Assembly: GCA_964610105.1 (NCBI GenBank)
Contig: CAZSUU010000003.1
Coordinates: forward strand, 18,417 to 82,416
DNA from: an uncultured Verrucomicrobiota bacterium
GTDB lineage: Bacteria > Verrucomicrobiota > Kiritimatiellia > PWTM01
Direction: 5' to 3'
Length of the DNA: 64,000 bases
In this document: in pieces, positions 1 through 64,000 of the stretch
How positions within the stretch are numbered: position 1 is the stretch's first letter
Layout: each line of letters starts with the position of its first letter
The notes under the pieces: model-generated
The model's input: the letters and a program-made list of their open reading frames with translations, nothing else
Databases searched by the model: none
What the model was told of the DNA's origin: nothing
Program-made: the position numbers and the translations under genes

Positions 1-699
1 GAGCACGCGCTTGTTCTGCAGCGCGAACTGCTCGGCCACCGCCAGGCTGATGTCCGGGACGAGCAGGCATTCCACCGTCGGGTCCGCCGCCGTGTGAATG
101 AACAGAACGGCGCGCGAGAGCGCCCCCTGCTCCTCCAGCGTGTCGCGGAAGAACAGGTAGTCGTCGTGCTTCAATCCCATGCCGCCCAGGACGATCACGT
201 CCACCTCGGCCTGCAGCGCGATGCGCGCGAGCAGGGGGTTGTAGGGCTCGCCGGCGATCGAGAAGACGGGGAGCTTCTGCGACTCCACCAGCGAGTTGAA
301 GACGTCGATCATGGGAAGGCCCGTCCGGACCATCTTGCGGGGGATGATGCGCTTGGCCGGGTTGACCGACGGACCGCCGATCTCGATCAGGTTCTCGGTG
401 ATCGCCGGACCGCGGTCGCGCGGCTGTCCGCTGCCGGTGAACACCCGCCCGAGCAGCGCCTCCGAGAACGGCACCTGCATGGTGTGGCCGAGGAAGCGCA
501 CCTGGGCGTCGGTGGAGATGCCGCGGCTGCCGGTGAAGACCTGCAGGTCCACGCGACCGCCCTCCAGGCGAATCACCTGGGCCAGCGAGGTCCCCATGGC
601 CGAGGTCACCTGCGCCAGCTCGCGGTAGCTCACCCCCGTCGCCTGGACGGTGATGACGCTGCCCGCGATCCTGTCGATGCGGTGGTAGACCTTATGCAT
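1..699 (-). CDS. atpB: V-type ATP synthase subunit B (start at 699; C-terminus cut by window edge)
   Basis: Reverse-strand translation from ATG at 699 gives [31 protein letters not shown]...[12 protein letters not shown], typical V-ATPase B N-terminus; overlaps atpA stop by 8 nt. Confidence 0.85.
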
Positions 700-2428
700 A
701 GTCCGCGACCTCCACGATCATCTTCTCGATCTGGCCCTCGACCGCCGCGAACTCCGCCGCCTTCTGCTCGACGCGGTTCCAGTCCTTCGTGACCTGGGTC
801 AACTTGAGGAAGAACCGGCGCGCGGCGTCCTTGTCCGCGAATTTCATGCGGGTCTTGAGGATCTTGTGGATGCGCCCGAACACGTACCGCTGGCGCTCGG
901 CGGGGGTCGCCGCGTCGACCTCGTGGTAGGCATCCTGCTGCAGGTACACCGCGTCGACGTACTCCGACTTCAGGTAGGTCACGAAGTCGTCGACGGTGGT
1001 GCCCTCCTCGCCGACGACCTTCATCATCTGGTTGACATCGCTGCCCTCGCCCAGCGTTCGCCGGGCGAACGCCACCTGCTCGGCATCGACGACCCCGGTG
1101 TACTTGCTCCAGCTTTCGAGCGGGTTGATGGCCGGGTAGCGGCGCTGGTCGGACCGCTCGCGGGACAGGCCGTGGAACGCGCCCACGACCTTCAGCGTGG
1201 CCTGCGTCACCGGCTCCTCGAAGTTGCCGCCGGCGGGGCTGACCGTGCCGCCGATCGTGACCGAACCCAGGGCGCCGTCCTTGAGCTTCACGATCCCGCC
1301 GCGTTCGTAGAAGGCGGCGATCACCGATTCCAGGTACGCCGGGAAGGCCTCTTCGCCGGGGATCTCCTCGAGCCGGCCCGACATCTCGCGCAGGGCCTGC
1401 GCCCACCGGGAGGTGGAGTCGGCCAGCAGGAGGACGTTCAGCCCCATCTGCCGGTAGTACTCGGCGATCGTGACCGCGGTGTACACGGAGGCCTCGCGGG
1501 CGGCGACGGGCATCGAGCTGGTGTTGCAGATGATCAGCGTCCGTTCCATCAGGCTCTTGCCCGTCCGCGGATCCGTGAGCGCCGGGAACTCGCGCAGGGT
1601 CTCCACGACCTCCCCGGCCCTCTCGCCGCAGGCGGCGATGATGACGATGTCCACCTCGGCGTACCGGCTCGTGATCTGCTGCAGGACGGTCTTGCCGGCC
1701 CCGAACGGCCCGGGAATGCAGTACGTGCCGCCGCGCGCGACGGGGAAGAAGGTGTCGATGATGCGGACCTTGGTGACCAGCGGTTCGGTCGGGCGCAGCC
1801 GCTCGGTGTAGGCCCGGATGGGCATCTTCACCGGCCACCGCTGGAAGAGGCGGATGTCGCGGAGATGATCCTCCTCGTCGCGCACGCGACAGACGACGTG
1901 ATCGACGGGATACTCGCCCGCCGGGGCGACCTCCTCCACCTTCAGGGTCCCCCGCAGGCCGAAGGGGACCATGATGCGGTGTTCGAAGATCCCTTCCGGG
2001 ACCGAACCGACCTTCTCGCCGGCAGACACCCGGTCACCCGGCTTCGCGGAGGGCGTGAACGCCCACGTCCGCGCCCGCGGCAGGGCCTCCATGTACTCGC
2101 CCCGCTTGAGGAAGAACCCGTGTTTCGCGGCCAGCTCGGGGAGGGGATTCTGCAGGCCGTCGAAGACCTGGGTCAGCAGGCCCGGCCCCAGCTCCACCGA
2201 GAGCATCTCGCCCGTGAACTCGATCCGGTCGCCCTCCTTGAGGCCGGTGGTGTCTTCGAACACCTGCATCTCGGCATAGCGCCCGCGAATGCGGATGACC
2301 TCCGACTTCAGCCTCTGCCCCGCGCCGGCGACGGCGAAAGCCACTTCGTTCTGTATGACCGGCTTCTCGAATTCGACCGTGAGCAGGTTGCCGTTCACCC
2401 CCACGATCCGACCGATGTTCTCACTCAT
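692..2428 (-). CDS. atpA: V-type ATP synthase catalytic subunit A
   Basis: Walker [10 protein letters not shown]; N-terminus [20 protein letters not shown] matches the family start. The ORF track begins at 2485, but the first 19 codons are low-complexity. Confidence 0.9.
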
Positions 2429-2520
2429 GACTCGCTCGCTTCGCTTGCCTGGGCCGGACCCCGGAGCGCCGGAATTGAGGATCAACCCCGGGGACGGCCG
2501 GTCTCAACCCAAGGTGTTCT

Positions 2521-3060
2521 TCACTTCGACTTGGCGTCGCCGGCGGCGCCGGCCTCCACAAACTCGTCCACCTTCCGCCGGCCCGCTTCCTCGCTGAGGC
2601 CCGCCCACCGCTCCGCAATCCGCAGCTTGACCGCAAACGCAAGCAGGCCGTCGAGGCCGAACGGAGACGCCCGCCCCAGGTCATCCGCCACACGCCACCG
2701 GCACCGGTCGAGTTCCATCTCCCGTTCCAGGGGGTTGGGCTTCGCGTAGGCGTCGGCCACCGCCTGGGCCACGCTCATGTCGAATCCCGGGTGGTCGTGA
2801 AGGAATCCGCGGGCGTCGATCCCCGCCTCGGCGGCCCGCGCGCGGGCCACCGCGTTGCGCACCTGCACCTCGCGCGCCTGCCACCCGTCGGCGAATCGGC
2901 CGCCGCCCGCCGGGCGTCCGTCGAGCAGCGCATCGACCATCGCCAGCTCCGCCGCCGAGATCATGCCCTCGCACCGGCGCCGGAACTCCGCGCAACTGAA
3001 CGGCGGCGGATCGCCGAAGAAGAGCATCGGCAGGCTGGCGACCAGGTAGGTGTGATTCAC
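2521..3060 (-). CDS. V-ATPase operon-associated hypothetical protein (DUF2764-like, as found between atpE and atpA in Chlamydia-type operons)
   Basis: 179 aa, N-terminus MNHTYLVASLPMLFF; sits between atpE and atpA. Family assignment is by operon context and N-terminal motif only. Confidence 0.55.
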   Translation of the reverse strand: MNHTYLVASLPMLFFGDPPPFSCAEFRRRCEGMISAAELAMVDALLDGRPAGGGRFADGWQAREVQVRNAVARARAAEAGIDARGFLHDHPGFDMSVAQAVADAYAKPNPLEREMELDRCRWRVADDLGRASPFGLDGLLAFAVKLRIAERWAGLSEEAGRRKVDEFVEAGAAGDAKSK

Positions 3061-3083
3061 GGCGGATTCCGATCCCGGCGGGG

Positions 3084-3713
3084 TCAGCCCTGGCTCGCCT
3101 CCCGCGCCGCCTCGTGAACGATCTCCGCCAGGTGCTGCCGGAGGAAATTGCTCAACGCCTCGGCGATGGCCTGCTGGGTGAACTGGTGTTCGACCTGCTC
3201 ATCCACCACGTGCACCTTGAATCCCTTGAGGATGCCGTTGTCGGTGTGGATCTCGATGCCCCGCACCAGCTTCTGCCGGTACTGGTCGGCGAAGAAGCGC
3301 ACGATCTCCGCCTGATCCTTCTCGCCGATCAGCATCTCGATCCGGCTCTCCGCGCCCTTCTGCATGCAGTAGGACTGCGCGATGGTGAGCATCATCTTCT
3401 GCATCGTGGCGGTGTCCAGCGCCTTGTCCACGGACTCGCCGATGATGTCCTGGAGGATGTTCTCCACCCCCTGCCCGACGGTGATCAGCAGGTCCCGGGC
3501 CGCCTGCTCCAGCGTGCGGGTGCTCCGCTCGACATAGACCTGGGAGTCTTTGTCCGCCTTCTCGATGATCGCCTTGGCGCGTTCCTCGGCTTCCTTGACC
3601 GTCTCCGCGGCGATCTCCTTCGCGCGCGCCACGATCTGGGCCGCCTCCTGCTCCGATTTCTCGATCGCCTCCTTGTGGATGCGGTCGATCAGATGCTGAA
3701 GTTCCTCTGCCAT
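3084..3713 (-). CDS. atpE: V-type ATP synthase subunit E
   Basis: 209 aa, highly charged coiled-coil (EAIEKSEQEAAQIVARAKEIAAETVKEAEERAK), first gene of the operon. Confidence 0.75.
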   Translation of the reverse strand: MAEELQHLIDRIHKEAIEKSEQEAAQIVARAKEIAAETVKEAEERAKAIIEKADKDSQVYVERSTRTLEQAARDLLITVGQGVENILQDIIGESVDKALDTATMQKMMLTIAQSYCMQKGAESRIEMLIGEKDQAEIVRFFADQYRQKLVRGIEIHTDNGILKGFKVHVVDEQVEHQFTQQAIAEALSNFLRQHLAEIVHEAAREASQG

Positions 3714-3815
3714 GTCGGACTCCCTGCCGGTCGGCCGTCCAGCCGTCTGCCGGCGCTGGTTTTCGTCCCGGGTGCCGCCATCCGCGCTCGGTCACTCCGG
3801 AAAATTTGCCCGAAT

Positions 3816-3844
3816 ACTATAGGAAGAGGCCCCCGCCGGTTCAA
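3816..3844 (-). promoter_or_regulatory. Predicted sigma70-type promoter of the V-ATPase operon (TTGAAC-17-TATAGT on minus strand)
   Basis: Minus-strand sequence cTTGAACcggcgggggcctcttccTATAGTat about 100 nt upstream of atpE ATG. Confidence 0.35.
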
Positions 3845-3988
3845 GCAAAACGACCTGCAGACGCGAAACCGCCAAGCCAATTCCAATTGAACAGGAGGCC
3901 ACGGAGGCATCAGAGAGATCGGTCCAACCCTCGACCGTTGCCGCGGCGCGGTCGGGGACCCCGCCCTACCCGCCACCGGATGAAGGCG

Positions 3989-4801
3989 CTAATCCGCTTC
4001 CCCGTCCGGGGCGCCGGCGGCCTGGCGCCGGCAGATGCCGCGGCGGGAGCCGGCGATGAACTCGGCCCATTCCGACGCCGGTCCCACGGCGAATTCCCGG
4101 CGCAGGGTATCGACCGCCTGCTTCATGTTCAGGCCCGACCGGAAGACGATCTTGAAGGCGCGCTTGACCTCCAGGCGTTCGGCCGGGGAGAGGCCGGCGC
4201 GCCGCATGCCGACGGTATTCAGTCCGGCGATCGTGTTCCGCATCACACCGGCCGTCGTGCAGAAGGGCAGCACATCCATGCCGATGCCGGACAGTCCGGC
4301 CAGCATGGCGAGGCGCCCGATGCGGGTGAACTGGTGAATCACGACGTTGCCGCTGATGAACGCCCGTTCGCCCACCTGCACGTCGCCGGCCAGCAGGGCC
4401 CCGTTGGCGAGGATCACGCCGTCGCCCAGCGTCACGTTGTGCGCGACATGGCTGTTGGCCATCAGGAAGCACCCCCGTCCGATCACGGTGGCGGAGTTCT
4501 CGTGGGTGCCGCGGTGGATGGTCACCCCCTCGCGGATGACGCACTCGTCGCCCACCTCCACGCGGCTGTGGACGCCCTTGAACTTCAGGTCCTGCGGCCA
4601 GTCGGCCAGCACCGCGTGGGCATGCACCCGGCACCGCGCCCCGAGGCGGGTGTGCGGGAGCAGCACGGCGTGCGGGCCGATCTGGCATCCCTCGCCGACG
4701 ATCACGTCCTCGCCGATGACGCAGTACGGACCGACCCGCACGCCGTCGGCGAGGCGGGCGGAGGGATCGATGACGGCCGTGGGATGAAGGATCGAGCTCA
4801 T
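3989..4801 (-). CDS. lpxA: Acyl-ACP--UDP-N-acetylglucosamine O-acyltransferase
   Basis: 270 aa, left-handed beta-helix hexapeptide repeats, MSSILHPTAVIDPSARLADGVRVGPYCVIG... Confidence 0.9.
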   Translation of the reverse strand: MSSILHPTAVIDPSARLADGVRVGPYCVIGEDVIVGEGCQIGPHAVLLPHTRLGARCRVHAHAVLADWPQDLKFKGVHSRVEVGDECVIREGVTIHRGTHENSATVIGRGCFLMANSHVAHNVTLGDGVILANGALLAGDVQVGERAFISGNVVIHQFTRIGRLAMLAGLSGIGMDVLPFCTTAGVMRNTIAGLNTVGMRRAGLSPAERLEVKRAFKIVFRSGLNMKQAVDTLRREFAVGPASEWAEFIAGSRRGICRRQAAGAPDGEAD

Positions 4802-4806
4802 GTTGT

Positions 4807-5577
4807 TCAGACTCCGAAGTCCACCATGCCAGATTCCCGTATGCTGAAGAAACCGCTGCCGCCGCTCCCGAATCCCTCCCGGCCGACGATGACGTGGTCC
4901 AGCACCTGGATGCCGACGATGCGGCCCGCGGCGACCATCTGGCGGGTGATGGCCAGGTCGTCGGCCGAGGGCGCCGGGTCGCCCGAGGGATGGTTGTGGG
5001 CCAGTACGACGCTGGCGCTGTTGGCCCGGATCGCGTGGAGAAACACCTCGCGCTGGTGGATCGGGCTCGAGTCGAGCAGCCCCTTGGTCACCTCGACGGG
5101 GCCCTTCGTGATGAGGCGGTTCTTCTTGTTGAGCGGCAGGATCCAGAACCGTTCGACCTCCGAGGCCACGGCGGAGGGGCGGAGGATCCCGGCCACGTCG
5201 GCCGGAGCGCGGACGCGCGGAGCGTCCATCAGCGACACGTCGCGGGCGCGCCTTCCCAGCTCGAAGGCCGCGATGAGCGTGAGCGCCTTCACCCGCCCGA
5301 CGCTCTTGACCGACATGAGCTCCTGCAGCGAGGCGCGGCTGAGGTCCGCCAGCGTCGGGAACCGGGCCAGGATCTCGGTGGCCAGGTCCAGTACGTTCTT
5401 CCGCCGCATGCCGGTCCGCAGGAGCACCGCCAGCAGCACGTCGTCCCCGGCCGCCGACGGCCCCTTCTCCTCCAGCATCTCGCGCGGCTGGAGGCGGACG
5501 GGCAGGTCCTTGATCCGGAGCGGCGCGGGCGCCTCCGGATAGGCCAGGCCCTGTTCCTTCGGACGGTCGTTCATTCG
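4807..5577 (-). CDS. radC: RadC-family JAB/MPN domain protein
   Basis: JAMM motif HNHPSGDPAPSADD, helix-hairpin-helix N-domain. Start set at MNDRPKEQ; the longer ORF would overlap hflX. Confidence 0.8.
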   Translation of the reverse strand, partial: RMNDRPKEQGLAYPEAPAPLRIKDLPVRLQPREMLEEKGPSAAGDDVLLAVLLRTGMRRKNVLDLATEILARFPTLADLSRASLQELMSVKSVGRVKALTLIAAFELGRRARDVSLMDAPRVRAPADVAGILRPSAVASEVERFWILPLNKKNRLITKGPVEVTKGLLDSSPIHQREVFLHAIRANSASVVLAHNHPSGDPAPSADDLAITRQMVAAGRIVGIQVLDHVIVGREGFGSGGSGFFSIRESGMVDFGV

Positions 5578-6872
5578 GGCTCCGCGGAGCGCGCCTGCTC
5601 GACGAGATACGGCGCGATCTGGCCGGCCAGCCGGGAGGGCATCCGTCCCTCCACGCACCAGGTCCGGTCGGTGAATCGCTCGGATTCTATGCTTGCGCCC
5701 TGCCGGATCAACGCCTGAATGCGCCCCTCGCCCAGCGGGACGCGCGCGGCAAAGGGGACGCTGCGGTCGCGAAGGCAGTCGGCGATCTCCGCGCGAAGGG
5801 CGTCGAGCCCGTCCCCCGTGAGCGCGGAGATCGCGACCGGCCGGTGACCATGGGATTCGAGCCTGCCCGCCTGGCGAGCCCCCTCGGGGCGGTCCACCTT
5901 GTTCAGCACATCGATCACCGGGCGTTCGGCCGCCCCGATCTCGGCGAGGACCCGCCGCACGGCGTCGGCCTGCATCCTGACCTGGGGATGCGAGGCATCC
6001 ATGACGTGCATCAGCAGGTCCGCCACCGCCGCCTCCTCGATCGTGGCCTTGAAGGCGTCCACGAGGTGGTGCGGAAGCTTGCGGATGAAGCCGACGGTAT
6101 CGGTGAGCAGGGCCGGCTGGTGGTTGGGCAGCTCGATCCGCCGCGTCGTGGGATCGAGGGTGGCGAAGAGCTTGTCATCCGCATATACCCGCGAGCCGCT
6201 CAGGGCGTTGAGAAGGGTCGATTTGCCCGCGTTCGTGTACCCGACGAGGCAGACCAGCGCCCACCCGTGCCGCCGGCGTCCGCGCCGAAGCTCCGCCCGG
6301 CGCGAGCGGACCTGTTCGATCTCCCGCCGGATGCGGACGATGCGGGTCTCGATGCGGCGGCGGTCCAGCTCCAGCTGCTGTTCGCCCGGGCCGCGCAGGC
6401 CGATGCCGCCCTTCTGCCGTTCGAGGTGCGTCCACATGTGCCGGAGGCGCGGCAGGATGTACTCCAGCTGCGCCAGCTCGATCTGGAGGCGGCCCTCGCT
6501 CGTGTGCGCCCGGCGGGCGAAGATGTCCAAGATCACCTGGGTCCGGTCGATCACCCGCCGGCCCACGATGTCCTCCACGTTGCGCCCCTGGGCGGGGGAA
6601 AGGTCCTCGTCGAACAGGATCACGTCCGCCGCCAGGCTCGCGGCCAGATCGCGCAGCTCCTCGCACTTGCCCCGTCCGAGGTACGTCGCCGGGCTCACCT
6701 TGCGCAGGCGGCAGACGAAACGGCCGACCGTCGTCACGCCCGCCGTCGTCGCCAGCTCGGCGAGCTCGTCGACCGAGTCCCCGGCCACCCAGGCGGGCTC
6801 GTCCCGCGGGTGGGCGCCGGCCAGCAGCGCGCGTTCGAACGCCGGCTCAGAAATGGAGGGAGATCGGTCCAT
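5571..6872 (-). CDS. hflX: GTPase HflX
   Basis: G1 GYTNAGKST, G3 DTVGF, G4 NKVD; N-terminal HflX domain. Start taken at MDRSPSISEPAFERALLAG (ATG 6872). Confidence 0.85.
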   Translation of the reverse strand: MDRSPSISEPAFERALLAGAHPRDEPAWVAGDSVDELAELATTAGVTTVGRFVCRLRKVSPATYLGRGKCEELRDLAASLAADVILFDEDLSPAQGRNVEDIVGRRVIDRTQVILDIFARRAHTSEGRLQIELAQLEYILPRLRHMWTHLERQKGGIGLRGPGEQQLELDRRRIETRIVRIRREIEQVRSRRAELRRGRRRHGWALVCLVGYTNAGKSTLLNALSGSRVYADDKLFATLDPTTRRIELPNHQPALLTDTVGFIRKLPHHLVDAFKATIEEAAVADLLMHVMDASHPQVRMQADAVRRVLAEIGAAERPVIDVLNKVDRPEGARQAGRLESHGHRPVAISALTGDGLDALRAEIADCLRDRSVPFAARVPLGEGRIQALIRQGASIESERFTDRTWCVEGRMPSRLAGQIAPYLVEQARSAEPE

Positions 6873-7791
6873 GCGCGTTCCAAACGGCCTGCACAAGGTC
6901 GGCGAGCTCGGACGGCGGCGTCTCCTCCGCCCGATCGATCCAGACGACACGGGTCTGGTGACGGAACCAGGTCATCTGTCGCTTGGCATACTGGCGGGTC
7001 CGGAGCACGGTTCGCGCGACGGCCTCCGCGGGACGGCATCGCCCGTCCGCCACGGCGAAGGCCTCCTCGTAGCCGATGGCGTGTCGGGCGGTCTCGGAGA
7101 GGGGGCCGTCCTGCCGCGCCAGGCGCCTCGCCTCCTCCAGCAACCGCCCCGCGAACAGGTCCCTCACCCTTGCCTCGATCCGCCGCTGCAGGAGGGCGGC
7201 GGGCAGCCGCAGTCCGGCCATGACGCCCACGGACGCGAGGGCCGGACGGCCCCCGCGGTGCCCGCCTCCCCGAGCAATCTCCAGCGCGCGCGCCAGGCGG
7301 CGGGGGTTGCGCGGGTCGGCCAGCCGCGCCAGCGCACCGGGCGAGGCCTCCTCCAGGCGCTGCTGGAGGGCCTCCACGCCGCCCGCGCGGAGCGCCTGCT
7401 CCGCTTCGCGCCGGACCGCCGCATCGGCGGCCGGCAGGGGATCGAGCCCGCAGAAGAGGCAGCGGAGGTAGAAGCCCGTACCGCCGCAGACGATCCACGC
7501 ACCGGCGCCGGACGCGGCGATCGCAGTCCGGACCCGTCGCACATACTCGCCGGCGCTCCCGGTCTCGTCCGGCCGGAAGAGGTCCACGCCGGCATACCTG
7601 AAACGGCGCAGGTCCTCCGCCGAAGGCTTGGCGGTGCCGACGTCCATGCCGCGGTAGACGAGCATGGAGTCGGCCGACAGGATCGGCCAGCCGGTCCGCG
7701 CGGCAAGGATATGCGCCACCTCCGTCTTCCCCGACGCGGTGGGTCCCACCAGCACGAAGGCCCGGGCGCTGCCCGACGACGACCCGCTCAT
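6847..7791 (-). CDS. miaA: tRNA dimethylallyltransferase
   Basis: P-loop GPTASGKT, then SADSMLVYRGMDVGTAKP. Start at MSGSSS, ATGA-coupled to the lspA stop. Confidence 0.85.
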   Translation of the reverse strand: MSGSSSGSARAFVLVGPTASGKTEVAHILAARTGWPILSADSMLVYRGMDVGTAKPSAEDLRRFRYAGVDLFRPDETGSAGEYVRRVRTAIAASGAGAWIVCGGTGFYLRCLFCGLDPLPAADAAVRREAEQALRAGGVEALQQRLEEASPGALARLADPRNPRRLARALEIARGGGHRGGRPALASVGVMAGLRLPAALLQRRIEARVRDLFAGRLLEEARRLARQDGPLSETARHAIGYEEAFAVADGRCRPAEAVARTVLRTRQYAKRQMTWFRHQTRVVWIDRAEETPPSELADLVQAVWNAHGPISLHF

Positions 7792-8300
7792 GCCGGTCCG
7801 CCGACCTTCCCGCCCGGCGGCGGCGGCGTCGCCTGCCCCGACTCGCCGCGGCGCGGAAACTCCTCCAGCACCGTGGACAGGATGTACACGCCGACGCCGA
7901 CGCATATGGCGCTGTCGGCCAGATTAAAGGTGGGCCAGTGGTGACCGCGCCAGTGGAAATCGAGGAAGTCGGTGACGTATCCCAGCCGGACGCGGTCCAG
8001 CAGATTCCCGACGATGCCGCCGACCAGGAGGCCGAGCGCGAGCCGGTGCGAAAACGTGTCGCTGAGGAACGAGCGCCGGAACAGGACCATCACGGCCAGC
8101 ATCACCACGGAGAGCACGATCAACCCCGTGTTCTGCCCTCCGAACATGCCCCAGGCGGCCCCGGTGTTGCGCAGGTAGGTGAGATCGAACACGCCCTCGA
8201 TGACGGCGCGCGGCTGCGACAGGGCGAAGCCCTGGCGCACGATCTCCTTGGTCCACTGATCGGCCACCGCCACCAGCACCGCCACCACGAGGGCCAACAT
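7788..8300 (-). CDS. lspA: Lipoprotein signal peptidase II
   Basis: 170 aa, four TM segments, conserved NTGAAWG and FNLAD motifs. Confidence 0.85.
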   Translation of the reverse strand: MLALVVAVLVAVADQWTKEIVRQGFALSQPRAVIEGVFDLTYLRNTGAAWGMFGGQNTGLIVLSVVMLAVMVLFRRSFLSDTFSHRLALGLLVGGIVGNLLDRVRLGYVTDFLDFHWRGHHWPTFNLADSAICVGVGVYILSTVLEEFPRRGESGQATPPPPGGKVGGPA

Positions 8301-8327
8301 GACCGCCCCCCCCAGGAACCTCGAGAT

Positions 8328-9020
8328 TCAACCTTCGGACGGAGGGATGACGGACGCAGTGAACGGACGGAATCGCTTGCGATTCCGCTCCATCTCCTCC
8401 TGCGCCTCGCGGCTGTACCGGGCGTACGGAAGCACCTTCAGCCGTTCGGGCTCGATGGCCTGCCCGGTCATCTCGCAGATGCCGTAGGTCTTGGCCTCGA
8501 TCCGGTGCAGCGCCTCGTCGATCTCGTACAGCACCTCCTGCTCGTTGCTGACGAGCGAGAGCGCGAACTCCCGGTCGAAGTTGTCGGTTCCCTGGTCGGC
8601 CATGTGCATGCCGTAGTTCGACAGATCCCCCGAGGCCTCGCGCTGGGAGTTGTTCAGGTTCTCTCCGGCCAGGAAGGAAATCTCGTCGACGATCTGGTCG
8701 CGAAGATTGAGCAGCAGCTTGCGGTAGGTCTCCAGGTCCCGCGGCGAAAGGTGAGTCGGCCGGGCCTTGGCCGCGGGGGCGGGCGCCGGCGTCTTGCCGG
8801 CCCGGGCCGCCTTCGCGGGCCGCGACGGAGGCGTGGGCGCGGCATGCGCGGCGCGACGGGCGGGCTTCGCGGCCGGCCTCGCCGGTTTGGCCCCGTGTCT
8901 GGCCGACGCCGCCGCTCCCTTCGCACGGGCGGCCCTGGCCGCCGGACGCGGCTTCGTGTGCGCCTTTCCCGCGGGCCTGGCGGTCTTCTTCGCTGCCGTC
9001 TTCTTTCTTGCCACTGCCAT
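8328..9020 (-). CDS. DksA/TraR-family protein with N-terminal Ala/Lys/Pro-rich histone-like tail; zinc-finger cysteines absent
   Basis: C-terminal YGICEMTGQAIEPERLKVLPYARYSREAQ aligns with the DksA C4 region, but only one Cys remains. N-terminal ~100 aa is AKKTARPAGKAHTKPRPAARAARAKG-type low complexity. Confidence 0.6.
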   Translation of the reverse strand: MAVARKKTAAKKTARPAGKAHTKPRPAARAARAKGAAASARHGAKPARPAAKPARRAAHAAPTPPSRPAKAARAGKTPAPAPAAKARPTHLSPRDLETYRKLLLNLRDQIVDEISFLAGENLNNSQREASGDLSNYGMHMADQGTDNFDREFALSLVSNEQEVLYEIDEALHRIEAKTYGICEMTGQAIEPERLKVLPYARYSREAQEEMERNRKRFRPFTASVIPPSEG

Positions 9021-9133
9021 GATACTCCCCTCCGGTTGCGACACCGGACGCCTTTGAGATCGGGATGGTCCCCGCGATCAAAAAAGTGCGGCTATGTAAC
9101 ACACGGGCACCCCCCTGTCAATGGCGGAACCGG

Positions 9134-12100
9134 TCATTGTGCGCGCCCCTCACCCGGGCGGGGGTTCTGCCCCGGGACCGGCTCCACCGCGAGCCAGCAG
9201 GGGTGGCCGTTGAGATCCTGCGCCGACGCCCCGACGGGCGGTTCGCCTTCGTCCCACCCGGCCTCGACCGCCAGGGTCTCGGCCGAGATGTAAACCCGGT
9301 GGGCATCGAACGCCACGCGCACCCCCGCGTCGCCGCCGCACCGCAGGCGGATCCGCTGCGTGACCTCGAAATCCGCGGCCTTGCGCAGGTTCTGCACGCG
9401 GTTGACGATCTCGCGCGCCAGACCCTCCGCGACGAGCTCGGGCGTCAGCGCCACCTCCAGCGCGACCACGATCTCGCCCTCGGACCCGACGGCCAGGCCC
9501 TGCTTCGGGACCCTCTCGATGAGGATGTCGCCCGCGCCGATCTCCACCGCGTGGTCGCCCGCCTGCAGGGTCAGCGTCCCCCCCCCGCGGATCCGCTCGA
9601 TCTCGGCGGCATCCAGGTTGCGGATCACGGCGGCCACCTTCTGCATGGCGGAACCCACGCGCGGACCGAGGACCTTGAAATTCGCCTTGGCGCGCAGGTG
9701 GGCCAGCGCGCCCTCGTCGCGATTGAACCACACCGCCTTCACGTTGAGCTCGTCGGCGATGACCTCCTTCAGCGCCCGCAGCCGTTCGAGAACCGCGGGG
9801 TCGTGGCACACGATGTGCAGGCCGGCGAGGGGCTGCCGGACCTTCAGGTCGTGCTGCACCCGCACCTGCCGCCCGAGGCTGACCGCCGTCATGGCCGCCT
9901 CCATCTGCTCCTCCAGCGCGGGGTCGCGACGGCGCCCGTCGCTGACGGGGTAGTCGCACAGGTGGACGGAGACGGGCATGTCATCGGTGCGCAGGTTGGC
10001 GTGGATGGCCTCGCTGACGAACGGGACGAACGGGGCGGCGATCCGGCTCAGCCGGAGCAGGACCTCGTACAGCGTGGCGTAGGCCTCCGCCTTGTCCGCG
10101 TCGTCCGACGACTTCCAGAACCGGCGGCGGCTGCGGCGGATGTACCAGTTGGTGAGATCCTCCAGGAACCGCACGAACGGTCGGACCGCCTGTTGCAGGT
10201 CGTACCCGTCCATGGCCGTCACGACCTCCTCCGTCAGGCGGTCGAGCGCGCTCAGGATCCACCGGTCGAGCAGGTTGGAGGGCGGCGCCGCCTCCCCTCC
10301 TCCGCCGCTTCCGTTCCGCGGCGCCGGCCGCCAGCCGTCCACCCGCGCGTAGGTCACGAAGAAGGTGTACGCGTTCCACAGGGGGATGAGCAGCTCGCGC
10401 AACGCGTGCTTCACCCCCTCCTCGGAGAAGCACAGGTCCTCCGCGTGCACCACCGGGGAGTTGATCATGTAGAGCCGGAGGGCATCGGCCCCGTAGGTGT
10501 CGAGGATGTGCGCGGGGTCGGGGTAGTTCTTCAGGCGCTTGCTCATCTTCTGGCCGTTCTCGGCCAGGATCAGGCCGTTGACGACCACGTTGCGATAGGC
10601 GCTGCGGCGGAAGAGGGCCGTCGAGAGGACCAGGAGCGTGTAGAACCACCCCCGCGTCTGGTCCAGTCCCTCCGCGATGAAGTGCGCCGGGAAGAACCGG
10701 TCCAGCTCCCCGCCCCGCTCGAAGGGGAAATGCTGCTGCGCATAGGGCATCGCGCCGGACTCGAACCAGCAGTCGAGGACTTCCGGCGTGCGGCGGTAGA
10801 GCTTCCCCTTCCGCGTGAAGGTGACGCGGTCCACCACGTGCTTGTGAAGGTCGTTCACCCTCGTTCCGGAGAGGTCCTCGAGCTCCCGGATCGAGCCCAC
10901 GCAGATCGTGTCCGAGCCGTCCTCGGCCACCCAGACCGGGATGCACGATCCCCAGAAGCGATTGCGGCTGATGTTCCAGTCCTTCGCCTCGCGCAGCCAG
11001 TTCCCGAAGCGCTTGTCGCCCACGTAGGAGGGCACCCAGCGCACGGTGTCGTTGCTGGCGACGAGCTGCTCGCGCAGGTCCTCGACGCGCACGTACCACG
11101 CGTCGATGGCCCGGTAGATGAGCGGCGTGTCGGTGCGGTCGCAGTAGGGGTAGCTGTGCACGATCGTGCCCTGGTGAACCAGCCGCCCCTCCTCCTTCAA
11201 CCGCCGGACGATCGCCTTGTCGGCGTCCTTGCAGAACCGGCCTCGGTAGGCCGGCACCGCGTCGGTGAACCGGCACTCCGCGTCCAGGTAGTCGACCAGC
11301 GCGATCCCCGCGGCGCGGCACACGCGGAAGTCGTCCTCGCCGTAGGCCGGCGCCATGTGCACGATGCCGGTGCCGTCCTCCGTCGTGACGAATCCGTCGG
11401 TCAGCACGCGGAAGGCGCCCAGATGCCCCGCGAAGTCGGGGAACATCGGTTCGTACCGCCAGCCCGTCATGTCCGAGCCGCGGTAGCGCCGGAGCACCTC
11501 GTACTGGTCCGCCTGCTTGTAGTAGGCGGCCAGTCGCGCCTCCGCCAGCACGTACACGTTCCCGTCGGCCCTGTCCCGCACCGCGGCATACGCGATGTCC
11601 GGCCCGACGCACAGCGCCAGGTTGCCGGGCAGCGTCCACGGGGTGGTCGTCCAGATCAGCGCGAAGGCCGGCCCGCCCGAGGTCACCGCCGGATCCGCCT
11701 CGGTCAGGCGCAGCCGGACCGTGACCGCCGGATCCTGCACCTCGCGGTAGTTGCTGCCCGCCTCGAAGTTGGAGAGCGGGGTCGTGAGCTTCCAGCTGTA
11801 GGGCATGATCCGGTACGACTTGTAGATCCGGCCCTGGTCCCAGAGCTGCTTGAACAGCCACCAGATGGTCTCCATGAACGGGAGATCCATCGTCTTGTAG
11901 TCGTGGTCGAAATCGACCCAGCGCCCCATGCGCGTCACCGTCTTCTTCCATTCGCGGGTGTACCGCAGGACCATCGAGCGGCAGGTCTCGTTGAAGACGT
12001 CGATCCCCTTCTCGACGATCGCGGCGGCCCCCGCCAGCCCCAGCTGCTCCTGGGCGAGCGCCTCGATCGGCAGACCGTGGCAGTCCCAGCCGAAGCGCCG

Positions 12101-12340
12101 CTCCACGCGGTGGCCGCGCATCGCCTGGTAGCGGGGCACGATGTCCTTGATCGTGCCGGCCAGCAGATGCCCGTAGTGCGGGAGGCCGGTGGCGAAGGGC
12201 GGCCCGTCGTAGAAGATGAAGTCGGGCGCGCCTTCGCGCTGGGCGACCGACGTCCGGAAGATATCCCGGGCCTCCCAGAACCGGAGGATCTCCTCCTCCA
12301 TGGCCGGAAAACTGACCTTGCTGGACACGGCATCGAGCAT
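9134..12340 (-). CDS. ileS: Isoleucine--tRNA ligase (long, type-2-like)
   Basis: 1068 aa, HIGH region PHYGH, KMSKS as KMSKRLKN, editing domain present. Confidence 0.95.
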   Translation of the reverse strand: MLDAVSSKVSFPAMEEEILRFWEARDIFRTSVAQREGAPDFIFYDGPPFATGLPHYGHLLAGTIKDIVPRYQAMRGHRVERRFGWDCHGLPIEALAQEQLGLAGAAAIVEKGIDVFNETCRSMVLRYTREWKKTVTRMGRWVDFDHDYKTMDLPFMETIWWLFKQLWDQGRIYKSYRIMPYSWKLTTPLSNFEAGSNYREVQDPAVTVRLRLTEADPAVTSGGPAFALIWTTTPWTLPGNLALCVGPDIAYAAVRDRADGNVYVLAEARLAAYYKQADQYEVLRRYRGSDMTGWRYEPMFPDFAGHLGAFRVLTDGFVTTEDGTGIVHMAPAYGEDDFRVCRAAGIALVDYLDAECRFTDAVPAYRGRFCKDADKAIVRRLKEEGRLVHQGTIVHSYPYCDRTDTPLIYRAIDAWYVRVEDLREQLVASNDTVRWVPSYVGDKRFGNWLREAKDWNISRNRFWGSCIPVWVAEDGSDTICVGSIRELEDLSGTRVNDLHKHVVDRVTFTRKGKLYRRTPEVLDCWFESGAMPYAQQHFPFERGGELDRFFPAHFIAEGLDQTRGWFYTLLVLSTALFRRSAYRNVVVNGLILAENGQKMSKRLKNYPDPAHILDTYGADALRLYMINSPVVHAEDLCFSEEGVKHALRELLIPLWNAYTFFVTYARVDGWRPAPRNGSGGGGEAAPPSNLLDRWILSALDRLTEEVVTAMDGYDLQQAVRPFVRFLEDLTNWYIRRSRRRFWKSSDDADKAEAYATLYEVLLRLSRIAAPFVPFVSEAIHANLRTDDMPVSVHLCDYPVSDGRRRDPALEEQMEAAMTAVSLGRQVRVQHDLKVRQPLAGLHIVCHDPAVLERLRALKEVIADELNVKAVWFNRDEGALAHLRAKANFKVLGPRVGSAMQKVAAVIRNLDAAEIERIRGGGTLTLQAGDHAVEIGAGDILIERVPKQGLAVGSEGEIVVALEVALTPELVAEGLAREIVNRVQNLRKAADFEVTQRIRLRCGGDAGVRVAFDAHRVYISAETLAVEAGWDEGEPPVGASAQDLNGHPCWLAVEPVPGQNPRPGEGRAQ

Positions 12341-12445
12341 GGCGGCACCCTTTTTGATCGCGAAAAACGAGCCGTTAGCATAGGTTTACCGGCGTTTTCA
12401 TTTCAAGCACGAACGACGCGGACGCACGCCACGGGAGGCACGGAC

Positions 12446-13798
12446 ATGAACGGAGACCTGAGCGAGCTCGAGCGAACGCTGTCGGACTTCGACCCGGCGA
12501 AGCGCCGCCGCGCCCTGGAGGAGCTGGCCCGCGGCCTGCCGTCGGGCGAGATCCCGGTGGAACCCGCGGGACACGATGTCAATCTCCACTGCCACACCTT
12601 CTTCTCCTACAATCCGTACGGCTACTCCCCCTCCCAGTTCGCATGGCTCGCCCGCCGGAAGGGCCTGGCCGTGGCCGGGATCGTGGACTTCGACGTCCTC
12701 GACGGCGTGGACGAATTCATCGAGGCCGGCCGCCTGCTGGGATTGCGGACCTGCGCGGGCGTGGAGAGCCGGGTCTTCGTGCCGGAGTTCGCGACGCGCG
12801 TGATCAACTCGCCCGGCGAACCGGGCATCGCGTACCACATGGGCGTCGGCATGCCGCGCACGGCCCCCCCGGCGGAGCTGACGCCGTTCCTGAACGGGAT
12901 GCGCTCGACCGCCGCGAACCGCAACCGCACGCTGGTCGAAACGGTGAACCGGCACCTGGCGCCGGCCGCACTGGACTACGACCGCGACGTAGTCCCCCTG
13001 ACGCCGGCCGGCAACGCCACCGAACGCCACATCTGCGAGGCCTATGCCCGGAAGGCCCGGGAGGTCTTCGGCGGGGAGCAGGCCCTCCGGGCGTTCTGGG
13101 TGGAGAAACTCCGCGTCGACGAATCGAAGCTCGACCTGCCGGACGGCCCGAAACTGCAGGCCGCCATACGCTCGGCCACGATGAAGAAGGGCGGCGTCGG
13201 CTACGTGCAGCCCGGGGCCGGTTGCTTCCCGACCATGGCGGAGATGAGCCGGTTCGTCCTCGCGGCGGGAGGCATTCCGACCCTGACGTGGCTGGATGGG
13301 CTGTCCGAGGGGGAGCAGGCGATCGATGAGCTGATGGACGTGGCCGAGGCGTGCGGAGCGGCCGCGCTGAACATCATACCCGACCGCAACTTCACGCCGG
13401 GCGTCAGGGACCACAGGCTGGAGAACCTCTACGAAATCGTCGGGCGGGCCACGCGACGGCGGTGGCCGATCGTGGTCGGCACCGAGATGAACAGCCCGGG
13501 CAACCGGTTCGTCGACCAGTTCGCGTCGCCGGAGCTGCACCCGCTGGTTCTGTACTTCCTGCGGGGGGGCCGGATCGTGTACGCCCACAGCCAGATGCAG
13601 CGGGAATCGGGCATGGGGCTCCTGAGCGACTGGGCGCGCCGCCGTTTCCCCGACGCCGCATCCCGCAACAACTTCTTCGAGACCATCGGCGTCCTGCTCA
13701 AACCCGGCCGCGAGGCGGTGCTGGCGAAGCTCAGCGCCGCCATGACGCCGGGCGAGGTGCTCGACGCGATCCTCGTCGACCGCGGCTGCTGCGGATAG
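12446..13798 (+). CDS. PHP-domain (polymerase/histidinol-phosphatase family) metal-dependent phosphoesterase
   Basis: 450 aa, N-terminal HCHTFFSY motif typical of the PHP fold. Divergent from ileS. ATG at 12446 inside the 1577-aa antisense artefact ORF. Confidence 0.65.
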   Translation: MNGDLSELERTLSDFDPAKRRRALEELARGLPSGEIPVEPAGHDVNLHCHTFFSYNPYGYSPSQFAWLARRKGLAVAGIVDFDVLDGVDEFIEAGRLLGLRTCAGVESRVFVPEFATRVINSPGEPGIAYHMGVGMPRTAPPAELTPFLNGMRSTAANRNRTLVETVNRHLAPAALDYDRDVVPLTPAGNATERHICEAYARKAREVFGGEQALRAFWVEKLRVDESKLDLPDGPKLQAAIRSATMKKGGVGYVQPGAGCFPTMAEMSRFVLAAGGIPTLTWLDGLSEGEQAIDELMDVAEACGAAALNIIPDRNFTPGVRDHRLENLYEIVGRATRRRWPIVVGTEMNSPGNRFVDQFASPELHPLVLYFLRGGRIVYAHSQMQRESGMGLLSDWARRRFPDAASRNNFFETIGVLLKPGREAVLAKLSAAMTPGEVLDAILVDRGCCG

Positions 13799-13841
13799 CG
13801 CCGACGTCAGAAGGCCCGCGAAAAACACCAGCACGTGCGGG

Positions 13842-15110
13842 TCATCTCTCGGCGGAACCGTCCAACGCCTTCCGGGTCGTGCGCGTGTCCCTGAGTCCAT
13901 GTGCCGCCGCGCGGCGGTGACCGGGCGTCGCTGAACACGGAGTTGACTGCGCGACGCACGCCGCACGGCGGCGGGGCGGCTCGGGACACTGGGGGTTGGA
14001 GTATGAGGCTTGGGACTTGGTTCTGAGCGCCTCGATGATCCGGAGATCCGCCCGGGAGAAAGGATAGCGATCGAACTCGGCGGGACGGACCCATGCGTAC
14101 CCCGCGCAATGGCGGCAGCGGGGCCTGCCCCTGCGGATGCGCGCGAAGTGGGCGTGCAGCTCGATGGTGAAATGGCTGTAGGCGTGGTGGACCACGGTGA
14201 GCGGGAGACCGACCTCCACCTCCAGCGCCATCTCCTCCCGCATCTCGCGGCGGATGCACTGCTCCATCGTCTCGCCGGCCTCGCGCTTTCCTCCGGGGAA
14301 CTCCCACAGACCGCCCAGCATGTCGTCTTCCCGCCGGCGGGCGATGAGGATCTCGCCGCGGCGATTGAGCGTCACGGCCGCCCCCACGACCAGGTGCGGC
14401 ACCCGCCGCCGCCGCCGGGCGGCGGGCCAGCGCTCCGGATGGCCGGAGACGCCTCCCCGGCAGACCTCCCGCAGGGGACAGGCGTCGCAGCGGGGCCGGC
14501 GCGGGAGGCAGACCGTCGCGCCGAGTTCCATCATCGCCTCGTTGAAGGCCCCCGCGCGTCCGGGCGGCAACAGCGCCGCCGCCAGCGCGCGGCCTTCCTC
14601 CGGGCTCATGCGCGACCGGGTCCGCAGGCGGCACAGCACACGAAGCACGTTCCCGTCCACGGCCGCCACATCGCGCCCGAAGGCCAGGCTGGCCACCGCC
14701 GCCGCCGCGTACGGTCCCAGACCCGGCAGTCCGAGAAGGCCCGCGAGGGTATCGGGGAGCCGGCCGCCGGACTCCCGACAGACAGTGACGGCCAGCCGGT
14801 GGAGATGGCGGGCGCGGGCGTAGTAGCCGAGTCCTTCCCACGCCTTCAGCACGTCGTCGAGAGACGCGCGCGAAAGGGCGCGCATCGAAGGAAATCGCCT
14901 GAGAAAGCGGCGGTAGAACGGCATCGCCTGCTCCACGCGCGTCTGCTGCAGCATGAGCTCGGAGACCAGCACGCGATAGGGCGTCCGGTTCCTCCGCCAG
15001 GGGAGATCGCGGCCGTTCGCGTCGAACCACGGCAGAAGCCGGTCCCGGACGGCCCGGGCGAGGCCGGCCCGATCGCGAACTCCGGTGGATGGCTTTCGCT
15101 TCATGGCCAA
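13842..15110 (-). CDS. mutY: A/G-specific adenine DNA glycosylase with C-terminal NUDIX-like domain
   Basis: HhH-GPD fold, 4Fe-4S cluster cysteines CLPRRPRCDACPLREVC, NUDIX-like C-domain. The last ~60 codons look like low-complexity read-through. Confidence 0.85.
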   Translation of the reverse strand: MAMKRKPSTGVRDRAGLARAVRDRLLPWFDANGRDLPWRRNRTPYRVLVSELMLQQTRVEQAMPFYRRFLRRFPSMRALSRASLDDVLKAWEGLGYYARARHLHRLAVTVCRESGGRLPDTLAGLLGLPGLGPYAAAAVASLAFGRDVAAVDGNVLRVLCRLRTRSRMSPEEGRALAAALLPPGRAGAFNEAMMELGATVCLPRRPRCDACPLREVCRGGVSGHPERWPAARRRRRVPHLVVGAAVTLNRRGEILIARRREDDMLGGLWEFPGGKREAGETMEQCIRREMREEMALEVEVGLPLTVVHHAYSHFTIELHAHFARIRRGRPRCRHCAGYAWVRPAEFDRYPFSRADLRIIEALRTKSQASYSNPQCPEPPRRRAACVAQSTPCSATPGHRRAAAHGLRDTRTTRKALDGSAER

Positions 15111-15306
15111 GAAGTCCGGCCGTCACCGGCCCCTTCCGCGGACCCGGTCATGCTCCCGGGTCTGGCCCGCCAGGTCAAGCGAAGGGAGGACATGGCCTGG
15201 TCGGAATGGCATGCTCCTCGGACGCCCGCACTCATGAAACGCGGTGTGGACACCGCGTCCCCACCCCGGGTCCGGCGGCGGGCTTGTGTCTACAGACGCC
15301 CAACGG

Positions 15307-16815
15307 TCAGATGATGTCCACGACCACGTCGTCCGCCTGCTTCTCCGTCGGGGCGTCGTCGATCTTGATTTCCTTGTAGGTCGGCAGGAAGCGGTAGTAG
15401 ACCATGAGGCTCAGGGCGCTGAACTCGGTCCCATAGACGGGGCCGTATCCCCGCTCCTCCTCGCCCTGCGGCGTCCAGCTCCCGTCGGCGTTCTGCCGCT
15501 CGATCATGACCTTCGCGAAGGAGTTGTTCCAGTTCTCCCACGTGCTCTTGCCCTTGTGGAACTTCGCCTGCGTCATGTAGTACCAGGCGTACAATTCCCG
15601 CTTCACCCCCTCCGGGTCGGTCCAGTCGCACCGCAGGGGCTCCATGGCCTTGAGCGCGCCTTCCACCTGGTCGGAGTTCCCGTGACCCAGCAACTGCAGG
15701 CACAGGGTTCCAATGGCGGTACAGGCCCACGTGGGCCCCGAATCCTTGCCCGGCTCCGGCGCGTATCGGAACTTCCCGCTGCCCGCGTCGTAGTTCATCT
15801 TGAAGCCGTTCACGCACCTCTCCATCGCCTCCTTCAGGCCCGGAACATCCGCCCCGGCGATGTAGGCCGCCTTCATGGCCTGCGCCTGCCAGCCGGCCAC
15901 CGAGGTGTCGCGTCGGCCGTTCTTGGCGTACCCGTAGGTGTAGCCGCCCGTATCCTGCATGCCCGCGATGATGTACGAGACCGCCTTCTCCATCACCACG
16001 CGAAGCGAAGGAATCCGGGTCAGCGCGTAAGCCTCGCACGCGGCATACGCGGCGATCCCGTTGGCGTAGGCATTCAGCCCGCCTCCGGTGCCCGACCCCG
16101 CCTTGAACGCGCCGTTGTCCTCCTGCTGGCTGACCAGGTACTTGATCGCCCGGTCGACGGTCGGCCCGTACCGCTCGGAGGTGTGCGTCTCGCCGTGCGA
16201 CAGGAAGCAGAGCAGCCCGAGCCCGGTCATGGCGACCTTGTTCCTCGCCCCGCCCGTGCCTTCCCACGAACCGTCGCCCAACTGGTGGTTCTTGAGCCAC
16301 TCCAGGGCCTTGATCACCGCCGCTTCCGTGGCCTGGCCATACCGGCGATTGAACTCGCCCAGCGAACGCGCCCGGCCGCCGGCGGACCGCCCGGCGAACA
16401 GTCCCTTCATGATCAGCGGGCTCTGGGCCTCGGCGCTGATGTCCAGCGCCGCCAGGTCCTCGGGCTGTGCACTGGGAGGCGCCTCGACCTCCGGCGGCGT
16501 TTCCGTCAGCATCTGCGCGTCGGGGGGGGTGATCTCGATCTCCACGTCCTTCAGCTCGTCCAGCCTCTTCTCGAACTCCTCCAGGTCCTTCGCGTCGGGC
16601 TCCACCACCGTGACTTCGATGTTCGCGGCATCGGGCCGGTTCGGCATGATCACCAGGTTGATGAGGAGGATGACCAGGCCGATGTGCAGGATGACGGAAC
16701 CCGTGGGACCCCAGAGGTGGTCGATGATCCGCTGGAGGTGGTAATTGACGTGCTTCTGGAGGCCGGCATCGGCGTCCGGCCGCTCTCTCTGCTTCTTTTC
16801 CTGCTCGTCTGCCAT
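15307..16815 (-). CDS. TonB-like N-terminal anchor (SxxxH TM helix + Pro/Glu-rich linker) fused to prenyltransferase/squalene-oxidase-repeat alpha/alpha-toroid domain
   Basis: TM helix GSVILHIGLVILLINLVIMP carries S-x3-H as in the E. coli TonB TM helix (SVCIH). It is followed by a PPDAQMLTETPPEVEAPPSAQPED linker and repeated DGSW/NGAF toroid motifs. Immediately downstream of exbB-exbD-exbD. Confidence 0.7.
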   Translation of the reverse strand: MADEQEKKQRERPDADAGLQKHVNYHLQRIIDHLWGPTGSVILHIGLVILLINLVIMPNRPDAANIEVTVVEPDAKDLEEFEKRLDELKDVEIEITPPDAQMLTETPPEVEAPPSAQPEDLAALDISAEAQSPLIMKGLFAGRSAGGRARSLGEFNRRYGQATEAAVIKALEWLKNHQLGDGSWEGTGGARNKVAMTGLGLLCFLSHGETHTSERYGPTVDRAIKYLVSQQEDNGAFKAGSGTGGGLNAYANGIAAYAACEAYALTRIPSLRVVMEKAVSYIIAGMQDTGGYTYGYAKNGRRDTSVAGWQAQAMKAAYIAGADVPGLKEAMERCVNGFKMNYDAGSGKFRYAPEPGKDSGPTWACTAIGTLCLQLLGHGNSDQVEGALKAMEPLRCDWTDPEGVKRELYAWYYMTQAKFHKGKSTWENWNNSFAKVMIERQNADGSWTPQGEEERGYGPVYGTEFSALSLMVYYRFLPTYKEIKIDDAPTEKQADDVVVDII

Positions 16816-16897
16816 ATGCCACCGCCTTTCCGTCCGTCCGCCGGGTCGGCTCAAACCCTCTTCCGCGTTCGCGCGCGGACTGGACAGGAGCGATTCG

Positions 16898-17308
16898 TTA
16901 ATTCGTGCTGATCACCGACAGGTTCTTCAGCTCCGCCTTGGCCGACAGGTCGAGGACCTTGATCAGTCGCTCGTGGTGCGAGCCGCCGGAGCACATGATC
17001 AGGATGGTCTGCGTCTTGTCGAGCGCCGCCAGCTCGCCCAGCAGCTTGTCGAGCCCGGCCACGTCGACCGGCCGGTCGTTGATCGTATAGCCGTCGGGAA
17101 AGATGTTGATGCGGATGAGCTTGGGCGGGGTCTGCAGCTTCTCCTGCTTCGCCTCGGGCGAGGGGCGCGAGACGTCCAGGTGGGCGAAAACGTCCATGGG
17201 CTTGATGGTGACAATGAAGTACACCAGCAGCTGGAACACGACGTCGATCATCGGCGTCATGGGCAGTTCCGCGGGCGGGGTCTTCGATTTGCGTCGTTTG
17301 CGCGCCAT
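16898..17308 (-). CDS. exbD: Biopolymer transport protein ExbD/TolR (paralog 2)
   Basis: 136 aa, N-terminal TM MTPMIDVVFQLLVYFIV, ExbD family. Confidence 0.85.
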   Translation of the reverse strand: MARKRRKSKTPPAELPMTPMIDVVFQLLVYFIVTIKPMDVFAHLDVSRPSPEAKQEKLQTPPKLIRINIFPDGYTINDRPVDVAGLDKLLGELAALDKTQTILIMCSGGSHHERLIKVLDLSAKAELKNLSVISTN

Positions 17309-17320
17309 GGTATGTCCTGC

Positions 17321-17746
17321 CTATTTCGGTGGAGCCTTGGCGGCTTCCTTGATGGCGGAAAACTTGATCTTCCACAGCCCCGCCTGCGAGCAGGCGTCGA
17401 TCACGCGCCGGACGTCGTCGTGCCGCACGAGGGCGTCCGCGCGGATGACCACGGGCAGGCTCTGGGTGTGCCGCGCCACCTGTCCCCGCATGAACGACCG
17501 CAGCGCCGGCAGCGTCATCCGGGAACGGGCGATGTACACCCGTCCCTGGTCATCCACATCGATCGTGATGGTGCGCGGGTCCTTCTTCTCCACCGCCCTC
17601 CCGTGGGGGGCCAGCGCCATGCGCAGGTCCATCTCCAGTTGCTGGTTCTGCATGGCGATCGTCACGATGAAGAAGATGATGAGCTGGAACACGACGTCGA
17701 TCATCGGCGTCATGTTCATCCCCGTTTCGTCCGACCGTTTTCGCAT
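17321..17746 (-). CDS. exbD: Biopolymer transport protein ExbD/TolR (paralog 1)
   Basis: 141 aa, MTPMIDVVFQLIIFFIV TM segment. Confidence 0.85.
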   Translation of the reverse strand: MRKRSDETGMNMTPMIDVVFQLIIFFIVTIAMQNQQLEMDLRMALAPHGRAVEKKDPRTITIDVDDQGRVYIARSRMTLPALRSFMRGQVARHTQSLPVVIRADALVRHDDVRRVIDACSQAGLWKIKFSAIKEAAKAPPK

Positions 17747-17787
17747 GACTCACTCTCCGAAGCCCGGCGGCCCGGGATGGCCGGGGA

Positions 17788-18576
17788 TCACTCTTCTTCG
17801 GACACGACCTCGACGTTTCGCAGCGACTTGATCAGGTCCAGCGTCTTCGTCTCCATGGAGAGGATGATCTTGGTCGCGAGATTCCGGAAGTAGGTATAGA
17901 ACCCGATGGCCGGGATGGCCACGATGAGGCCGGCGGCCGTGGTCCAGAGCGCCTGGCCGATGTTCTTCGCCAGCATGGCGGTCTGTCCCGATCCCGCCTC
18001 GCCGAACGCCAGGGTCATGAAGGCGTAGATCATGCCCTGCACCGTGCCCAGCAGGCCGAGCATCGGGGCGAGATTGGCGCAGACGTTCAGGTAGGCGACC
18101 CGCTGCATCAGTTTCTCGGTCTCCAGGTCGGCCGCGACGCCGACGACATCCTGGATCACGTCGAACCCCTCCTGCACGTTGGAGAAGCCCGCCGAGAGGA
18201 TGCTGGCCAGGGGCGTCGGGCGATCCTCGCAGTACTTCAGCGCCTTCATCACGTCGCCCTGCTTCATGGCCTCGCTCACCTGGGCCACGAGCTCGTCGGG
18301 GGCGATTTTCTTCTCCTTGATGGTCACGAACGAGTCGATGATCAGCGCCGCCGCCGCCACCGAGGCGGCGCCCAGGGCCATCCAGAGAATGACGCCCAGC
18401 CAGCCGCTGCTGGTCACCACCGACCAGAAGCCCATGCTCTGGGCGCTGGGCGCGGCCGCGGCCGCGGTCGCGGTCGCCGGCGCATTGGTGACCATGTCCT
18501 GGGCCAGGCCCGTGGCCGCGCACATCACCAGGCCCGCGAACCATAAAGCAGTCCGAAGCACCGACTTCATCTTCAT
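17788..18576 (-). CDS. exbB: MotA/TolQ/ExbB proton-channel protein with signal-peptide-like N-terminal extension
   Basis: Start at MKMKSV (ATG 18576); three TM helices, conserved C-terminal TM pair (GLLGTVQGMIYAF, AMLAKNIGQALWTTAAGLIVAIPA). Confidence 0.85.
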   Translation of the reverse strand: MKMKSVLRTALWFAGLVMCAATGLAQDMVTNAPATATAAAAAPSAQSMGFWSVVTSSGWLGVILWMALGAASVAAAALIIDSFVTIKEKKIAPDELVAQVSEAMKQGDVMKALKYCEDRPTPLASILSAGFSNVQEGFDVIQDVVGVAADLETEKLMQRVAYLNVCANLAPMLGLLGTVQGMIYAFMTLAFGEAGSGQTAMLAKNIGQALWTTAAGLIVAIPAIGFYTYFRNLATKIILSMETKTLDLIKSLRNVEVVSEEE

Positions 18577-18625
18577 CCCTCGTATCCTTTCCTTACGCAC
18601 TCCGTTCCCGTCCGGCAAAACCCTG

Positions 18626-19402
18626 CTAGTACTTGCCCCTCGCCGCCGCCGCCTCGGGGCTCTGCGGATAGTCCTGCGCAAGCTGCTGGTACTTCTCTTT
18701 CGCTCGCGGATCGCGCAGCTTCGAGAGGGCGTTGGCCGCGCGGCTCAGGCCCGCGGGCATGATGTCCCTCTCTCGCTCGTAGAAATAAATCATACGCAGG
18801 TAGTCCCGGATGGCCAGTTCCATTTTGTTCTCCTCGGCCCGGATGTCGCCGCGCATGAGCAGGGCCCGGGCCGCGTCCGTCCGGGGACCCTCTCCGATCA
18901 GCTTCTTCAGCATCGGCTCCAGCCGGGCGAACTGCTTGGCCGCCAGCAGACCGTTGCGGTAGGCCCATCCGAACTCGGGATTCGTCTCCAGCGCCGGGTA
19001 GTCCCGGATCAGGGTTTCGTACACGGCCACGGCGTCGGCGCCCTGTCCCTTCGCCTCGTAGGCGCGGGCCAGCTGAATGCCGGCCACCTGGTCCCACTCG
19101 AGGAACCGGAGGTCGGTCACGACCTGCTTGAGCACGGGAATGGCCTCGTCGTACTTCTTCGCCGCCACCGCCGCCACCGCGGCGTCGATCTTCTCCGGCT
19201 TGTCCGCCACGGCGCGCGTGTACTGGTCCTTGGTCAACTGGAGCGAGACGCCGTCGGACATGATGAGGGTCACCGTCCCGTCCGCGCGCGCCCGGATCTG
19301 GACGCCCACCTTCTGTTGGCCGTTCTTGAGGATCACATAAGGGGCCGCCTGCGCGCTCAGCACCGCCGCCCCCATCGCCATCAGCCATGCCAGTTTCTTC
19401 AT
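18626..19402 (-). CDS. Secreted TPR-repeat protein
   Basis: Signal peptide MKKLAWLMAMGAAVLSAQA, TPR-like helical repeats; directly upstream of exbB on the same strand. Confidence 0.7.
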   Translation of the reverse strand: MKKLAWLMAMGAAVLSAQAAPYVILKNGQQKVGVQIRARADGTVTLIMSDGVSLQLTKDQYTRAVADKPEKIDAAVAAVAAKKYDEAIPVLKQVVTDLRFLEWDQVAGIQLARAYEAKGQGADAVAVYETLIRDYPALETNPEFGWAYRNGLLAAKQFARLEPMLKKLIGEGPRTDAARALLMRGDIRAEENKMELAIRDYLRMIYFYERERDIMPAGLSRAANALSKLRDPRAKEKYQQLAQDYPQSPEAAAARGKY

Positions 19403-19436
19403 ACGACCTTCTCCTGAAATCGTGCCCCGCGGGGGC

Positions 19437-22328
19437 TCACCTGGACGCGCCCCCCGCCGCTCCTCCGGCCGGACCCGGGGCGGAGGGCGGCGTCGCCGTG
19501 GCCGCCTTCATGCGCGCATCGCTCATCTTCCGGCGGATCTCGGCGAGCTTCGGGCTCTCCGGGAACTTCGCCACATACGCTTCGCACTTCTCCACGACCT
19601 TCTCGAACCGGCCGGCCTCTTCGTACAGGGGGATCACCCGAAGGAAGGCCTGTTCCACCAGCGGCCGCGTCGCCGCCCCCTTCTCGTCGCCGAGCAGGAC
19701 CACGCGTTCGTACGAGGCCAGCGCCGCCTTCATCGCGTCGTCCGCCTCGCCCGCCCGGCCCGCCTCCTTCGCCCTGCGGTACGCCTCGTACTGGATCGTG
19801 CCGAGCTCGATGTTCGCCGTGTCCCGCGTGGCCGGATCGCTCGCGAACTTGAACACGTCCGTCAGCTCCGCGACCGCCTCCGGCAGTTTGCCCGCATCGC
19901 GGTACGCGCGCCCGAGGGTCAGCCTGGCATCGTAGAAGAGCCCCGACTTGGGATAGCGCTGCAGCATGTCGTCGAGGTTCCGGATGGCTTCCTCGAACTT
20001 CTGGGTCCGGTAGGCCGACATGCCGAGGCCGTAGAGCGTGCGCTCGAGGATGGCCCGGTCCTCGGTCTTGCTCGCCAGCACCTTCCTGAAGGCGGCCGCC
20101 GCCTCCCCGTCGCGCCCCGCGTCGAAGAACGCCTGCGCGACCCGGACCAGCTGGTCGGGCGTGAAGGTCTTCGAAGGCTGGTCCGCGGGTTCGCTGGCCA
20201 TCATCTTCTCGAAGGCCTCCAGCGCGATGTCGAACTTCTTGATCTTCACGGCCGCCATGATCAGCGAGTACCGCGCGCTCTTGCCGTCCTCGGAGTTCGG
20301 GTACTTCTTCTGCAGGTCGTTGAACGTGGTCGAGGCCGCCTCGGTCTGCCCCAGTTCCAGGTGGATGGTGCCGATGACGTTCATCGCCTTCGGCGCGAGG
20401 TCCGACGCGGGATACGCGGCAAGGAACCGGGCGAGGGTCTCGATCGCCGCCTGCCGCAGCTTCGGCACCGCGTCGGCCGGTTCCGCGACGCGTGAGAGAC
20501 CGTAGCCGATGAAGAACTGGCACTTCTCGCGAAGCTCGTCGACCTTCTTCACCTCGTCGCCCGTGGTGGCGTACGGATTGCCCTCCTTCGCCTCCACCCA
20601 CGAGGCCAGCGTGCGGTATTCCTTCACCGCCCGATCGAACTGGTCCAGCCGCATGTAGCAGTCGGCCAGCGTCGCCTGGACGATCGCCCGCTGGTGCTGC
20701 GGCGGACTGTCCTGGATGTATTTCGCGAACACCTCGGCCGCCCCGGCGTAGTCCTTCGCCTCGTACTTGGCCCAGCCGATGCGGTGCAGCGATTTCAAGT
20801 AGTACTGGTCCCGCGGGAAGTTCTTCACCAGGAGGTCGAGGTACTTCTGCGCGTCGGCCTTCTGGCCGGCCCTGTCGAGCATGCCCGACAGCGTGTAGAG
20901 CACCGACGGGGTCTTTTCATGCTTCGGGAAGCCCTCGACGAACGTCTCGTAGAAGACGATGCACGTCTTCTCGTCCTTCGCGTCGAAGAAGTGCTTCGCG
21001 ACCGCCAGGAGCGCCAGCCCGGCCTGCGGATCGGTCCTCCCGGCCCGCTCCGCGATCTCCCACGCCCCCGCATCCAGCTCGCGGGGCCGGTTCAGATGGG
21101 CCCAGCACAGCAGCAGATTGGTCCACTGCGGCGCCGCCGGGGCATCGGGGAACATGTTGAGGATGCGCGAATACAACCGCGCGGCCTCCGTGTAGTTCTT
21201 CTGGCCGTACATCACGTCCGCCTGCCGCACCTGGGCCTCCACCGCCTTCCGCGCATGCGCCTTGAAGTCGATGGGCTTGACCGTGACCCCCATCTGCCCG
21301 AGCTTCGCGATCAGCTTCTCGCCGCGCAGGCCGGCCTCCGGCCCCCAATCGCTGTCGCCGTACTTGGCGAACACGTTGATGTAGTGCTGGGCCGCTTCCT
21401 TGATCAGGAGGACCTTCTTCTGTTCGTCCTTCGTGGAGGCCGCTTCCTTCTCGTACAGCTCCGCCAGGAGGAAGCGCGCGCTGGCCAGCGGGCTCGCCGC
21501 GAGCTGCCCCTCCTCCTTGAGGATGTCGTCCAGCCCCGTCATGATGTCCAGGTTCTGCCGTATGAGCTTCTGAGCCGCCGCCGGGTTCCCGCGCATGATC
21601 TCGATGTTGGCCATGGTCATGATCGAATGGCCGAAGGCCACGTCCATGCCGCCTTCCCGGTCCCACTGCAGCTCCTCGCAGAGCTTGAACGCCCGGTTCA
21701 GATGGGCCTTCTTCTTGCCCTCGTCGCCCTCCTTCTTCGCCGCGCGGACCAGGAGATTCGCCAGCTCGAAGCGGATCCGGCGCGAGATACCCGGATCGGG
21801 CTTGCACTTGAGCACCTTCTCGTAGGCATCACCCGCCGCGGCCAGATCGCCCGCCGTCTCGAGGAGCTGGCCGAACCGGTAGGCGGAGTCCATGTAGACG
21901 CGTTTCAGGTCGGGGTCGGACGGGACCTGCGTGCCGTACTGCTTGAAGAAATCGACGTACAGCCTCTTCGCCCGGTCGATGTCGCTGAACCGGTACGCGT
22001 AGTTCGCCACGCTGAGCCGGGCCGCCTGCGCCTTGGGGCTCGCGGCGGGCATCGACTTGAGCAGCTCCTCGGCCTGGTCGAACTTGCGCCGGGCGGCCAT
22101 GATCTCGATCTGGACCATCTTGGCGCGCTCTTTCTCGCCGGGATTGAGGCGAAGCAACTCGTCGACGAGCCGCTCGGCATAATCGGCGAAGTTGTCCTCC
22201 ACCAGCCGGGAGGCGAACTCGAACTCCCGGTCGATCTCCGTTGGCGCCTGGGCCCGGGCCGGCCAGCCGCCCGCGACCACCCCTGCTCCAACGAGGAACC
22301 CCGTCAGTGCCGCGCGTATTTGGACCAT
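19437..22328 (-). CDS. Large exported TPR-repeat protein (964 aa)
   Basis: Start at MVQIRAALTGFLVGAGVVAGGWPARAQA (ATG 22328), tens of TPR/Sel1-like repeats; first gene of the TPR-TPR-exbB-exbD-exbD-toroid cluster. Confidence 0.75.
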   Translation of the reverse strand: MVQIRAALTGFLVGAGVVAGGWPARAQAPTEIDREFEFASRLVEDNFADYAERLVDELLRLNPGEKERAKMVQIEIMAARRKFDQAEELLKSMPAASPKAQAARLSVANYAYRFSDIDRAKRLYVDFFKQYGTQVPSDPDLKRVYMDSAYRFGQLLETAGDLAAAGDAYEKVLKCKPDPGISRRIRFELANLLVRAAKKEGDEGKKKAHLNRAFKLCEELQWDREGGMDVAFGHSIMTMANIEIMRGNPAAAQKLIRQNLDIMTGLDDILKEEGQLAASPLASARFLLAELYEKEAASTKDEQKKVLLIKEAAQHYINVFAKYGDSDWGPEAGLRGEKLIAKLGQMGVTVKPIDFKAHARKAVEAQVRQADVMYGQKNYTEAARLYSRILNMFPDAPAAPQWTNLLLCWAHLNRPRELDAGAWEIAERAGRTDPQAGLALLAVAKHFFDAKDEKTCIVFYETFVEGFPKHEKTPSVLYTLSGMLDRAGQKADAQKYLDLLVKNFPRDQYYLKSLHRIGWAKYEAKDYAGAAEVFAKYIQDSPPQHQRAIVQATLADCYMRLDQFDRAVKEYRTLASWVEAKEGNPYATTGDEVKKVDELREKCQFFIGYGLSRVAEPADAVPKLRQAAIETLARFLAAYPASDLAPKAMNVIGTIHLELGQTEAASTTFNDLQKKYPNSEDGKSARYSLIMAAVKIKKFDIALEAFEKMMASEPADQPSKTFTPDQLVRVAQAFFDAGRDGEAAAAFRKVLASKTEDRAILERTLYGLGMSAYRTQKFEEAIRNLDDMLQRYPKSGLFYDARLTLGRAYRDAGKLPEAVAELTDVFKFASDPATRDTANIELGTIQYEAYRRAKEAGRAGEADDAMKAALASYERVVLLGDEKGAATRPLVEQAFLRVIPLYEEAGRFEKVVEKCEAYVAKFPESPKLAEIRRKMSDARMKAATATPPSAPGPAGGAAGGASR

Positions 22329-22482
22329 GGTTCTCAAGCTCCGCAAAGACACCCATCCGGTGCCGCCGGCCTGCGCCACGGGCTACAGATACCACACCGC
22401 CAACCCTCGCCGTCAAGCGCCATCGGCCCCGCCCAGAGAATGCCGCGTCAAAGCCAGTGCGATATCTTCCGCGCGAGGGCGG

Positions 22483-23217
22483 ATGTTGGACAGGGAATCT
22501 TCCGCCGACCGCGAAGAGGTCGCGCGAGACCCCCGACCGCTCGTGCGCCGAACCGGCGGCGACGGCTTTCGGATTGCCACGGAACGGTTCCCTTTGCATG
22601 ATGCGGCCATGGGTGAATCGCTGCCGAGTCAGAACCGTCCCGTGCACCTCGCCCGCCGCGACACGAGCGTGGAGCGTGCGGCGGAGATGCTGAACGTCCC
22701 CCTCGATCCGCTGTCGACCGCCGAAAGGCTGGACTACATCGGCCGCGAGATCGAACTGCTGGAAGGCGCGGTGAATCACGCGCGCCTGGCCGGCCGCTCG
22801 GGCGGCGTGTCGCAACGCGAGAAGGACTTCCTGCACTTCCTCGTGCTGATTCTCGGCAATGTCCAGTCCGCCCACGCCTTCCTCCGGAACCAGGCCCACC
22901 TGGAGTCGGAGGAGCACTCGTTCCTGACGCACTACCTCGGCATCGCGGAGGACGAGGTGGACCTGACGGCCACGATCTTCCGCCGCCGCTCCGAGGACAT
23001 CATCGCCGGCCTCTGGCAACTGCTGCGGATGGCCCACGGCCCCTATCGCATGCTGCAGGCCGAGAACCTGGCGGAGATGGATGAAACCGGCCGGTCGCGG
23101 TACGAAACGGCCTGCGCCCGCGCCCGCGAATACCTGGTGGCGCACTATCCCCTGCCCGCCCCTCCGGACGCCGATCCCTCCCCCGTGACCGTCGGCCCGA
23201 CCGCCCTGCCGCACTGA
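22483..23217 (+). CDS. Hypothetical protein
   Basis: GC3-rich codon usage; start uncertain (ATG 22483 or 22609); no recognisable motif. Confidence 0.4.
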   Translation: MLDRESSADREEVARDPRPLVRRTGGDGFRIATERFPLHDAAMGESLPSQNRPVHLARRDTSVERAAEMLNVPLDPLSTAERLDYIGREIELLEGAVNHARLAGRSGGVSQREKDFLHFLVLILGNVQSAHAFLRNQAHLESEEHSFLTHYLGIAEDEVDLTATIFRRRSEDIIAGLWQLLRMAHGPYRMLQAENLAEMDETGRSRYETACARAREYLVAHYPLPAPPDADPSPVTVGPTALPH

Positions 23218-23251
23218 CGCGCGGGGCCGCGCGCGGCGCGCCCCGCACGAC

Positions 23252-23330
23252 GGCGACCCGCGGTCCAATTCGAATGGAATTCGATCCGCAGTCCACACCG
23301 AGGACGCGGGCAGGATTGCCCGCGGTACGG
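23252..23330 (+). repeat. 3' hairpin element copy 1 (GCGGGC-AGGATT-GCCCGC with conserved 5' flank)
   Basis: Shares ggcgacccg...gtccaca.cga.gacgcgggcaggatKgcccgcgg with 47259-47325 and the hairpin core with 41876-41893; lies in a convergent intergenic region. Confidence 0.5.
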
Positions 23331-23454
23331 GTGCTGGGCGTACCGCGCGCAATCCGTCCGCATGAGGCGCGGTGTTGGGGGGGAAGAGAGAAGGCCCCAC
23401 CGCGCTCGATGGCGGTGGGGCCCTCAAGAGAAGCCGGTCGATCAGCCGCGGAAC

Positions 23455-24435
23455 CTAGCCTCTGGCAAAACGCCGGCGGAAGATCATCGCCAGGCCGGCC
23501 AGGATGCTCAGCGCCACCGTGGTCGGTTCGGGAATGGAGAACAACAACTGATCCGTGGTCAGCGCCGTGTCCGAGATGCGCACCTCATCTATGAAACCGT
23601 ACGCCCGGTCGCCATGTCCGCCCGCATACAGCCCGCGCATGACCGAGAAATTGCCCCCCGTCCAGTCCCCGCCGGAGGAGCCCGCGGCGTTGGTGAGCGC
23701 CAAGTTCGGACTGCCGCTGGTGGTGAGATCGGTCGAAGCGACCAGCGTGTAATTGACGTCGCCGTTCTCGATGTTCTTGTAGTAGAGCGAGAGCATGGAG
23801 CCGTCGCACACCGCCGCCGCCGCCTGCCACTGGCCGTCTCCGGAATTCGGATTCACAAAGCCCTGAACCGTGCTGGCGGCCGAGATGGCCTCGTGCCAGT
23901 ACCCGCTGACATCGCAGTACTTGATCGCCAGCGACTCGTCAGGCTGGATCTGGAAATAGAGCGCCGACAGATCGCCGTTGGGCGTCGCAACGTATCGTCC
24001 GTCGCGGCCGACCAGCGTCCGATGCCCATCGGTCAGTTCCGGCTGGAACGCCGCCTCGATCGTCCATGCGGTGGGTTGCCAAGTCTGCAGCCCGATCGCC
24101 CACAGGCCGGGGTAGCTGCCCGCGTTTTGGATGCTGAAATTGTTGGCGTCACCGGTCTGGGGAACCGTCGCACCCGCCACGTCGGTACGGAAATACTCGT
24201 TCGCCCACGAGTCGGCGCTCCACGCCGACAGTGCGTTGCCATTCCCCGAGCTGTCCGGCACGTCCGCATTGAATACACCGTTGCCGGTCGGATGAGGTAT
24301 CAGCGTATCCGCCGGCCCCGCCTCGAACCGCCAGTAGGCCATGGTGGCCGCGTTGGCCGTCATCGCGCACAGAAGCGACGCGCCCATCAAGGCCGCCGCG
24401 TACACCACCACTCCCGTCTTACGTGTCTGTTTCAT
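23455..24435 (-). CDS. PEP-CTERM-anchored secreted protein, LamG/concanavalin-like
   Basis: Signal peptide, then C-terminal PEPTTVALSILAGLAMIFRRRF (PEP motif + TM + basic tail). Start at MKQTRK (ATG 24435). Confidence 0.75.
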   Translation of the reverse strand: MKQTRKTGVVVYAAALMGASLLCAMTANAATMAYWRFEAGPADTLIPHPTGNGVFNADVPDSSGNGNALSAWSADSWANEYFRTDVAGATVPQTGDANNFSIQNAGSYPGLWAIGLQTWQPTAWTIEAAFQPELTDGHRTLVGRDGRYVATPNGDLSALYFQIQPDESLAIKYCDVSGYWHEAISAASTVQGFVNPNSGDGQWQAAAAVCDGSMLSLYYKNIENGDVNYTLVASTDLTTSGSPNLALTNAAGSSGGDWTGGNFSVMRGLYAGGHGDRAYGFIDEVRISDTALTTDQLLFSIPEPTTVALSILAGLAMIFRRRFARG

Positions 24436-24541
24436 CTTCCGGTCCCTCTCCGTATTTGCCTCGCCGGCTTCTCTTTTGACCCCGGGCCACGGGCACACCC
24501 GCCCGTTTCTCGCGCGCAGTCTTTCACGCGGACCGGCGGCC

Positions 24542-24561
24542 TGTCAAGCGTCTTTTTTTTA
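24542..24561 (-). promoter_or_regulatory. Candidate promoter for the PEP-CTERM gene: TTGACA -35 with upstream A-tract (UP-like)
   Basis: Minus strand reads ...attcaatttactaaaaaaaagacgcTTGACAggccgcc... in an otherwise GC-rich context. Confidence 0.3.
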
Positions 24562-24588
24562 GTAAATTGAATATGTCGGCGGTAGCGG

Positions 24589-25218
24589 TCAGCGATCCTC
24601 GTTCGGGGGGCATTCCCAGACCGGAACACCCAGGAAACCGGCGAGGCGCCCAGCCTCGTCGCCCATCGCCGACTCGCTCCGGTGGTCAACCAGGTTGATG
24701 CGCGAGCCGTCCCGGAGCACAAGGTTGAGTTCGTGGATAAGATGAGTTCCGTGCCGCCCCTGAAGCGTCCATCGGAGCCACTGCACCGCCGCGATCCGAT
24801 TCAACGGGGTCCATGAGCCGAGCGACTCCCGTCTCGCCGTGGTCTCGGGCGACCGCTTGTCCTTCCAGCAGTGTCCGAGCCGCTTGTCGAAGACGATGGG
24901 GATGGCGCCGGGACCGCGCAGGAAGGCCCCGATGACCGGAAGGGTGATCCCCGCGACGATCAGCACGACGGGGGTCACCAGATCGTCATCGCCTTCCCGC
25001 AGAGCCGTCCGCAACAGCGCCACGCCCGCCCAGATCAACAGCGGCCCGATGCCCAGCATCAGGAGCGACCAGATCCGGAATCGGCGCGACGGCTGGAATG
25101 CCATGCGGCCGTCGCCAGGAGAGACCAGGTCATGCGAGTGGAAGTTGCCGCTGCCCGTATTGACAGGGGTCCAGGCGATGGTCTCCGGCGTCGCCTCGCC
25201 TTTCGAGTCCGTGCTCAT
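24589..25218 (-). CDS. Hypothetical membrane protein (two TM helices)
   Basis: Start MSTDSKGEA (ATG 25218), ATGA-coupled to the upstream isomerase stop; TM helices LLMLGIGPLLIWAGVALL and VVLIVAGITLPVIGAFL. Confidence 0.5.
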   Translation of the reverse strand: MSTDSKGEATPETIAWTPVNTGSGNFHSHDLVSPGDGRMAFQPSRRFRIWSLLMLGIGPLLIWAGVALLRTALREGDDDLVTPVVLIVAGITLPVIGAFLRGPGAIPIVFDKRLGHCWKDKRSPETTARRESLGSWTPLNRIAAVQWLRWTLQGRHGTHLIHELNLVLRDGSRINLVDHRSESAMGDEAGRLAGFLGVPVWECPPNEDR

Positions 25219-26126
25219 TCGCCCCTCGGCCCGAACGCCTTCTTCCACGCCTGGATCGACCGATCGAGATTGTCGCGCCTGTCGCCGCCGACGCCGTAGA
25301 GCTGGAGGCCGATGGGACCCTTGTAGCCGCGGGCGGCGAGGTTGCGCACCAGCCCCGCCCAGTCGTAGCCGCCCTTGTCCAAGGTCTGGATCAGGACGTC
25401 CCATCCGCTTCCAGCCTCTGGAGCCGCCCCGTTGATTGTAACGCAGAACAGGTGCGGCATCGCCTCGTCGAGCCGCCGCTCGAGGTCCTTCCCGTCCGCG
25501 CGCAGCCAGTGGCAGAGGTTGAACGTCACGCCGAAGTTCGGGCAGCCCACCTTCTTCGCTACGCGCACGGCGTCCTCCACACGCTCCGTCCAGTCGCCGA
25601 GGTGCGGGTAGATCGCCACCTGCAGGCCGTTCGTCGCCGCCCGGTTCGCCAGGTCGCGCAGGCCGGGGAGGGCGGCCTCGTCCCCCTCGGCGGAGGACTT
25701 CGGGAAGTCCGGGCTGACGATGTGCAGCCAGAGGATCGTCCCTCGCCCCTTGAGCGCGGCGATCGTGTCATGAAGCCGGGGATCGGGCTGGATGCCCGCG
25801 CGGGTGAGCGTCGCGCCGCAGTAGATGGCGAACATCTTCAGGCCGCGCTGCTCCGCCTCCGCCGCCACGCGCGCCGATTCCGCCGGGGCCTCGATCGTCC
25901 ACGCGATCCCGGCGTAGCCCAGTTCCTTCAGCAGGTCGAGCTGCGCCTCGGGCGTGGTGTCGGAGCCCGGGTACTTCGTCTTCGTGCCGGTGTCCATGGC
26001 GAAGAACGGATTCGCCACGCGGACCGCATCCGCCGCCGGCGGCGATTCGGCGGCCCCGGCGGCGAGGGGACCGGTCCGCAGGAGGGCGAGGATGAGCGCA
26101 GGGACCGCATAGGCGCGTGTCTTCAT
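25215..26126 (-). CDS. Secreted sugar phosphate isomerase/epimerase (xylose-isomerase-like TIM barrel)
   Basis: Signal peptide MKTRAYAVPALILALLRTGPLAAGAA; TIM-barrel AP-endonuclease-2/xylose-isomerase-like pattern. Confidence 0.75.
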   Translation of the reverse strand: MKTRAYAVPALILALLRTGPLAAGAAESPPAADAVRVANPFFAMDTGTKTKYPGSDTTPEAQLDLLKELGYAGIAWTIEAPAESARVAAEAEQRGLKMFAIYCGATLTRAGIQPDPRLHDTIAALKGRGTILWLHIVSPDFPKSSAEGDEAALPGLRDLANRAATNGLQVAIYPHLGDWTERVEDAVRVAKKVGCPNFGVTFNLCHWLRADGKDLERRLDEAMPHLFCVTINGAAPEAGSGWDVLIQTLDKGGYDWAGLVRNLAARGYKGPIGLQLYGVGGDRRDNLDRSIQAWKKAFGPRGE

Positions 26127-26279
26127 GTTCCGTCACTCCCGTGTTGACGCCGCATCGGCGCCCGGCTCTCTACCCGTGCAGTACGGCCAGGCGCGTCATT
26201 ATCGCGCGCGGCCGCCGGTCGAGGCGACACAAAAGTCGCCCTCAGAAGCCGCCCCATCGTATGCCGGCCGGTGTGGGGC

Positions 26280-27113
26280 TCAGATCGTCGCGGAGACGAT
26301 GCGGACCCAGGAGGTCTTGTCCAGCCGGCTCCTGCTGAGCGGCCGTTCGACGTGAAACACCGTCCCGTTCGGGCCGCACTTCTTCGTCTCCAGCACCTTG
26401 TAGTTCGAGTAGCACAGCCCGATGCCGCCGGCCGACTCGGCCACGAGGATCAGGTTCGTACTCGGAAACGCCGTCTGCACGACGGCAATGTGTCCGCCCG
26501 ACTCGTGTTTGAGGTTGCCATTCTCGTCGGCCCAGATGAGCAGATCGTCCGGCCGGACTTCGCTGTGCGCGTTTCGCCGCTTGCCGGTGCGCTCATAGGA
26601 TCCGATGCTCCGCGCGCGACTCCGCGGCAGCCGGTGTTTTCGCAGCAGGTAGGCATTCACGAAGCCGCTGCAATCGATGCCAAAATGCAGGTCGCAGTGC
26701 GCCTGGATCGACGCGTGATCCGGGCCGCACTGGCCGGTGCCGGCCGCAAATTCGAGCGCCAGCTCGTAATCCTCGGGAAATCCCTTGCCGCTGTAGGCCC
26801 ACTGCAGCATCCCCCGCTCTGTCTTGGTGTAGCCCTCGCCGGTCGTGCGCTTCAGGCCGGACTTGACCTTGTCGAACCACTCCTCCTTGCGCTTGCTGTA
26901 TTCGGCGTACTTGTCGCTCTTCTCGTCGGACGGCACCATGAAGTACTTGTGCATCCGGATGCCCGATACGGTCTTGATCGTGGCTTCCTCGTCCCCCGGC
27001 GGCAGGAACGTGACACAGAGCTTGGCGTACACCTGCTCGATCATCTTGATGGGACTCAGCGCCGCGTATCGCTGTTCCATCCACGCGTCGTAGCTCAACG
27101 TTTCGTCCGTCAT
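26280..27113 (-). CDS. Cytoplasmic NlpC/P60- or CHAP-like papain-fold hydrolase (putative)
   Basis: Start MTDETLSYD (ATG 27113); candidate catalytic Cys in DCSGFV and His in GGHIAVV; no signal peptide; N-terminal 130 aa unassigned. Confidence 0.5.
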   Translation of the reverse strand: MTDETLSYDAWMEQRYAALSPIKMIEQVYAKLCVTFLPPGDEEATIKTVSGIRMHKYFMVPSDEKSDKYAEYSKRKEEWFDKVKSGLKRTTGEGYTKTERGMLQWAYSGKGFPEDYELALEFAAGTGQCGPDHASIQAHCDLHFGIDCSGFVNAYLLRKHRLPRSRARSIGSYERTGKRRNAHSEVRPDDLLIWADENGNLKHESGGHIAVVQTAFPSTNLILVAESAGGIGLCYSNYKVLETKKCGPNGTVFHVERPLSRSRLDKTSWVRIVSATI

Positions 27114-27302
27114 GGCGTCGGCCCTCCCACCGCCCTGTCGCAGCCGCCCCCCCCCGCTGGAGCCGGCTCGATACATGCGGTGTTCCTGCACCGCAGGATA
27201 AGGCGCCCGCGATCAGACGCAAGCCCCAATGCGCCGCGGACCCGGCCATGGGTGCTCCGCCCCTTGCGCGGCGAGGCTATAGACACTACCCTGCTCCCAG
27301 GT

Positions 27303-28445
27303 ATGAGACTCCGGATCGTCATCCTCGCCGTACTGAGCGCCGCGCACACGGCGTCGGCTGCACCGACGGGCGACACCGTCGTCGTGGTCACGGAGCGACC
27401 GCTGGCCGCCCCGCAGATGGAGATGCTCCGGAGTGCCCGCAGCCTGCTGATCATGGTGCCGGGCGTGAGCTCCGGCGATCCTGTTGAACGCCGCCGTCTC
27501 CTCGGGCGGATACGCGCCGGGGGGGGGCACGACCTGGCCGTGTTCTACGACTGGGAATCCGCGAATCCCGCGCGCAGGATCGCCTCGCCCACGGCGGTCG
27601 GCCCCGCGGCCGGGAGGCTGGTCGAGCTCGGGGAGACGTTCCAGCGCGCGACGGGCGACGGGAAGACCCTCGACCTGCTCGCGCACAGCGCGGGCGCCGT
27701 AGTGGTCAACAAGGCGGCGGAGACGATCGTGCGCACCGGCTCGCCCGTTCGGTTCCGGAGGGTCCTGTTCCTGGGCACCGCCCTTTCCGCCGACGAGCCG
27801 CTGGAGGGTCTGAAGACGGTCAGCCGCTCCGTCTTGAACGTCCATTCCGCCCACGACGGCGTCAACCGCAACATCAACGATCGGGAGGGACGCCTCGACG
27901 CCCTCGGACAGCCGGGATATCGCAATGTGCGCATCGACCGGACGCTCGGCGGACGGCTCGTGCGGCACCACACCTTCCTTTCCGACGATCCCGAGAACTG
28001 GCTGCCGTATGTACATTACCTGCGGACCGGTGAGTGGTTCGAGGGCCGACGCGTGAACCTATCGCCCGACGGTTCCGCGGAGGACGTGCACCGGCTGTGC
28101 CTGTGGGTCGGGGCTCATCCCCGGGAACCCGCCGACGCGATCCGCGGGACTCTGCCGACCCTGGTCGGCCATGCGGACCCCGTGCGCGTGCACTACGGGG
28201 TGGTGCTGACCGGCCTGTTGAAGGCGGCGGAGATGGTCCCGGCCCTGAAGGCGCTGCTCGCCGACGCGAAGACGCCCGTTCACGTGCGGCGGGAGGCCTA
28301 CCAGGCGCTCGGCAACCTGGAGGATGGCCGGCACGTCGACTTCCTCCGTGGCGCGCGCGACACCGACCCGGCCTGTGACGAAGTGCTTCGCGATGTGCTG
28401 CGCGAGTTGAAGCGCAAGCGGGTGGAGCCGATCCGCGGTCGATGA
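27303..28445 (+). CDS. Secreted alpha/beta hydrolase (GxSxG = AHSAG)
   Basis: Signal peptide MRLRIVILAVLSAAHTASA; nucleophile elbow LLAHSAGAVV; divergent from the NlpC-like gene. Confidence 0.65.
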   Translation: MRLRIVILAVLSAAHTASAAPTGDTVVVVTERPLAAPQMEMLRSARSLLIMVPGVSSGDPVERRRLLGRIRAGGGHDLAVFYDWESANPARRIASPTAVGPAAGRLVELGETFQRATGDGKTLDLLAHSAGAVVVNKAAETIVRTGSPVRFRRVLFLGTALSADEPLEGLKTVSRSVLNVHSAHDGVNRNINDREGRLDALGQPGYRNVRIDRTLGGRLVRHHTFLSDDPENWLPYVHYLRTGEWFEGRRVNLSPDGSAEDVHRLCLWVGAHPREPADAIRGTLPTLVGHADPVRVHYGVVLTGLLKAAEMVPALKALLADAKTPVHVRREAYQALGNLEDGRHVDFLRGARDTDPACDEVLRDVLRELKRKRVEPIRGR

Positions 28446-28514
28446 GGATGAGGGGACAGGCACGAATCCGTCACCTCGCCTTCTTGGGCACCCATCGCGG
28501 ATCCGCGTGGGGCT

Positions 28515-31500
28515 CTACTTCGGCATGATCTCCCAGGCCCGCGCCGATTTTGCGGGGAGGACGATCTCCCGGCGCAGGACGGGCGGAGTGGGCGCGGCTT
28601 CTCCCGCTTCGTCGGCCGAGAGGGTCCGCACGGTCAACCCCGACGTCGGCAGTCCGCACGCGCCGGCGTCGAATTCAAGCCGGGCGGCCAGGGAGGTCTC
28701 TCCCACGTTCACTAAGAACAGCGCCACACGGTTCGACCGCGGCAGATGCCATGCGCCGGTCAGTAGGGCGTCGGTGGTCACCGGCCAGACGCCGCTCCAC
28801 TGCCAGTCGGCGGTGACGCGGGGCATGTCCGCCGCGCCGGAACCGGCGATCTCCAGACGGGGCGGCCGCAGCATCCGGCCGGCGACGAAGTAGTCGACGA
28901 GCCGGGCGCGCAGGCGCACGACCTCGCGGAGAAAGGCCAGGTTGTCCTTCTCGCGGACGACCCCGGGATGGAGCCAGCCGATCTGCTCGCCGAACACGAG
29001 CTGCTGCCCCGCCTTCATCCGCAGCGCGAGGTCCTTGGTCGGTCCCTCGCGATAGGCCCGACCGAACATCTGGATGGCCCCCCCGTAGATGGCGGGAAAG
29101 GCCGGGACCTGGCCGTCGTACTGCCAGTGCCAGGTCAGATAGCCGTCGAAGCAGTGGGTGTAGGGCTCGCCGTTGCACTCGGTGGTCAGCATGCGCCCCT
29201 CCGGCATACCCCGCCGGATGCGCCCCAGAAGGTCCCAGTAGCTCTCCGTCCACCAGTGCCCTCCGCCGGGCGGATGACCGTGCGACCCGTCCATGCACAG
29301 CACCGGCTGCGCCGCGGCCACCTGGTCGATGTATACGCCGTCGACGCCGCACTCGTTCATGAGCCGCAGGACGATCTCGCGGACGCGGGACTTCCACAGG
29401 CCGGTGGACGGACACATGACGGCGAGGCGCACGGGGCTGCCGTCGCTCTCCTTGCTGCCATAGGTTTCGATGAAGGGTTGGCCGCCCGTGTCCTTCGCGG
29501 TCGCGGGCTGGGCAACCGACGAGAATTCTCGCTCCTCCGTCCCGCGGTCCCGCGTATCCCACAGGCGTCCGTTGATGTACGGCATGACGCGCACCCCCGA
29601 AGCCTGCAGCTCCGCGACGCCCGCCGCGAAGCCGTCCTTCGCGGGGAAGTAGTGCGGGTAGTCGTTGTCGAAGGGGATCTGGTGCCAGTTGTACCAGTGC
29701 AGGCCGACCGGAAGCCCCAGGGCGGCCTGGAATTCCTTCGTGATCGCCACCACCTCCGCCGCGCTTCCTCCGGTCATCGCCCAGCACGACAGCTCGCGCA
29801 TCCACCGGGGCGTGTCCTTCCTCCCCGCGGCTCCGACCTCCGGCTGCCAGCGCGCCTCCCGACCAACCCACTCGCGGTACATCGTCGCGGCATCGAACCA
29901 GTCGCCGCGCAGCAGCCTCCAGATGCCCGCCCCCTCGAGCCGGTAGCCGTTGCCCGGCCTGCCCATGCCAGGGGCCGGGATCGAGAATTCCAGATCGACG
30001 GCGCGCGCGTCGGGCCGGCTCTCGACGCGCAGGTCCTTGGTGCCGCCATACGGGTCATGCAGGGCGACGTACACTCCGGCGCCGGTAGAACGGTCATAGG
30101 CGGCCATGAACGGCATCGCGGTCCAGCCGGAGGGATACGTCCCGGCAAACCGCAGCGGACGCGTCCACGCGCCGCGCGCCACCTCGCCGGCGCCGCGGGG
30201 CAGGAAGACCTCGGCGGCCGGACCGGGTTCCGCCACGGAGAGCCGGGGGAAGGCGGTCGTCCACACGCTCCAGGGGGCCTCGACACCGGTGACCGCGATC
30301 GACCAGGAGATCCCGTTGCGGCGCCGTTCCGGCTGGGCTTCCACGGCGACCGACAGGCGGCCCAGCCGTTCGTCGGTCGGATGGGACCAGCGCAGGACGA
30401 GCCCGCCGACCAGGGATCGCCGATTCTCCACCCTCCCCCACCCCCGGTCGGCGCAGAGCACGGCCTCCTCCGCGGAACCGGCGCGGCGAAGGGTGACCTG
30501 GAAGAGCGGCAGCGAATCCCGCGCGAGGAGCGGCCGGCCGGCGTCGAGATCCATCAAGTGCAGTAGGCGGAAGCCGTCCGCCGTGCGCTCCAGCGCCAGG
30601 GCGAGATCGCCGGCGCTCAGCGAGACCCAGTCGGACGGAAACCGCCCGTCCGCCGCGCCGAGGGCGTCCCGGTATCGCCCGCGCCGCTCCAGCTGCTCCG
30701 CCGCGGAGAGGCGCCATACGTCCTCGCGCGGGGCGGCGCGACCGGTCCGCGCCGCTCGCGCCCGGCTTTCCCGAAGCGTGCGGCGCAGCGAGCCGATCGT
30801 GACCGTCACGGGGATGGCGCTCGGCGCCGGCCTCGACGAAGCCGCGCGAATCGCCTCCAGGGCCTTCTCTCCGCTGCCCATCCACAGCCAGGCGGCGACC
30901 TCGCGCCTCGTCCCGCCGAACTCCGTCCACGCCAGGTCGCTGTGGGCATGAAGGTAGCTGCCGTAGCCCCCGCGGCCGTCGTAGACCAGGAACGGCCCCC
31001 CGTCGAACATGCCGATCGCGTTCGTCCCGTCGTGAAGGGCGGCCCAGTCGGAGCAGCGGACCGAGGCCTGCGCGCCCGTGATGACCCCCGCGGCTTCGGG
31101 ACCGGCCCCCGCCCACCTCGGGAACGCATCGTCGGGATAGTTCATCTCGAGGAAGTGCCACTCCTTCCACGCAAACGGCTGCCGCTGCCGCTGGATGGCG
31201 GTCACGTACACGAGCGGCCGATCGTGAAAGTAGAACCAGTCATAGACCGCGGTCGGTTTCGAGTCCGGATGGATCCCGCCGCCGAGATACCGGCCCGCCA
31301 CCCGGACGACCGTGCACAGGGAGCCGGTCGAGGCGAGTTCAACCGTCGGCTCGGGATCGTCGCCCAGCCGGAAGCTCCCCAGCTCCCGGTGGTGGGTGCG
31401 GTCCTGCCAGCGCACCGATTCGAACGCCTTGCCCGTCGCGGGAAAGTCGATGCGCGAGGGCAGTCCGCCCTCGCGCCCGACGGTGTGGACAATGCGGTAG

Positions 31501-31886
31501 TGAGGCGTGGAAACCACCCCGCCGAAAGGCGCGCGGTCACGCCCCGGGCCGCGGCCGAAGGAGAGCCGGACATCGTCGTCGAAACCCGGAGGCAGGCGCA
31601 GGAGGGCGGTCCCCGACACGCGGTGCTCGGGATCGAACTCCGCGTCGGGGACGAACTGGAACGGGACGGGCTGTCCGCCCCGCGCGGTCGCGGCCCCGAC
31701 TCCGCCCGGATCGACCCGGCCGATCCCGCACCACCGGACGGCGGCGGTCAGATCGACGCGGGCCGCCACCAGGTCGTGCCCGGGCGGGCCGTCGAACGCG
31801 AGAAGAACCTCGTCGGCCCGAAGCGGACCGACGGCTCCCGACAGGATGAACACGCCGGCGAAGAAGCCGCGGAACCGTCGCATCAT
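28515..31886 (-). CDS. Very large secreted glycoside-hydrolase-like protein (1123 aa, family unassigned)
   Basis: Signal peptide MMRRFRGFFAGVFILSGAVGPLRA; TIM-barrel-like segment GVDGVYIDQVAAA...; no precise family could be assigned by eye. Confidence 0.65.
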   Translation of the reverse strand: MMRRFRGFFAGVFILSGAVGPLRADEVLLAFDGPPGHDLVAARVDLTAAVRWCGIGRVDPGGVGAATARGGQPVPFQFVPDAEFDPEHRVSGTALLRLPPGFDDDVRLSFGRGPGRDRAPFGGVVSTPHYRIVHTVGREGGLPSRIDFPATGKAFESVRWQDRTHHRELGSFRLGDDPEPTVELASTGSLCTVVRVAGRYLGGGIHPDSKPTAVYDWFYFHDRPLVYVTAIQRQRQPFAWKEWHFLEMNYPDDAFPRWAGAGPEAAGVITGAQASVRCSDWAALHDGTNAIGMFDGGPFLVYDGRGGYGSYLHAHSDLAWTEFGGTRREVAAWLWMGSGEKALEAIRAASSRPAPSAIPVTVTIGSLRRTLRESRARAARTGRAAPREDVWRLSAAEQLERRGRYRDALGAADGRFPSDWVSLSAGDLALALERTADGFRLLHLMDLDAGRPLLARDSLPLFQVTLRRAGSAEEAVLCADRGWGRVENRRSLVGGLVLRWSHPTDERLGRLSVAVEAQPERRRNGISWSIAVTGVEAPWSVWTTAFPRLSVAEPGPAAEVFLPRGAGEVARGAWTRPLRFAGTYPSGWTAMPFMAAYDRSTGAGVYVALHDPYGGTKDLRVESRPDARAVDLEFSIPAPGMGRPGNGYRLEGAGIWRLLRGDWFDAATMYREWVGREARWQPEVGAAGRKDTPRWMRELSCWAMTGGSAAEVVAITKEFQAALGLPVGLHWYNWHQIPFDNDYPHYFPAKDGFAAGVAELQASGVRVMPYINGRLWDTRDRGTEEREFSSVAQPATAKDTGGQPFIETYGSKESDGSPVRLAVMCPSTGLWKSRVREIVLRLMNECGVDGVYIDQVAAAQPVLCMDGSHGHPPGGGHWWTESYWDLLGRIRRGMPEGRMLTTECNGEPYTHCFDGYLTWHWQYDGQVPAFPAIYGGAIQMFGRAYREGPTKDLALRMKAGQQLVFGEQIGWLHPGVVREKDNLAFLREVVRLRARLVDYFVAGRMLRPPRLEIAGSGAADMPRVTADWQWSGVWPVTTDALLTGAWHLPRSNRVALFLVNVGETSLAARLEFDAGACGLPTSGLTVRTLSADEAGEAAPTPPVLRREIVLPAKSARAWEIMPK

Positions 31887-31958
31887 GATCTCGATCCTCC
31901 CCCGGGTGCGGCCGACGGCGGTCGCACGCGGAAAGGGTACCTCCGCGCGCCGCCCGCA

Positions 31959-32699
31959 TCAAGGCGCCGGCGTCTGCCTGCCCGACGCCCCGCGCGTCGC
32001 TTCCAGGAACTCGGCGCGGTGTTTCTCGAAGAGCTTGAGATAGTGCGCCGTGTGGCCGCCCGCCGCCTGCGCCTTCAGATAGTCGTAGGCGTAGGGCAGA
32101 TGGTACTCGGCGAACGTCCGGGCGGTGCTCGACACCCACGTGATCATCTCCGGCGGAACGGCGCCGAGCACCGGTTTCAGCTCGAGGAGGACGTCGCGGT
32201 GCAGGCGGAGACCGTCGTATTCGATGATCTCGCGCAGCAGTCCGAACACGGCGGGGTCGTTCAGTGCCCCCCGGCGGACGCGGTCGGCCACTTCCTGATG
32301 CCGTTGTTCCTGGTAGAGGTTCGTCAGTTCGAAGATGAGCACACTGAAACGATGCGCGTCCTTCAACCCGTCATTCAGCTCGATGTATCCCCGGCCGTCC
32401 TCGAAGTAGGCCAGGCCGCCGGGCGTCTCCGTGGTGCCGCGGACCGTGTACCCGCCGCGCCGGTCGACATCTTCGGCCATGGTTCGGTACCAGGCGCTGT
32501 TCGTGCGAAGCCATCGGTCGGCTTCCCGGTCGGATGCGAAACGGACCGCCGGCGTGACACGGATGCCGGCCGACGGCCCCGACCCGCCCGGGACTCGAGG
32601 CCCGGCGGAGTTGGTGGGCGCGAGGGGGCCGCAGAGCGAGACCGAACAGGGGAAGAGCACGAGGGCCAGACCGGCGATCTTCGCGAAGTGCAGATTCAT
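31959..32699 (-). CDS. Secreted hypothetical protein (246 aa)
   Basis: Signal peptide MNLHFAKIAGLALVLFPCSVSLCG; lies between the two giant GH-like genes. Confidence 0.55.
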   Translation of the reverse strand: MNLHFAKIAGLALVLFPCSVSLCGPLAPTNSAGPRVPGGSGPSAGIRVTPAVRFASDREADRWLRTNSAWYRTMAEDVDRRGGYTVRGTTETPGGLAYFEDGRGYIELNDGLKDAHRFSVLIFELTNLYQEQRHQEVADRVRRGALNDPAVFGLLREIIEYDGLRLHRDVLLELKPVLGAVPPEMITWVSSTARTFAEYHLPYAYDYLKAQAAGGHTAHYLKLFEKHRAEFLEATRGASGRQTPAP

Positions 32700-32814
32700 G
32701 TTTCAGCCATCCGTACCGAGCTTGTTTTCCGGTCCGTTCCCCGCGACGCGTCACGCCCTGCGCCGCCCGCGGCCGACCGCCCCGCCCTCGCCGGGCGTCG
32801 AGCTCCGGCGTCGT

Positions 32815-35800
32815 TCAACGCGGCCGGAACACCAGCCGCACCGCCCGCGGCGCGAACGGTTCGATGACGACCGTGTTCATGCCCGGCGTGAGGTGCTTCG
32901 TCACGTCCAGCCGGAACGGCCGGCCGATGAACCCGCCGGCGTACCGGCCGTTGATGCTCACGCGCGCGGCCTCTTCCGGCGCGATCCCGTCCATTTCCAC
33001 GAACACGCGCGTCCGCGCCGGATTCATGTCCGCGGGCAGCTCGCAACGCCCGACGAACGGGTCGCTGGCGACGGGGCTGGCGGTCAGGCGTCCTCGCCCC
33101 GCGCCGGCGGCGGCGAAACGGCCCCACGGGGCGCAGCCGTACGCGCCCACCTCCTTCGACGCGGGCCAGGCCTTGTCGTCGAAGTCCGGCCGGTTCCATC
33201 CGGGCTCTTCCCGCTCCGCCGCCTTCCACGTCGCGTCCAACGCGCACGCGAGCGGCGCGCCGCTTTCGAACGCGATTTCGATCCGGCCGATGAGGCCCGC
33301 GGGATTCGGTGTGTCCGCCATGTTCAGCGCCGCGAGGGCGAAGACGTTGGCGCCTTCCCCGATCAGCTTCGTCAGATCCAGCTTCGTCGGCGAGCGCCAG
33401 CCCTCCAGATCGTCGCTGCTGCGGCCGGCCTCCCTCCCGTTCACGAAGAGCGTGAACGCGTTGTCGCACGTGCCGATGAAGCGCGCCTGCCGGATCGCGC
33501 GGCCGGCCGGCACCGTGCACCCTCCGCGGAAGTAGCGCATGCCCGGCGGCACGCCCTGGGCCGCATCGCCGCGGGGGAACCAGATCCACCGGCAGCCGCT
33601 GAGCGCGGCGTCCTCGGCGGAATTCGGCGTCTCCGCCGGCGGCGCGCTCGGGATGATCAACTCCGGCGGCGTGGCGACGCGCTGGACGGCCACCGGTTCG
33701 CGCGCGGGCGGGCCGGCGGGAGGCAGACGCGCGGGCAGGACGCGCCGCTCCTCCTGGAAGAGCAGCACGACGCTCTCGGACGGCTCCAGCGTCAGGTCCA
33801 GCTCGACCGCGTTCGCGGCGATGCGTTTGTACGGCACGGCGGCGATCTCGTTCCGCATCGCGTCCCACGCCTCCGGCTCGCCGGCGGCCGCGATCCGGAA
33901 GCGGAAGCGCCGCGCGTCGCCCATGTGGTTCTGGTTGCAGACCAGGAACACGTCGCGACCGGACTTGACCCGGTGCAGGACGTGCAGCCATCCGCCGGTC
34001 TCGCCCTCGATCACCTCCAGCGCCGGGCGCACGCCGGCGTCCTTCGCGAACGCGCCCTGGATCTGCTCCACCGTCGGCCGGGCCGGCAGGAAGTACGAGC
34101 GTCCGCCCGCTGCGCTGGTCTTGCAGGCCGCCGTGCCGGGCGACGGGTTCCCCCAGACCGCGTCGCACAGGGCGGCAAGGTCGGCGGCGGTCTTCCCGAG
34201 CGTCGCGGACTTGCCGGGCAGGACGTCATAGCCGACCACGATGCCGCCCTTCTCGAAAAACTCCTTCGCCTTCGCCAGCGCGGGGTACGGGATGACCTCC
34301 GCGGGCGGCACGATCAGGATGCGGTAGCTCTCCTTGTGCAGCTTGAGCGCCCCGCCTTCGATGGCGGCCAGCTCCTCGAACGCGTCGTACGGCACCCAGT
34401 CGCAGTCGTAGAGCGCGTCGTCGAGCGTGTCCGTCAGCGCGTCGTTCCGCACGCATCGGCCCGCATGCATGCTCTGCCCCGGGAAGAGGAACGCGACCGG
34501 CGCCACGTGCCGCCCGCCCGACAGCAGCACGCTCAGACGGCTGGTGTAGTCGCAGTACACGCGGTGCAGCGGGTAGCGCGGCTCGAACCCGCCGTTGTAG
34601 AAGTAGGGCGGGCAGTCCGTGTCGTGCGGCGCGCGCGGGTTGAAGGAATGCGGAATCATGAAGTTCACCCCGCGGACCTGCATCTGGTCGGTCAGCCACT
34701 TGATCTGCGGGTACGTGAGGTCCTGGCCGTAGGCGCCGAAGATCTCGCACATCGCGATGTCGTCGGGCTTGTTGTAGACATGCGTGATGGAGCTGCCGAG
34801 CCTGGCCATCTGCCACAGGCCGGGCTTCCTCTCCCCGGGGTAGAACTGGCGGCAGACCAGGTCGATGCCGCCCATCCCGCAGTACTTCTGCAGCTGGAAC
34901 ATGTTCCCGGCGCAGAGCTGCCGGCTGAACAGATCGTTGCTGTGTTCCATGAAGTGGCCGATCGAAACAACCCGGTGTTCGCGGCACCACTTCGACATGC
35001 CGCCGTACATCGTGCGGCCCCACGCCTCGGCGAACGCGTCCGCGTACTGGTACCTTGCCGCGATCTGCTCCTCGCCCGCCAACCGGAACTTCCACGCCAC
35101 CAGCGCCTTCTTCCAGTCCACCTTGCGCTCGGCCAGCAGCGTCATCACGTCCGTCCCCCAGTCGCCCAGGGTCTCCGGCTCGTCAAAGAAATACCCCCGG
35201 ATGGTCCGGCCGAAGTCGTCCTTGAATCGGTCATAGTGCGGCTGGTAGACGGTCTTCAGGAACCACTCGACGCAGTCGGGGCTCGCGCCGTCGACGGCGA
35301 TCATCTTCTGCTGCATGCCCTTCGGGCCGGTGAGCTGCCACGTGAACTTCATGACCTTCCATCGGCCCGCGGGCGCGTCCCACGTCAGCGTGCCGTCCCT
35401 GATGTGGGGCGCGAGGTCCACCAGGCTGGCGCCGTCGACACCCGCTTCCGTCTCGCGCCCCGCCACCGCGCCGATGAACTCCCTGCCGTCGTAGCCCGGC
35501 TCGGTCAGCCGCTTCGGCCCCTCCACCGGCGTCGCGGCGGCCGCCATCGTCTTCGACCCGTACTCCGGCGGCACCTTGCCGCCGACCATCTGGCTCGGCC
35601 ACCATTTCTCGTCGAAGATCCACATCTGCAAATCCAGTTCCCTGGCCTTCTTCAGGCAGATGTCGAGATCGCGGTACCACCCTTCGCCCAGCCAGTCGTT
35701 GTGCGGGCGCGATTCGGCCGTGAACGCGCCGTTGCCGCTCTCCGCGACTCTGTCGAGATACGTCTCCAGCCGTTCCCGGCTCTCGTCGCCGTGCAGCCAG

Positions 35801-35955
35801 AACAGCGGCCCCGTCAGCCGCCTCGCCTCCATCGGCAGCTCGCGAAACCGGCGCTCGACCTCCTTCATATCCGGCTCGCCCCTCTCCGCCCCCGCGGGCG
35901 GGCCCGACATCGCCGCCAGCACCGTCAACCCTGCAGCCAGGGTGAAACGCTTCAT
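32815..35955 (-). CDS. Large secreted glycoside-hydrolase-like protein (1046 aa; GH106/GH2-like architecture, tentative)
   Basis: Start MKRFTLAAGLTVLAAMSG (ATG 35955, preceded by AGGGAG). The longer ORF to 36093 is read-through of the conserved upstream element. Confidence 0.7.
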   Translation of the reverse strand: MKRFTLAAGLTVLAAMSGPPAGAERGEPDMKEVERRFRELPMEARRLTGPLFWLHGDESRERLETYLDRVAESGNGAFTAESRPHNDWLGEGWYRDLDICLKKARELDLQMWIFDEKWWPSQMVGGKVPPEYGSKTMAAAATPVEGPKRLTEPGYDGREFIGAVAGRETEAGVDGASLVDLAPHIRDGTLTWDAPAGRWKVMKFTWQLTGPKGMQQKMIAVDGASPDCVEWFLKTVYQPHYDRFKDDFGRTIRGYFFDEPETLGDWGTDVMTLLAERKVDWKKALVAWKFRLAGEEQIAARYQYADAFAEAWGRTMYGGMSKWCREHRVVSIGHFMEHSNDLFSRQLCAGNMFQLQKYCGMGGIDLVCRQFYPGERKPGLWQMARLGSSITHVYNKPDDIAMCEIFGAYGQDLTYPQIKWLTDQMQVRGVNFMIPHSFNPRAPHDTDCPPYFYNGGFEPRYPLHRVYCDYTSRLSVLLSGGRHVAPVAFLFPGQSMHAGRCVRNDALTDTLDDALYDCDWVPYDAFEELAAIEGGALKLHKESYRILIVPPAEVIPYPALAKAKEFFEKGGIVVGYDVLPGKSATLGKTAADLAALCDAVWGNPSPGTAACKTSAAGGRSYFLPARPTVEQIQGAFAKDAGVRPALEVIEGETGGWLHVLHRVKSGRDVFLVCNQNHMGDARRFRFRIAAAGEPEAWDAMRNEIAAVPYKRIAANAVELDLTLEPSESVVLLFQEERRVLPARLPPAGPPAREPVAVQRVATPPELIIPSAPPAETPNSAEDAALSGCRWIWFPRGDAAQGVPPGMRYFRGGCTVPAGRAIRQARFIGTCDNAFTLFVNGREAGRSSDDLEGWRSPTKLDLTKLIGEGANVFALAALNMADTPNPAGLIGRIEIAFESGAPLACALDATWKAAEREEPGWNRPDFDDKAWPASKEVGAYGCAPWGRFAAAGAGRGRLTASPVASDPFVGRCELPADMNPARTRVFVEMDGIAPEEAARVSINGRYAGGFIGRPFRLDVTKHLTPGMNTVVIEPFAPRAVRLVFRPR

Positions 35956-35969
35956 GCTCTTCTCCCTAA

Positions 35970-36138
35970 GGCGGCGAGCCGCAACCCAACGGTCCTGGCC
36001 GCTCAATGCCCTCACTCCAGTCCGTCCGTTCCTTCGTGCAACCGCGCCGCCTTCCGAGATTGTTCCGCCACCCATTCCACGGAGGAACCTCACGGAGGAA
36101 GCATCACACGCAACTGCGCCTCATGTTTTGGCGGAACA
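35970..36138 (-). promoter_or_regulatory. Conserved ~170-nt upstream element, copy A (5' leader/promoter module of the GH gene)
   Basis: About 80% identical and colinear with 47994-48162 (core ~88%); ends 14 nt before the GH start codon. Contains tandem cacgga(g/a)(g/a)a motifs and ttgttccgcc...ggcggaacaa. Confidence 0.55.
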
Positions 36139-36639
36139 ATCCAGGGCGGCGCGCGCCGACCGAGCGGTTCCGGTTCACCAGGCCCGTTCTGCACAGGGCT
36201 TTCATGCCGTAACCATGCCAGAACCGGCCCGATCAGGCAAAGACTGTGATAGGCGAGCGCACGCGCGCCGCTCGGGAGTGCCGTGGGTGAGGCAGTCCGT
36301 GTCTGCGCCATCGGCCGGTCAGATGCCCGAGCTCCTCCGAAACGTCCTGACATTGGAAGCGACGCGTTCCGATCGGTCCGCACCTTGGAAACCTCTGGAG
36401 TGCACACCGCTGAAAGACCGTGGCGGAATGCCCCGCCGAATCGACGCTCGGACCTGGCGCACCAGACGTTCCTCAGCGACGGCCGATCTCCCGACGCTTC
36501 GTCCTTGCCTGCGCCGTTGAACCGTCGCAACATCCGATCGGCCGCACCCCGGCAGCGCCTCCTCGCCGATCCGGCGACCGTCGGATGGTTCTGCGACCGA
36601 CGGGGTCGGGCGGCAGCCTGACGCAAAGGAGTACGTGCA

Positions 36640-37037
36640 TGAGCCTCTGGAGCCGCATCCGGGAGTGGATCGCCGGCCGCAAGGACAGTGCCGGCCGGAT
36701 CGTGAAGGTGAAGAGCTACGACAAGGGGGAGTGCGAGCGCGCCCTGGAGGAGGCCGAGAAGCGTCTCGGGCTGAAGTACGCCGGCAAGGGCATCACGGTC
36801 ATCGCCCAGAAAGGCGAGAGCATGGGCGGCGGATTCTGGGGCCTCCTGAAAACCAATACCGCCGCCGGAGTCACGGGGAACGCGAAGAGGCAGACCCTCT
36901 ACCTCTACACCGATCCCCAGGGCGCCGAACGCTGGAACGAGCTGCTCCACGAGATGGCGCACGCCGTGCTCTTCAGCCACGGGGAACAGGGTCACCCCCC
37001 CCAATACCGCAAGCTGTTCGAGCACTGGTACGACTGA
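36640..37037 (+). CDS. Small HExxH(x5)H protein, putative mini zinc metallopeptidase (132 aa)
   Basis: Strong SD AAGGAG 8 nt upstream of ATG; motif LLHEMAHAVLFSH; native GC3-rich codon usage. Confidence 0.55.
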
Positions 37038-37225
37038 CCGGAGGCGACCCGACACACGCCTCGGCACAGGGGCCCCAGGAGGGATGCGCGGGTCGGAAGG
37101 CGTCCGGGAGGGCATGATCCCCTGACCCGGCGGAAGCCGATGGTGATCCCTGTGGCGGGCTGATATCGCCGGGAGTGAATATTGGTGGCGCTGCAGTTGG
37201 CCTGCGCGTGCCGGATCGTGTCGGT

Positions 37226-38545
37226 TCATTTGTCGGTGGCCACGGCTCGGCCGAGCGCGGACGGAATCGCAGCCTTGAAGTCGGACGAGAGGACGATGTG
37301 GTTGTCGTAGCGGATGTTCGCATAGCTGAAGACGTAGTCGTCCACGTTGAGCACGGGCAGTTTGGCCATCCACGTATCGCCCTCGCGCACGGCCGGCACG
37401 TCGCGCCAGGCTCGGGCGACGTTGTCGGGCGTCTTCTGCGCTTCATAGATCCGAACCTCGGCAACGCGCTCCGGCGATGCCGGCGTCACGCGCAGCTCCG
37501 GCACGCCGTCCTTGCCGAGGACGAGTTCCGACCCGGGACGCTCCGGCCACGCGATGTCCCTGCCGAGCACGTACTTCTCCAGCCACAGCCTGCAGTCGTC
37601 GCCGAGCTGGTCGGTGTGGTGATGCCCGCGCGCCTGCACGGCGAACGACCACGGCACGCCCGGCTTGAACATCTTGAACGTCGTTTCGCCTCGCTCATGG
37701 CCGCTGTGGTGATCGTTGGAGCCGGTGAGCCACAGGGTGGCGGCCGTGATGTACGGCGCGTGGGCCTGGCACTCGACGGTGGCGAGGTAAAGCGCCTCGC
37801 CAGACGTCACCGGCGGCTCGCGGTACGGCAGGTTGTACAACCAGACCGCCTTGTCGCGGTGATAGGCGATCCAGCCGATGCCGAAATACGCGACGACGGC
37901 CTTCACCCGCGGGTCCATGCCGAGATTCCACATCAGCGTGCCGCCGTAGGAATACCCCTTCGCGCCGATGCGGGCCGGGTCCACCTCCTTCTGGGCGATG
38001 AGGTAGCTGAGCACACGCCGCTGGATGGCGAACCAAAGGTAGTGCGAGGTCTGTCGCGGATCGGTGATGTCCTCTCCGTCCGGCCGTTTCGCGTGGATCG
38101 ACTTCGACTCCATGCGCCCGTGGTCAAGAGAGGCCGGGTACTTCGTGAAATGCGGGCGACCGGCCTTCATTCCGCAGTAGTCGAAGGACATCACGGCCCA
38201 CCCATCCTTCACATAGTCGGCATCGATGCTCGCGGTGCCTATCCAGCCGTGCACGTCGAGAAGCCCCGGCGCCTTCGTCGCGCCCGCCTTCACGCGATAC
38301 CGGCAGAACACGCGGACCTCCTGCCCGAGCACATACGCACTGACGTACGAATCGCGAGCGAATGTCCCGCCCGTGGTCTCCTGCGAAACGATCTCCTCCC
38401 TGAACTCGCCCCTGTCCGGGTCGTAGTCCTTCCAGAGCTCCGGCGGCGTGATCAAACGCCGCGATTCCGTGGCGCGCGATGTGACCGGTGGCGCGAGAAT
38501 CGCCATCAGGGCGACCAGTCCGCTGACGATCCTGACGATCTTCAT
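37226..38545 (-). CDS. Secreted alpha/beta hydrolase (acetyl-xylan-esterase / dienelactone-hydrolase-like)
   Basis: Start MKIVRIVSGLVALMAIL (ATG 38545); nucleophile GYSYGG; C-terminal extra domain. Confidence 0.75.
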   Translation of the reverse strand: MKIVRIVSGLVALMAILAPPVTSRATESRRLITPPELWKDYDPDRGEFREEIVSQETTGGTFARDSYVSAYVLGQEVRVFCRYRVKAGATKAPGLLDVHGWIGTASIDADYVKDGWAVMSFDYCGMKAGRPHFTKYPASLDHGRMESKSIHAKRPDGEDITDPRQTSHYLWFAIQRRVLSYLIAQKEVDPARIGAKGYSYGGTLMWNLGMDPRVKAVVAYFGIGWIAYHRDKAVWLYNLPYREPPVTSGEALYLATVECQAHAPYITAATLWLTGSNDHHSGHERGETTFKMFKPGVPWSFAVQARGHHHTDQLGDDCRLWLEKYVLGRDIAWPERPGSELVLGKDGVPELRVTPASPERVAEVRIYEAQKTPDNVARAWRDVPAVREGDTWMAKLPVLNVDDYVFSYANIRYDNHIVLSSDFKAAIPSALGRAVATDK

Positions 38546-38637
38546 CCCCACCCCACAGGTTGCCCCCCTGCGCCTGTCCCCTGCGCCACCCGTCCGCGTG
38601 CCCCTCGGCCGCCTTCGGCGCATCGGCTAAATCAATA

Positions 38638-38649
38638 ATACGATCGTAT
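38638..38649. promoter_or_regulatory. AT-rich perfect palindrome ATACGATCGTAT (candidate operator), copy 1
   Basis: 12-bp perfect palindrome in the 152-bp divergent region between the esterase (-) and hypothetical (+) genes; same core as 40370-40387; TATACT -10-like hexamer 17 nt downstream of its left half. Confidence 0.45.
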
Positions 38650-38697
38650 CGCGGAACGGGTATACTTCTTTCGTCCGCTGCCCGCGGTGGCTGTGCC

Positions 38698-40167
38698 ATG
38701 GCCGGGTGTTCGATGAAGCCGATGAAGACCCACAGGAACAGGACGGCGTGCAAGGTGGTCCTGGCGGTCGTGCTGTGCATGGCGGTCGTCCTGCTCTTGA
38801 GCGCCATGCTCGCCCGTGTGTGCGTCAAACGCCTCGCCTCTCCGTGGCCGGCGCGGGTGGAAGGTGTGCGGCTCACGCCGTCCCGGCCCGTGCTTTCCAC
38901 GGCCGATCTGTCGCCCACCAACGCCTTCTTTCACCTGATCGCCATGACCAACCCGTTGCCGTCCACGTACCGGCGGATACTGGACGAGGAAGTCTGGATC
39001 TGGACGGCCTCCGGCGCGCAGGGTGCGCCCTATCCCGCCTTTGAAACCTGGCCGGTTTCCAACGTCGTCAACCTCGGCCATTGGACCACCGCTGCGAGCC
39101 TGGACTTCTCCCATGTCCCCAGCGTGCTCAGCATCACCGGAGCGATCCCGAACATCTCGGGCTTCGTGCAGATGGCCAAGTACCAGTCGATCTACGCCAG
39201 CATGCTCGCGACCCGGGGCCGGTGGTCAGAGGCCTGCCGGTCGTGGCAGGAGAACCTCCGGAATGCCTCTCACATCATGCGCGGCGGCGGCCTCATGTCG
39301 CACCTGGCCGGCCTCGCCGCTCTCCAGTGCACGCTGAAGAGCGTCAGGGACGCGGCCCTTCTGGACACCCTGCCCCCCGAGGCGGCGGAGCAGTTGGCCG
39401 CCGCCCTCGAGCGCTCCGAGTCGCATCTGGAGCCGCTGGCTGAGGTGTTCCGCGTCGAACTCCAGGTGCAATGGAGCACCCTCCGCGCCGTGTACGCCGA
39501 TCCCCATGCCTTTGGCGGTCCGGCGACGCAGTCGGTGTCACGCACTGCGTTCCGGGTGCACCGCATGCTCGGCAGCACCGAAGCCCGATCCCGCCGCCAC
39601 TTCGAGGCGTTCTTCTCGCAGATCATCGCCGCCTGCGAACCCCGGCCCGACTGGACGCGCATCCAACGCCTGGAGGCCGCCTTCGAGCATCCACGCCGTT
39701 ACCTGCTGGACGATCCGATCGGCGGAATCGTGGCGGTCCTGACGGTTCCGTCGACGCTCCGCGTGATTCGCAGGCAGATCGCCTGCGAAGCGGCCCTCCG
39801 AGGCACAGCGACGGTGGTGGCGCTTCGCCGATACCAGGTCGACCATCGGGGAACGGTCCCCTCCCGTCTGGCGGACTTGGTGCCCGCCTATCTCCCCGGG
39901 ATCCCTGCCGATCCGTTCACGGACGATGCGCGCCCGCTGCAATACATTCCCGGCAGCGAGGACTGGGTCATCTACAGCGTCGGGCCAAACCGGCGGGACG
40001 AGGGGGGAACGATCGACAGCGAGCTGTCGGGCGAGAAACCGGGGCAATGCGGCGACATGCTGTTCGGGTTGCGGTTCAAGCGCATCGACGTGGCCCACGC
40101 CGAGCATATCCTCGAGGTCTACAGGCGGGAATCCTCTGCCGCCATCGCCGCGCCATCCGCCCCATGA
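38698..40167 (+). CDS. Hypothetical membrane-anchored protein (~490 aa)
   Basis: N-terminal TM VVLAVVLCMAVVLLLSAMLA; start 38698, 38713 or 38722; no recognisable domain. Confidence 0.5.
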   Translation: MAGCSMKPMKTHRNRTACKVVLAVVLCMAVVLLLSAMLARVCVKRLASPWPARVEGVRLTPSRPVLSTADLSPTNAFFHLIAMTNPLPSTYRRILDEEVWIWTASGAQGAPYPAFETWPVSNVVNLGHWTTAASLDFSHVPSVLSITGAIPNISGFVQMAKYQSIYASMLATRGRWSEACRSWQENLRNASHIMRGGGLMSHLAGLAALQCTLKSVRDAALLDTLPPEAAEQLAAALERSESHLEPLAEVFRVELQVQWSTLRAVYADPHAFGGPATQSVSRTAFRVHRMLGSTEARSRRHFEAFFSQIIAACEPRPDWTRIQRLEAAFEHPRRYLLDDPIGGIVAVLTVPSTLRVIRRQIACEAALRGTATVVALRRYQVDHRGTVPSRLADLVPAYLPGIPADPFTDDARPLQYIPGSEDWVIYSVGPNRRDEGGTIDSELSGEKPGQCGDMLFGLRFKRIDVAHAEHILEVYRRESSAAIAAPSAP

Positions 40168-40369
40168 GAGCCCCCGCGCTTCCCGCCGTATTCCGCGTAC
40201 GCCTGCCCTGACGCACGTGCGGCCCCCGCGCGCACCGTGCACGGCCCTGTGCGGGATTTCGCGTGCATGCGCCGTCACTCCGTGCCATCACGGCTGCGGC
40301 GATCGCGGATCGCACGCGGCGATGAGCCGTCGCGCGCATCCGGCTCGTGGGGACGAATATACCGTTTTC

Positions 40370-40387
40370 ATGATACGATCGTATCAT
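40370..40387. promoter_or_regulatory. AT-rich perfect 18-bp palindrome ATGATACGATCGTATCAT (candidate operator), copy 2
   Basis: Perfect palindrome in an AT-rich patch about 107 nt upstream of the 40494 ATG; TATGTT hexamer 17 nt downstream of its ATACGA half. Confidence 0.5.
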
Positions 40388-40493
40388 CGATTTGGTATGT
40401 TCTCCGGCTGCCCGGACCTGGCCATTCCCGCGTCGTTGCGAGGGTGAAACGGCGTGCCTTTTCGCGGGGAAACGATAGACTGCGGCGCAGATC

Positions 40494-41813
40494 ATGAGAC
40501 TCACGGACATGTTCGCAGTCTGTTTCGCACTTGGGTGCCTTTCGTCGTTCGCCTCCGACTACGCCGTCGTGATCGACGCCCGGTCCGCCGCCGACCCCGG
40601 CTGGCGGGCGGTGGCGGAGGTGCTGGAGGCGAAGCACGGCGGGACGCGCGTGACGTACACCGGCGGCGTAGAGCAGGCGGGCGCGGAACTGAAGCGGCTC
40701 CGGCCGCGATTCGCATGCTTCGTGGCGCCGCCCGATCACGTGACGACGGAGTTCGTGGTGGCGGTACATGGCCTGACGCGGGCCCTGGATGACGATCCCT
40801 ACACCGACACGATCTGGGGCATCCTGACCGGTTACGACGCCTCCAATGCCCTGCGCATCGCGCGGCGTCGCGAACCCCTGACCGTCCGCCGCGTGCTCTC
40901 GGGGACCGCCTTCGCCCTGGAGTGCGTCGAAGAGGGGGTGTGGTACGACGAGCTGGAACAGGGCAAGGTCGTGCGCAAGACCAAGGGCGGACGGCCCGAG
41001 GAATCGCGGCACGCAGCCGACAGCACGGAATCCCTCGCGAAGGCGTTGAACGACGACTGGACCGATCTCCTGATCACCTCCGGCCATGCGACCGAGCGCG
41101 ACTGGCAGATCGGCTACCGGTTTCGCGGCGGATCGTTCAACTCCAAGGCCGGCGTGATGACCGCCCGCGATCCGGCCGGACGCACGTGGGAGGTCCATTC
41201 CTCCAACCCCAAGGTCTACCTCCCCGTCGGCAACTGCCTCATGGGCCACATCGACGGCCCGGACGCGATGGCCCTGGCCTGGATGAACTCGGCCGGCGTG
41301 ATGCAGATGATCGGCTACCTGAAGCCGACCTGGTTCGGCTACATGGGCTGGGGCCTGCTCGATTACTTCCTCGAACAGCCGGGCCGCTTCACCCTGGCCG
41401 AGGCGTTCTTCGCCAACCAGCAGGCCTTGATCCACGCCCTCCAGAAGGATCCGCAGTCGCGCGGCCTCCAGTTCGACCGCGACATGGTGGCGTTCTACGG
41501 CGATCCCGCGTGGGAGGCGCGCATGGCGCCGGGCGCATGCCGGTGGGAGCAATCCCTGACGGAAAAGGACGGCGTGTTCACCTTCGAGATGCGCCCGAAG
41601 GCGGGCGCCGACTCCTTCCGCGCCGTGAACGTCAATGGCTCCCAGCGCGGCAGCCGCCCGATCATCCACCTGCTGCCGCGGCGGATTGGACCCGCCACCG
41701 TGATCGAGGGCGCAGAGTTGTCGCCGGTGATCACGGAGAACTTCCTCCTCACCCCCCTCCCGGCCGGGAGTGAGCTCCGGCCGGTCTATCGCGTTGCGTT
41801 CCGGGCCGGCTGA
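40494..41813 (+). CDS. Secreted hypothetical protein (439 aa); possible His/Cys dyad hydrolase
   Basis: Signal peptide MRLTDMFAVCFALGCLSSFA. Hydrophobic strand followed by SGHATE, and VYLPVGNCLMGH, are reminiscent of clan-CD cysteine peptidases (weak). The overlapping minus-strand 522-aa ORF was rejected. Confidence 0.55.
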   Translation: MRLTDMFAVCFALGCLSSFASDYAVVIDARSAADPGWRAVAEVLEAKHGGTRVTYTGGVEQAGAELKRLRPRFACFVAPPDHVTTEFVVAVHGLTRALDDDPYTDTIWGILTGYDASNALRIARRREPLTVRRVLSGTAFALECVEEGVWYDELEQGKVVRKTKGGRPEESRHAADSTESLAKALNDDWTDLLITSGHATERDWQIGYRFRGGSFNSKAGVMTARDPAGRTWEVHSSNPKVYLPVGNCLMGHIDGPDAMALAWMNSAGVMQMIGYLKPTWFGYMGWGLLDYFLEQPGRFTLAEAFFANQQALIHALQKDPQSRGLQFDRDMVAFYGDPAWEARMAPGACRWEQSLTEKDGVFTFEMRPKAGADSFRAVNVNGSQRGSRPIIHLLPRRIGPATVIEGAELSPVITENFLLTPLPAGSELRPVYRVAFRAG

Positions 41814-41875
41814 ACGCGCCGGATCCGATGAGGACAGATCCATCCGGTCCCTCCCTCCGGTCGCCAACGGGAGGC

Positions 41876-41893
41876 GCGGGCAGGATTGCCCGC
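41876..41893 (+). repeat. 3' hairpin element copy 2 (GCGGGC-AGGATT-GCCCGC)
   Basis: Identical core to 23306-23323; 63 nt downstream of the 40494-41813 gene, convergent with pgi. Confidence 0.4.
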
Positions 41894-41981
41894 CGAGAAG
41901 CGCGCGGGTCACCACTCGTCTCCCATGCGATGGCACCGCCCCTCGTGGCGGGCCGGACCATGCGACACCGATGACGAGGCG

Positions 41982-43604
41982 TCACCGCAACCGCCGGAAC
42001 CGTTCGATCAGCCGGTTGGTGGAGGCATCGTGGGAGGGCGCCGGATCCGCCGCGGACTGCAGCTCCGGCAGGATCTTCTTCGCCAGGACCTTGCCCAGTT
42101 CGACACCCCACTGGTCGAAGGAGAAGATGTTCCACACGATGCCCTGCGTGAAGATCTTGTGCTCGTACAGGGCGATCAACTGGCCGAGGCTGGAGGGGGT
42201 CAGCTCGCGCGCCAGCAGCGTATTGGTGGGCCGGTTGCCTTCGAACGTGCGGTGGGGCACCCGTTCCGGGGGGGTCCCCTCCGCGGCCACTTCCGCCGCC
42301 GTCCTGCCGAAGGCCAGGGCCTCCGTCTGGGCGAAGAAATTGGCCATGAGCTTCGCGTGGTGGTCCCCGATGGGGTTGTGCGACCGGGCGAAACCGATGA
42401 AGTCGGCGGGGACCAGTTTCGTACCCTGGTGCAGGAGCTGGTAAAACGCGTGCTGGCCGTTCGTGCCGGGCTCGCCCCAGATCACCGGCCCCGTCTCGTG
42501 CCGCACGCGCCGGCCGTTTCGATCGACGGATTTCCCGTTGCTCTCCATATCGCCCTGCTGGAAGTAGGCGGGGAAGCGTGCGAGGTACTGGTCGTACGGC
42601 AGGATGGCGTGGGACTGGGCGCCCAGGAAGTTGTTGTACCAGACGCCGAGCATCGCGAGGATCACGGGCATGTTCTGCTCGAACGGCGCCTCGGCGAAAT
42701 GCCGGTCCATCCAGTGGAAGCCGTCGAGCATCGCGCGGAACTGATCGGGGCCGATGGAGATCATCAGCGGCAGCCCGATGGCGGAGCCCAGGGAGTAGCG
42801 CCCGCCCACCCAGTTCCAGAAGCCGAACATGTTGGCCGGGTCGATCCCGAACTCCGCAACGCGCTCCCTGTTCGTCGAGACGGCGACGAAGTGCTTCGCG
42901 ACCGCCGCCTGATCCTTGAGGGCGGCGAGGCTCCAGGCCCGCGCGCTCACGGCATTGGTCATCGTCTCCTCGGTCGTGAAGGTCTTGGAGGCGATGACGA
43001 ACAGGGTCTCCGCGGGATCCAGATCCCGGAGGGTCTCGGCGAGGTGCGTGCCGTCGATGTTCGACACGAACCGCACCTGGATCGAACGCTCGCTGAAGGG
43101 CCGCAGCGCGAGGCAGGCCATGGCGGGACCGAGATCCGAACCGCCGATGCCGATGTTGACCACATTCCGGATCCGCCGGCCGCTGTGTCCCTTCCATTCG
43201 CCCGAGCGGATACGGTCGGAGAAGTCGGCCATGCGGTCGAGCACCTCGTGCACGCCCGGCACCACATCGGCGCCGTCGACGATGATGGAGTGTCCGCGCG
43301 GCGTACGGAGCGCGACGTGGAGAACGGCGCGGTTCTCGGTCCGGTTGATCTTGTCCCCGCGGAACATCGCGTCGCGGGCCTCCGCCACGCCCGCCCGGCG
43401 CGCCAGGTCGAACAGCAAGCGCAGGGTCCGATCGGTCACGCGGTTCTTCGAGTAGTCGAGATACCAGTCGCCCGCCTCCAGCGCCATGCGTTCGGCCCGG
43501 GCCGGATCGCCGCGAAAGAGGTCGCGCAGGTGAACGCGGCGCATCCTGGCCGCATGGCGTTTCAGCGGGGCAAAGGCATCGGACACCGAATACTCATCTG
43601 TCAT
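41982..43604 (-). CDS. pgi: Glucose-6-phosphate isomerase
   Basis: 540 aa, full-length PGI; SIS domains, [10 protein letters not shown] motif. Confidence 0.95.
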
Positions 43605-43800
43605 GCATCACCTCGGCATGGAACCATGTACGGCGGGCGCGGGCCCGCAGCCCGGTTCGGGTTGGACAGAAGGTAACAGAGACGGCGGAGAAGACAAGGA
43701 AAGCACGGGGACCGTTTCCTCCCCGCCATGCGGCGGCATGGCCGCGGCGGGGCGGCGGGTCCGGAGGCCCCGCCTGCGCACTCTCCGCGCGGGCGGAGCC

Positions 43801-44595
43801 TCACTCGATCGCCGTCACCGTCACGCCATCCCCCGCCCGCAGCTCCATCCGCCGAGCGGCCGACCCGTCGCGGATGGCGATTTCCAGGCGGCCGGACGAA
43901 CCGACGACGACGAGCTTCCTGCCCGGATCGACCTCGGCGTACGTGCGATGGATCTCGTGGAAGAAGTAACTCTTGATTTCGATCATCTTCGACCGGCCGG
44001 CCATGCTCCGGCAGTCTTCGACCCGGATATTCGTAATGGCGTTGCCGAAGTGATCGATGTGGATCACCTCCCCCTCGATCGTCGACGCGTCAGGCCGGCG
44101 GGCGTTCACCCACGGTCCGCGGACGAAATCCTCCACCCTGTCGGCGAGGTCGTCGAACCCGGCCTTCCCCGCCGCCAGCAGGCCGGCGGCCCACGCGAAG
44201 ATGTCGCGGCCGTGGAAGGTCGCCGCGGCCCCCTCCGGTCGACCCACGGACGGCTTGAGGCCGCCGGCCTTGACCGCGGTCGCCTCGGCCGCCACCCAGG
44301 AGAAGAGACCGTTATCCGGTCCCACGAACATGTGGCCATCGGCCTCCAGAAGGAGGGCCTTGCGGTCCGTTCCGACCCCCGGATCCACAACGGCCAGATG
44401 GACCGTACCCGCGGGATAGCTCCGCCAGTACTGCCCCAGCACCCACGCGGCGGAGCGGACATCATGGGCCGGCAGGTGATGGGCCGCGTCGATGACCATC
44501 GCCTCCGGCGCCAGCGATAGGATGACGCCCTTGACCGATGCGACATATCCGTCACTCTCGCCGAAGTCCGTCAGCAGAGTCACAATCCGCCTCAT
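43801..44595 (-). CDS. SAM hydroxide adenosyltransferase (DUF62 / chlorinase-fluorinase family)
   Basis: Start MRRIVTLLTDFGESDGYVASVKGVIL (ATG 44595), the canonical N-terminus of the family. Confidence 0.8.
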   Translation of the reverse strand: MRRIVTLLTDFGESDGYVASVKGVILSLAPEAMVIDAAHHLPAHDVRSAAWVLGQYWRSYPAGTVHLAVVDPGVGTDRKALLLEADGHMFVGPDNGLFSWVAAEATAVKAGGLKPSVGRPEGAAATFHGRDIFAWAAGLLAAGKAGFDDLADRVEDFVRGPWVNARRPDASTIEGEVIHIDHFGNAITNIRVEDCRSMAGRSKMIEIKSYFFHEIHRTYAEVDPGRKLVVVGSSGRLEIAIRDGSAARRMELRAGDGVTVTAIE

Positions 44596-44809
44596 AACGA
44601 AGTTCCTCCTCACCCGCGGCCCGCTGCAACCGGACTGCACCGAACGCTCCACGCTCCCACGGGGGGCCCTTCCTCTGCCCGTGCGACGGCGCCATCTTCC
44701 CGCGCCGTTCCGCCGCCCTCTTCCGCGGCGCGTCCGCACGGGACACCTGCCGCGTCTCCGGCCCCCGTCGTGCGGCCGGACACCCGGCCACCGGCTGTCC
44801 TCCGCGCGT

Positions 44810-45298
44810 TCAGAACACCCACGGCAGCATCCGCCATGTCCGACGCCTGTACGCAACATACTCCCGGAATTCCAATTCCAGGAAGCGCTCTTCGCGGCGA
44901 ATCTTCAACACGAGAACCAGGGCCAGCACGGCCCAGCAGAGGCCCATCCAGGCATCCGGGCGCTGCAGCGCCAGCCCCGTGCCGCCCAGCAGGAGCGCCG
45001 TGTACATCGGATGGCGGATCATGCGATACGGCCCGTCCGTGCGCAAGCGGGTTCCGGGCCTGACGTCCGGCAGCATGTACAACTGGCTCAGCCGCATGGT
45101 CGCGACCGCCCACACGCCCAGGAAGAGTCCGACCGACGCGACCACGCCCGCCGCCGGGCGGACCGGCCACCAGGGCGCGCGGACGAGCATGACGAGCGGC
45201 AACAGGATCTGAGCGCAAACCAACGCCCGCGATCCGGCCGCGAGCGCGGAAGGCGCCGTTCCACCGCCCTGATTTCCTTCCTGTCGCATGTTGTACAC
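44810..45298 (-). CDS. Isoprenylcysteine carboxyl methyltransferase (ICMT/PEMT) family membrane methyltransferase
   Basis: TM helices plus GPYRMIRHPMY...EERFL signature of the ICMT/phospholipid methyltransferase family. Confidence 0.7.
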   Translation of the reverse strand: MYNMRQEGNQGGGTAPSALAAGSRALVCAQILLPLVMLVRAPWWPVRPAAGVVASVGLFLGVWAVATMRLSQLYMLPDVRPGTRLRTDGPYRMIRHPMYTALLLGGTGLALQRPDAWMGLCWAVLALVLVLKIRREERFLELEFREYVAYRRRTWRMLPWVF

Positions 45299-45458
45299 GG
45301 GGGGATGAAGCTGCTAGACTGTATCTCAATCACAGCCGGGATGCACGTTGGGCGCGGGCGTTTCCCGTCATGGGTGCGAGGGACCGTGGGCGGCTGTCGC
45401 CCTGCCGCCGCGGCGCGGCCGGGGACGGCGGCGATGAGAAGGAGTCGGAAGGGACGCC

Positions 45459-45704
45459 ATGAAAACGGACGAGGTACGTGCGCGCATCGAAGACGAGGTA
45501 GCTGAATGGCTGCGCCAGGAAGCGGCAAAGCGCCGATGGTCCACCAGCATGATGGTGCGCCACATCATCTACGCGGCATACGATGCCGACAGCAAACGGG
45601 ACACAGAACAGTCGACGGCAGAGCCGGCAACCAAGCGTGCGGCACAAAGACGCGCAACTGCGATTCCGCCTACGGCAGTGCCTACTTCTTCCGTAAGTGC
45701 CTGA
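45459..45704 (+). CDS. Ribbon-helix-helix (CopG/Arc/MetJ-like) DNA-binding protein, RHH1
   Basis: VRARIEDEVAEWLRQEAAKRRWSTSMMVRHII fits the RHH beta-strand/helix pattern; SD GAAGGAG upstream. The C-terminal 17 codons run into the 77-bp repeat with non-native codons. Confidence 0.5.
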   Translation: MKTDEVRARIEDEVAEWLRQEAAKRRWSTSMMVRHIIYAAYDADSKRDTEQSTAEPATKRAAQRRATAIPPTAVPTSSVSA

Positions 45705-45729
45705 TGCCCTCAGCGCAATGAGAAGTGTC
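45653..45729 (+). repeat. 77-bp imperfect direct repeat, copy 1 (contains a duplicated bioD start, atgagaagtgtc)
   Basis: About 88% identical to 46400-46476; low GC (~50%) relative to the genome; internal agtgcct direct repeats. Confidence 0.6.
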
Positions 45730-45760
45730 CGTCAGGATTCGCCGAAGTCCAGGCGACCGG

Positions 45761-46012
45761 CTATAGCCCCGGTCCCTTGCCCACTTGTCCAGCCGCCTTT
45801 GCATGGACACGTCCATCTGCGCCGACAGTAACACCTTCATGTTTCAGCCTCTCCGATACGCACTCCACCACCAGATCGGTGAGCGAAATGCGCCTCTGAT
45901 GTGCGATCACCCACAGCGCGTCCTTAACCTCCTGGTCGATCCACGCGCTCACAATGCGCTTCCTAGATCCGCGTTGGTTCGGCATATTCGCCCCGATGCG
46001 CAGCCCACGCAC
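45761..46012 (-). CDS. Ribbon-helix-helix protein, RHH2 (paralog of RHH1, convergent)
   Basis: RKRIVSAWIDQEVKDALWVIAHQRRISLTDLVVECVSERL; roughly 35% identity to RHH1 over the RHH core; probable start at MPNQRG (45985). Confidence 0.45.
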   Translation of the reverse strand: MRGLRIGANMPNQRGSRKRIVSAWIDQEVKDALWVIAHQRRISLTDLVVECVSERLKHEGVTVGADGRVHAKAAGQVGKGPGL

Positions 46013-46200
46013 AATGAGTCAAAGAGCGGCGTGGAATGCGGCTTCCCCTGTTGTTCCTTGCCTCGCCGTTCCTCTCGTACTCTGTCCTCATGACGCGCAC
46101 TCTGCGGGGTGTTCTACACCGTGTCAACTCTTCTTTTGATAACTTTTTTTAGACTTTCTTTTGACGCCGTGGTAGGCTCGCTCCGAAGGGGAAAACGGGG

Positions 46201-46443
46201 ATGGCAACACGCACGTTCAGCGGCGGAAGATTCCTAACCACCGCCATCGTTGCGCCGGTCGCGGCCGTCGTGGTGGCCTGCCCGTTCTCGACCACCGACG
46301 TTGACTACGAGACGGACTATGGCCCCATCGGAAAGCCGTCGGAGTACACTGCCCGCAGACTCCGAGGAGAGGGCACCCGCACGGTGCTACGCAATGACAC
46401 GCAACTCCGATTGTGCCTACGACAATGCCTACTTTTCTCGTAA
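46201..46443 (+). CDS. Questionable 80-aa ORF, possibly a decayed duplicate; 3' end runs into repeat copy 2
   Basis: Reasonable codon usage for the first ~60 codons, rare codons inside the repeat; follows an anomalous AT-rich patch (46128-46165). Confidence 0.2.
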   Translation: MATRTFSGGRFLTTAIVAPVAAVVVACPFSTTDVDYETDYGPIGKPSEYTARRLRGEGTRTVLRNDTQLRLCLRQCLLFS

Positions 46444-46476
46444 GTGCCTGATGCCCTAAGCGCAATGAGAAGTGTC
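46400..46476 (+). repeat. 77-bp imperfect direct repeat, copy 2 (overlaps the bioD start codon)
   Basis: cgcaactccgattgtgcctacgacaatgcctacttttctcgtaagtgcctgatgccctaagcgcaatgagaagtgtc; the bioD ATG at 46465 lies inside it. Confidence 0.6.
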
Positions 46477-47181
46477 TTCATCACCGGCACCGACACGGGG
46501 GTCGGCAAGACCGTCGTCGCGGCCGCCTTGCTCACCGCGGCGCGCTCCTCGGGGGTGGACGCCGTGCCCATGAAACCCGTGCAGACCGGATGCGTGCACC
46601 ATGGCCATCGGGTCCGCGCGCCGGACCTGGATTTCGCGCTTCGCATGTCGCGGTACAGGGCGATGCCGAGCGAAGAGGCCTTGATGTGCCCCTACCCCTT
46701 TGCCCCTGCCTGTTCTCCCCACCTGGCGGCCGCCATGGCCGGCATCCGGATCTCGACGGAGCGGATCCTCTACCGGTATGCGCGCCTCGCCGCGCGGCAC
46801 AAGGCGGTCGTGGTCGAGGGGGCCGGCGGCGTCATGGTTCCGCTGAACGAGCGCGAGCACATGCGCGATCTGATGCGGCGGCTCGCCCTGCCCGTCGTGC
46901 TGGTGGTCCGCCCCGGCCTGGGCACGCTGAATCACAGCCTCCTTTCCGTCGAGTCGATCCGCTCCGCCGGCCTGGAGCTGGTGGGTCTCGTCGTCGCGCA
47001 TACGGAGGCGGAGAGCGGAGATCCGCGGGTGGCCGCCGACAATCGGAGCACCCTGCGACGCCGGACCGGCGCGGAGATCCTGGCGGTCTTCCCGCGCGCC
47101 GCGACACCTCTTGACGATCCCGCCACCTTCCGACGCCAGTTCCGCAGGCCGGGGCGGGAGCTGCTGCGCCGTCTCGCATAG
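46465..47181 (+). CDS. bioD: Dethiobiotin synthetase
   Basis: MRSVFITGTDTGVGKTVVAAALL P-loop typical of BioD. The ORF track's GTG start at 46444 is an alternative. Confidence 0.85.
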   Translation: MRSVFITGTDTGVGKTVVAAALLTAARSSGVDAVPMKPVQTGCVHHGHRVRAPDLDFALRMSRYRAMPSEEALMCPYPFAPACSPHLAAAMAGIRISTERILYRYARLAARHKAVVVEGAGGVMVPLNEREHMRDLMRRLALPVVLVVRPGLGTLNHSLLSVESIRSAGLELVGLVVAHTEAESGDPRVAADNRSTLRRRTGAEILAVFPRAATPLDDPATFRRQFRRPGRELLRRLA

Positions 47182-47258
47182 GACGAGGTACGGCGGGGCG
47201 GCTGGGCGCCATGATATCGAATCTCTCGTGCCCATGTCGTACGGCCGTTCGCCCCGAT

Positions 47259-47325
47259 GGCGACCCGATTTCGACTGCGATCCTCAGTCCACAGCGAAGA
47301 CGCGGGCAGGATGGCCCGCGGCAGG
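47259..47325 (+). repeat. 3' hairpin element copy 3 (GCGGGC-AGGATG-GCCCGC with conserved 5' flank)
   Basis: ggcgacccg...cagtccaca.cgaagacgcgggcaggatggcccgcgg is colinear with copy 1; 78 nt downstream of the bioD stop, convergent with the ankyrin gene. Confidence 0.5.
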
Positions 47326-47405
47326 GAGTCCAGGAAAGCGGTGCCGCGCGCCATCCTGCGCGCGATCGGCAGGGCGAGCCGTCCCTGAAGAGCCGCCCCA
47401 GCGAT

Positions 47406-47978
47406 TCAGCGGTTGGTTCCCGACGGGGTGACCGCCCGACGGGCGAGGGCATCCCGCAGTTGCTTCTCGATGTCGGGACGGTTCATCCCCCGCACGAAAT
47501 CGAGCGGCGTATAGCCGGCCCTGTCGCGCGCGGTCGGATTCGCGCCCTGCCGAAGGAGGTAGTCGACCACCGTTCCGTAGCCGCGCCGCACGGCGTCGTG
47601 CAGAAGGGTGTTGCCTTCGTCGTCGACGATGTGATCGGGCTTCCACAGGCCCACCGACACCTGTTGCCGCACCTCCGCCAGGCGCTCCTCTTCCCGGCGC
47701 CTCGCCTCCTGCGCCGCGGCGAGGGCCGCGATGTTCTGCTGCACGACCGTCTCTTTCGCCGCCGCCGCCTCCTTGCCCATCGAGCTGGAGGGCGGGGCCA
47801 GTTTCCGGCGGAACCGATACGGGCTCGGTGTCGCCATCTTGCCCTTGGGCGCCGAAGTCGGTTTGAGCGCCGGCTGCGCGGCCGCCTTCTTGGCGTTCTC
47901 CTTGTCGGCGGCCTTCTTATCGGCGGCCGAGACGGCGCACGCCGCCGCCAGAAGCAGGATGACCCATCGCACACTCAT
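47406..47978 (-). CDS. Secreted ankyrin-repeat protein
   Basis: Signal peptide MSVRWVILLLAAACAVSA (ATG 47978); C-terminal ankyrin repeats GNTLLHDAVRRGYGTVVDYLLRQGANPTARDRAGYTPLDF. Confidence 0.7.
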   Translation of the reverse strand: MSVRWVILLLAAACAVSAADKKAADKENAKKAAAQPALKPTSAPKGKMATPSPYRFRRKLAPPSSSMGKEAAAAKETVVQQNIAALAAAQEARRREEERLAEVRQQVSVGLWKPDHIVDDEGNTLLHDAVRRGYGTVVDYLLRQGANPTARDRAGYTPLDFVRGMNRPDIEKQLRDALARRAVTPSGTNR

Positions 47979-47993
47979 GATCCACCGTCCCAC

Positions 47994-48162
47994 GGCGGCG
48001 AGCCGCAACCCCGCGGTCCTCGTCGCTCAGTGCGCCGACCGCGTTCGTTCCGTTCCTCCGTGCAACCGCGCCGCCTTCTGAGACTGTCCCGCCACCCTTT
48101 CCACGGAGAAACCTCACGGAAAACACGATGCGCATCTGCGTGCCATGTCTTCGCGGAACAAG
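47994..48162 (-). promoter_or_regulatory. Conserved ~170-nt upstream element, copy B (5' of the ankyrin gene)
   Basis: Colinear with 35970-36138. Its reading frame differs from the downstream gene, unlike copy A, which argues for a noncoding element. Confidence 0.55.
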
Positions 48163-48257
48163 GTAATGTACTCGTGGCGGGCGGTCTTGGCAACCGCCGC
48201 GCCCCCGCGAAGCGCAGGACGTCCGGCGATCCCGTCGTGAACGCGGAACCGCCCGCC

Positions 48258-50084
48258 TCAGGTCATCGCGCGACCGTGATACGCGCGGAAGGAGGTCGCG
48301 CCCTCGCGGCCGAGGAAGCGGGCTAGGATCCTGGGATCGAGGTCCAGCAGGTCGACCCAGATGAGCCCGTCGAGGACGTCGCTGAATTCGGGATCGACGT
48401 TGAAACCGAGCAGCTTCCCGCCGAGTTTGAGGTACTGCTTGAGCAGCACCGGGATCCCCTTGCGGTCGCGTTCGATCTCGCCGACCAGGTCCGACATGTC
48501 GTCCGTGGTCGTGATCGTCCGGCGGAAGATCTCCGGGTTCCACCGCTGACGCCGGACGCGGCCCGGCGGATGCCGCGGCTTGACGAACCTGGCCCAGTCC
48601 CGGCGGAAGTTGTTCGCGCGCATGAACTGCTCCATCATCTGGCGCGAGAGCGTGTTGTACTCGTTGTTGATGCTGACGGGGCCGAACAGGTGCCGGTAGC
48701 GCGGCTCCCGCACGACCATGCGCCCGATGCCCTTCCACAGCAGCAGGAGCGCCGAGTAGCTGCGCTGGTACTCCGGCCGCACGAACGACCGGCCGAGCTC
48801 GAGCGACGGTCCCATGTGGTCCAGGAGCGCCCGGCTGTACCGGAAGAGGGTGCTGGTGTACAGCCCCTTCTTGCCCTTGCGCGCCAGGATCTCGTCGCTG
48901 CGCCCGACCCGGTAGGCGCCCACCAGCTCACGCTTCGCCCGGTTCCAGAGGAGCAGATGATGGTAGTGGTGGTCGAAGCGGTCCAGGTCCGAGGCGCGGC
49001 CGGTGCCCTCGCCCGCCGCGCGAAAGGTCACCTCCCGAAGCCGTCCGATCTCGTGCAGCACATTGGGAATCTGGTCGGCCGCGGTGGCATAGACCACGAA
49101 ATCGTCGCTCTCGAGCAGCTGCGCCTCCGCGGGCAGCAGGGCGATGTCCTGCGCGATGGTGTCGGGATGCAGCGCGTCGGCGACGGGCGGCAACTCCGCG
49201 CGACGGGCCGGGCGCAGGGGCGGCGCCGGTACCCGGACGCCGTTCTGTCCGCGCCCCATGAGGATGTACGTGCGCAGGCGCAGGTACTCCATCATTTCGT
49301 CGTCCTGCTGAAGCTGCCGCAACCGCTCGAAGGGCACGACGCTGCCGATGTGGAAGCGCAGGGTGGTCCCCTGCTTGTTGATCAGCTCCCGGGGCAGCAT
49401 CGCGGTCCGCAGACGCGGGTGGATCAGCCCCATCAGCTGGAAGAGGGCGCCGTTGCGTCCTTCGACGAAGACCGGCTGGGCCGGCGCCTCGGTCATGCGG
49501 ATGATTCGCGCGATGGTGCCGCTCCACTTCGGGTCGGCCACGACGCCCTCGTGCAGCTTCAGGTGCGAGACCGTTCCCGAAGGAAACACCATCAGCATGT
49601 GCCCGTCCCGAATCCAGCGGATGCACTCCTTGATGGGCCGGACGTTGGAGGTCGGCGACCGCGGCAGGTCGAACGGATCCACGAAGAAACTGTGCGGCCC
49701 CAGTTCCGGCATGCGGCTGAGCAGGTAATTGGCCATCATCTTCACGTCCGGCCGGATTTCCTGCAGCAGGCGGAGCAGGACGATGCCCTCGATGCCGCCG
49801 AACGGGTGATTGGCCACCACCACCACGGGGCCCCCGCCGCAGATCCGCTGCCGGTCCTCCGGGCTCACGTCGTAGGAGATGCGCATGTGCTGCATCACCG
49901 CCGCCAGAAAGTCGCCGTTCCCGTCCGCGCCCCGGCTCGCGCACTGGTAGATGTGGTCGAGCTGGTCCAGCAGAAACAGGCGCTCGATCGAACCGCGCAT
50001 CAGGGAGAAGAGCTTCTGGCGGACGGGATCGCGGAAGCTCGCCCGCAGCTCGAAAACCGACCTGTTGTTTGCGTCAACGGCCAT
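48258..50084 (-). CDS. Bifunctional lysophospholipid O-acyltransferase / OlsB-like N-acyltransferase (OlsF-like, putative ornithine/aminolipid synthase)
   Basis: N-terminal LPLAT motifs (VVVANHPFGGIEG, VFPSGTVSH); C-terminal OlsB/hemolysin-like GNAT with DLDRFDHHYHHLLLWN. Confidence 0.65.
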   Translation of the reverse strand: MAVDANNRSVFELRASFRDPVRQKLFSLMRGSIERLFLLDQLDHIYQCASRGADGNGDFLAAVMQHMRISYDVSPEDRQRICGGGPVVVVANHPFGGIEGIVLLRLLQEIRPDVKMMANYLLSRMPELGPHSFFVDPFDLPRSPTSNVRPIKECIRWIRDGHMLMVFPSGTVSHLKLHEGVVADPKWSGTIARIIRMTEAPAQPVFVEGRNGALFQLMGLIHPRLRTAMLPRELINKQGTTLRFHIGSVVPFERLRQLQQDDEMMEYLRLRTYILMGRGQNGVRVPAPPLRPARRAELPPVADALHPDTIAQDIALLPAEAQLLESDDFVVYATAADQIPNVLHEIGRLREVTFRAAGEGTGRASDLDRFDHHYHHLLLWNRAKRELVGAYRVGRSDEILARKGKKGLYTSTLFRYSRALLDHMGPSLELGRSFVRPEYQRSYSALLLLWKGIGRMVVREPRYRHLFGPVSINNEYNTLSRQMMEQFMRANNFRRDWARFVKPRHPPGRVRRQRWNPEIFRRTITTTDDMSDLVGEIERDRKGIPVLLKQYLKLGGKLLGFNVDPEFSDVLDGLIWVDLLDLDPRILARFLGREGATSFRAYHGRAMT

Positions 50085-50204
50085 GGCACCCTCGCACGCC
50101 GCGCCGCATCATAGCCGGAACGGCGATGTTGTGCACGGTTTTGCGGCGGGAGGGACGGAGGTCAGGGCAGGCGGCGAGGCCGTCGCCGCTCGGTTCATCC
50201 GGGC

Positions 50205-50723
50205 TCACGTGGCCTGGTCGCCGCGGGCCATGACCACCTTGCCGGTCCGGACCAGCTCGATGATCTTGTACTTGCGGAGCAGGTCGATCAGGGCGTCGAG
50301 CTTCTCCGAGCTGCCCGTGGCGAGCACGATCATGGAGTTCTCGGTGAGGTCCACCGTCTTCGCGCCGAAGTGGTCGGCGATCTGCAGCGCCCCCGTGCGG
50401 TCGTCCGTTCCGGCGCCGATCTTGATGAGCGCGATCTCCTTCGCCACCGACTCGTCACCGGTATGCTCGACGCACCGCAGCACATCGACCAGCTTGTTCA
50501 GCTGCCGGATCACCTGATCCAGCCCCTCGGCGCTGCCCTTGGCGGTGATGGTCATGCGCGAGTAGTGACCGTCGACCGACGGCGACACGACCAGCGAGTC
50601 GATGTTGAACCCGCGGCGCGCGAACACCTGCGCGATGCGCGCCAGCACGCCCGGCTTGTTGGCGACATAGACGCTGAGGTTGTGCGTCGCGATGCTCGAT
50701 TCCTGCAAAATGGCGTTGTTCAT
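50205..50723 (-). CDS. ilvH: Acetolactate synthase small (regulatory) subunit
   Basis: 172 aa, ACT domain LSVYVANKPGVLARIAQVFARRGFNIDSL. Confidence 0.9.
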   Translation of the reverse strand: MNNAILQESSIATHNLSVYVANKPGVLARIAQVFARRGFNIDSLVVSPSVDGHYSRMTITAKGSAEGLDQVIRQLNKLVDVLRCVEHTGDESVAKEIALIKIGAGTDDRTGALQIADHFGAKTVDLTENSMIVLATGSSEKLDALIDLLRKYKIIELVRTGKVVMARGDQAT

Positions 50724-50736
50724 GGCGCTACCTCTC

Positions 50737-52464
50737 TCATGTCGAGCCGGTCGGCTTTTCCATTTTGTGGCGCGGCTTCTCGATGATCATGTCCTCGATC
50801 GCCCGGCCCGCGGGGATCATCGGGAACACGTTGTCGGTCTTCTCCACCTCGCAATTGACCACCGCGGGGCCGTCATGGTAGTCGAGGGCCTTCTGCAGCA
50901 CCCGTCGCACGTCGCCGGAGCGCCGGATATGGAAGCCCTTGACGCCCTGGAAGGCCTCGGCGAGCTTCGCGAAGTCGGGATTGCCCTCCAGATCCACGCC
51001 CGACTTGCGGTCGTCGTAGAACAGCTCCTGCCACTGGCGCACCATGCCGAGGTAATGGTTGTTGAGGATGATGACCTTGATCGGCAGCTTGTGCAGCGCC
51101 GCGGTCGCCAGCTCATAGCTGGTCATCTGGAATCCGCCGTCGCCGACGAACGCCACCACGAGGTCATCCGGCCGCCCGAACTTGGCGCCGATCGCCGCCG
51201 GCATGCCGTATCCCATGGTCCCCGCCCCGCCGGAGGTGAGGAAGCTGTTCGGACGGTCGCTGAGGTAGAACTGGGCCGCCCACATCTGGTGCTGGCCGAC
51301 ATCGGTCGTCACGAGCGCCTGGCCACCGGTCATCCGGTACAGCTCGCGGATGACGTGCTGCATCTTCAGCCCGCCCCGCCGGGCGCAGCGCAGGGGGTAT
51401 TTCCGTTTGTAGCCGTCCAGACGCGCCAGCCAGTCGTCCGTGTTCAGCCGCCCGACGTGCGGAAGCAGCTCCCGCAGCACCGTCTTGGCGTCGCCGACGC
51501 AGTAGTGGTGGCACCGGATCATCTTGCCCATCTCGGCCGGGTCGACATCGATGTGAATCCGCACCGCGTCCCTGCAGAACCGCGCCGGCTGCCCCACGAT
51601 CCGGTCGTCGAACCGGGAGCCGATGGACATGATCAGGTCGCACTCCACCACCGCCTTGTTCGCGTACGCCGTCCCGTGCATGCCCAGCCAGCCCAGCGAC
51701 AGCGGATGCGTCTCGGGGAATACCCCCTTGCCGAGGAGCGTGGTCGTCACCGGCGCCCGGAGCTTCTCGGCCAGGGCCCGCACCTCAGCCGACGCCCCCG
51801 CGATCATCGCGCCATGCCCGGCCAGGAGGACGGGCCGGCTGGCCTTGTTCAGCGCCTCGGCGATGCGGAGGATCGACTCCCTGTTCACGTTCGCCGGATC
51901 GAAGTTGTAGCCCGGCAGGTCCATCTCGGCGTGCAGGTCCGCCGTGCAGGGACCCGCCGACACGTCCTTGGGCACGTCGATCAGCACCGGCCCCGGCCGC
52001 CCGGTATTGCTGATGTGAAAGGCCTCCCGCACCACGCGCGGGATGTCGTTCGAGTCCTTCACCAGGTAGCTGTGCTTCACCACCGGCATCGTGATGCCGA
52101 AGATGTCCGCCTCCTGGAACGCGTCCTTGCCGATCATCGGCCGGATCGACTGACCGGTGATCACCACGATCGGCACGGAATCCATGTGCGCCGTCATGAT
52201 CCCCGTCAGCGTGTTCGTCGCCCCCGGCCCGCTCGTCACCACCACCACCCCCGGCTGGCCGGTCGCACGCGCATAACCGTCCGCCGCGTGCGTGGCGCCC
52301 TGCTCGTGACGCACCAGGATCAGCTTGATCTTGGTGCGGGTGGTCACCAGGGCGTCAAAAATGGGTATCGCCGCACCCCCGGAATACCCGAAGATGTACT
52401 CCACGCCCTCATTCTCCAGGCACCGTATCAGCGCCTGTCCGCCATCCATCGTCGCCTGAGCCAT
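50737..52464 (-). CDS. ilvB: Acetolactate synthase large subunit
   Basis: TPP enzyme. Start at MAQATMDGGQALIRCLENEGVEYIFGYSGG (ATG 52464), because the longer ORF overlaps the predicted promoter. Confidence 0.9.
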   Translation of the reverse strand: MAQATMDGGQALIRCLENEGVEYIFGYSGGAAIPIFDALVTTRTKIKLILVRHEQGATHAADGYARATGQPGVVVVTSGPGATNTLTGIMTAHMDSVPIVVITGQSIRPMIGKDAFQEADIFGITMPVVKHSYLVKDSNDIPRVVREAFHISNTGRPGPVLIDVPKDVSAGPCTADLHAEMDLPGYNFDPANVNRESILRIAEALNKASRPVLLAGHGAMIAGASAEVRALAEKLRAPVTTTLLGKGVFPETHPLSLGWLGMHGTAYANKAVVECDLIMSIGSRFDDRIVGQPARFCRDAVRIHIDVDPAEMGKMIRCHHYCVGDAKTVLRELLPHVGRLNTDDWLARLDGYKRKYPLRCARRGGLKMQHVIRELYRMTGGQALVTTDVGQHQMWAAQFYLSDRPNSFLTSGGAGTMGYGMPAAIGAKFGRPDDLVVAFVGDGGFQMTSYELATAALHKLPIKVIILNNHYLGMVRQWQELFYDDRKSGVDLEGNPDFAKLAEAFQGVKGFHIRRSGDVRRVLQKALDYHDGPAVVNCEVEKTDNVFPMIPAGRAIEDMIIEKPRHKMEKPTGST

Positions 52465-52486
52465 AGATCCCTCTGTTTTGAGGGCC

Positions 52487-52514
52487 AATTTAGCGCCAAC
52501 CAGGATTGTGTCAA
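52487..52514 (-). promoter_or_regulatory. Predicted sigma70 promoter of ilvBH (TTGACA-16-TAAATT) with AT-rich upstream region
   Basis: Minus strand reads tttttcaTTGACAcaatcctggttggcgcTAAATTggccctcaaaacagagggatctATG. Confidence 0.4.
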
Positions 52515-53032
52515 TGAAAAACAATGGATTATTTGTCCTGTTTCGACATGATATGAGATCGTGCATTCGATATCCGCATTTCTGCATGCCCATTTTGCCT
52601 CCATTCTTCATCCATGCCCTGTATTCCTCGTTCTGGAGGCTCGTTTTTGCAGGGGTTGACGATAGGGGCAAACGGACCGCGAGGCCGCGGCCCTCCTGCT
52701 GGCGGTTTGCGTGCTGGGAGGGATGCCCTTTCCGGTGTCCGCTCCTCCTCCATTCGGGTTCAGCGGCAGCATCATCTGCGTGGTTGCGTCCCGGACGAGG
52801 CGAGATGGAACCGGAAAAAGCGACCGGCGGGACTTCCGGAATTCACTGTCAGCGCAGTATCTGAGTCCCGCCGGCACTACAACCCTACATCGGCCTCGCG
52901 TCACCGTCAAGCGGCGGGGGACATCAAATATGCCCGCGATCCTTGCCGTGGATGGGCAAACTGAAAGCGCCCCCGGCGGAGGCGGGGGGGGGCGCGTTCT
53001 GTTCGAGTGGAATCGGGTCGCGGTTCGCCGCC

Positions 53033-53419
53033 TCAGCGGTTCTTCCCGAGCACCCTGCGGGGGGGGCGCGCGGCCCTGGTCACCTCGACCGCCACGCTCC
53101 GTGCGAAGCGCAGGGCCCCCGGTTTGTCGACGGTGACGGTGGCCCGGCGGACGCCGTGGTGGCGCAGGCACAGGGCCGCGACGTGATCGGCCATGGCCTC
53201 GATGAGGTTGTACCCGCTGGCCTCCACGTGTTCGATGATCTCGCGCTTGATGGCCTTGTAGTCGATGGTGTCCGCAATGTCATCCGTCCGCGCCGCCCGG
53301 CGGAAATCGCACTCCAGCGCGACATTCACGATCACGTCCTGCCGGGCGCGCCGCTCCTCGGGATAGACCCCGATCACGCAGCGCATCGCCAGGTCGCGGA
53401 TGTAGATGCGGTCGCTCAA
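53033..53419 (-). CDS. folB: Dihydroneopterin aldolase (TTG start overlapping the glgC TGA stop)
   Basis: (M)SDRIYIRDLAMRCVIGVYPEERRARQDVIVNVALECD matches the canonical FolB N-terminus; the start TTG lies within tTGa of the glgC stop. Confidence 0.7.
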   Translation of the reverse strand: MSDRIYIRDLAMRCVIGVYPEERRARQDVIVNVALECDFRRAARTDDIADTIDYKAIKREIIEHVEASGYNLIEAMADHVAALCLRHHGVRRATVTVDKPGALRFARSVAVEVTRAARPPRRVLGKNR

Positions 53420-54651
53420 ATCCGCGTCCCGGGTGGGATGACGGTGCCCTTGGGGATGACGATGACGCCGTCGCGGACGGTGAAGTGCGGCGTCACGGTG
53501 TCGCTGGCCTTCCCGTCCGGCGTGACGTAGGAGCCGTCGCCGATCCGGGCGTTCTTGTCGATGATCGCGTTCCGCACGAAGCAATCCCTTCCGATCCCGA
53601 GGGGGGGGACGCCGTTGGAGGGCTTCTCGAAATCGAAGTAGTCCGCCCCCATCACGACCGAGTGTTCGATCACCGTGCCCTCCCCCACGATGGCGCGGAT
53701 GCCGATGATCGAGTGCAGGATGCGGTGGCCGGTGATGATGCATCCCTCGCAGAGCAGGGTGCGGTTCAGATCGCAGCAGTTGATCTTCGAGGCCGGCAGG
53801 TACCGCATGTGCGTGAACACCGGCGCCCTCGGGTCGTAGAAGTTGAATTGCGGCCGGATCTCGGTCAGCTCGAGGTTGGCCTCCCAGAACGACCCGATGG
53901 TCCCGATGTCCTTCCAGTACCCGTCGAAGATGTAGCCGAAGACGTTGAACCGGTCGATGGACGTCGGGATGATGTGCTTTCCGAAATCCGGGTTTTCCGT
54001 CGTCTGCAGGAGTTCGGCCAGGACCCGCGTGTTGAACACGTAGATGCCCATGCTGGCCAGGAAGCGCTCCTCGGAGTACATCGGCGCCCGCAGGTCGTCG
54101 AGGGCCGGGGTCTGTCCGGGCTTCTCGACGAACCGGACGATGCGGTTCGAGCGGTCGACGTGCATGATGCCGAGCGCCCCCGCCTCGGCGCGGGCGACGG
54201 GCTTGGTGGCGATGGTGACATCGGCGTTGGTGAGCAGGTGCTGGTCGATCACCTTCTGGAAGTCCATGCGGTAGAGCTGGTCGCCGGAGAGGATGACGAT
54301 CAGGTCCGGGGCCTCGTCCATGAAGTACCGGAACGACTTGCGCACCGCGTCGGCGGTGCCCTCGTACCACCCCTCGGAATCCGGCGTCTGCTGGGCGGCC
54401 AGGATGCGCACGTATCCCCGGTGGAACGGATCGAACTGGTACGTGTTCTGCACGTGCTGGTGCAGGGAGACGCTGTTGAACTGCGTGAGGAGGTAGACGC
54501 GGCGGATGTGGCTGTTCAGGCAGTTGCTGATGGGGATGTCGACCAGCCGGTATTTGCCGGCCATCGGCACCGCCGGTTTGGCCCGGTCGCGGGTAAGCGG
54601 CTGCAGGCGGGTCCCCGCGCCTCCGCCCATGATGACCCCGATGACATTCAT
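53416..54651 (-). CDS. glgC: Glucose-1-phosphate adenylyltransferase
   Basis: 411 aa, GGxGxRL nucleotide-binding motif GGGAGTRLQPLT, C-terminal LbH domain. Confidence 0.9.
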   Translation of the reverse strand: MNVIGVIMGGGAGTRLQPLTRDRAKPAVPMAGKYRLVDIPISNCLNSHIRRVYLLTQFNSVSLHQHVQNTYQFDPFHRGYVRILAAQQTPDSEGWYEGTADAVRKSFRYFMDEAPDLIVILSGDQLYRMDFQKVIDQHLLTNADVTIATKPVARAEAGALGIMHVDRSNRIVRFVEKPGQTPALDDLRAPMYSEERFLASMGIYVFNTRVLAELLQTTENPDFGKHIIPTSIDRFNVFGYIFDGYWKDIGTIGSFWEANLELTEIRPQFNFYDPRAPVFTHMRYLPASKINCCDLNRTLLCEGCIITGHRILHSIIGIRAIVGEGTVIEHSVVMGADYFDFEKPSNGVPPLGIGRDCFVRNAIIDKNARIGDGSYVTPDGKASDTVTPHFTVRDGVIVIPKGTVIPPGTRI

Positions 54652-54740
54652 GATCGTGCCCCCCGCGAAAGAAGTGGTGGCAGGGCAAGACTAGGTTTGA
54701 TACACCGATGGCGTCAAACGGAAAAGGAAGGAGCGGGACG

Positions 54741-55619
54741 ATGAAGATCGGTGTGATCGGCGGGACCGGCCTCTACGACATGCCCGGGCTTCGAGACGGG
54801 GGCGAGACGGCGGTGGACACGCCGCACGGTCCGCCGTCGGACGTCGTTTTCCACGGCCGGCTGGAGGGGCACGAGCTCTTCTTCCTCGCGCGCCACGGCC
54901 GGGGCCACCGCCTGCTCCCGTCGGAGATCAACCACCGCGCGAACATCTGGGCCCTGAAGAGCCTCGGCGTGGAGCGGGTCATCGCCGTTTCCGCCGTCGG
55001 CAGCCTGCGCGAGGAGCTGCGACCGCGCGACGTGGTGCTGCCCGACCAGTTCTTCGACCGCACCCGCGCGCCCTTCGACCGGCACACCTTCTTCGGGCGG
55101 GGGGTCATCGCGCACATCGCCTTTGGCGAACCCGTCTGCGGCGACCTGCGCGGCGCGGTGCGGGAGGCGGCGGCCGCGGCGGCCGCGGCGCAGGGCGGCG
55201 GCGGCCGCGTCCACGACGGGGGCACCTACGTGAACATGGAGGGCCCCGCCTTCTCCACCCGGGCCGAGGCCGAGTTTCACCGGCGGTGCGGGTTCGACGT
55301 GATCGGCATGACCGGCCTGGCCGAGGCGAAGCTCTGCCGGGAGGCGGAGATCTGCTACGCCCTGCTCGCCTTCATCACCGACTACGACTGCTGGCACCCG
55401 GACCACGATTCCGTGACGGTGGACATGATCGTGGGCCACCTCCGCGCCAACGCGGCCCTGGCGCAGGACATCGTCCGCCGGGCCGTGGACCGGGCCGGGG
55501 CCGCCCGCCGGTGCCGCTGCGGCGAGGCGTTGACCTCCGCCCTCATCACGCCCGCCGACCGGATCCCGGAAGCCCGGCGGACGGAGCTCCGGCCGATCCT
55601 CGGGGGGCGCGCGCGATAA
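54741..55619 (+). CDS. mtnP: S-methyl-5'-thioadenosine phosphorylase
   Basis: MKIGVIGGTGLYDMPGL..., PNP/MTAP family. Confidence 0.85.
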   Translation: MKIGVIGGTGLYDMPGLRDGGETAVDTPHGPPSDVVFHGRLEGHELFFLARHGRGHRLLPSEINHRANIWALKSLGVERVIAVSAVGSLREELRPRDVVLPDQFFDRTRAPFDRHTFFGRGVIAHIAFGEPVCGDLRGAVREAAAAAAAAQGGGGRVHDGGTYVNMEGPAFSTRAEAEFHRRCGFDVIGMTGLAEAKLCREAEICYALLAFITDYDCWHPDHDSVTVDMIVGHLRANAALAQDIVRRAVDRAGAARRCRCGEALTSALITPADRIPEARRTELRPILGGRAR

Positions 55620-55643
55620 ATCGGTTCGCCAGCCGGCCGTGCA

Positions 55644-55672
55644 TTGACACTGCCCTGCCGTCTCCCTATTAT
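55644..55672 (+). promoter_or_regulatory. Near-consensus sigma70 promoter (TTGACA-17-TATTAT) upstream of the pilus/T2SS cluster
   Basis: caTTGACActgccctgccgtctcccTATTATcc, about 45 nt upstream of the TTG start of pilB. Confidence 0.5.
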
Positions 55673-55716
55673 CCAGCCTCAGGCAGTCGTGCGCACCCGA
55701 ACCGGGGGGCAGCTTC

Positions 55717-57414
55717 TTGACGGCAAACGACGATTACATTGTTGAGATCCTGGAGAGCGTCGGTCTGATCACCCGCCGGCAGGGGGAAGAGGCGCTCCAT
55801 TCCGCCCAGCAGGAAGACAAAGACGTGGTGGACATCCTCGTCCGCAACACGGGTCACACCAAGCTGGAGATCCTGAAGGCATTGGCCACGCAATTCGGGA
55901 TGGACACCGTCGACATCAAGTCCATGGCCATCGGGAAGGAGGTCACCGATCTCGTGCCGGCCAAGGTCGCGCGGCGGTACCGCATCGTCCCGTTCGAGCG
56001 CACGGAGACGGCGCTGCGGGTGGCGCTGAGCGACCCGTTCGACGTCGAGACGCTGGACAGCCTCCGCTACATCCTCAAGATGAACGTCGAAGGCGCGGTC
56101 GCCCTGCGCGAGGACATCGACGTCACGCTCGACCAGTACTATCCCCAGGCGAGCGAGGAAATGGCGACGATGCTGCACGACCTCAGCGAGCAGTCCGGCG
56201 CGCCGGGGTCCTCGCTGACGATCGAGGAGACGGTGACCGACGCGGACGAGCCGATCATCAAGCTCGTGAACCTGATCATCCTCGAGGCCTTCCGCCGGCG
56301 CTCCTCGGACATTCACCTGGAGCCGCTGGAGAAGAAATTCCGCGTCCGCTATCGCATTGACGGCGTGCTGCACGAGGTCGAGAGCCCGCCCCGCCGCCTG
56401 CAGTCGGCGATCATCAGCCGCGTGAAGATCATGGCGAACATGAGCATCGCGGAGAAGCGGGTGCCGCAGGACGGCCGCATCCAGATCAACGTGATGAACC
56501 GCGACCTGGACCTGCGCGTGTCGGTGCTGCCCGCCAACCACGGCGAGACGATCGTCATGCGTATTCTCGACAAGAGCAGCCTCATGCTGGGCCTGTCGCA
56601 GCTCGGTTTCTTCTCCGACGACCAGCAGACCTTCGAGCGGCTGATCGCGCTCTCCGACGGCATCCTCCTCGTGACCGGCCCCACCGGCTCCGGCAAGACG
56701 ACGACGCTGTACGCGTGCCTCAACCAGATCAACAAGCCCGACCGCAAGATCATCACGGTCGAGGACCCGGTCGAGTACGTGATGCCGGGCATCAACCAGG
56801 TCCAGGTCCACAGCGACATCGGCATGACCTTCGCCGCGGCGCTGCGATCGATCCTGCGCCAGGCGCCCAACATCATCATGATCGGCGAAATCCGCGACCT
56901 GGAGACGGCGGAGATCGCCGTCAACGCCTCCCTCACCGGCCACCTCGTCTTCAGCACCCTGCACACGAACGACGCGCCCAGCGCCGTCACCCGCCTGATC
57001 GACATCGGGGTCAAGCCGTTCCTCGTGGCCTCCTCGACCCGCGCGATCATGGCCCAGCGCCTGGTGCGCCGCATCTGCCCGAAGTGCAAGGAGCCCTACA
57101 AGCCGAACGAGAGCGAGCTGCACCTGCTCGGGCCGGCGACGGCGCACGTGGCCGCCGCGGAGCTGTTCAAGGGCAAGGGGTGTTCGGACTGCGCCAACAC
57201 CGGATACCGCGGCCGGTGCGGCATCTACGAGATCTTCGTGCTCGACGACATCGTGCGGCACATGATCAACGACCAGGTCGCCGCCGGCGAGCTCCGCGCC
57301 CAGGCGCGGCGGCTCGGCATGCGCACGTTGCGCGAGGACGGCCTGCGCAAGGTCGTGGCGGGCACGACCACGCTGGAAGAGGTCTTCCGCGTGACCATGG
57401 GGGACAAAGACTGA
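55717..57414 (+). CDS. pilB: Type IV pilus assembly / type II secretion ATPase (GspE/PilB family), paralog 1, TTG start
   Basis: Walker [10 protein letters not shown], Asp box, His box, tetracysteine CPKCK...CSDC, N-terminal GSPII_E_N-like domain. No in-frame ATG upstream of the first conserved block. Confidence 0.9.
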
Positions 57415-58511
57415 TGACACTGCGCGCGGCTGAGATCCAGATGGACGACCTGCTGGGGCTGGTCGTGGATGAAGGCGCCTCCGACCTGCATCTCTCGGTG
57501 GGCAATCCGCCGGTGCTCCGCATTCACGGCTCGCTTCAACCGCTCGATTCGGAGACCCTGGCGCCCGAAGACACCGAACGCCTGATGCGGGCGATCACCT
57601 CCGAGGAGAACATCCAGCGGACGCGCGAGCACGGCGGGTGCGACTTCGGGTTCGGCTTCGGCAAGCGGGCCCGTTTCCGCGTGAGCGTGTTCAAGCAGAA
57701 GGGGTACTTCGGCATCGTCCTCCGCCAGATCCCGTCGAAGATGCTGTCCCTCGAGGAGATCGGCCTCCCGGCGCAGATCAAGGAACTCCTGTACACGCCG
57801 CGCGGCATGGTGCTCGTCACCGGCCCCACCGGTTCGGGCAAGACCACGACCCTGGCGAGCATGATCAACATCATCAACGAGACCCGCGACTGTCACATCG
57901 TGACCGTCGAGGACCCGATCGAGTATTACCACGAGCACAAGAAGTCCATCGTCACGCAGCGCGAGATCAGTGTCGACGTCCCGTCCTTCAGCGAGGCGCT
58001 GCGCCGCGCCCTGCGCCAGGACCCGGACGTGGTGCTCGTCGGCGAAATGCGCGACCTCGAGACGATGGAGGCGGCGATCACGGCGGCGGAGACCGGCCAT
58101 CTCGTCTTCGCCACCCTGCACACGACGGGCGCCGCGCGCACCGTCGACCGCATCGTCGACGCGTTTCCCACGGACCAGCAGGAGCAGATCCGCACCCAGC
58201 TCTCCGCCACGCTCAAGGCCGTGATCTCGCAGCTGCTGCTCCCGCGCATCGACAAGAAGGGCCGCGTGGCGGTGTTCGAGGTCATGATCGTGACCCCGTC
58301 CATCCAGGCCCTGATCCGCGACAACAAGACCTTCCGCATCACCTCCGACATCCAGACGGGGGGGCGCCTGGGAATGTTCACCCTCGACGACCACCTCTTC
58401 AGCCTCTATCAGCAGGGCATCCTCGCCTACGAAGAGATGATCACGAAGGCGGAGGACAAGGACGTCCTTCTCCAGAAAATCGCCTCGCTCGACAAACAGC
58501 GGAAACGGTAG
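57414..58511 (+). CDS. pilT: Twitching-motility (retraction) ATPase PilT
   Basis: [30 protein letters not shown]-like ALIRDNK. ATG 57414 overlaps the pilB TGA; an alternative start is MDDLLGL at 57441. Confidence 0.9.
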
Positions 58512-58520
58512 GACCAGGTC

Positions 58521-60257
58521 ATGGCCGAGAATCCCAGTGAAATGCGGGCATCCGAAGCGAAGGACTATCTGCTGCAGCAGGTCCTGGCGGAGGGCATCAT
58601 CACGGCGGAAGTTGCCGGCGAGGTCATGGAGGAGCACAAGCGCACGGGCAACCCGGTGCGCGAGCTCCTGGTCGACATGGAGATCATGACCGAGGACGAG
58701 CTGCTGGACTTCATCGCCCGGCAGATGGGCACCTACGTGATCGACCTGGTCTCGCAGCCGCCCGACCGCGAGCTCGCCAAGCTGATCCCGGCCAGCGCGG
58801 TCCGCATGTACAACGTCGTCCCCGTCGAGGGCGAGGGCAACGCCATCACCCTGGCGACCGCCGACCTGCTCAGCCCGGAGGTCATCGACGAGCTGGTGTT
58901 CGTGCTCACGCGCGACATCAGCTACGTCATCGCGAAGTCGAGCGACATCCGGCACGTGATCAAGGACCTGTACGGCGACGTCAAGGACTCGGTCGGCGAC
59001 ATGCTCTCCCAGCTCGAGGCCGAGCTGCAGGAGGCGGGCGACATCCTGGACTACAACCGCGCCAAGGCGGGCGACGTGATCGACCTGGAGCAGATCGCCA
59101 ACCAGGCCCCCGTGGTCCGGTTCGTCAACCTGGTGCTGTACCAGGCCGTGCAGGACCGCGCCTCGGACATCCATTTCGAGCCGTTCGAGAACGAGTTCAA
59201 GATCCGGTACCGGGTGGACGGCGCCCTCTACGAGATGGCCCCCCCGCCGAAGCAGCTCGCCCTGCCGGTCATCTCCCGCGTGAAGGTCATTTCCGGCCTG
59301 AACATCGCGGAACGCCGCCTCCCGCAGGATGGCCGCATCAAGCTCACCATCGCGGGCCGGACGATCGACTTCCGCGTTTCCACCCTGCCCACCCAGTTCG
59401 GCGAGAGCGTGGTGCTGCGTATTCTCGACCAGAGCACGGTCCAGCTCGACCTGGAGAACATCGGCCTGCCGGACGACATCTACGAGACGCTGACGTTCGA
59501 CATCAGCAAACCCAACGGCATCATCGTGGTGACGGGCCCCACGGGGTCCGGGAAGACGACGACCCTCTATGCCGCGCTGAAACGGTTGAACACCATCCAG
59601 GACAAGCTGCTGACGGCGGAGGATCCCGTCGAGTACGACATCGAAGGGATCATGCAGATCCCGGTCCACGAGGGCATCGGCGTCACGTTCGCCCGCATCC
59701 TCCGGTCCTTCCTGCGCCAGGATCCCGACATCATCCTCGTCGGCGAGATCCGCGACAAGGAGACGGCCGAGATCGCCATCCAGGCCTCGCTCACCGGCCA
59801 CCTGGTGTTCAGCACCCTGCACACCAACGACGCGGCCGGCGCCATCACCCGCCTCATCGACATGGGCGTGGAGCCGTTCCTCATCGCGTCCACCATGGAG
59901 GCCATCCTCGGCCAGCGCCTCGTGCGGACCATCTGCCCCCACTGCAGGCAGTCCTACCAGCCCGAGAAGGACGTGCTGGACATGCTGAACCTCAAGCCCG
60001 ACCAGGTCGGCGATCGTCCCTTCCACTTCGGCGCCGGCTGCAAGCAGTGCAACGACACCGGCTACCGCGGCCGGCGGGGCATCTTCGAGTACCTGCGCAT
60101 GACCGAGCCCGTGCAGGCGCTCATCAACCAGCGCAAACCCACCCTGGTGATCCGCGACAAGGCGGTGGAGATGGGCATGCGCACCCTGCGCGAGGACGGC
60201 ATCCGCTGTATTCTGGACGGCTACACGACCGTCGAGGAAATTTTGAAGTATACTTAG
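58521..60257 (+). CDS. GspE/PilB-family secretion ATPase, paralog 2
   Basis: 578 aa, same motif set as paralog 1 ([15 protein letters not shown]...CKQCNDTGY); about 45% identity by eye. Confidence 0.9.
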   Translation: MAENPSEMRASEAKDYLLQQVLAEGIITAEVAGEVMEEHKRTGNPVRELLVDMEIMTEDELLDFIARQMGTYVIDLVSQPPDRELAKLIPASAVRMYNVVPVEGEGNAITLATADLLSPEVIDELVFVLTRDISYVIAKSSDIRHVIKDLYGDVKDSVGDMLSQLEAELQEAGDILDYNRAKAGDVIDLEQIANQAPVVRFVNLVLYQAVQDRASDIHFEPFENEFKIRYRVDGALYEMAPPPKQLALPVISRVKVISGLNIAERRLPQDGRIKLTIAGRTIDFRVSTLPTQFGESVVLRILDQSTVQLDLENIGLPDDIYETLTFDISKPNGIIVVTGPTGSGKTTTLYAALKRLNTIQDKLLTAEDPVEYDIEGIMQIPVHEGIGVTFARILRSFLRQDPDIILVGEIRDKETAEIAIQASLTGHLVFSTLHTNDAAGAITRLIDMGVEPFLIASTMEAILGQRLVRTICPHCRQSYQPEKDVLDMLNLKPDQVGDRPFHFGAGCKQCNDTGYRGRRGIFEYLRMTEPVQALINQRKPTLVIRDKAVEMGMRTLREDGIRCILDGYTTVEEILKYT

Positions 60258-60272
60258 TTGGGGGCCATCATC

Positions 60273-61550
60273 ATGCCGACCTTCGTCTATATCGCGAGCG
60301 ATGCCAAGGGCAAGGAGACCCGGGGCACGGTCGATGCCGAGAACCAGAACGCCGCCATCGGGCGCCTGCGCGAGAAGGGGCTCTTCCCGACGCAGATCGC
60401 CGAGGCGACCGCCGCGGGAAAAGCCGGAACGCCCCGCGCGCCCACGAAGGGGCAGGGGCTGAAGAGGGAGATCAAGCTGCCGACCATCGGGGGGCGGCGG
60501 GTGAAGACCAAACAGTTGATGGTCGTCACGCGCCAGCTGGCCACGCTGATCGACGCCGGGCTTCCCCTGCTCCGCGGCCTGCAGGTGCTCCACCGGCAGG
60601 AGAAGGCGCCGGGGCTGAAGAGGGTCCTGGCCGATCTCGCCGAATCGATCCAGTCCGGCAGCACCCTGGCCGAGGCGATGTCGCACCACCCCAAAGTCTT
60701 CAACAAGCTCTACGTCAACATGGTGAAGGCCGGCGAGGTCGGCGGCGTGCTGGACGTGGTGCTCGTCCGCCTGGCGGAATTCATGGAGAAGATGCAGAAG
60801 ATCCGCAACAAGGTCGTCAGCGCCATGACCTACCCCGCCGTCGTCCTGTGCGTCGCGCTGGCGATCATGTACTTCCTGCTGACCAACATCGTGCCGAGAT
60901 TCCGGGATATCTTCACCGACCTTCTGGGCAGCGAGGACAAGATGCCGGCGCTGACCAAGTACGTGATGAGGACGAGCACCGCCATCGCCTCCAACACCCC
61001 GCTGGTGATCGGCGGCATTGTGGCGCTCGTGGTCCTGGTCAAGCTCCTGGGCAAGACGAAGGCCGGACGGGCCGGCATCGACAAGTTCAAGCTCCGGCTG
61101 CCCATCTTCGGCGAGCTGCTGCACAAGACCGGCATCGCGCGCCTCACGCGGACCCTGGGCACCCTTCTTTCCTCCGGCGTTCCCATCCTGCAGGCGCTGA
61201 CCATCGTCCGGGAGACGGCCGGGAACGAGGTCATCGCCCGCGGCGTCGGCCTGGTCCACGACAGCGTGAAGGAGGGCGAGAACATCGCCCCGCCGATGGA
61301 GGCGTCGCGCATCTTCCCGCCCATGGTGATCGGCATGGTGGAGGTCGGCGAGGAAACCGGCAAGCTGCCCGACATGCTCATGCGCATCGCGGACACGTAC
61401 GACGATGAGGTCGACAACACCGTCGCCGCCCTGAGCTCCATCATCGAGCCCTTGCTGATCGTGGGCCTCGCGATCATGGTCGGCACCATCGTCGTCTCGC
61501 TGTTCCTCCCGATGATCAGCATCATCGGCGGCCTGAGCGCCCAGAGCTGA
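60273..61550 (+). CDS. pilC: Type IV pilus / T2SS inner-membrane platform protein (PilC/GspF)
   Basis: MPTFVYIASDAKGKETRG canonical start, two GspF repeats, three TM helices. Confidence 0.9.
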   Translation: MPTFVYIASDAKGKETRGTVDAENQNAAIGRLREKGLFPTQIAEATAAGKAGTPRAPTKGQGLKREIKLPTIGGRRVKTKQLMVVTRQLATLIDAGLPLLRGLQVLHRQEKAPGLKRVLADLAESIQSGSTLAEAMSHHPKVFNKLYVNMVKAGEVGGVLDVVLVRLAEFMEKMQKIRNKVVSAMTYPAVVLCVALAIMYFLLTNIVPRFRDIFTDLLGSEDKMPALTKYVMRTSTAIASNTPLVIGGIVALVVLVKLLGKTKAGRAGIDKFKLRLPIFGELLHKTGIARLTRTLGTLLSSGVPILQALTIVRETAGNEVIARGVGLVHDSVKEGENIAPPMEASRIFPPMVIGMVEVGEETGKLPDMLMRIADTYDDEVDNTVAALSSIIEPLLIVGLAIMVGTIVVSLFLPMISIIGGLSAQS

Positions 61551-61686
61551 CGGCGGCGGGCACGGGCGCACGGACGGGTGCGCGCGGGCCCGTCCGGGAC
61601 GGCGGCCGCCCGGAGGTCGCCGAGGAGTCGGAGCGTGGTTTGTCCGGGTTTGTGTTTGATCGTATACTTGGTACGGAGAGCGCGCC

Positions 61687-62241
61687 ATGAAACGATGTCG
61701 ACCGGATCGCAAGGCGTTTACGTTGATCGAGCTGCTGGTGGTGATGGGCATCATCGGCATCCTGATTGCCCTGCTCTTCCCCGCGGTGAAGGCCATCCGG
61801 TCCGCCGCCATGAAGGCCGAGGCCCAGCACGGGGTCAAGTCCCTGGAGACGGCCATCAAGTCATACCTGGTGGACTACGGCCGGTATCCGCTACAGGTCT
61901 CCGGCACGGAGGCCCAGCATTTGTACACGGTGGGCGAGTACGCTCAGCTCGTCAATGCCCTGAGAGGCATTCACACCGAGCAGGCGAGGAGGGACAACCC
62001 CAAGAAGACCGTCTACCTGGACCTCGCCGAGAACAAGCTTCTGGACGGCCGGATGGTCGACCCCTGGGATCAGCCGTACCAGGTGTGCGTGGATTACGAT
62101 CAGGACAATCAGATCACCATCGCACCGCGGCAGAGCGAGATCGTACGGGGTCACAGTGTCGTGGTGTGGTCGATGGGCGAAGACAAGCTCTCGACGACCG
62201 CATCGAATCGCCTGGACGACATCATCTCGTGGGGCAACTGA
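61687..62241 (+). CDS. Pseudopilin / type IV pilin-like protein
   Basis: Prepilin N-terminal methylation motif KAFTLIELLVVMGIIGIL. Confidence 0.8.
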   Translation: MKRCRPDRKAFTLIELLVVMGIIGILIALLFPAVKAIRSAAMKAEAQHGVKSLETAIKSYLVDYGRYPLQVSGTEAQHLYTVGEYAQLVNALRGIHTEQARRDNPKKTVYLDLAENKLLDGRMVDPWDQPYQVCVDYDQDNQITIAPRQSEIVRGHSVVVWSMGEDKLSTTASNRLDDIISWGN

Positions 62242-62284
62242 GCGGGCGCGGTCAAGGGGCCATCAACCGACTGGGAAGGCAGGG

Positions 62285-62968
62285 ATGAAAGCGGATACAC
62301 GAGGGCGGAAGCGTCGGCGGGGGTTCACGATGGTGGAACTCCTCGTGGTGATCGGCATCCTCGGCATGCTGCTGGGCATCGTCACGATCGGGTGGAACGC
62401 CATCGCGGCCGGAAGCAAGGTCCAGTCGGCGGTCATCCAGCTCCGCGGGACCATCAGCTGGGCGCGCCAGTACGCGATCACGCACAGGGACAAGGTGTAC
62501 ATCGTCTTCCCCGAGCTGTCCCCGAATACGATCTACCCGACGTACCCCGCGACCAACTGGGCCAACATCATGCCCTACCAGGCCTACTCCGTATTTGTTC
62601 CGGGCAAGGGCTATATCCGCGAGTGGCAGTTCCTGCCCAAGGGCGTCGTCTTCGATCCCACGTATGTGGCGACCACAGAACATCTGAAGGAGAGGGCGGG
62701 CATCAATGTGTTCAGCAAGACGGAATACACGCGATTCACCGTCGCCCAGCCCGGGACCACCAACGTCGCGCCACCTGAACTGGCCTGCATTGCGTTCCTG
62801 CCGAACGGACGGTTGAACCAGCTCGGCGGCACCGAGGTGGGCCTGTATCTGCGGGAGGGATCGGTCAACGAGGCCATTCCGGGCCCGCCGCTGTTCGTGC
62901 CGAGCCGCACGGTCTACTGCCTCAGTATCCGGCCGCTGACCGGCCAGATCCGTTTGTGGGAGTTCTGA
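62285..62968 (+). CDS. Pseudopilin
   Basis: RRGFTMVELLVVIGILGML prepilin motif; start ATG 62285. Confidence 0.75.
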   Translation: MKADTRGRKRRRGFTMVELLVVIGILGMLLGIVTIGWNAIAAGSKVQSAVIQLRGTISWARQYAITHRDKVYIVFPELSPNTIYPTYPATNWANIMPYQAYSVFVPGKGYIREWQFLPKGVVFDPTYVATTEHLKERAGINVFSKTEYTRFTVAQPGTTNVAPPELACIAFLPNGRLNQLGGTEVGLYLREGSVNEAIPGPPLFVPSRTVYCLSIRPLTGQIRLWEF

Positions 62969-62969
62969 C

Positions 62970-63485
62970 ATGAAGACGATGCGTCGGGGCCGCAGAGGAT
63001 TCACCCTCATCGAGGTGGCCATGGCCATGCTGGTCGTCAGCGTGGGCATCATGGCGGCCTTCGCGATGTTCCCGCAGGGGCTCGACCAGGGTAAGGCCGC
63101 GGTCGAGGACACGCAGGCCGCCCAGTTCGCGGAATGGGTGTTCGACGGATACCGCGGCTTGTCGACCCGCTACGCGTGGTCCCTCTGGCCCACCGCACCG
63201 GTCCAGCTGCCCGGCGCCGCCAATTTCAACTCCGCGCAGACGACGCCCTGGGTGAGGGCAAGCGTGAATTCGAACATCGTCACCGTCTTCCGCGCGTTCC
63301 GCCAGGTCAGCGAGTCGACGGCGGGTATCGACGCGCGCGAGATAGCGCTTCGCTACAATCTCGCGCTGGACAGGGGGAATCGATCCGTCGGCTTGACGCT
63401 GCGCGTATGGCCGGGAGAGTACGGCAACACGGACGCCACGAACGCCGTCATGTTCTACACGGAAATACTCAATACCAGCTTATGA
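62970..63485 (+). CDS. Pseudopilin
   Basis: RRGFTLIEVAMAMLVVSVGIMAAF prepilin motif. Confidence 0.75.
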   Translation: MKTMRRGRRGFTLIEVAMAMLVVSVGIMAAFAMFPQGLDQGKAAVEDTQAAQFAEWVFDGYRGLSTRYAWSLWPTAPVQLPGAANFNSAQTTPWVRASVNSNIVTVFRAFRQVSESTAGIDAREIALRYNLALDRGNRSVGLTLRVWPGEYGNTDATNAVMFYTEILNTSL

Positions 63486-64000
63486 GTACTCGCATGCACT
63501 CCCGCAAACGTCCCGGAGGTGGAACCGCCGGCTTCTCGCTGGTGGAAGTCCTCGCCGCCATGACCGTGCTCTCGGTCATGGTCCTCCTCGTGGCCCGTCT
63601 TTTCACGGACAGCACCAACGCGTGGAAGGCGGGGATGTCACGGTCGGAGAACTGCCTGAACGCGCGCACGTCGCTCGAGTTCATGGCGCGCGAGCTCTCG
63701 CAGGCCCTGGCGGACGACATTCTCACCCTGGTCGTCGAGACGGCGAGTCAGCCGGACCTGTATGGCACCAAGGCCAGCGACGCCATCAGCTTCGTGTCTC
63801 TCAACCACATGGCGGAATGCCGCGACAGCGGCAGAAACCCGTATCGCGATGTCCAGCAGATCCGATACGGCGTGCAGGACGCGGGCGACGGGCGCTACCT
63901 GCTCAGGCGCTACGTGACCGAGAACGAGAGCGTCCAGTACTTCACCTGTTATCAGACGCCGACATGGTGGTCGTCGATGAGCAACGCCTATCCCAACACC
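63482..64000 (+). CDS. Pseudopilin (3' end beyond window)
   Basis: ATG 63482 overlaps the previous stop (ATGA); translation MSTRMHSRKRPGGGTAGFSLVEVLAAMTVLSVMVLLVARLF. Not in the ORF track because no stop lies within the window. Confidence 0.65.
   Translation, partial: MSTRMHSRKRPGGGTAGFSLVEVLAAMTVLSVMVLLVARLFTDSTNAWKAGMSRSENCLNARTSLEFMARELSQALADDILTLVVETASQPDLYGTKASDAISFVSLNHMAECRDSGRNPYRDVQQIRYGVQDAGDGRYLLRRYVTENESVQYFTCYQTPTWWSSMSNAYPNT

Follow-up and report, generated by a model that had tools for sequence, protein, structure and literature searches.

A lower-GC insert between the ICMT gene and bioD

The locus lies in a 64-kb window (the whole stretch of DNA analysed), in which two native genes diverge, one encoding a PEMT/ICMT-family methyltransferase and the other, bioD, dethiobiotin synthase. 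Between them are four small open reading frames (ORFs), two copies of a 93-nt direct repeat and an AT-rich patch (Table 1). BioD differs from the proteins of sister strains at only 3-7 residues and its homologues align from residue 2-3, with M[KR]SVFIT as the usual N-terminus in the clade; the second repeat copy therefore carries the real bioD start, as the preliminary description had proposed.

Table 1. Features of the ICMT-bioD locus (positions in the window)
Feature	Position	Strand	Remarks
PEMT/ICMT-family methyltransferase gene, native, divergent from bioD	44810-45298	-	Pfam PEMT E = 1.8e-10
Retained native ICMT-bioD intergenic DNA	45299-45438		97-98% identical to L030/L031 up to 45438 and to L032 up to 45453
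Left junction zone, ATGAGAAGGAGTCGGAAGGG	45434-45453	+	Alignment with empty site, indel placement
Lineage-specific foreign insert	minimal 45454-46464 (1011 nt); maximal 45439-46464 (1026 nt)		Empty site and composition
RHH1, 81 aa, putative ribbon-helix-helix	45459-45704	+	Pfam FitA-like_RHH E = 8.9e-4, below cut-off
Repeat copy 1, 93 nt	45637-45729	+	Orphan ATGAGAAGTGTC at its end, 45718-45729
RHH3, 52 aa, third RHH-like ORF	45682-45840	-	Pfam RHH_1 E = 0.015
RHH2, 74 aa from ATG (83 aa from GTG 46012), putative RHH	45761-45985	-	Antitox_RHH E = 0.088
AT-rich patch	46128-46165		26% GC; between divergent RHH2 and ORF80
ORF80, 80 aa, no family	46201-46443	+	No Pfam match
Repeat copy 2, 93 nt	46384-46476	+	Entire present bioD leader
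bioD (dethiobiotin synthase), native, intact	46465-47181	+	Pfam AAA_26 E = 5.7e-44

Useful loci for comparison were provided by members of the 90% protein cluster and by P0008, and the site is empty in L030, L031, L032, L033 and L052. The sister strains among these share about 95.7-97.3% nucleotide identity and represent two lineages, both with an empty site. The ICMT gene is kept in the sister strains and the outgroup, the SAM_HAT-ICMT<>bioD synteny is present in L030, L031 and L052, and the spacer between ICMT and bioD measures 66-257 nt in two sister strains and the syntenic outgroup. The RHH genes, ORF80 and an 81-nt arm of the repeat are absent between ICMT and bioD in the sister strains and the outgroup. 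The outgroup L052, whose BioD is 57% identical, retains the synteny around a 66-nt spacer without the insert. None of these orthologous loci has the arrangement of the window, in agreement with an insertion. A further 22 bioD loci from GTDB species representatives (BioD at most 55% identical, no synteny, no match to the RHH genes, ORF80 or the repeat) are too distant to count as empty sites.

Homology to the sister strains ends at 45438 in comparison with L030 and L031 and at 45453 in comparison with L032, and it restarts exactly at 46465, the ATG of bioD. The native bioD leader has lost its last 32-41 nt, including the GGGGAGGG ribosome-binding site (GGAGG). In the sister strains ATGAGAAGTGTC occurs once, at the bioD start, and the other 81 nt of the 93-nt repeat are missing from the empty site. 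The window and L030 form the closest pair, with L032 more distant from both, and they share a 177-nt indel absent from L032, which makes the empty state ancestral. Given the empty sites in sister strains and outgroup, the block of about 1.0 kb is a lineage-specific foreign insertion.

Composition separates the insert from its surroundings, with a GC content of 59% versus 68% and a GC3 of 0.61-0.75 versus 0.85-0.95 in native genes. The patch at 46128-46165 had been singled out as anomalous, and its GC content bears this out. The nearest flanking SNPs are at 45281 and 46528; SNPs are not clustered at the flanks, so the flanks are native up to the junction. Five independent contigs span both repeat copies and are 100% identical to the window; the arrangement is thus not an assembly artefact. 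These results identify 45440/45454-46464 as horizontally acquired, lower-GC DNA in one lineage of a PVC-group species, which entered between the ICMT-bioD intergenic region and the bioD start codon.

The left junction zone can be read in two ways. It may consist of native GATGAG, a net 6-nt change and native CGGAAGGG, or it may hold a degenerate third copy of the ATGAGAAGTGTC core, of which the 8-mer ATGAGAAG (0.066 expected) would be a part. A full repeat copy is not present at this junction, where only ATGAGAAGGAGTC is found.

Two units ending in a 93-nt direct repeat

The insert is composite. Unit A (about 280 nt) comprises a ribosome-binding site, RHH1 and a 93-nt end, and unit B (747 nt) comprises RHH3 and RHH2 on the minus strand, the AT-rich divergent control region, ORF80 and a second 93-nt end; the two have nothing in common beyond that end. 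The preliminary description had reported a 77-bp repeat of about 88% identity, and this core holds at 68 of 77 positions (88%) and extends to 93 nt at 85%, with a spacing of 747 nt between the copies. Its GC content had been put at about 50%, which fits copy 2 (51% over the 77 nt), whereas copy 1 has 57%. Shuffles of the window never produced two such matches, and the copy number in the 64 kb is two, with no further copies. The last 12 nt of copy 1 equal the bioD start sequence exactly, as had been noted, and form an orphan of it. Both RHH1 and ORF80 run into the repeat, as described earlier, and stop inside it (RHH1 in copy 1, ORF80 in copy 2).

Identity between the copies climbs from 5′ to 3′ (73%, 83% and 97%), and the repeat has sharp limits. 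Only a single base differs within the 3′ 37 nt, compared with 13 of 56 positions in the 5′ part. This 5′ divergence exceeds that expected for an origin in situ after insertion (Poisson p ~0.005, with a generous neutral rate), which indicates that the copies had already diverged on arrival.

An old tandem duplication had been suggested from a similarity of 60-65% said to extend about 150 nt upstream of both repeats. This similarity was not recovered: in-register identity over these 150 nt is 0.23 against a null of 0.27 +/- 0.04, which is the random level. That the block arose by tandem duplication of the bioD upstream region in situ, or as integron cassettes with attC sites, would account for direct repeats spaced 747 nt apart and for ORFs that terminate, cassette-like, inside them, but is barely credible on the remaining evidence. 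In-register identity of the two units outside the 93 nt is 0.17-0.37, the null level, so that the units are not homologous there and tandem duplication is ruled out; moreover, the repeat arms are missing from the native locus. An attC site or CALIN (an array lacking a nearby integrase) is likewise ruled out. Folding of both copies as single-stranded DNA, on both strands, gave no hairpin (z = -1.04, -0.35, +0.11 and -0.08), the only inverted repeat in 45200-46700 is a 12-nt chance pair, direct reading of the repeat found no GTTRRRY core, only two copies exist and no intI is present among the ORFs scanned. An IS element or MITE was rejected on the lack of inverted repeats, and the 12-nt duplicate is part of the 93-nt repeat.

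The preliminary description had also assigned two agtgcct motifs to each repeat. This is the case for copy 1, but copy 2 contains one AGTGCCT and one AATGCCT. The motif YGCCY occurs four times per copy at matching positions, with spacings of 12, 19 and 7 nt.

ORFs of the insert and their putative functions

Three ORFs of the insert are putatively RHH-like on sequence comparison, all of them below curated family thresholds. Two had been named as paralogous RHH ORFs in the preliminary description. Pfam matches to RHH families do exist, but none reaches its gathering score, the two ORFs match each other at a BLASTP E value of only 4, which does not support paralogy, and a third RHH-like ORF lies at 45682-45840 on the minus strand. 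RHH1 reaches 19.6 bits where the Pfam cut-off is 27, with weak matches to Arc-like PHROGs and, in PADLOC, only weak PDC-S02 matches. RHH2 scores 13.4 bits against 27.2, with matches to ORF56 (E = 0.0038) and, among PDB sequences, to SvtR (2kel, E = 0.36); the PDB sequence searches were otherwise uninformative. RHH3 scores 15.7 bits against 20.5 and matches the NCBIfam family aCcr1 (E = 0.014). Its RHH core comprises residues 2-38 and its last ~16 codons are the antisense of repeat copy 1; it starts inside the 3′ tail of RHH2 in a different frame and is not called as a gene anywhere in the collection.

Searches of 5.8 billion proteins returned only self-matches for RHH1 and RHH2, and a search of 1.84 billion representatives returned for RHH3 no real homologue, only low-complexity multi-stretch matches. 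Single-sequence AF2 models of RHH2 and RHH3 predict a coil-helix-helix arrangement (pLDDT 72-73; RHH3 73). The RHH2 model superposes on the Arc repressor (1par, 1bdv) at 0.7-0.8 A over 36 residues, with a probability of 0.85-0.90 and a Foldseek E > 1, and a VapB structure is among its Foldseek matches; no informative structural match was found for the RHH3 model. The three proteins would resemble Arc, CopG and antitoxin-type RHH repressors in their length of 45-80 aa, in the prediction of two helices behind an N-terminal strand region and, for RHH2, in the modelled fit to Arc; they differ in that every family match is below threshold and there are no homologues from which to build a profile. 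Read directly, the ORF80 sequence shows a lipobox-like VVAC as part of a possible signal peptide, and a lipoprotein-signal match is weak (E = 0.41). Gene calls include ORF80 in every public contig of the strain, and the ribosome-binding region of ORF80 is similar to that of RHH1 (TCGGAAGGG and TCCGAAGGGG). Three RHH-like ORFs and ORF80, with relatives undetected among billions of proteins, make up typical strain-specific ORFan cargo.

A decayed toxin-antitoxin or addiction cassette, in which the RHH ORFs would be orphan antitoxins whose toxin genes were lost, had been offered as an explanation. The best weak matches of RHH1 and RHH2 are of antitoxin type (FitA-like and Antitox_RHH; Table 1), VapB appears in the Foldseek results and the RHH2/RHH3 overlap resembles two genes of a toxin-antitoxin operon. 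However, no toxin domain or family was matched by the insert ORFs in four libraries (Pfam, NCBIfam, PHROGs and PADLOC), what lies downstream of RHH2 is another RHH rather than a toxin, and 1 kb leaves no space for a toxin gene. A type II system, with a toxin gene adjacent, was accordingly rejected, and a remnant of one is very improbable, its support being limited to the weak antitoxin-type matches.

The three putative RHH proteins most likely serve as small autoregulatory repressors acting on the genes that came with the insert. The AT-rich patch, in which the 9-nt sequence TTCTTTTGA occurs twice in direct orientation (46131 and 46156), is a candidate divergent promoter/operator of the insert. 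A related proposal is that the 93-nt copies are duplicated operator or leader modules, bound by RHH proteins through YGCCY, which would place RHH1 and ORF80-bioD under common control. It is compatible with either origin considered below. The matching placement of the four YGCCY motifs in the two copies, the almost invariant 3′ 37 nt beside a drifted 5′ part and the three RHH-like genes adjoining the repeats all point in this direction. Autoregulating RHH repressors normally bind their own divergent control region, but conserved k-mers of the repeat are not above chance in the region between RHH2 and ORF80. In addition, the window shows no enrichment of AGTGCCT (3 occurrences, 4.8 expected) and the RHH fold is weakly supported, and we therefore regard the operator proposal as improbable. 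No evidence emerged for regulation of the divergent ICMT gene, which the preliminary description had raised.

Possible origins of the insert and the new bioD leader

The explanation that we favour, at a probability of roughly 45%, is that the bioD start is occupied by a tandem of two related mini-units that both terminate in the 93-nt sequence with ATGAGAAGTGTC, the repeats being att-like junctions. Two mini-elements may have accreted successively at the bioD start, or a pre-formed two-unit array may have been captured in one step, with recombination passing through the near-identical 3′ core (37 nt, ending in ATGAGAAGTGTC). The analogy would be with integrative elements whose target is one end of a gene and which bring a substitute for that end: the right-hand repeat copy would rebuild the bioD start and supply a new leader. 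Any recombinase would need to act in trans, or the element may now be a dead scar. In favour of such junctions are the empty site, the outgroup, the polarity, the foreign composition and the native flanks, together with the bounded repeat, the identity of its 12-mer with the bioD start, the ATGAGAAG at the left, the similar ribosome-binding regions of RHH1 and ORF80 and the position of both stops within the repeat. As for an integrative element, 93-nt repeats bound unit B and the empty site has one core.

Other observations weigh against att-like junctions. The units, at 0.28 and 0.75 kb, are far below known integrative elements in size. No recombinase was found by Pfam within the insert. A scan of the ~45 major ORFs across the 64-kb window likewise yielded neither an integrase nor a transposase nor any further type of recombinase, and the annotated genes there are all housekeeping genes; an integrative element with its own recombinase is excluded to that extent. 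With 32-41 native nt gone and no full att copy on the left, conservative insertion is ruled out, and the event is unlike a simple attP x attB reaction. Of the earlier suggestion of a site-specific insertion that regenerated the bioD start, the insertion is in substance supported by the empty sites; its site-specificity does not follow, with no recombinase found among the ORFs scanned and native sequence lost. The repeat and the insert ORFs were found in no second genome, virus, plasmid or metagenome contig among the collections searched, so mobility is unproven. Insert DNA had no match in plasmid and phage collections, and an exact 18-mer of the repeat had none in viral contigs and eight in JGI metagenomes, all with unrelated flanks. 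Exact-protein look-ups of BioD, ICMT, RHH1 and RHH2 recovered no intermediate, single-unit or excised variants, the public contigs of the strain all being identical to the window. The sub-threshold RHH assignments are a further point against the att-like interpretation.

A rival explanation is one-step illegitimate capture, in which a linear foreign fragment with a pre-existing 93-nt duplication was patched in, through transformation or repair, using microhomology to GATGAG/CGGAAGGG at the left end and to ATGAGAAGTGTC at the right. On this view the repeats would play no att role at this locus, and their agreement with the bioD start would be no more than the microhomology used. This route is a possible though somewhat unlikely one. 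It fits a replacement rather than a clean insertion (32-41 nt gone), the short identities at both junctions, the lack of a recombinase among the scanned ORFs and the lack of any other repeat copy in the window and in the viral and JGI metagenome sets. By our own arithmetic, a 1-kb fragment should share many 12-nt matches with a genome of a few Mb by chance alone. Double illegitimate recombination driven by microhomology is documented for short patches (bioRxiv 10.1101/2023.11.22.568220), but the documented events insert tens of nucleotides, not 1 kb. The shared 12 nt are, moreover, also the conserved end of both repeats and start exactly at the ATG, a tidy coincidence under capture, and the conservation of M[KR]SVFIT in the clade suits a dedicated site. 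If capture is correct, the locus is just a neat case in which a 1-kb islet of orphan genes became fixed in a single lineage.

Known systems share parts of the proposed att-like arrangement. Integrative elements specific for dusA enter that gene at its 5′ end, give it a new promoter and restore its reading frame (PMC8409611). The bioD insert is similar in its position at the extreme 5′ end of a conserved housekeeping gene, in its imperfect direct repeats at the junctions and in bringing new upstream sequence while leaving the reading frame intact. It differs in having 0.28- and 0.75-kb units, no integrase found, a 93-bp repeat and a loss of native DNA on the left, where dusA elements have at least 20 kb, a tyrosine integrase with a directionality factor and a repeat of ~21 bp (PMC8409611). 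Tandem accretion and integrase-less CIMEs at a single att site have been reviewed (PMC5704250); here too, two related units without a recombinase stand side by side with att-like copies between and around them, but the left-most copy is at best a vestige (13 nt), no helper was identified and the scale is 10-fold smaller. Integron cassettes and CALINs resemble the insert in their 0.3-0.75 kb units with a short ribosome-binding region and an ORF ending in a 3′ site of ~90 nt, and in forming arrays without a nearby integrase, whereas the bioD repeat lacks the imperfect palindrome or hairpin of attC and its R′/R′′ core sites.

Should the att-like interpretation hold, site-directed capture of very small gene units would be possible at a start codon, and a housekeeping gene could have its ribosome-binding site and leader swapped with its ORF unharmed, at sites unlike integron attC. 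A far bolder version, which we consider quite unlikely, is that a class of integrase-less mini-cassettes (~0.3-0.75 kb) exists, forming a non-integron cassette system, and that the two units are its first examples. Each would combine a small set of ORFs with a non-palindromic att-like end of ~93 bp that mimics the bioD start in its last 12 nt; a recombinase in trans would accrete them in tandem at the start codon, rewiring the leader and placing the first ORF behind the host promoter, and the RHH proteins would serve as regulators or directionality factors. The locus is itself an ordinary genomic islet of small size, whose junction is unusually tidy, in one strain of an uncultured PVC-group bacterium.

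In the present arrangement the bioD ORF is intact and its leader is new. RHH1 occupies the former place of bioD relative to the native upstream region; the native divergent promoters presumably still lie within 45299-45438 and are now upstream of RHH1. A consensus (sigma-70) promoter and terminator scan of 45200-46600 returned nothing. An Rfam search of 44500-47500 at E <= 1 gave only a chance snoRNA match, and across the whole window nothing reached the gathering score, with no tRNA or tmRNA. The HK022 prophage provides the promoter of the neighbouring torS gene (PMC6814406), where integration beside the start codon similarly swaps the native upstream region of a host gene, but HK022 is a full prophage and its promoter has been mapped, whereas the scan found none in the bioD insert. 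Transcription of bioD would have to come from read-through or start inside the insert.

No Shine-Dalgarno sequence is present in the new leader (copy 2), so that bioD would have to be translated without one, and the natural near-isogenic pair, with and without the insert, would allow the expression of a Shine-Dalgarno-less bioD to be studied in a PVC bacterium. Stop codons occur in all three frames ahead of the bioD ATG (TAA 46441, TGA 46449 and TAA 46457), that of ORF80 lying 21 nt 5′ of it, and translation of bioD could involve re-initiation after these stops, which are 5-21 nt upstream.

Replacement of the bioD leader by a foreign islet

Empty-site contigs were those of the two sister-strain proteins in the 90%-identity BioD cluster. 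Homology to the window ends at 45438 in one strain (contigs L030 and L031, 97.3% nucleotide identity) and at 45453 in the other (L032 and L033, 95.7%), restarting in both at 46465. Between these breakpoints the sister strains carry only CCGGAAGGGTGAGTGGGGGTGTCCGCGCCGGGGAGGGTCGG, a 41-nt stretch with a canonical GGAGG six nucleotides 5′ of the ATG, while the window has 1011-1026 nt in its place. In a more distant outgroup with the SAM_HAT-ICMT<>bioD synteny (L052, BioD 57% identical), the spacer measures 66 nt and the insert is missing. Beyond this species, an uncultured PVC-group bacterium, the nearest BioD proteins reach no more than 60% identity and belong to Kiritimatiellia, Lentisphaerae or Verrucomicrobiota MAGs.

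The distance between the window and L030 is smaller than the distance of either to L032, and a 177-nt indel common to the window and L030 is missing from L032. The insert has a GC content of 59% versus 68%, and the GC3 of its ORFs is 0.61-0.75 versus 0.85-0.95 in native genes. Together with the empty site of L052, these observations establish that the empty state is ancestral. The flanks show no excess divergence (closest SNPs at 45281 and 46528), ruling out homologous replacement by a diverged allele. Because five independent public contigs, 100% identical to the window, span both copies of a 93-nt direct repeat within the insert, this repeat structure is not an assembly artefact. We conclude that a genuine, well-bounded and lineage-specific foreign islet of ~1 kb sits at the start codon of bioD; its 93-nt ends are att-like and its orphan cargo resembles ribbon-helix-helix (RHH) proteins. 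Given the empty sites in the sister strains and L052, the preliminary description was in essence correct in proposing an insertion at the bioD 5′ end that regenerated the gene start.

Copy 2 does contain the real bioD start, as had been claimed: alignments with BioD homologues begin at residue 2-3, and proteins of the clade most often start with M[KR]SVFITG. The gene is intact, its protein being 3-7 residues apart from the sister strains, with mostly synonymous nucleotide differences. Direct reading of copy 2 reveals stops in all frames (TAA, TGA, TAA, 8 nt apart) directly 5′ of the bioD ATG (46441-46467); the final stop ends 5 nt 5′ of the ATG, and no Shine-Dalgarno sequence is left. Copy 1 has TCA at the third stop position, and on the opposite strand the same TCA/TAA difference changes a TAG stop to GAG, making RHH3 longer by 9 codons. 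The native upstream region that was retained now ends 20 nt before RHH1. Transcription of bioD would now depend on read-through or an insert promoter, and its translation would be Shine-Dalgarno-independent or proceed by re-initiation. Leader replacement has a precedent in prophage HK022, which drives torS (PMC6814406).

Features of the islet and of other segments of the window (all RHH labels derive from sub-threshold matches)
Feature	Position	Strand	Content or matches
Unit A	~45440-45729		TCGGAAGGG, RHH1, repeat copy 1
RHH1	45459-45704	+	FitA-like_RHH E = 8.9e-4; Arc-like PHROGs, weak
Repeat copy 1	45637-45729
RHH3	45682-45840	-	52 aa; RHH_1 E = 0.015; aCcr1 E = 0.014
Unit B	45730-46476		RHH3 and RHH2 (-), 26%-GC patch, TCCGAAGGGG, ORF80, repeat copy 2
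RHH2	45761-45985	-	Antitox_RHH E = 0.088; ORF56 E = 0.0038; SvtR (2kel) E = 0.36
ACTCTG direct repeat	46079 and 46099		20 nt apart, between divergent RHH2 and ORF80
TTCTTTTGA direct repeat	46131-46139 and 46156-46164		9 nt, 25 nt apart, in 26%-GC patch
ORF80	46201-46443	+	no family; lipobox-like VVAC 3′ of hydrophobic stretch (direct reading); weak NCBIfam match
Repeat copy 2	46384-46476
bioD	46465-47181	+	dethiobiotin synthase
79-nt dispersed repeat	47278-47356 and 23282-23355		81% identical; first copy in bioD-ankyrin spacer
~177-nt segment	47988-48164 and 35968-36142		80.6% identical
T2SS/T4P-type ATPase paralogues	55717-57414 and 58521-60257		T2SSE plus MshEN domains

Repeat ends and cargo

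The repeat search returned a single family of two 93-nt copies, 85% identical without gaps and 747 nt apart; the 77-nt repeat noticed previously is thus real, with a core match of 68/77 (88%). Identity climbs from 73% through 83% to 97% in the 5′ to 3′ direction (43/56 matching positions in the 5′ part, 36/37 in the 3′ part), and the window contains two occurrences of the 37-nt 3′ block, its shuffled versions none. Both copies terminate in ATGAGAAGTGTC, which in copy 2 is the bioD start. Four YGCCY motifs occupy identical positions in each copy, at spacings of 12, 19 and 7 nt. The paired AGTGCCT motifs formerly ascribed to each repeat exist in copy 1 only, and AGTGCCT is not enriched in the window.

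Units A and B have in common the 93-nt end and a short ribosome-binding-like motif, and nothing else; the 60-65% similarity reported over 150 nt upstream of the repeats is absent (in-register identity 0.23 vs null 0.27 ± 0.04). The left junction reads GATGAG-AAGGAGT-CGGAAGGG-ACGCC-ATG and contains the 8-mer ATGAGAAG (0.066 expected); the junction represents native DNA altered by a small indel or, alternatively, the vestige of a third core (ATGAGAAGGAGTC vs ATGAGAAGTGTC). The TTCTTTTGA and ACTCTG direct repeats, which bear no relation to the 93-nt repeat, may serve the RHH proteins as operators.

RHH1 and RHH2, recognised in the preliminary description, stand as sub-threshold RHH-like ORFs; a third, RHH3, had been overlooked, and the proposed paralogy of RHH1 and RHH2 finds no demonstrable support (BLASTP E = 4). 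The RHH3 and RHH2 ORFs overlap at the tail of the latter, and the final ~16 codons of RHH3 are read from copy 1 in antisense. AF2 single-sequence models of RHH2 and RHH3 are coil-helix-helix (pLDDT 72-73), and that of RHH2 superimposes on Arc repressor at 0.7-0.8 Å over 36 residues, with a Foldseek probability of 0.85-0.90 but E > 1. Searches of 5.8 billion proteins returned only the self-match for RHH1 and RHH2, and no genuine match to RHH3 was found among 1.84 billion representatives. Public gene calls omit most of the small ORFs at 45459-46012 (RHH1 is called in 4 contigs, RHH2 in 1 and RHH3 in none); ORF80 is called in 16/16 contigs, including the NCBI record.

Origin of the islet

An old tandem duplication, as once suggested, is rejected as the origin: the units show no relationship beyond the repeat, the repeat arm is missing from the native locus, and the copies are too diverged. 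With 13/56 differences, the 5′ part is too diverged for copies made after an insertion that postdates the ~2.7% divergence from L030 (Poisson p about 0.005, even if the neutral rate is set generously), so the copies had already diverged on arrival. Integron cassettes were also rejected: neither copy forms a hairpin on either strand (z -1.0 to +0.1), inverted repeats are absent, and intI was not found among the ORFs scanned. No insert ORF matched a toxin, recombinase or defence family. The islet failed the membership tests for IS/MITE elements and for toxin-antitoxin systems, and the lack of toxin-family matches leaves the idea of a decayed antitoxin-only remnant unsupported.

We favour, with a probability of roughly 0.45, a model in which two related mini-elements would have accreted in tandem, or a pre-formed array would have been captured, at the bioD start, their att-like end bringing the replacement for that start. 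This model is preferred because the 12 bioD-matching nucleotides are integral to and best conserved in both copies, begin exactly at the ATG, and correspond to a target conserved across the clade. Elements targeting dusA likewise bring in a new promoter and re-establish the reading frame (PMC8409611), and CIME-type accretion offers a parallel to tandem mini-elements at bioD (PMC5704250).

The ~45 major ORFs scanned in the window (1-64000) are all housekeeping or uncharacterised (including a V-type ATPase subunit, lpxA, radC, hflX, miaA, lspA, dksA-like, ileS, mutY, exbBD, pgi, ilvBH and glgC), with no recombinase, transposase or phage gene among them. This lack of a recombinase would suit one-step capture of a foreign fragment by microhomology-mediated illegitimate recombination, as would the facts that native nucleotides were lost and that the collections searched yielded no relatives of the insert or repeat; related processes are described in bioRxiv 10.1101/2023.11.22.568220. 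We nevertheless consider such capture less likely than the mini-element model, since the 12-nt bioD match belongs to both copies and begins exactly at the ATG, and the bioD-start target is conserved across the clade. The islet is a scaled-down form of established gene-end-targeting integration, or possibly nothing more than an illegitimate capture. That it represents a true mini-cassette system outside the integrons is improbable, but would make it considerably more interesting.

Other segments of the window

The ~177-nt segment at 47988-48164 is another small insertion close to a start codon; it sits upstream of an ankyrin gene on the minus strand, 9 nt from the ATG (47978). It is present in L051, a contig of the L030 strain, and missing in L032/L033, which have 'gtct' there instead. 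Its other copy precedes a GH106 rhamnosidase-like gene, with ~12 nt between the copy and the ATG. The two copies have in common two long predicted stems of 9 and 13 bp (single-sequence z -0.77 and -2.5), and Rfam gave no match for the segment, which may be a mobile structured 5′-leader element.

Synteny of the L030 strain with the window breaks at ~47354-47358, at the 3′ edge of the 79-nt repeat. In this strain (L030 7071-10961 and L051 5755-8134) a 435-aa gene, DUF6788 and DUF169 lie downstream of bioD, a 149-aa ORF and SerRS come after the ankyrin gene, and a 275-nt inverted segment is common to L030 and L051. The synteny break, differing gene content and inverted segment thus mark the bioD neighbourhood as a strain-variable rearrangement hotspot. 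Further along the window, the two T2SS/T4P-type ATPase paralogues share 68.5% DNA identity over 1 kb and are followed by a T2SSF gene.

Follow-up and report, generated by a model that had tools for sequence, protein, structure and literature searches.

A repeated element upstream of genes for unrelated exported proteins in an uncultured Verrucomicrobiota bacterium, a putative mobile promoter

The analyzed stretch of DNA (64,000 nucleotides, hereafter the window) contains two copies of a non-coding element of about 170 nt, both of which end 15 nt ahead of the ATG of a minus-strand gene. A third and more diverged copy was retrieved from a public contig. All three readable copies point toward the start codon of a signal-peptide gene, at distances of 15, 15, and 74 nt, and the three downstream proteins are otherwise unrelated to each other. 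The explanation that we tentatively prefer, with somewhat less than even confidence, is that of a lineage-specific multi-copy cassette that was duplicated before unrelated exported-protein genes as a shared 5' regulatory region, comprising promoter-proximal DNA and a 5' leader. Such a cassette would act at the DNA level and would most likely be of the "putative mobile promoter" type. The two copies in the window, the genes downstream of them, and the open reading frame that runs through one of them are:

47994-48162, minus strand: copy B of the repeated upstream element, from its alignment with copy A (nhmmer E=3e-62; covariance model 219.7 bits)
35970-36138, minus strand: copy A of the repeated upstream element, 15 nt 5' of the GH106-like gene
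47406-47978, minus strand: ankyrin-repeat protein of 190 aa, 3' of copy B (Pfam Ank, Ank_5; GC3 0.86)
32815-35955, minus strand: GH106-like glycoside hydrolase of 1046 aa, 3' of copy A (Pfam PF17132)
47917-48738, minus strand: spurious ORF through copy B and, in another frame, the 3' end of the acyltransferase gene (GC by codon position 0.85/0.64/0.51)

An initial annotation had described 47994-48162 as the second copy of a conserved element of ~170 nt, and alignment on the minus strand (48162->47994 against 36138->35970) bore this out with ~81% identity over 170 columns. Its coordinates and its 16-nt offset were also correct: ggcggcgagccgcaacc begins at 47994 on the plus strand, and 15 nt separate copy B from the minus-strand ATG of the ankyrin gene at 47978. 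Differences between copies A and B amounted to 31 substitutions (18 transitions and 13 transversions) plus one 2-nt indel, and the substitutions were strongly clustered rather than uniform. Specifically, the copies were ~92% identical outside two variable islands, and a central core of 72 nt, located at -141..-70 relative to the ATG, reached 91.7% identity (blastn E=2e-22). The window has a G+C content of 67.7%. The similarity goes beyond GC-rich low complexity, as had been claimed, since both of the AT-containing blocks named in support of it can be aligned (ccacggag[g/a]aacctcacgga and tgttccgc). The 5' border of the similarity is abrupt, at TTGTTCC, and the 3' border is sharp, just ahead of a Shine-Dalgarno-like GGGA, where the element ends in GGGTTGCGGCTCGCCGCC. 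In copy B, weak similarity extends as far as the GGGA at 47988, and the alignment revealed none beyond the ATG. When the 64-kb window was searched with a profile built from the A/B pair, two places only were recovered (nhmmer E about 1e-62; next best E>0.05). A covariance-model search of the window again returned only A and B, and the 19-mer core was found in it twice versus 0.1 expected by chance.

Conservation within the element forms a mosaic, in which two modules of near-invariant blocks are interspersed with the two variable islands:

48099-48162, minus strand: module 1 of copy B, with TTGTTCCGCG, a variable island, and the tandem 13-bp repeats TTTTCCGTGAGGT / TTCTCCGTGGAAA
about 36075-36138, minus strand: module 1 of copy A, the equivalent of module 1 of copy B
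47994-48098, minus strand: module 2 of copy B, with GGGTGGCGGGACAGTCTCAGAAGGCGGCGCGGTTGCACGGAGGAACGGA, a variable island, and GAGCG..AGGACCG..GGGTTGCGGCTCGCCGCC, the blocks being common to the three copies

Module 1 (~65 nt) is made up of TTG(T/C)TCCGC, a variable island, and the tandem CCTCCG(T/C)GAGGTT / CCTCCGTGG(AA/GG), direct repeats with a spacing of 13 nt. Module 2 (~105 nt) opens with GGG(T/C)GGCGG.AC..TCTC.GAAGGCGGCGCGGTTG(C/T)ACG and continues after the second variable island with GAGCG..CAGG(A/G)CCG..GGGTTGCGG(C/TT)TCGCCGCC. The element also contains an internal inverted repeat of 10-13 bp (TTGTTCCGCC/GGCGGAACAA), which is perfect in copy A, and the further internal symmetries AAGGCGGCG/CGCCGCCTT and GTTCCTCCGTG/CACGRAGGAAC. 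Its sense (minus) strand is G-rich (38-41% G), and GGA occurs 6-12 times per copy, a CsrA-type enrichment that represents an excess of about 1.5-fold given this G content. No intrinsic terminator was predicted around either copy on either strand. A short upstream ORF starting from the conserved ACATG (MRRSCV* versus MARRCASCFP*) was rejected because neither its frame nor its length is conserved and the ATG is absent in copy C.

Real genes were chosen on the basis of GC at the third codon position and Pfam. Copy B was confirmed to lie directly 5' of a secreted ankyrin gene, as initially annotated: Pfam identified ankyrin repeats in the protein, and its N-terminus, MSVRWVILLLAAACAVSA, is signal-peptide-like by inspection. 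This exact protein was called on 11 public contigs. The N-terminus of the GH106-like hydrolase, MKRFTLAAGLTVLAAMSGPPAGA, is signal-peptide-like by inspection as well, and public gene calls start this protein at the same ATG (P0001). According to Pfam, the protein 3' of copy A (GH106) is unrelated to that 3' of copy B (ankyrin). On the 5' side, copy B is preceded by the gene of a bifunctional acyltransferase, which stops at 48258, and copy A by a 460-nt gap followed by a divergent ORF. The element itself is non-coding. ORF 47917-48738, which includes ...SVRFLRGKGGGTVSEGGAVARRNG..., is regarded as non-coding because its GC by codon position departs from that of the real neighbor genes (0.66-0.70/0.42-0.51/0.86-0.94). 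The 46-codon upstream extension of the hydrolase ORF has flat values (0.65/0.65/0.63), as opposed to about 0.67/0.47/0.90 in real genes. Both are artefacts, i.e., open frames that run through the element, and the earlier proposals that copy B explains the false minus-strand ORF and that the N-terminal extension of the GH gene is false hold on these codon-position values, the latter also on the public gene calls at the ATG. The remaining window is ordinary chromosome, with genes for IleRS, MutY, PGI, AHAS, GlgC, and V-ATPase and a type II/IV secretion-like cluster. We also observed a GC-rich hairpin, GGCGGTTGCCAAGACCGCC (48176-48260, minus strand), in the space that separates the acyltransferase stop from copy B. 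Its loop includes a -35-like TTGCCA; in Rfam this region had a chance-level likeness to the Caulobacter sRNA CC1840 (16 bits, E=8.9).

Copy C was reached through the open frame -0 of the element, which was translated to yield two pseudo-peptides that were queried against 1.8 billion representative proteins. This search provided one true match, P0242, a spurious ORF of 58 aa (E=2.5e-6). The second match, P0241, was discarded as a false one to a repetitive protein, and the frame -1 pseudo-peptide of the element had no match in the protein database. P0242 sits on a Logan contig of 1951 nt from the same run series (L075), on which copy C is split between 1493-1562 (E=7e-12) and 1660-1771 (E=6e-18). 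The two parts are separated by an insertion of ~97 nt (1563-1659) that lies between module 1 and module 2 and has short repeats of its own (GCCGTCGAAATCGA / GCCGTCGGGAGCGA) as well as inverted repeats (TCGCCGTCG / CGACGGAGA). With identities of 79% to A and 70% to B, copy C is the more diverged copy, and it ends 74 nt 5' of a gene whose product starts with the signal-peptide-like MISNGRSVMVAVVLLGSGACDIRAGEVIISEIMYHPP; this third exported protein is known from its first 37 residues alone. The contig may come from a related or different organism rather than from the same genome, because its methyltransferase gene has a GC3 of 0.76 versus 0.82-0.95 in the window.

Outside these three loci, the searches pointed to a narrow distribution of the element. 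Rfam 15 produced no matches at gathering thresholds across the whole window, and only chance-level matches around either copy at E<=10. The 19-mer AAGGCGGCGCGGTTGCACG had 17 matches among 185,579 genomes (one per species) and GCGGTTGCACGRAGGAACGG had 10 matches in the JGI metagenomes, none of which were similar beyond 20-25 nt, so that all of them were ascribed to chance. Of two scans of viral contigs, one was empty and the other gave a single match without similarity beyond the exact pattern, and BLAST against plasmids and phages gave no match. Related organisms were represented by about 155 kb of DNA, namely the neighborhoods of orthologues of the GH106 gene (71-74% amino-acid identity) and of the acyltransferase gene (65-68%), and no copy was detected there; both genes have a different synteny in these relatives. 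About 10 kb more of the same genome, obtained from public contigs that reach past the window edges, contained no copy either. The best named match of the acyltransferase derived from Kiritimatiellae (63%), and those of the hydrolase from Sumerlaeota and Planctomycetota.

Many runs of a single study (ERR45xxxxx, Logan assemblies) contain the same organism, and in many of these samples its public short-read contigs break inside the element. Specifically, every ankyrin-gene contig begins 93 nt 5' of the ATG, at GCGCGGTTGCACGG, and the hydrolase contigs begin 38 nt 5' of their ATG, at ACCGTTGGGTTGCGGCTCGCCGCCTTAGGG. The contigs with the upstream acyltransferase end at ...GGTTGCACGG in nine of the ten listed, the tenth being 4 nt longer. 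At the copy-B break, the exact match between A and B is of 20 nt only. Since these de Bruijn assemblies break at k=31 while A and B share 20 nt, this suggests that further near-identical copies exist, which would have stretches of 30-46 nt in common with B and with A. Such assembly breaks are not specific to the element, because another break point of the contigs lies near 59802-59815, within a tandem array of three T2SSE-type ATPase paralogues, of which it affects the third (direct repeats at 56654-56953, 58010-58160, and 59512-59811).

Other repeats were also observed in the window, which marks the genome as repeat-prone. A second intergenic family is represented at 23277-23330 and 47273-47326 (85% identical, about 110 nt when extended) and includes the hairpin GCGGGCA-ATCC-TGCCCGC, which is terminator-like but without a T run. 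Its members are located roughly 80-180 nt 3' of the stops of the minus-strand Laminin_G_3 and ankyrin genes. The ankyrin gene therefore has a repeat on either side, 47273-47326 downstream and copy B upstream. A direct repeat of 93 nt, 85% identical between 45637-45729 and 46384-46476, brackets a stretch of 55-60% G+C with small ORFs, one of which (45459-45704) starts with MKTDEVRARIEDEVAEWLRQEAAKRRW; the repeat at 46384-46476 extends over the start of a dethiobiotin-synthase-like gene (AAA_26). The bracketed stretch could be a small element that became integrated, the repeats being its duplicated attachment sites. Finally, the perfect 12-bp palindrome ATACGATCGTAT is present twice, at 38638-38649 and 40373-40384 (0.01 expected), each time inside a member of a 36-nt, AT-richer inverted-repeat pair (38629-38664 / 40358-40393). 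One palindrome is at or near the start of the plus-strand ORF 38560-40167 and the other is about 100 nt 5' of the plus-strand ORF 40494-41813, neither ORF having a Pfam match. This pair looks like a shared operator for a dimeric regulator.

Candidate promoters were found both inside copies A and B and next to copy B. Sigma-54 promoters follow the -24/-12 consensus TGGCAC-N5-TTGCW.

48061-48075, minus strand: GGCGGCGCGGTTGCA, located within the longest invariant block of copy B and matching the sigma-54 -24/-12 core (GG-N10-GC, TTGCA)
36037-36051, minus strand: the sigma-54-like core of copy A, a twin with the same match
48165-48193, minus strand: sigma-70-like TTGCCA-17-TACATT from a consensus scan (one found, 0.0 expected), ending 3 nt 5' of copy B

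The longest invariant block of the element reads aaGGCggcgcggTTGCAcg and combines the GG-N10-GC spacing with TTGCA. At the candidate sigma-54 core the sequence of copies A and B is aGGCggcgcggTTGCA, whereas copy C has TTGT at -12, and the -24 half (AGGCGG) agrees poorly with TGGCAC. The pattern GGC-N7-TTGCW occurs only twice on both strands of the window, in A and in B, against 3.7 occurrences expected by chance. For a given stretch of 185 nt its chance probability is roughly 0.5-1%, a value uncorrected for the additional scans for sigma-70 and ECF patterns. The candidate site is oriented toward the gene and the predicted start falls near 48050 in copy B and 36026 in copy A, which would leave a 5' UTR of ~72 nt; conservation holds to this predicted start site, and the second variable island begins immediately after it. 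Neither rpoN nor enhancer-binding proteins were found among the scanned ORFs of the window. No equivalent of the sigma-70-like promoter was found near copy A, and an ECF-sigma reading with GGAAC as the -35 was rejected, as the AAC varies among the three copies (AAC/GAC/CAC). On its own, an internal start from a sigma-54-type core is rather doubtful, and it is the weakest step of the mechanism described next.

According to the mechanism that we propose for the cassette, its conserved blocks would be protein-binding DNA. Module 1 and the beginning of module 2, which carry the CTCCGTG repeats in tandem and the inverted repeat TTGTTCCGCC/GGCGGAACAA, would constitute an activator-binding region. 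In the likeliest version, transcription would start inside the element from the sigma-54-type GG-N10-GC/TTGCA core, about 85-97 nt ahead of the ATG, and the last ~70 nt would provide a common 5' UTR that ends in GGGTTGCGGCTCGCCGCC beside the ribosome-binding site. The downstream genes would in this way come under a single regulator, and their co-regulation is plausible. Because copy C tolerates an insertion between the modules, a distance-flexible enhancer/promoter fits better than a compact RNA fold. Two further observations run counter to this proposal. The sigma-70-like promoter next to copy B would turn the whole element into a transcribed leader, and several of the A/B differences within stems are G-U-compatible on the minus strand only, which hints at RNA.

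These two observations lead to the first alternative, namely that transcription covers the whole element and yields a structured 5'-UTR RNA, either riboswitch-like or a leader that binds a protein or an sRNA, with two hairpin domains. Domain 1 would be closed by UUGUUCCGCC/GGCGGAACAA and domain 2 by AAGGCGGCG.GGUUGCA/UGCGGCU.CGCCGCCUU, and an alternative pairing of GUUCCUCCGUG with CACGRAGGAAC would control the translation of the exported-protein mRNAs. The location is suitable, as the sigma-70-like promoter stops 3 nt 5' of copy B and the end of the element adjoins the ribosome-binding site, but this site is not consistently masked in the predicted folds and no terminator was predicted. The two variable islands map to the tips of the predicted hairpins, and two mutually exclusive folds have similar energies. 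In the closing helix of domain 1, copies A and B differ only by changes that are G-U-compatible on the minus strand, yet the same helix has three internal mismatches in copy C, where the 97-nt insertion also falls within domain 1. All changes in the main stem of domain 2 are likewise G-U-compatible on the minus strand across the three copies. Against this, none of the 48 predicted pairs was changed on both sides and covariation was no better than in shuffles in the three-sequence alignment. Threading of A and B, each on the minimum-energy structure of the other, preserved no more pairs than a random placement of the substitutions (P=0.51 and 0.49), and threading of copy C on the A/B consensus structure gave P=0.74. 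Compared with shuffles, the fold of domain 1 is exceptionally good in copy A (z=-3.9), but the value for domain 1 of copy B is z=-0.95, those of the whole element are not unusual (-1.3 and -1.5), and copy C folds worse than shuffles (z=+1.3). There is no Rfam match, and the element is absent from the ~155 kb of relatives' loci. An RNA structure is not supported by the three copies, which offer no positive evidence of one, and we consider a structured leader unlikely.

The element could also be an intergenic repeat of selfish or neutral nature (MITE-, REP-, or ERIC-like) that has spread in this genome, and its place before gene starts would then be incidental or weakly consequential. On the one hand, it is confined to a single lineage, multi-copy, and able to break assemblies, it has internal inverted repeats, other short intergenic repeat families exist in the window, and copy C has an insertion and a different distance to its gene. 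On the other hand, the two ends of the element are not complementary, that is, it has no terminal inverted repeats. The presence of a target-site duplication was assessed from the similarity of the upstream flank to the 3' end of the element, and compared with genomic controls no significant flanking direct repeat was detected (P=0.04, 0.11, and 0.12). Furthermore, all three copies have the same orientation to the start codon, two of them at exactly 15 nt, all three genes encode exported proteins, and the substitutions are clustered. We consider a repeat of this kind unlikely.

A bolder interpretation is that the element is the cis signature of an undescribed exported-protein regulon in a Kiritimatiellota-like lineage, based on either a new class of leader RNA, with a structure that three diverged copies would be too few to reveal, or a dedicated sigma-54/activator circuit that spreads when its entire enhancer-promoter-leader cassette is copied ahead of further genes for secreted proteins; we regard this as unlikely. 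An independent small RNA gene, or a plus-strand antisense transcript, that is merely beside these genes is very improbable: the size of ~170-185 nt and the G-rich minus strand (38-41% G) would fit, but neither strand has a terminator, Rfam at E<=10 returned no real match, the plus strand has no consistent relation to the neighbor genes and in copy B folds no better than shuffles (z=+0.17), and conservation reaches the ribosome-binding site of the downstream gene. Other classes were rejected outright. The ends of the element have no RYYYAAC ... GTTRRRY core sites of an integron attC, an integron cassette array disagrees with the 12 kb and the housekeeping genes (PGI and others) that lie between A and B, and retron, 6S RNA, and tmRNA were ruled out by sequence reading and Rfam.

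If functional, the duplicated cassette would be a case of regulatory rewiring through promoter/leader duplication in a poorly studied uncultured lineage of the PVC group, and the glycoside hydrolase, the ankyrin-repeat protein, and the third exported protein would be a candidate co-regulated secreted set. In practice, the element gives rise to false ORFs, false N-terminal extensions, and broken short-read assemblies. On present evidence, it is an unremarkable case of a known phenomenon and involves no new mechanism.

Among known systems, transcribed repeats such as ERIC, Correia, and REPIN sequences resemble the element in being short, multi-copy, and lineage-specific intergenic repeats, some of which carry promoters or affect neighbor genes. 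Unlike the element, they have terminal inverted repeats or paired palindromic units and occur in both orientations; the element lacks both terminal inverted repeats and target-site duplications, and a single orientation relative to the downstream gene is common to its three known copies. Riboswitches and protein-binding leaders share with it the 5' position, the conserved blocks, the variable hairpin tips, and the possibility of alternative pairings, but the element is devoid of covariation, occurs in one lineage only, loses the predicted helices in copy C, and belongs to no Rfam family. The comparison with sigma-54 promoters points to only a partial match. The likeness consists of the GG-N10-GC of A and B, the TTGCA at -12 in the right orientation and within the most conserved block, the repeats upstream of it, and the acceptance by copy C of ~97 nt between the upstream module and the core. 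The differences are the -24 half (AGGCGG versus TGGCAC), the TTGT at -12 in copy C, and upstream blocks that are nearer to the core than typical enhancer sites.

The closest likeness is to putative mobile promoters (PMPs), which are defined by an identity of 80% or more across 50 nt or more within -150..-50, ahead of genes of one genome that are not homologous to each other (PMC3575422, a commentary on the work of Matus-Garcia, Nijveen & van Passel 2012). More than 4000 families of PMPs have been reported, and riboswitches or insertion sequences account for a few of them (PMC3575422). In the case of copies A and B, the identity amounts to 91.7% over 72 nt at -141..-70, and the coding sequences that follow them are non-paralogous (GH106 versus ankyrin). 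As with PMPs, the element has no match to known insertion sequences or RNA families. PMPs are an operational class and not a mechanism, and the element differs in that its similarity spans about -185 to -15, which includes the leader up to the ribosome-binding site, and in that all of its known copies precede exported-protein genes. The A/B pair falls within the operational definition of a PMP, and this is where it would best be filed, with its promoter activity regarded as putative.
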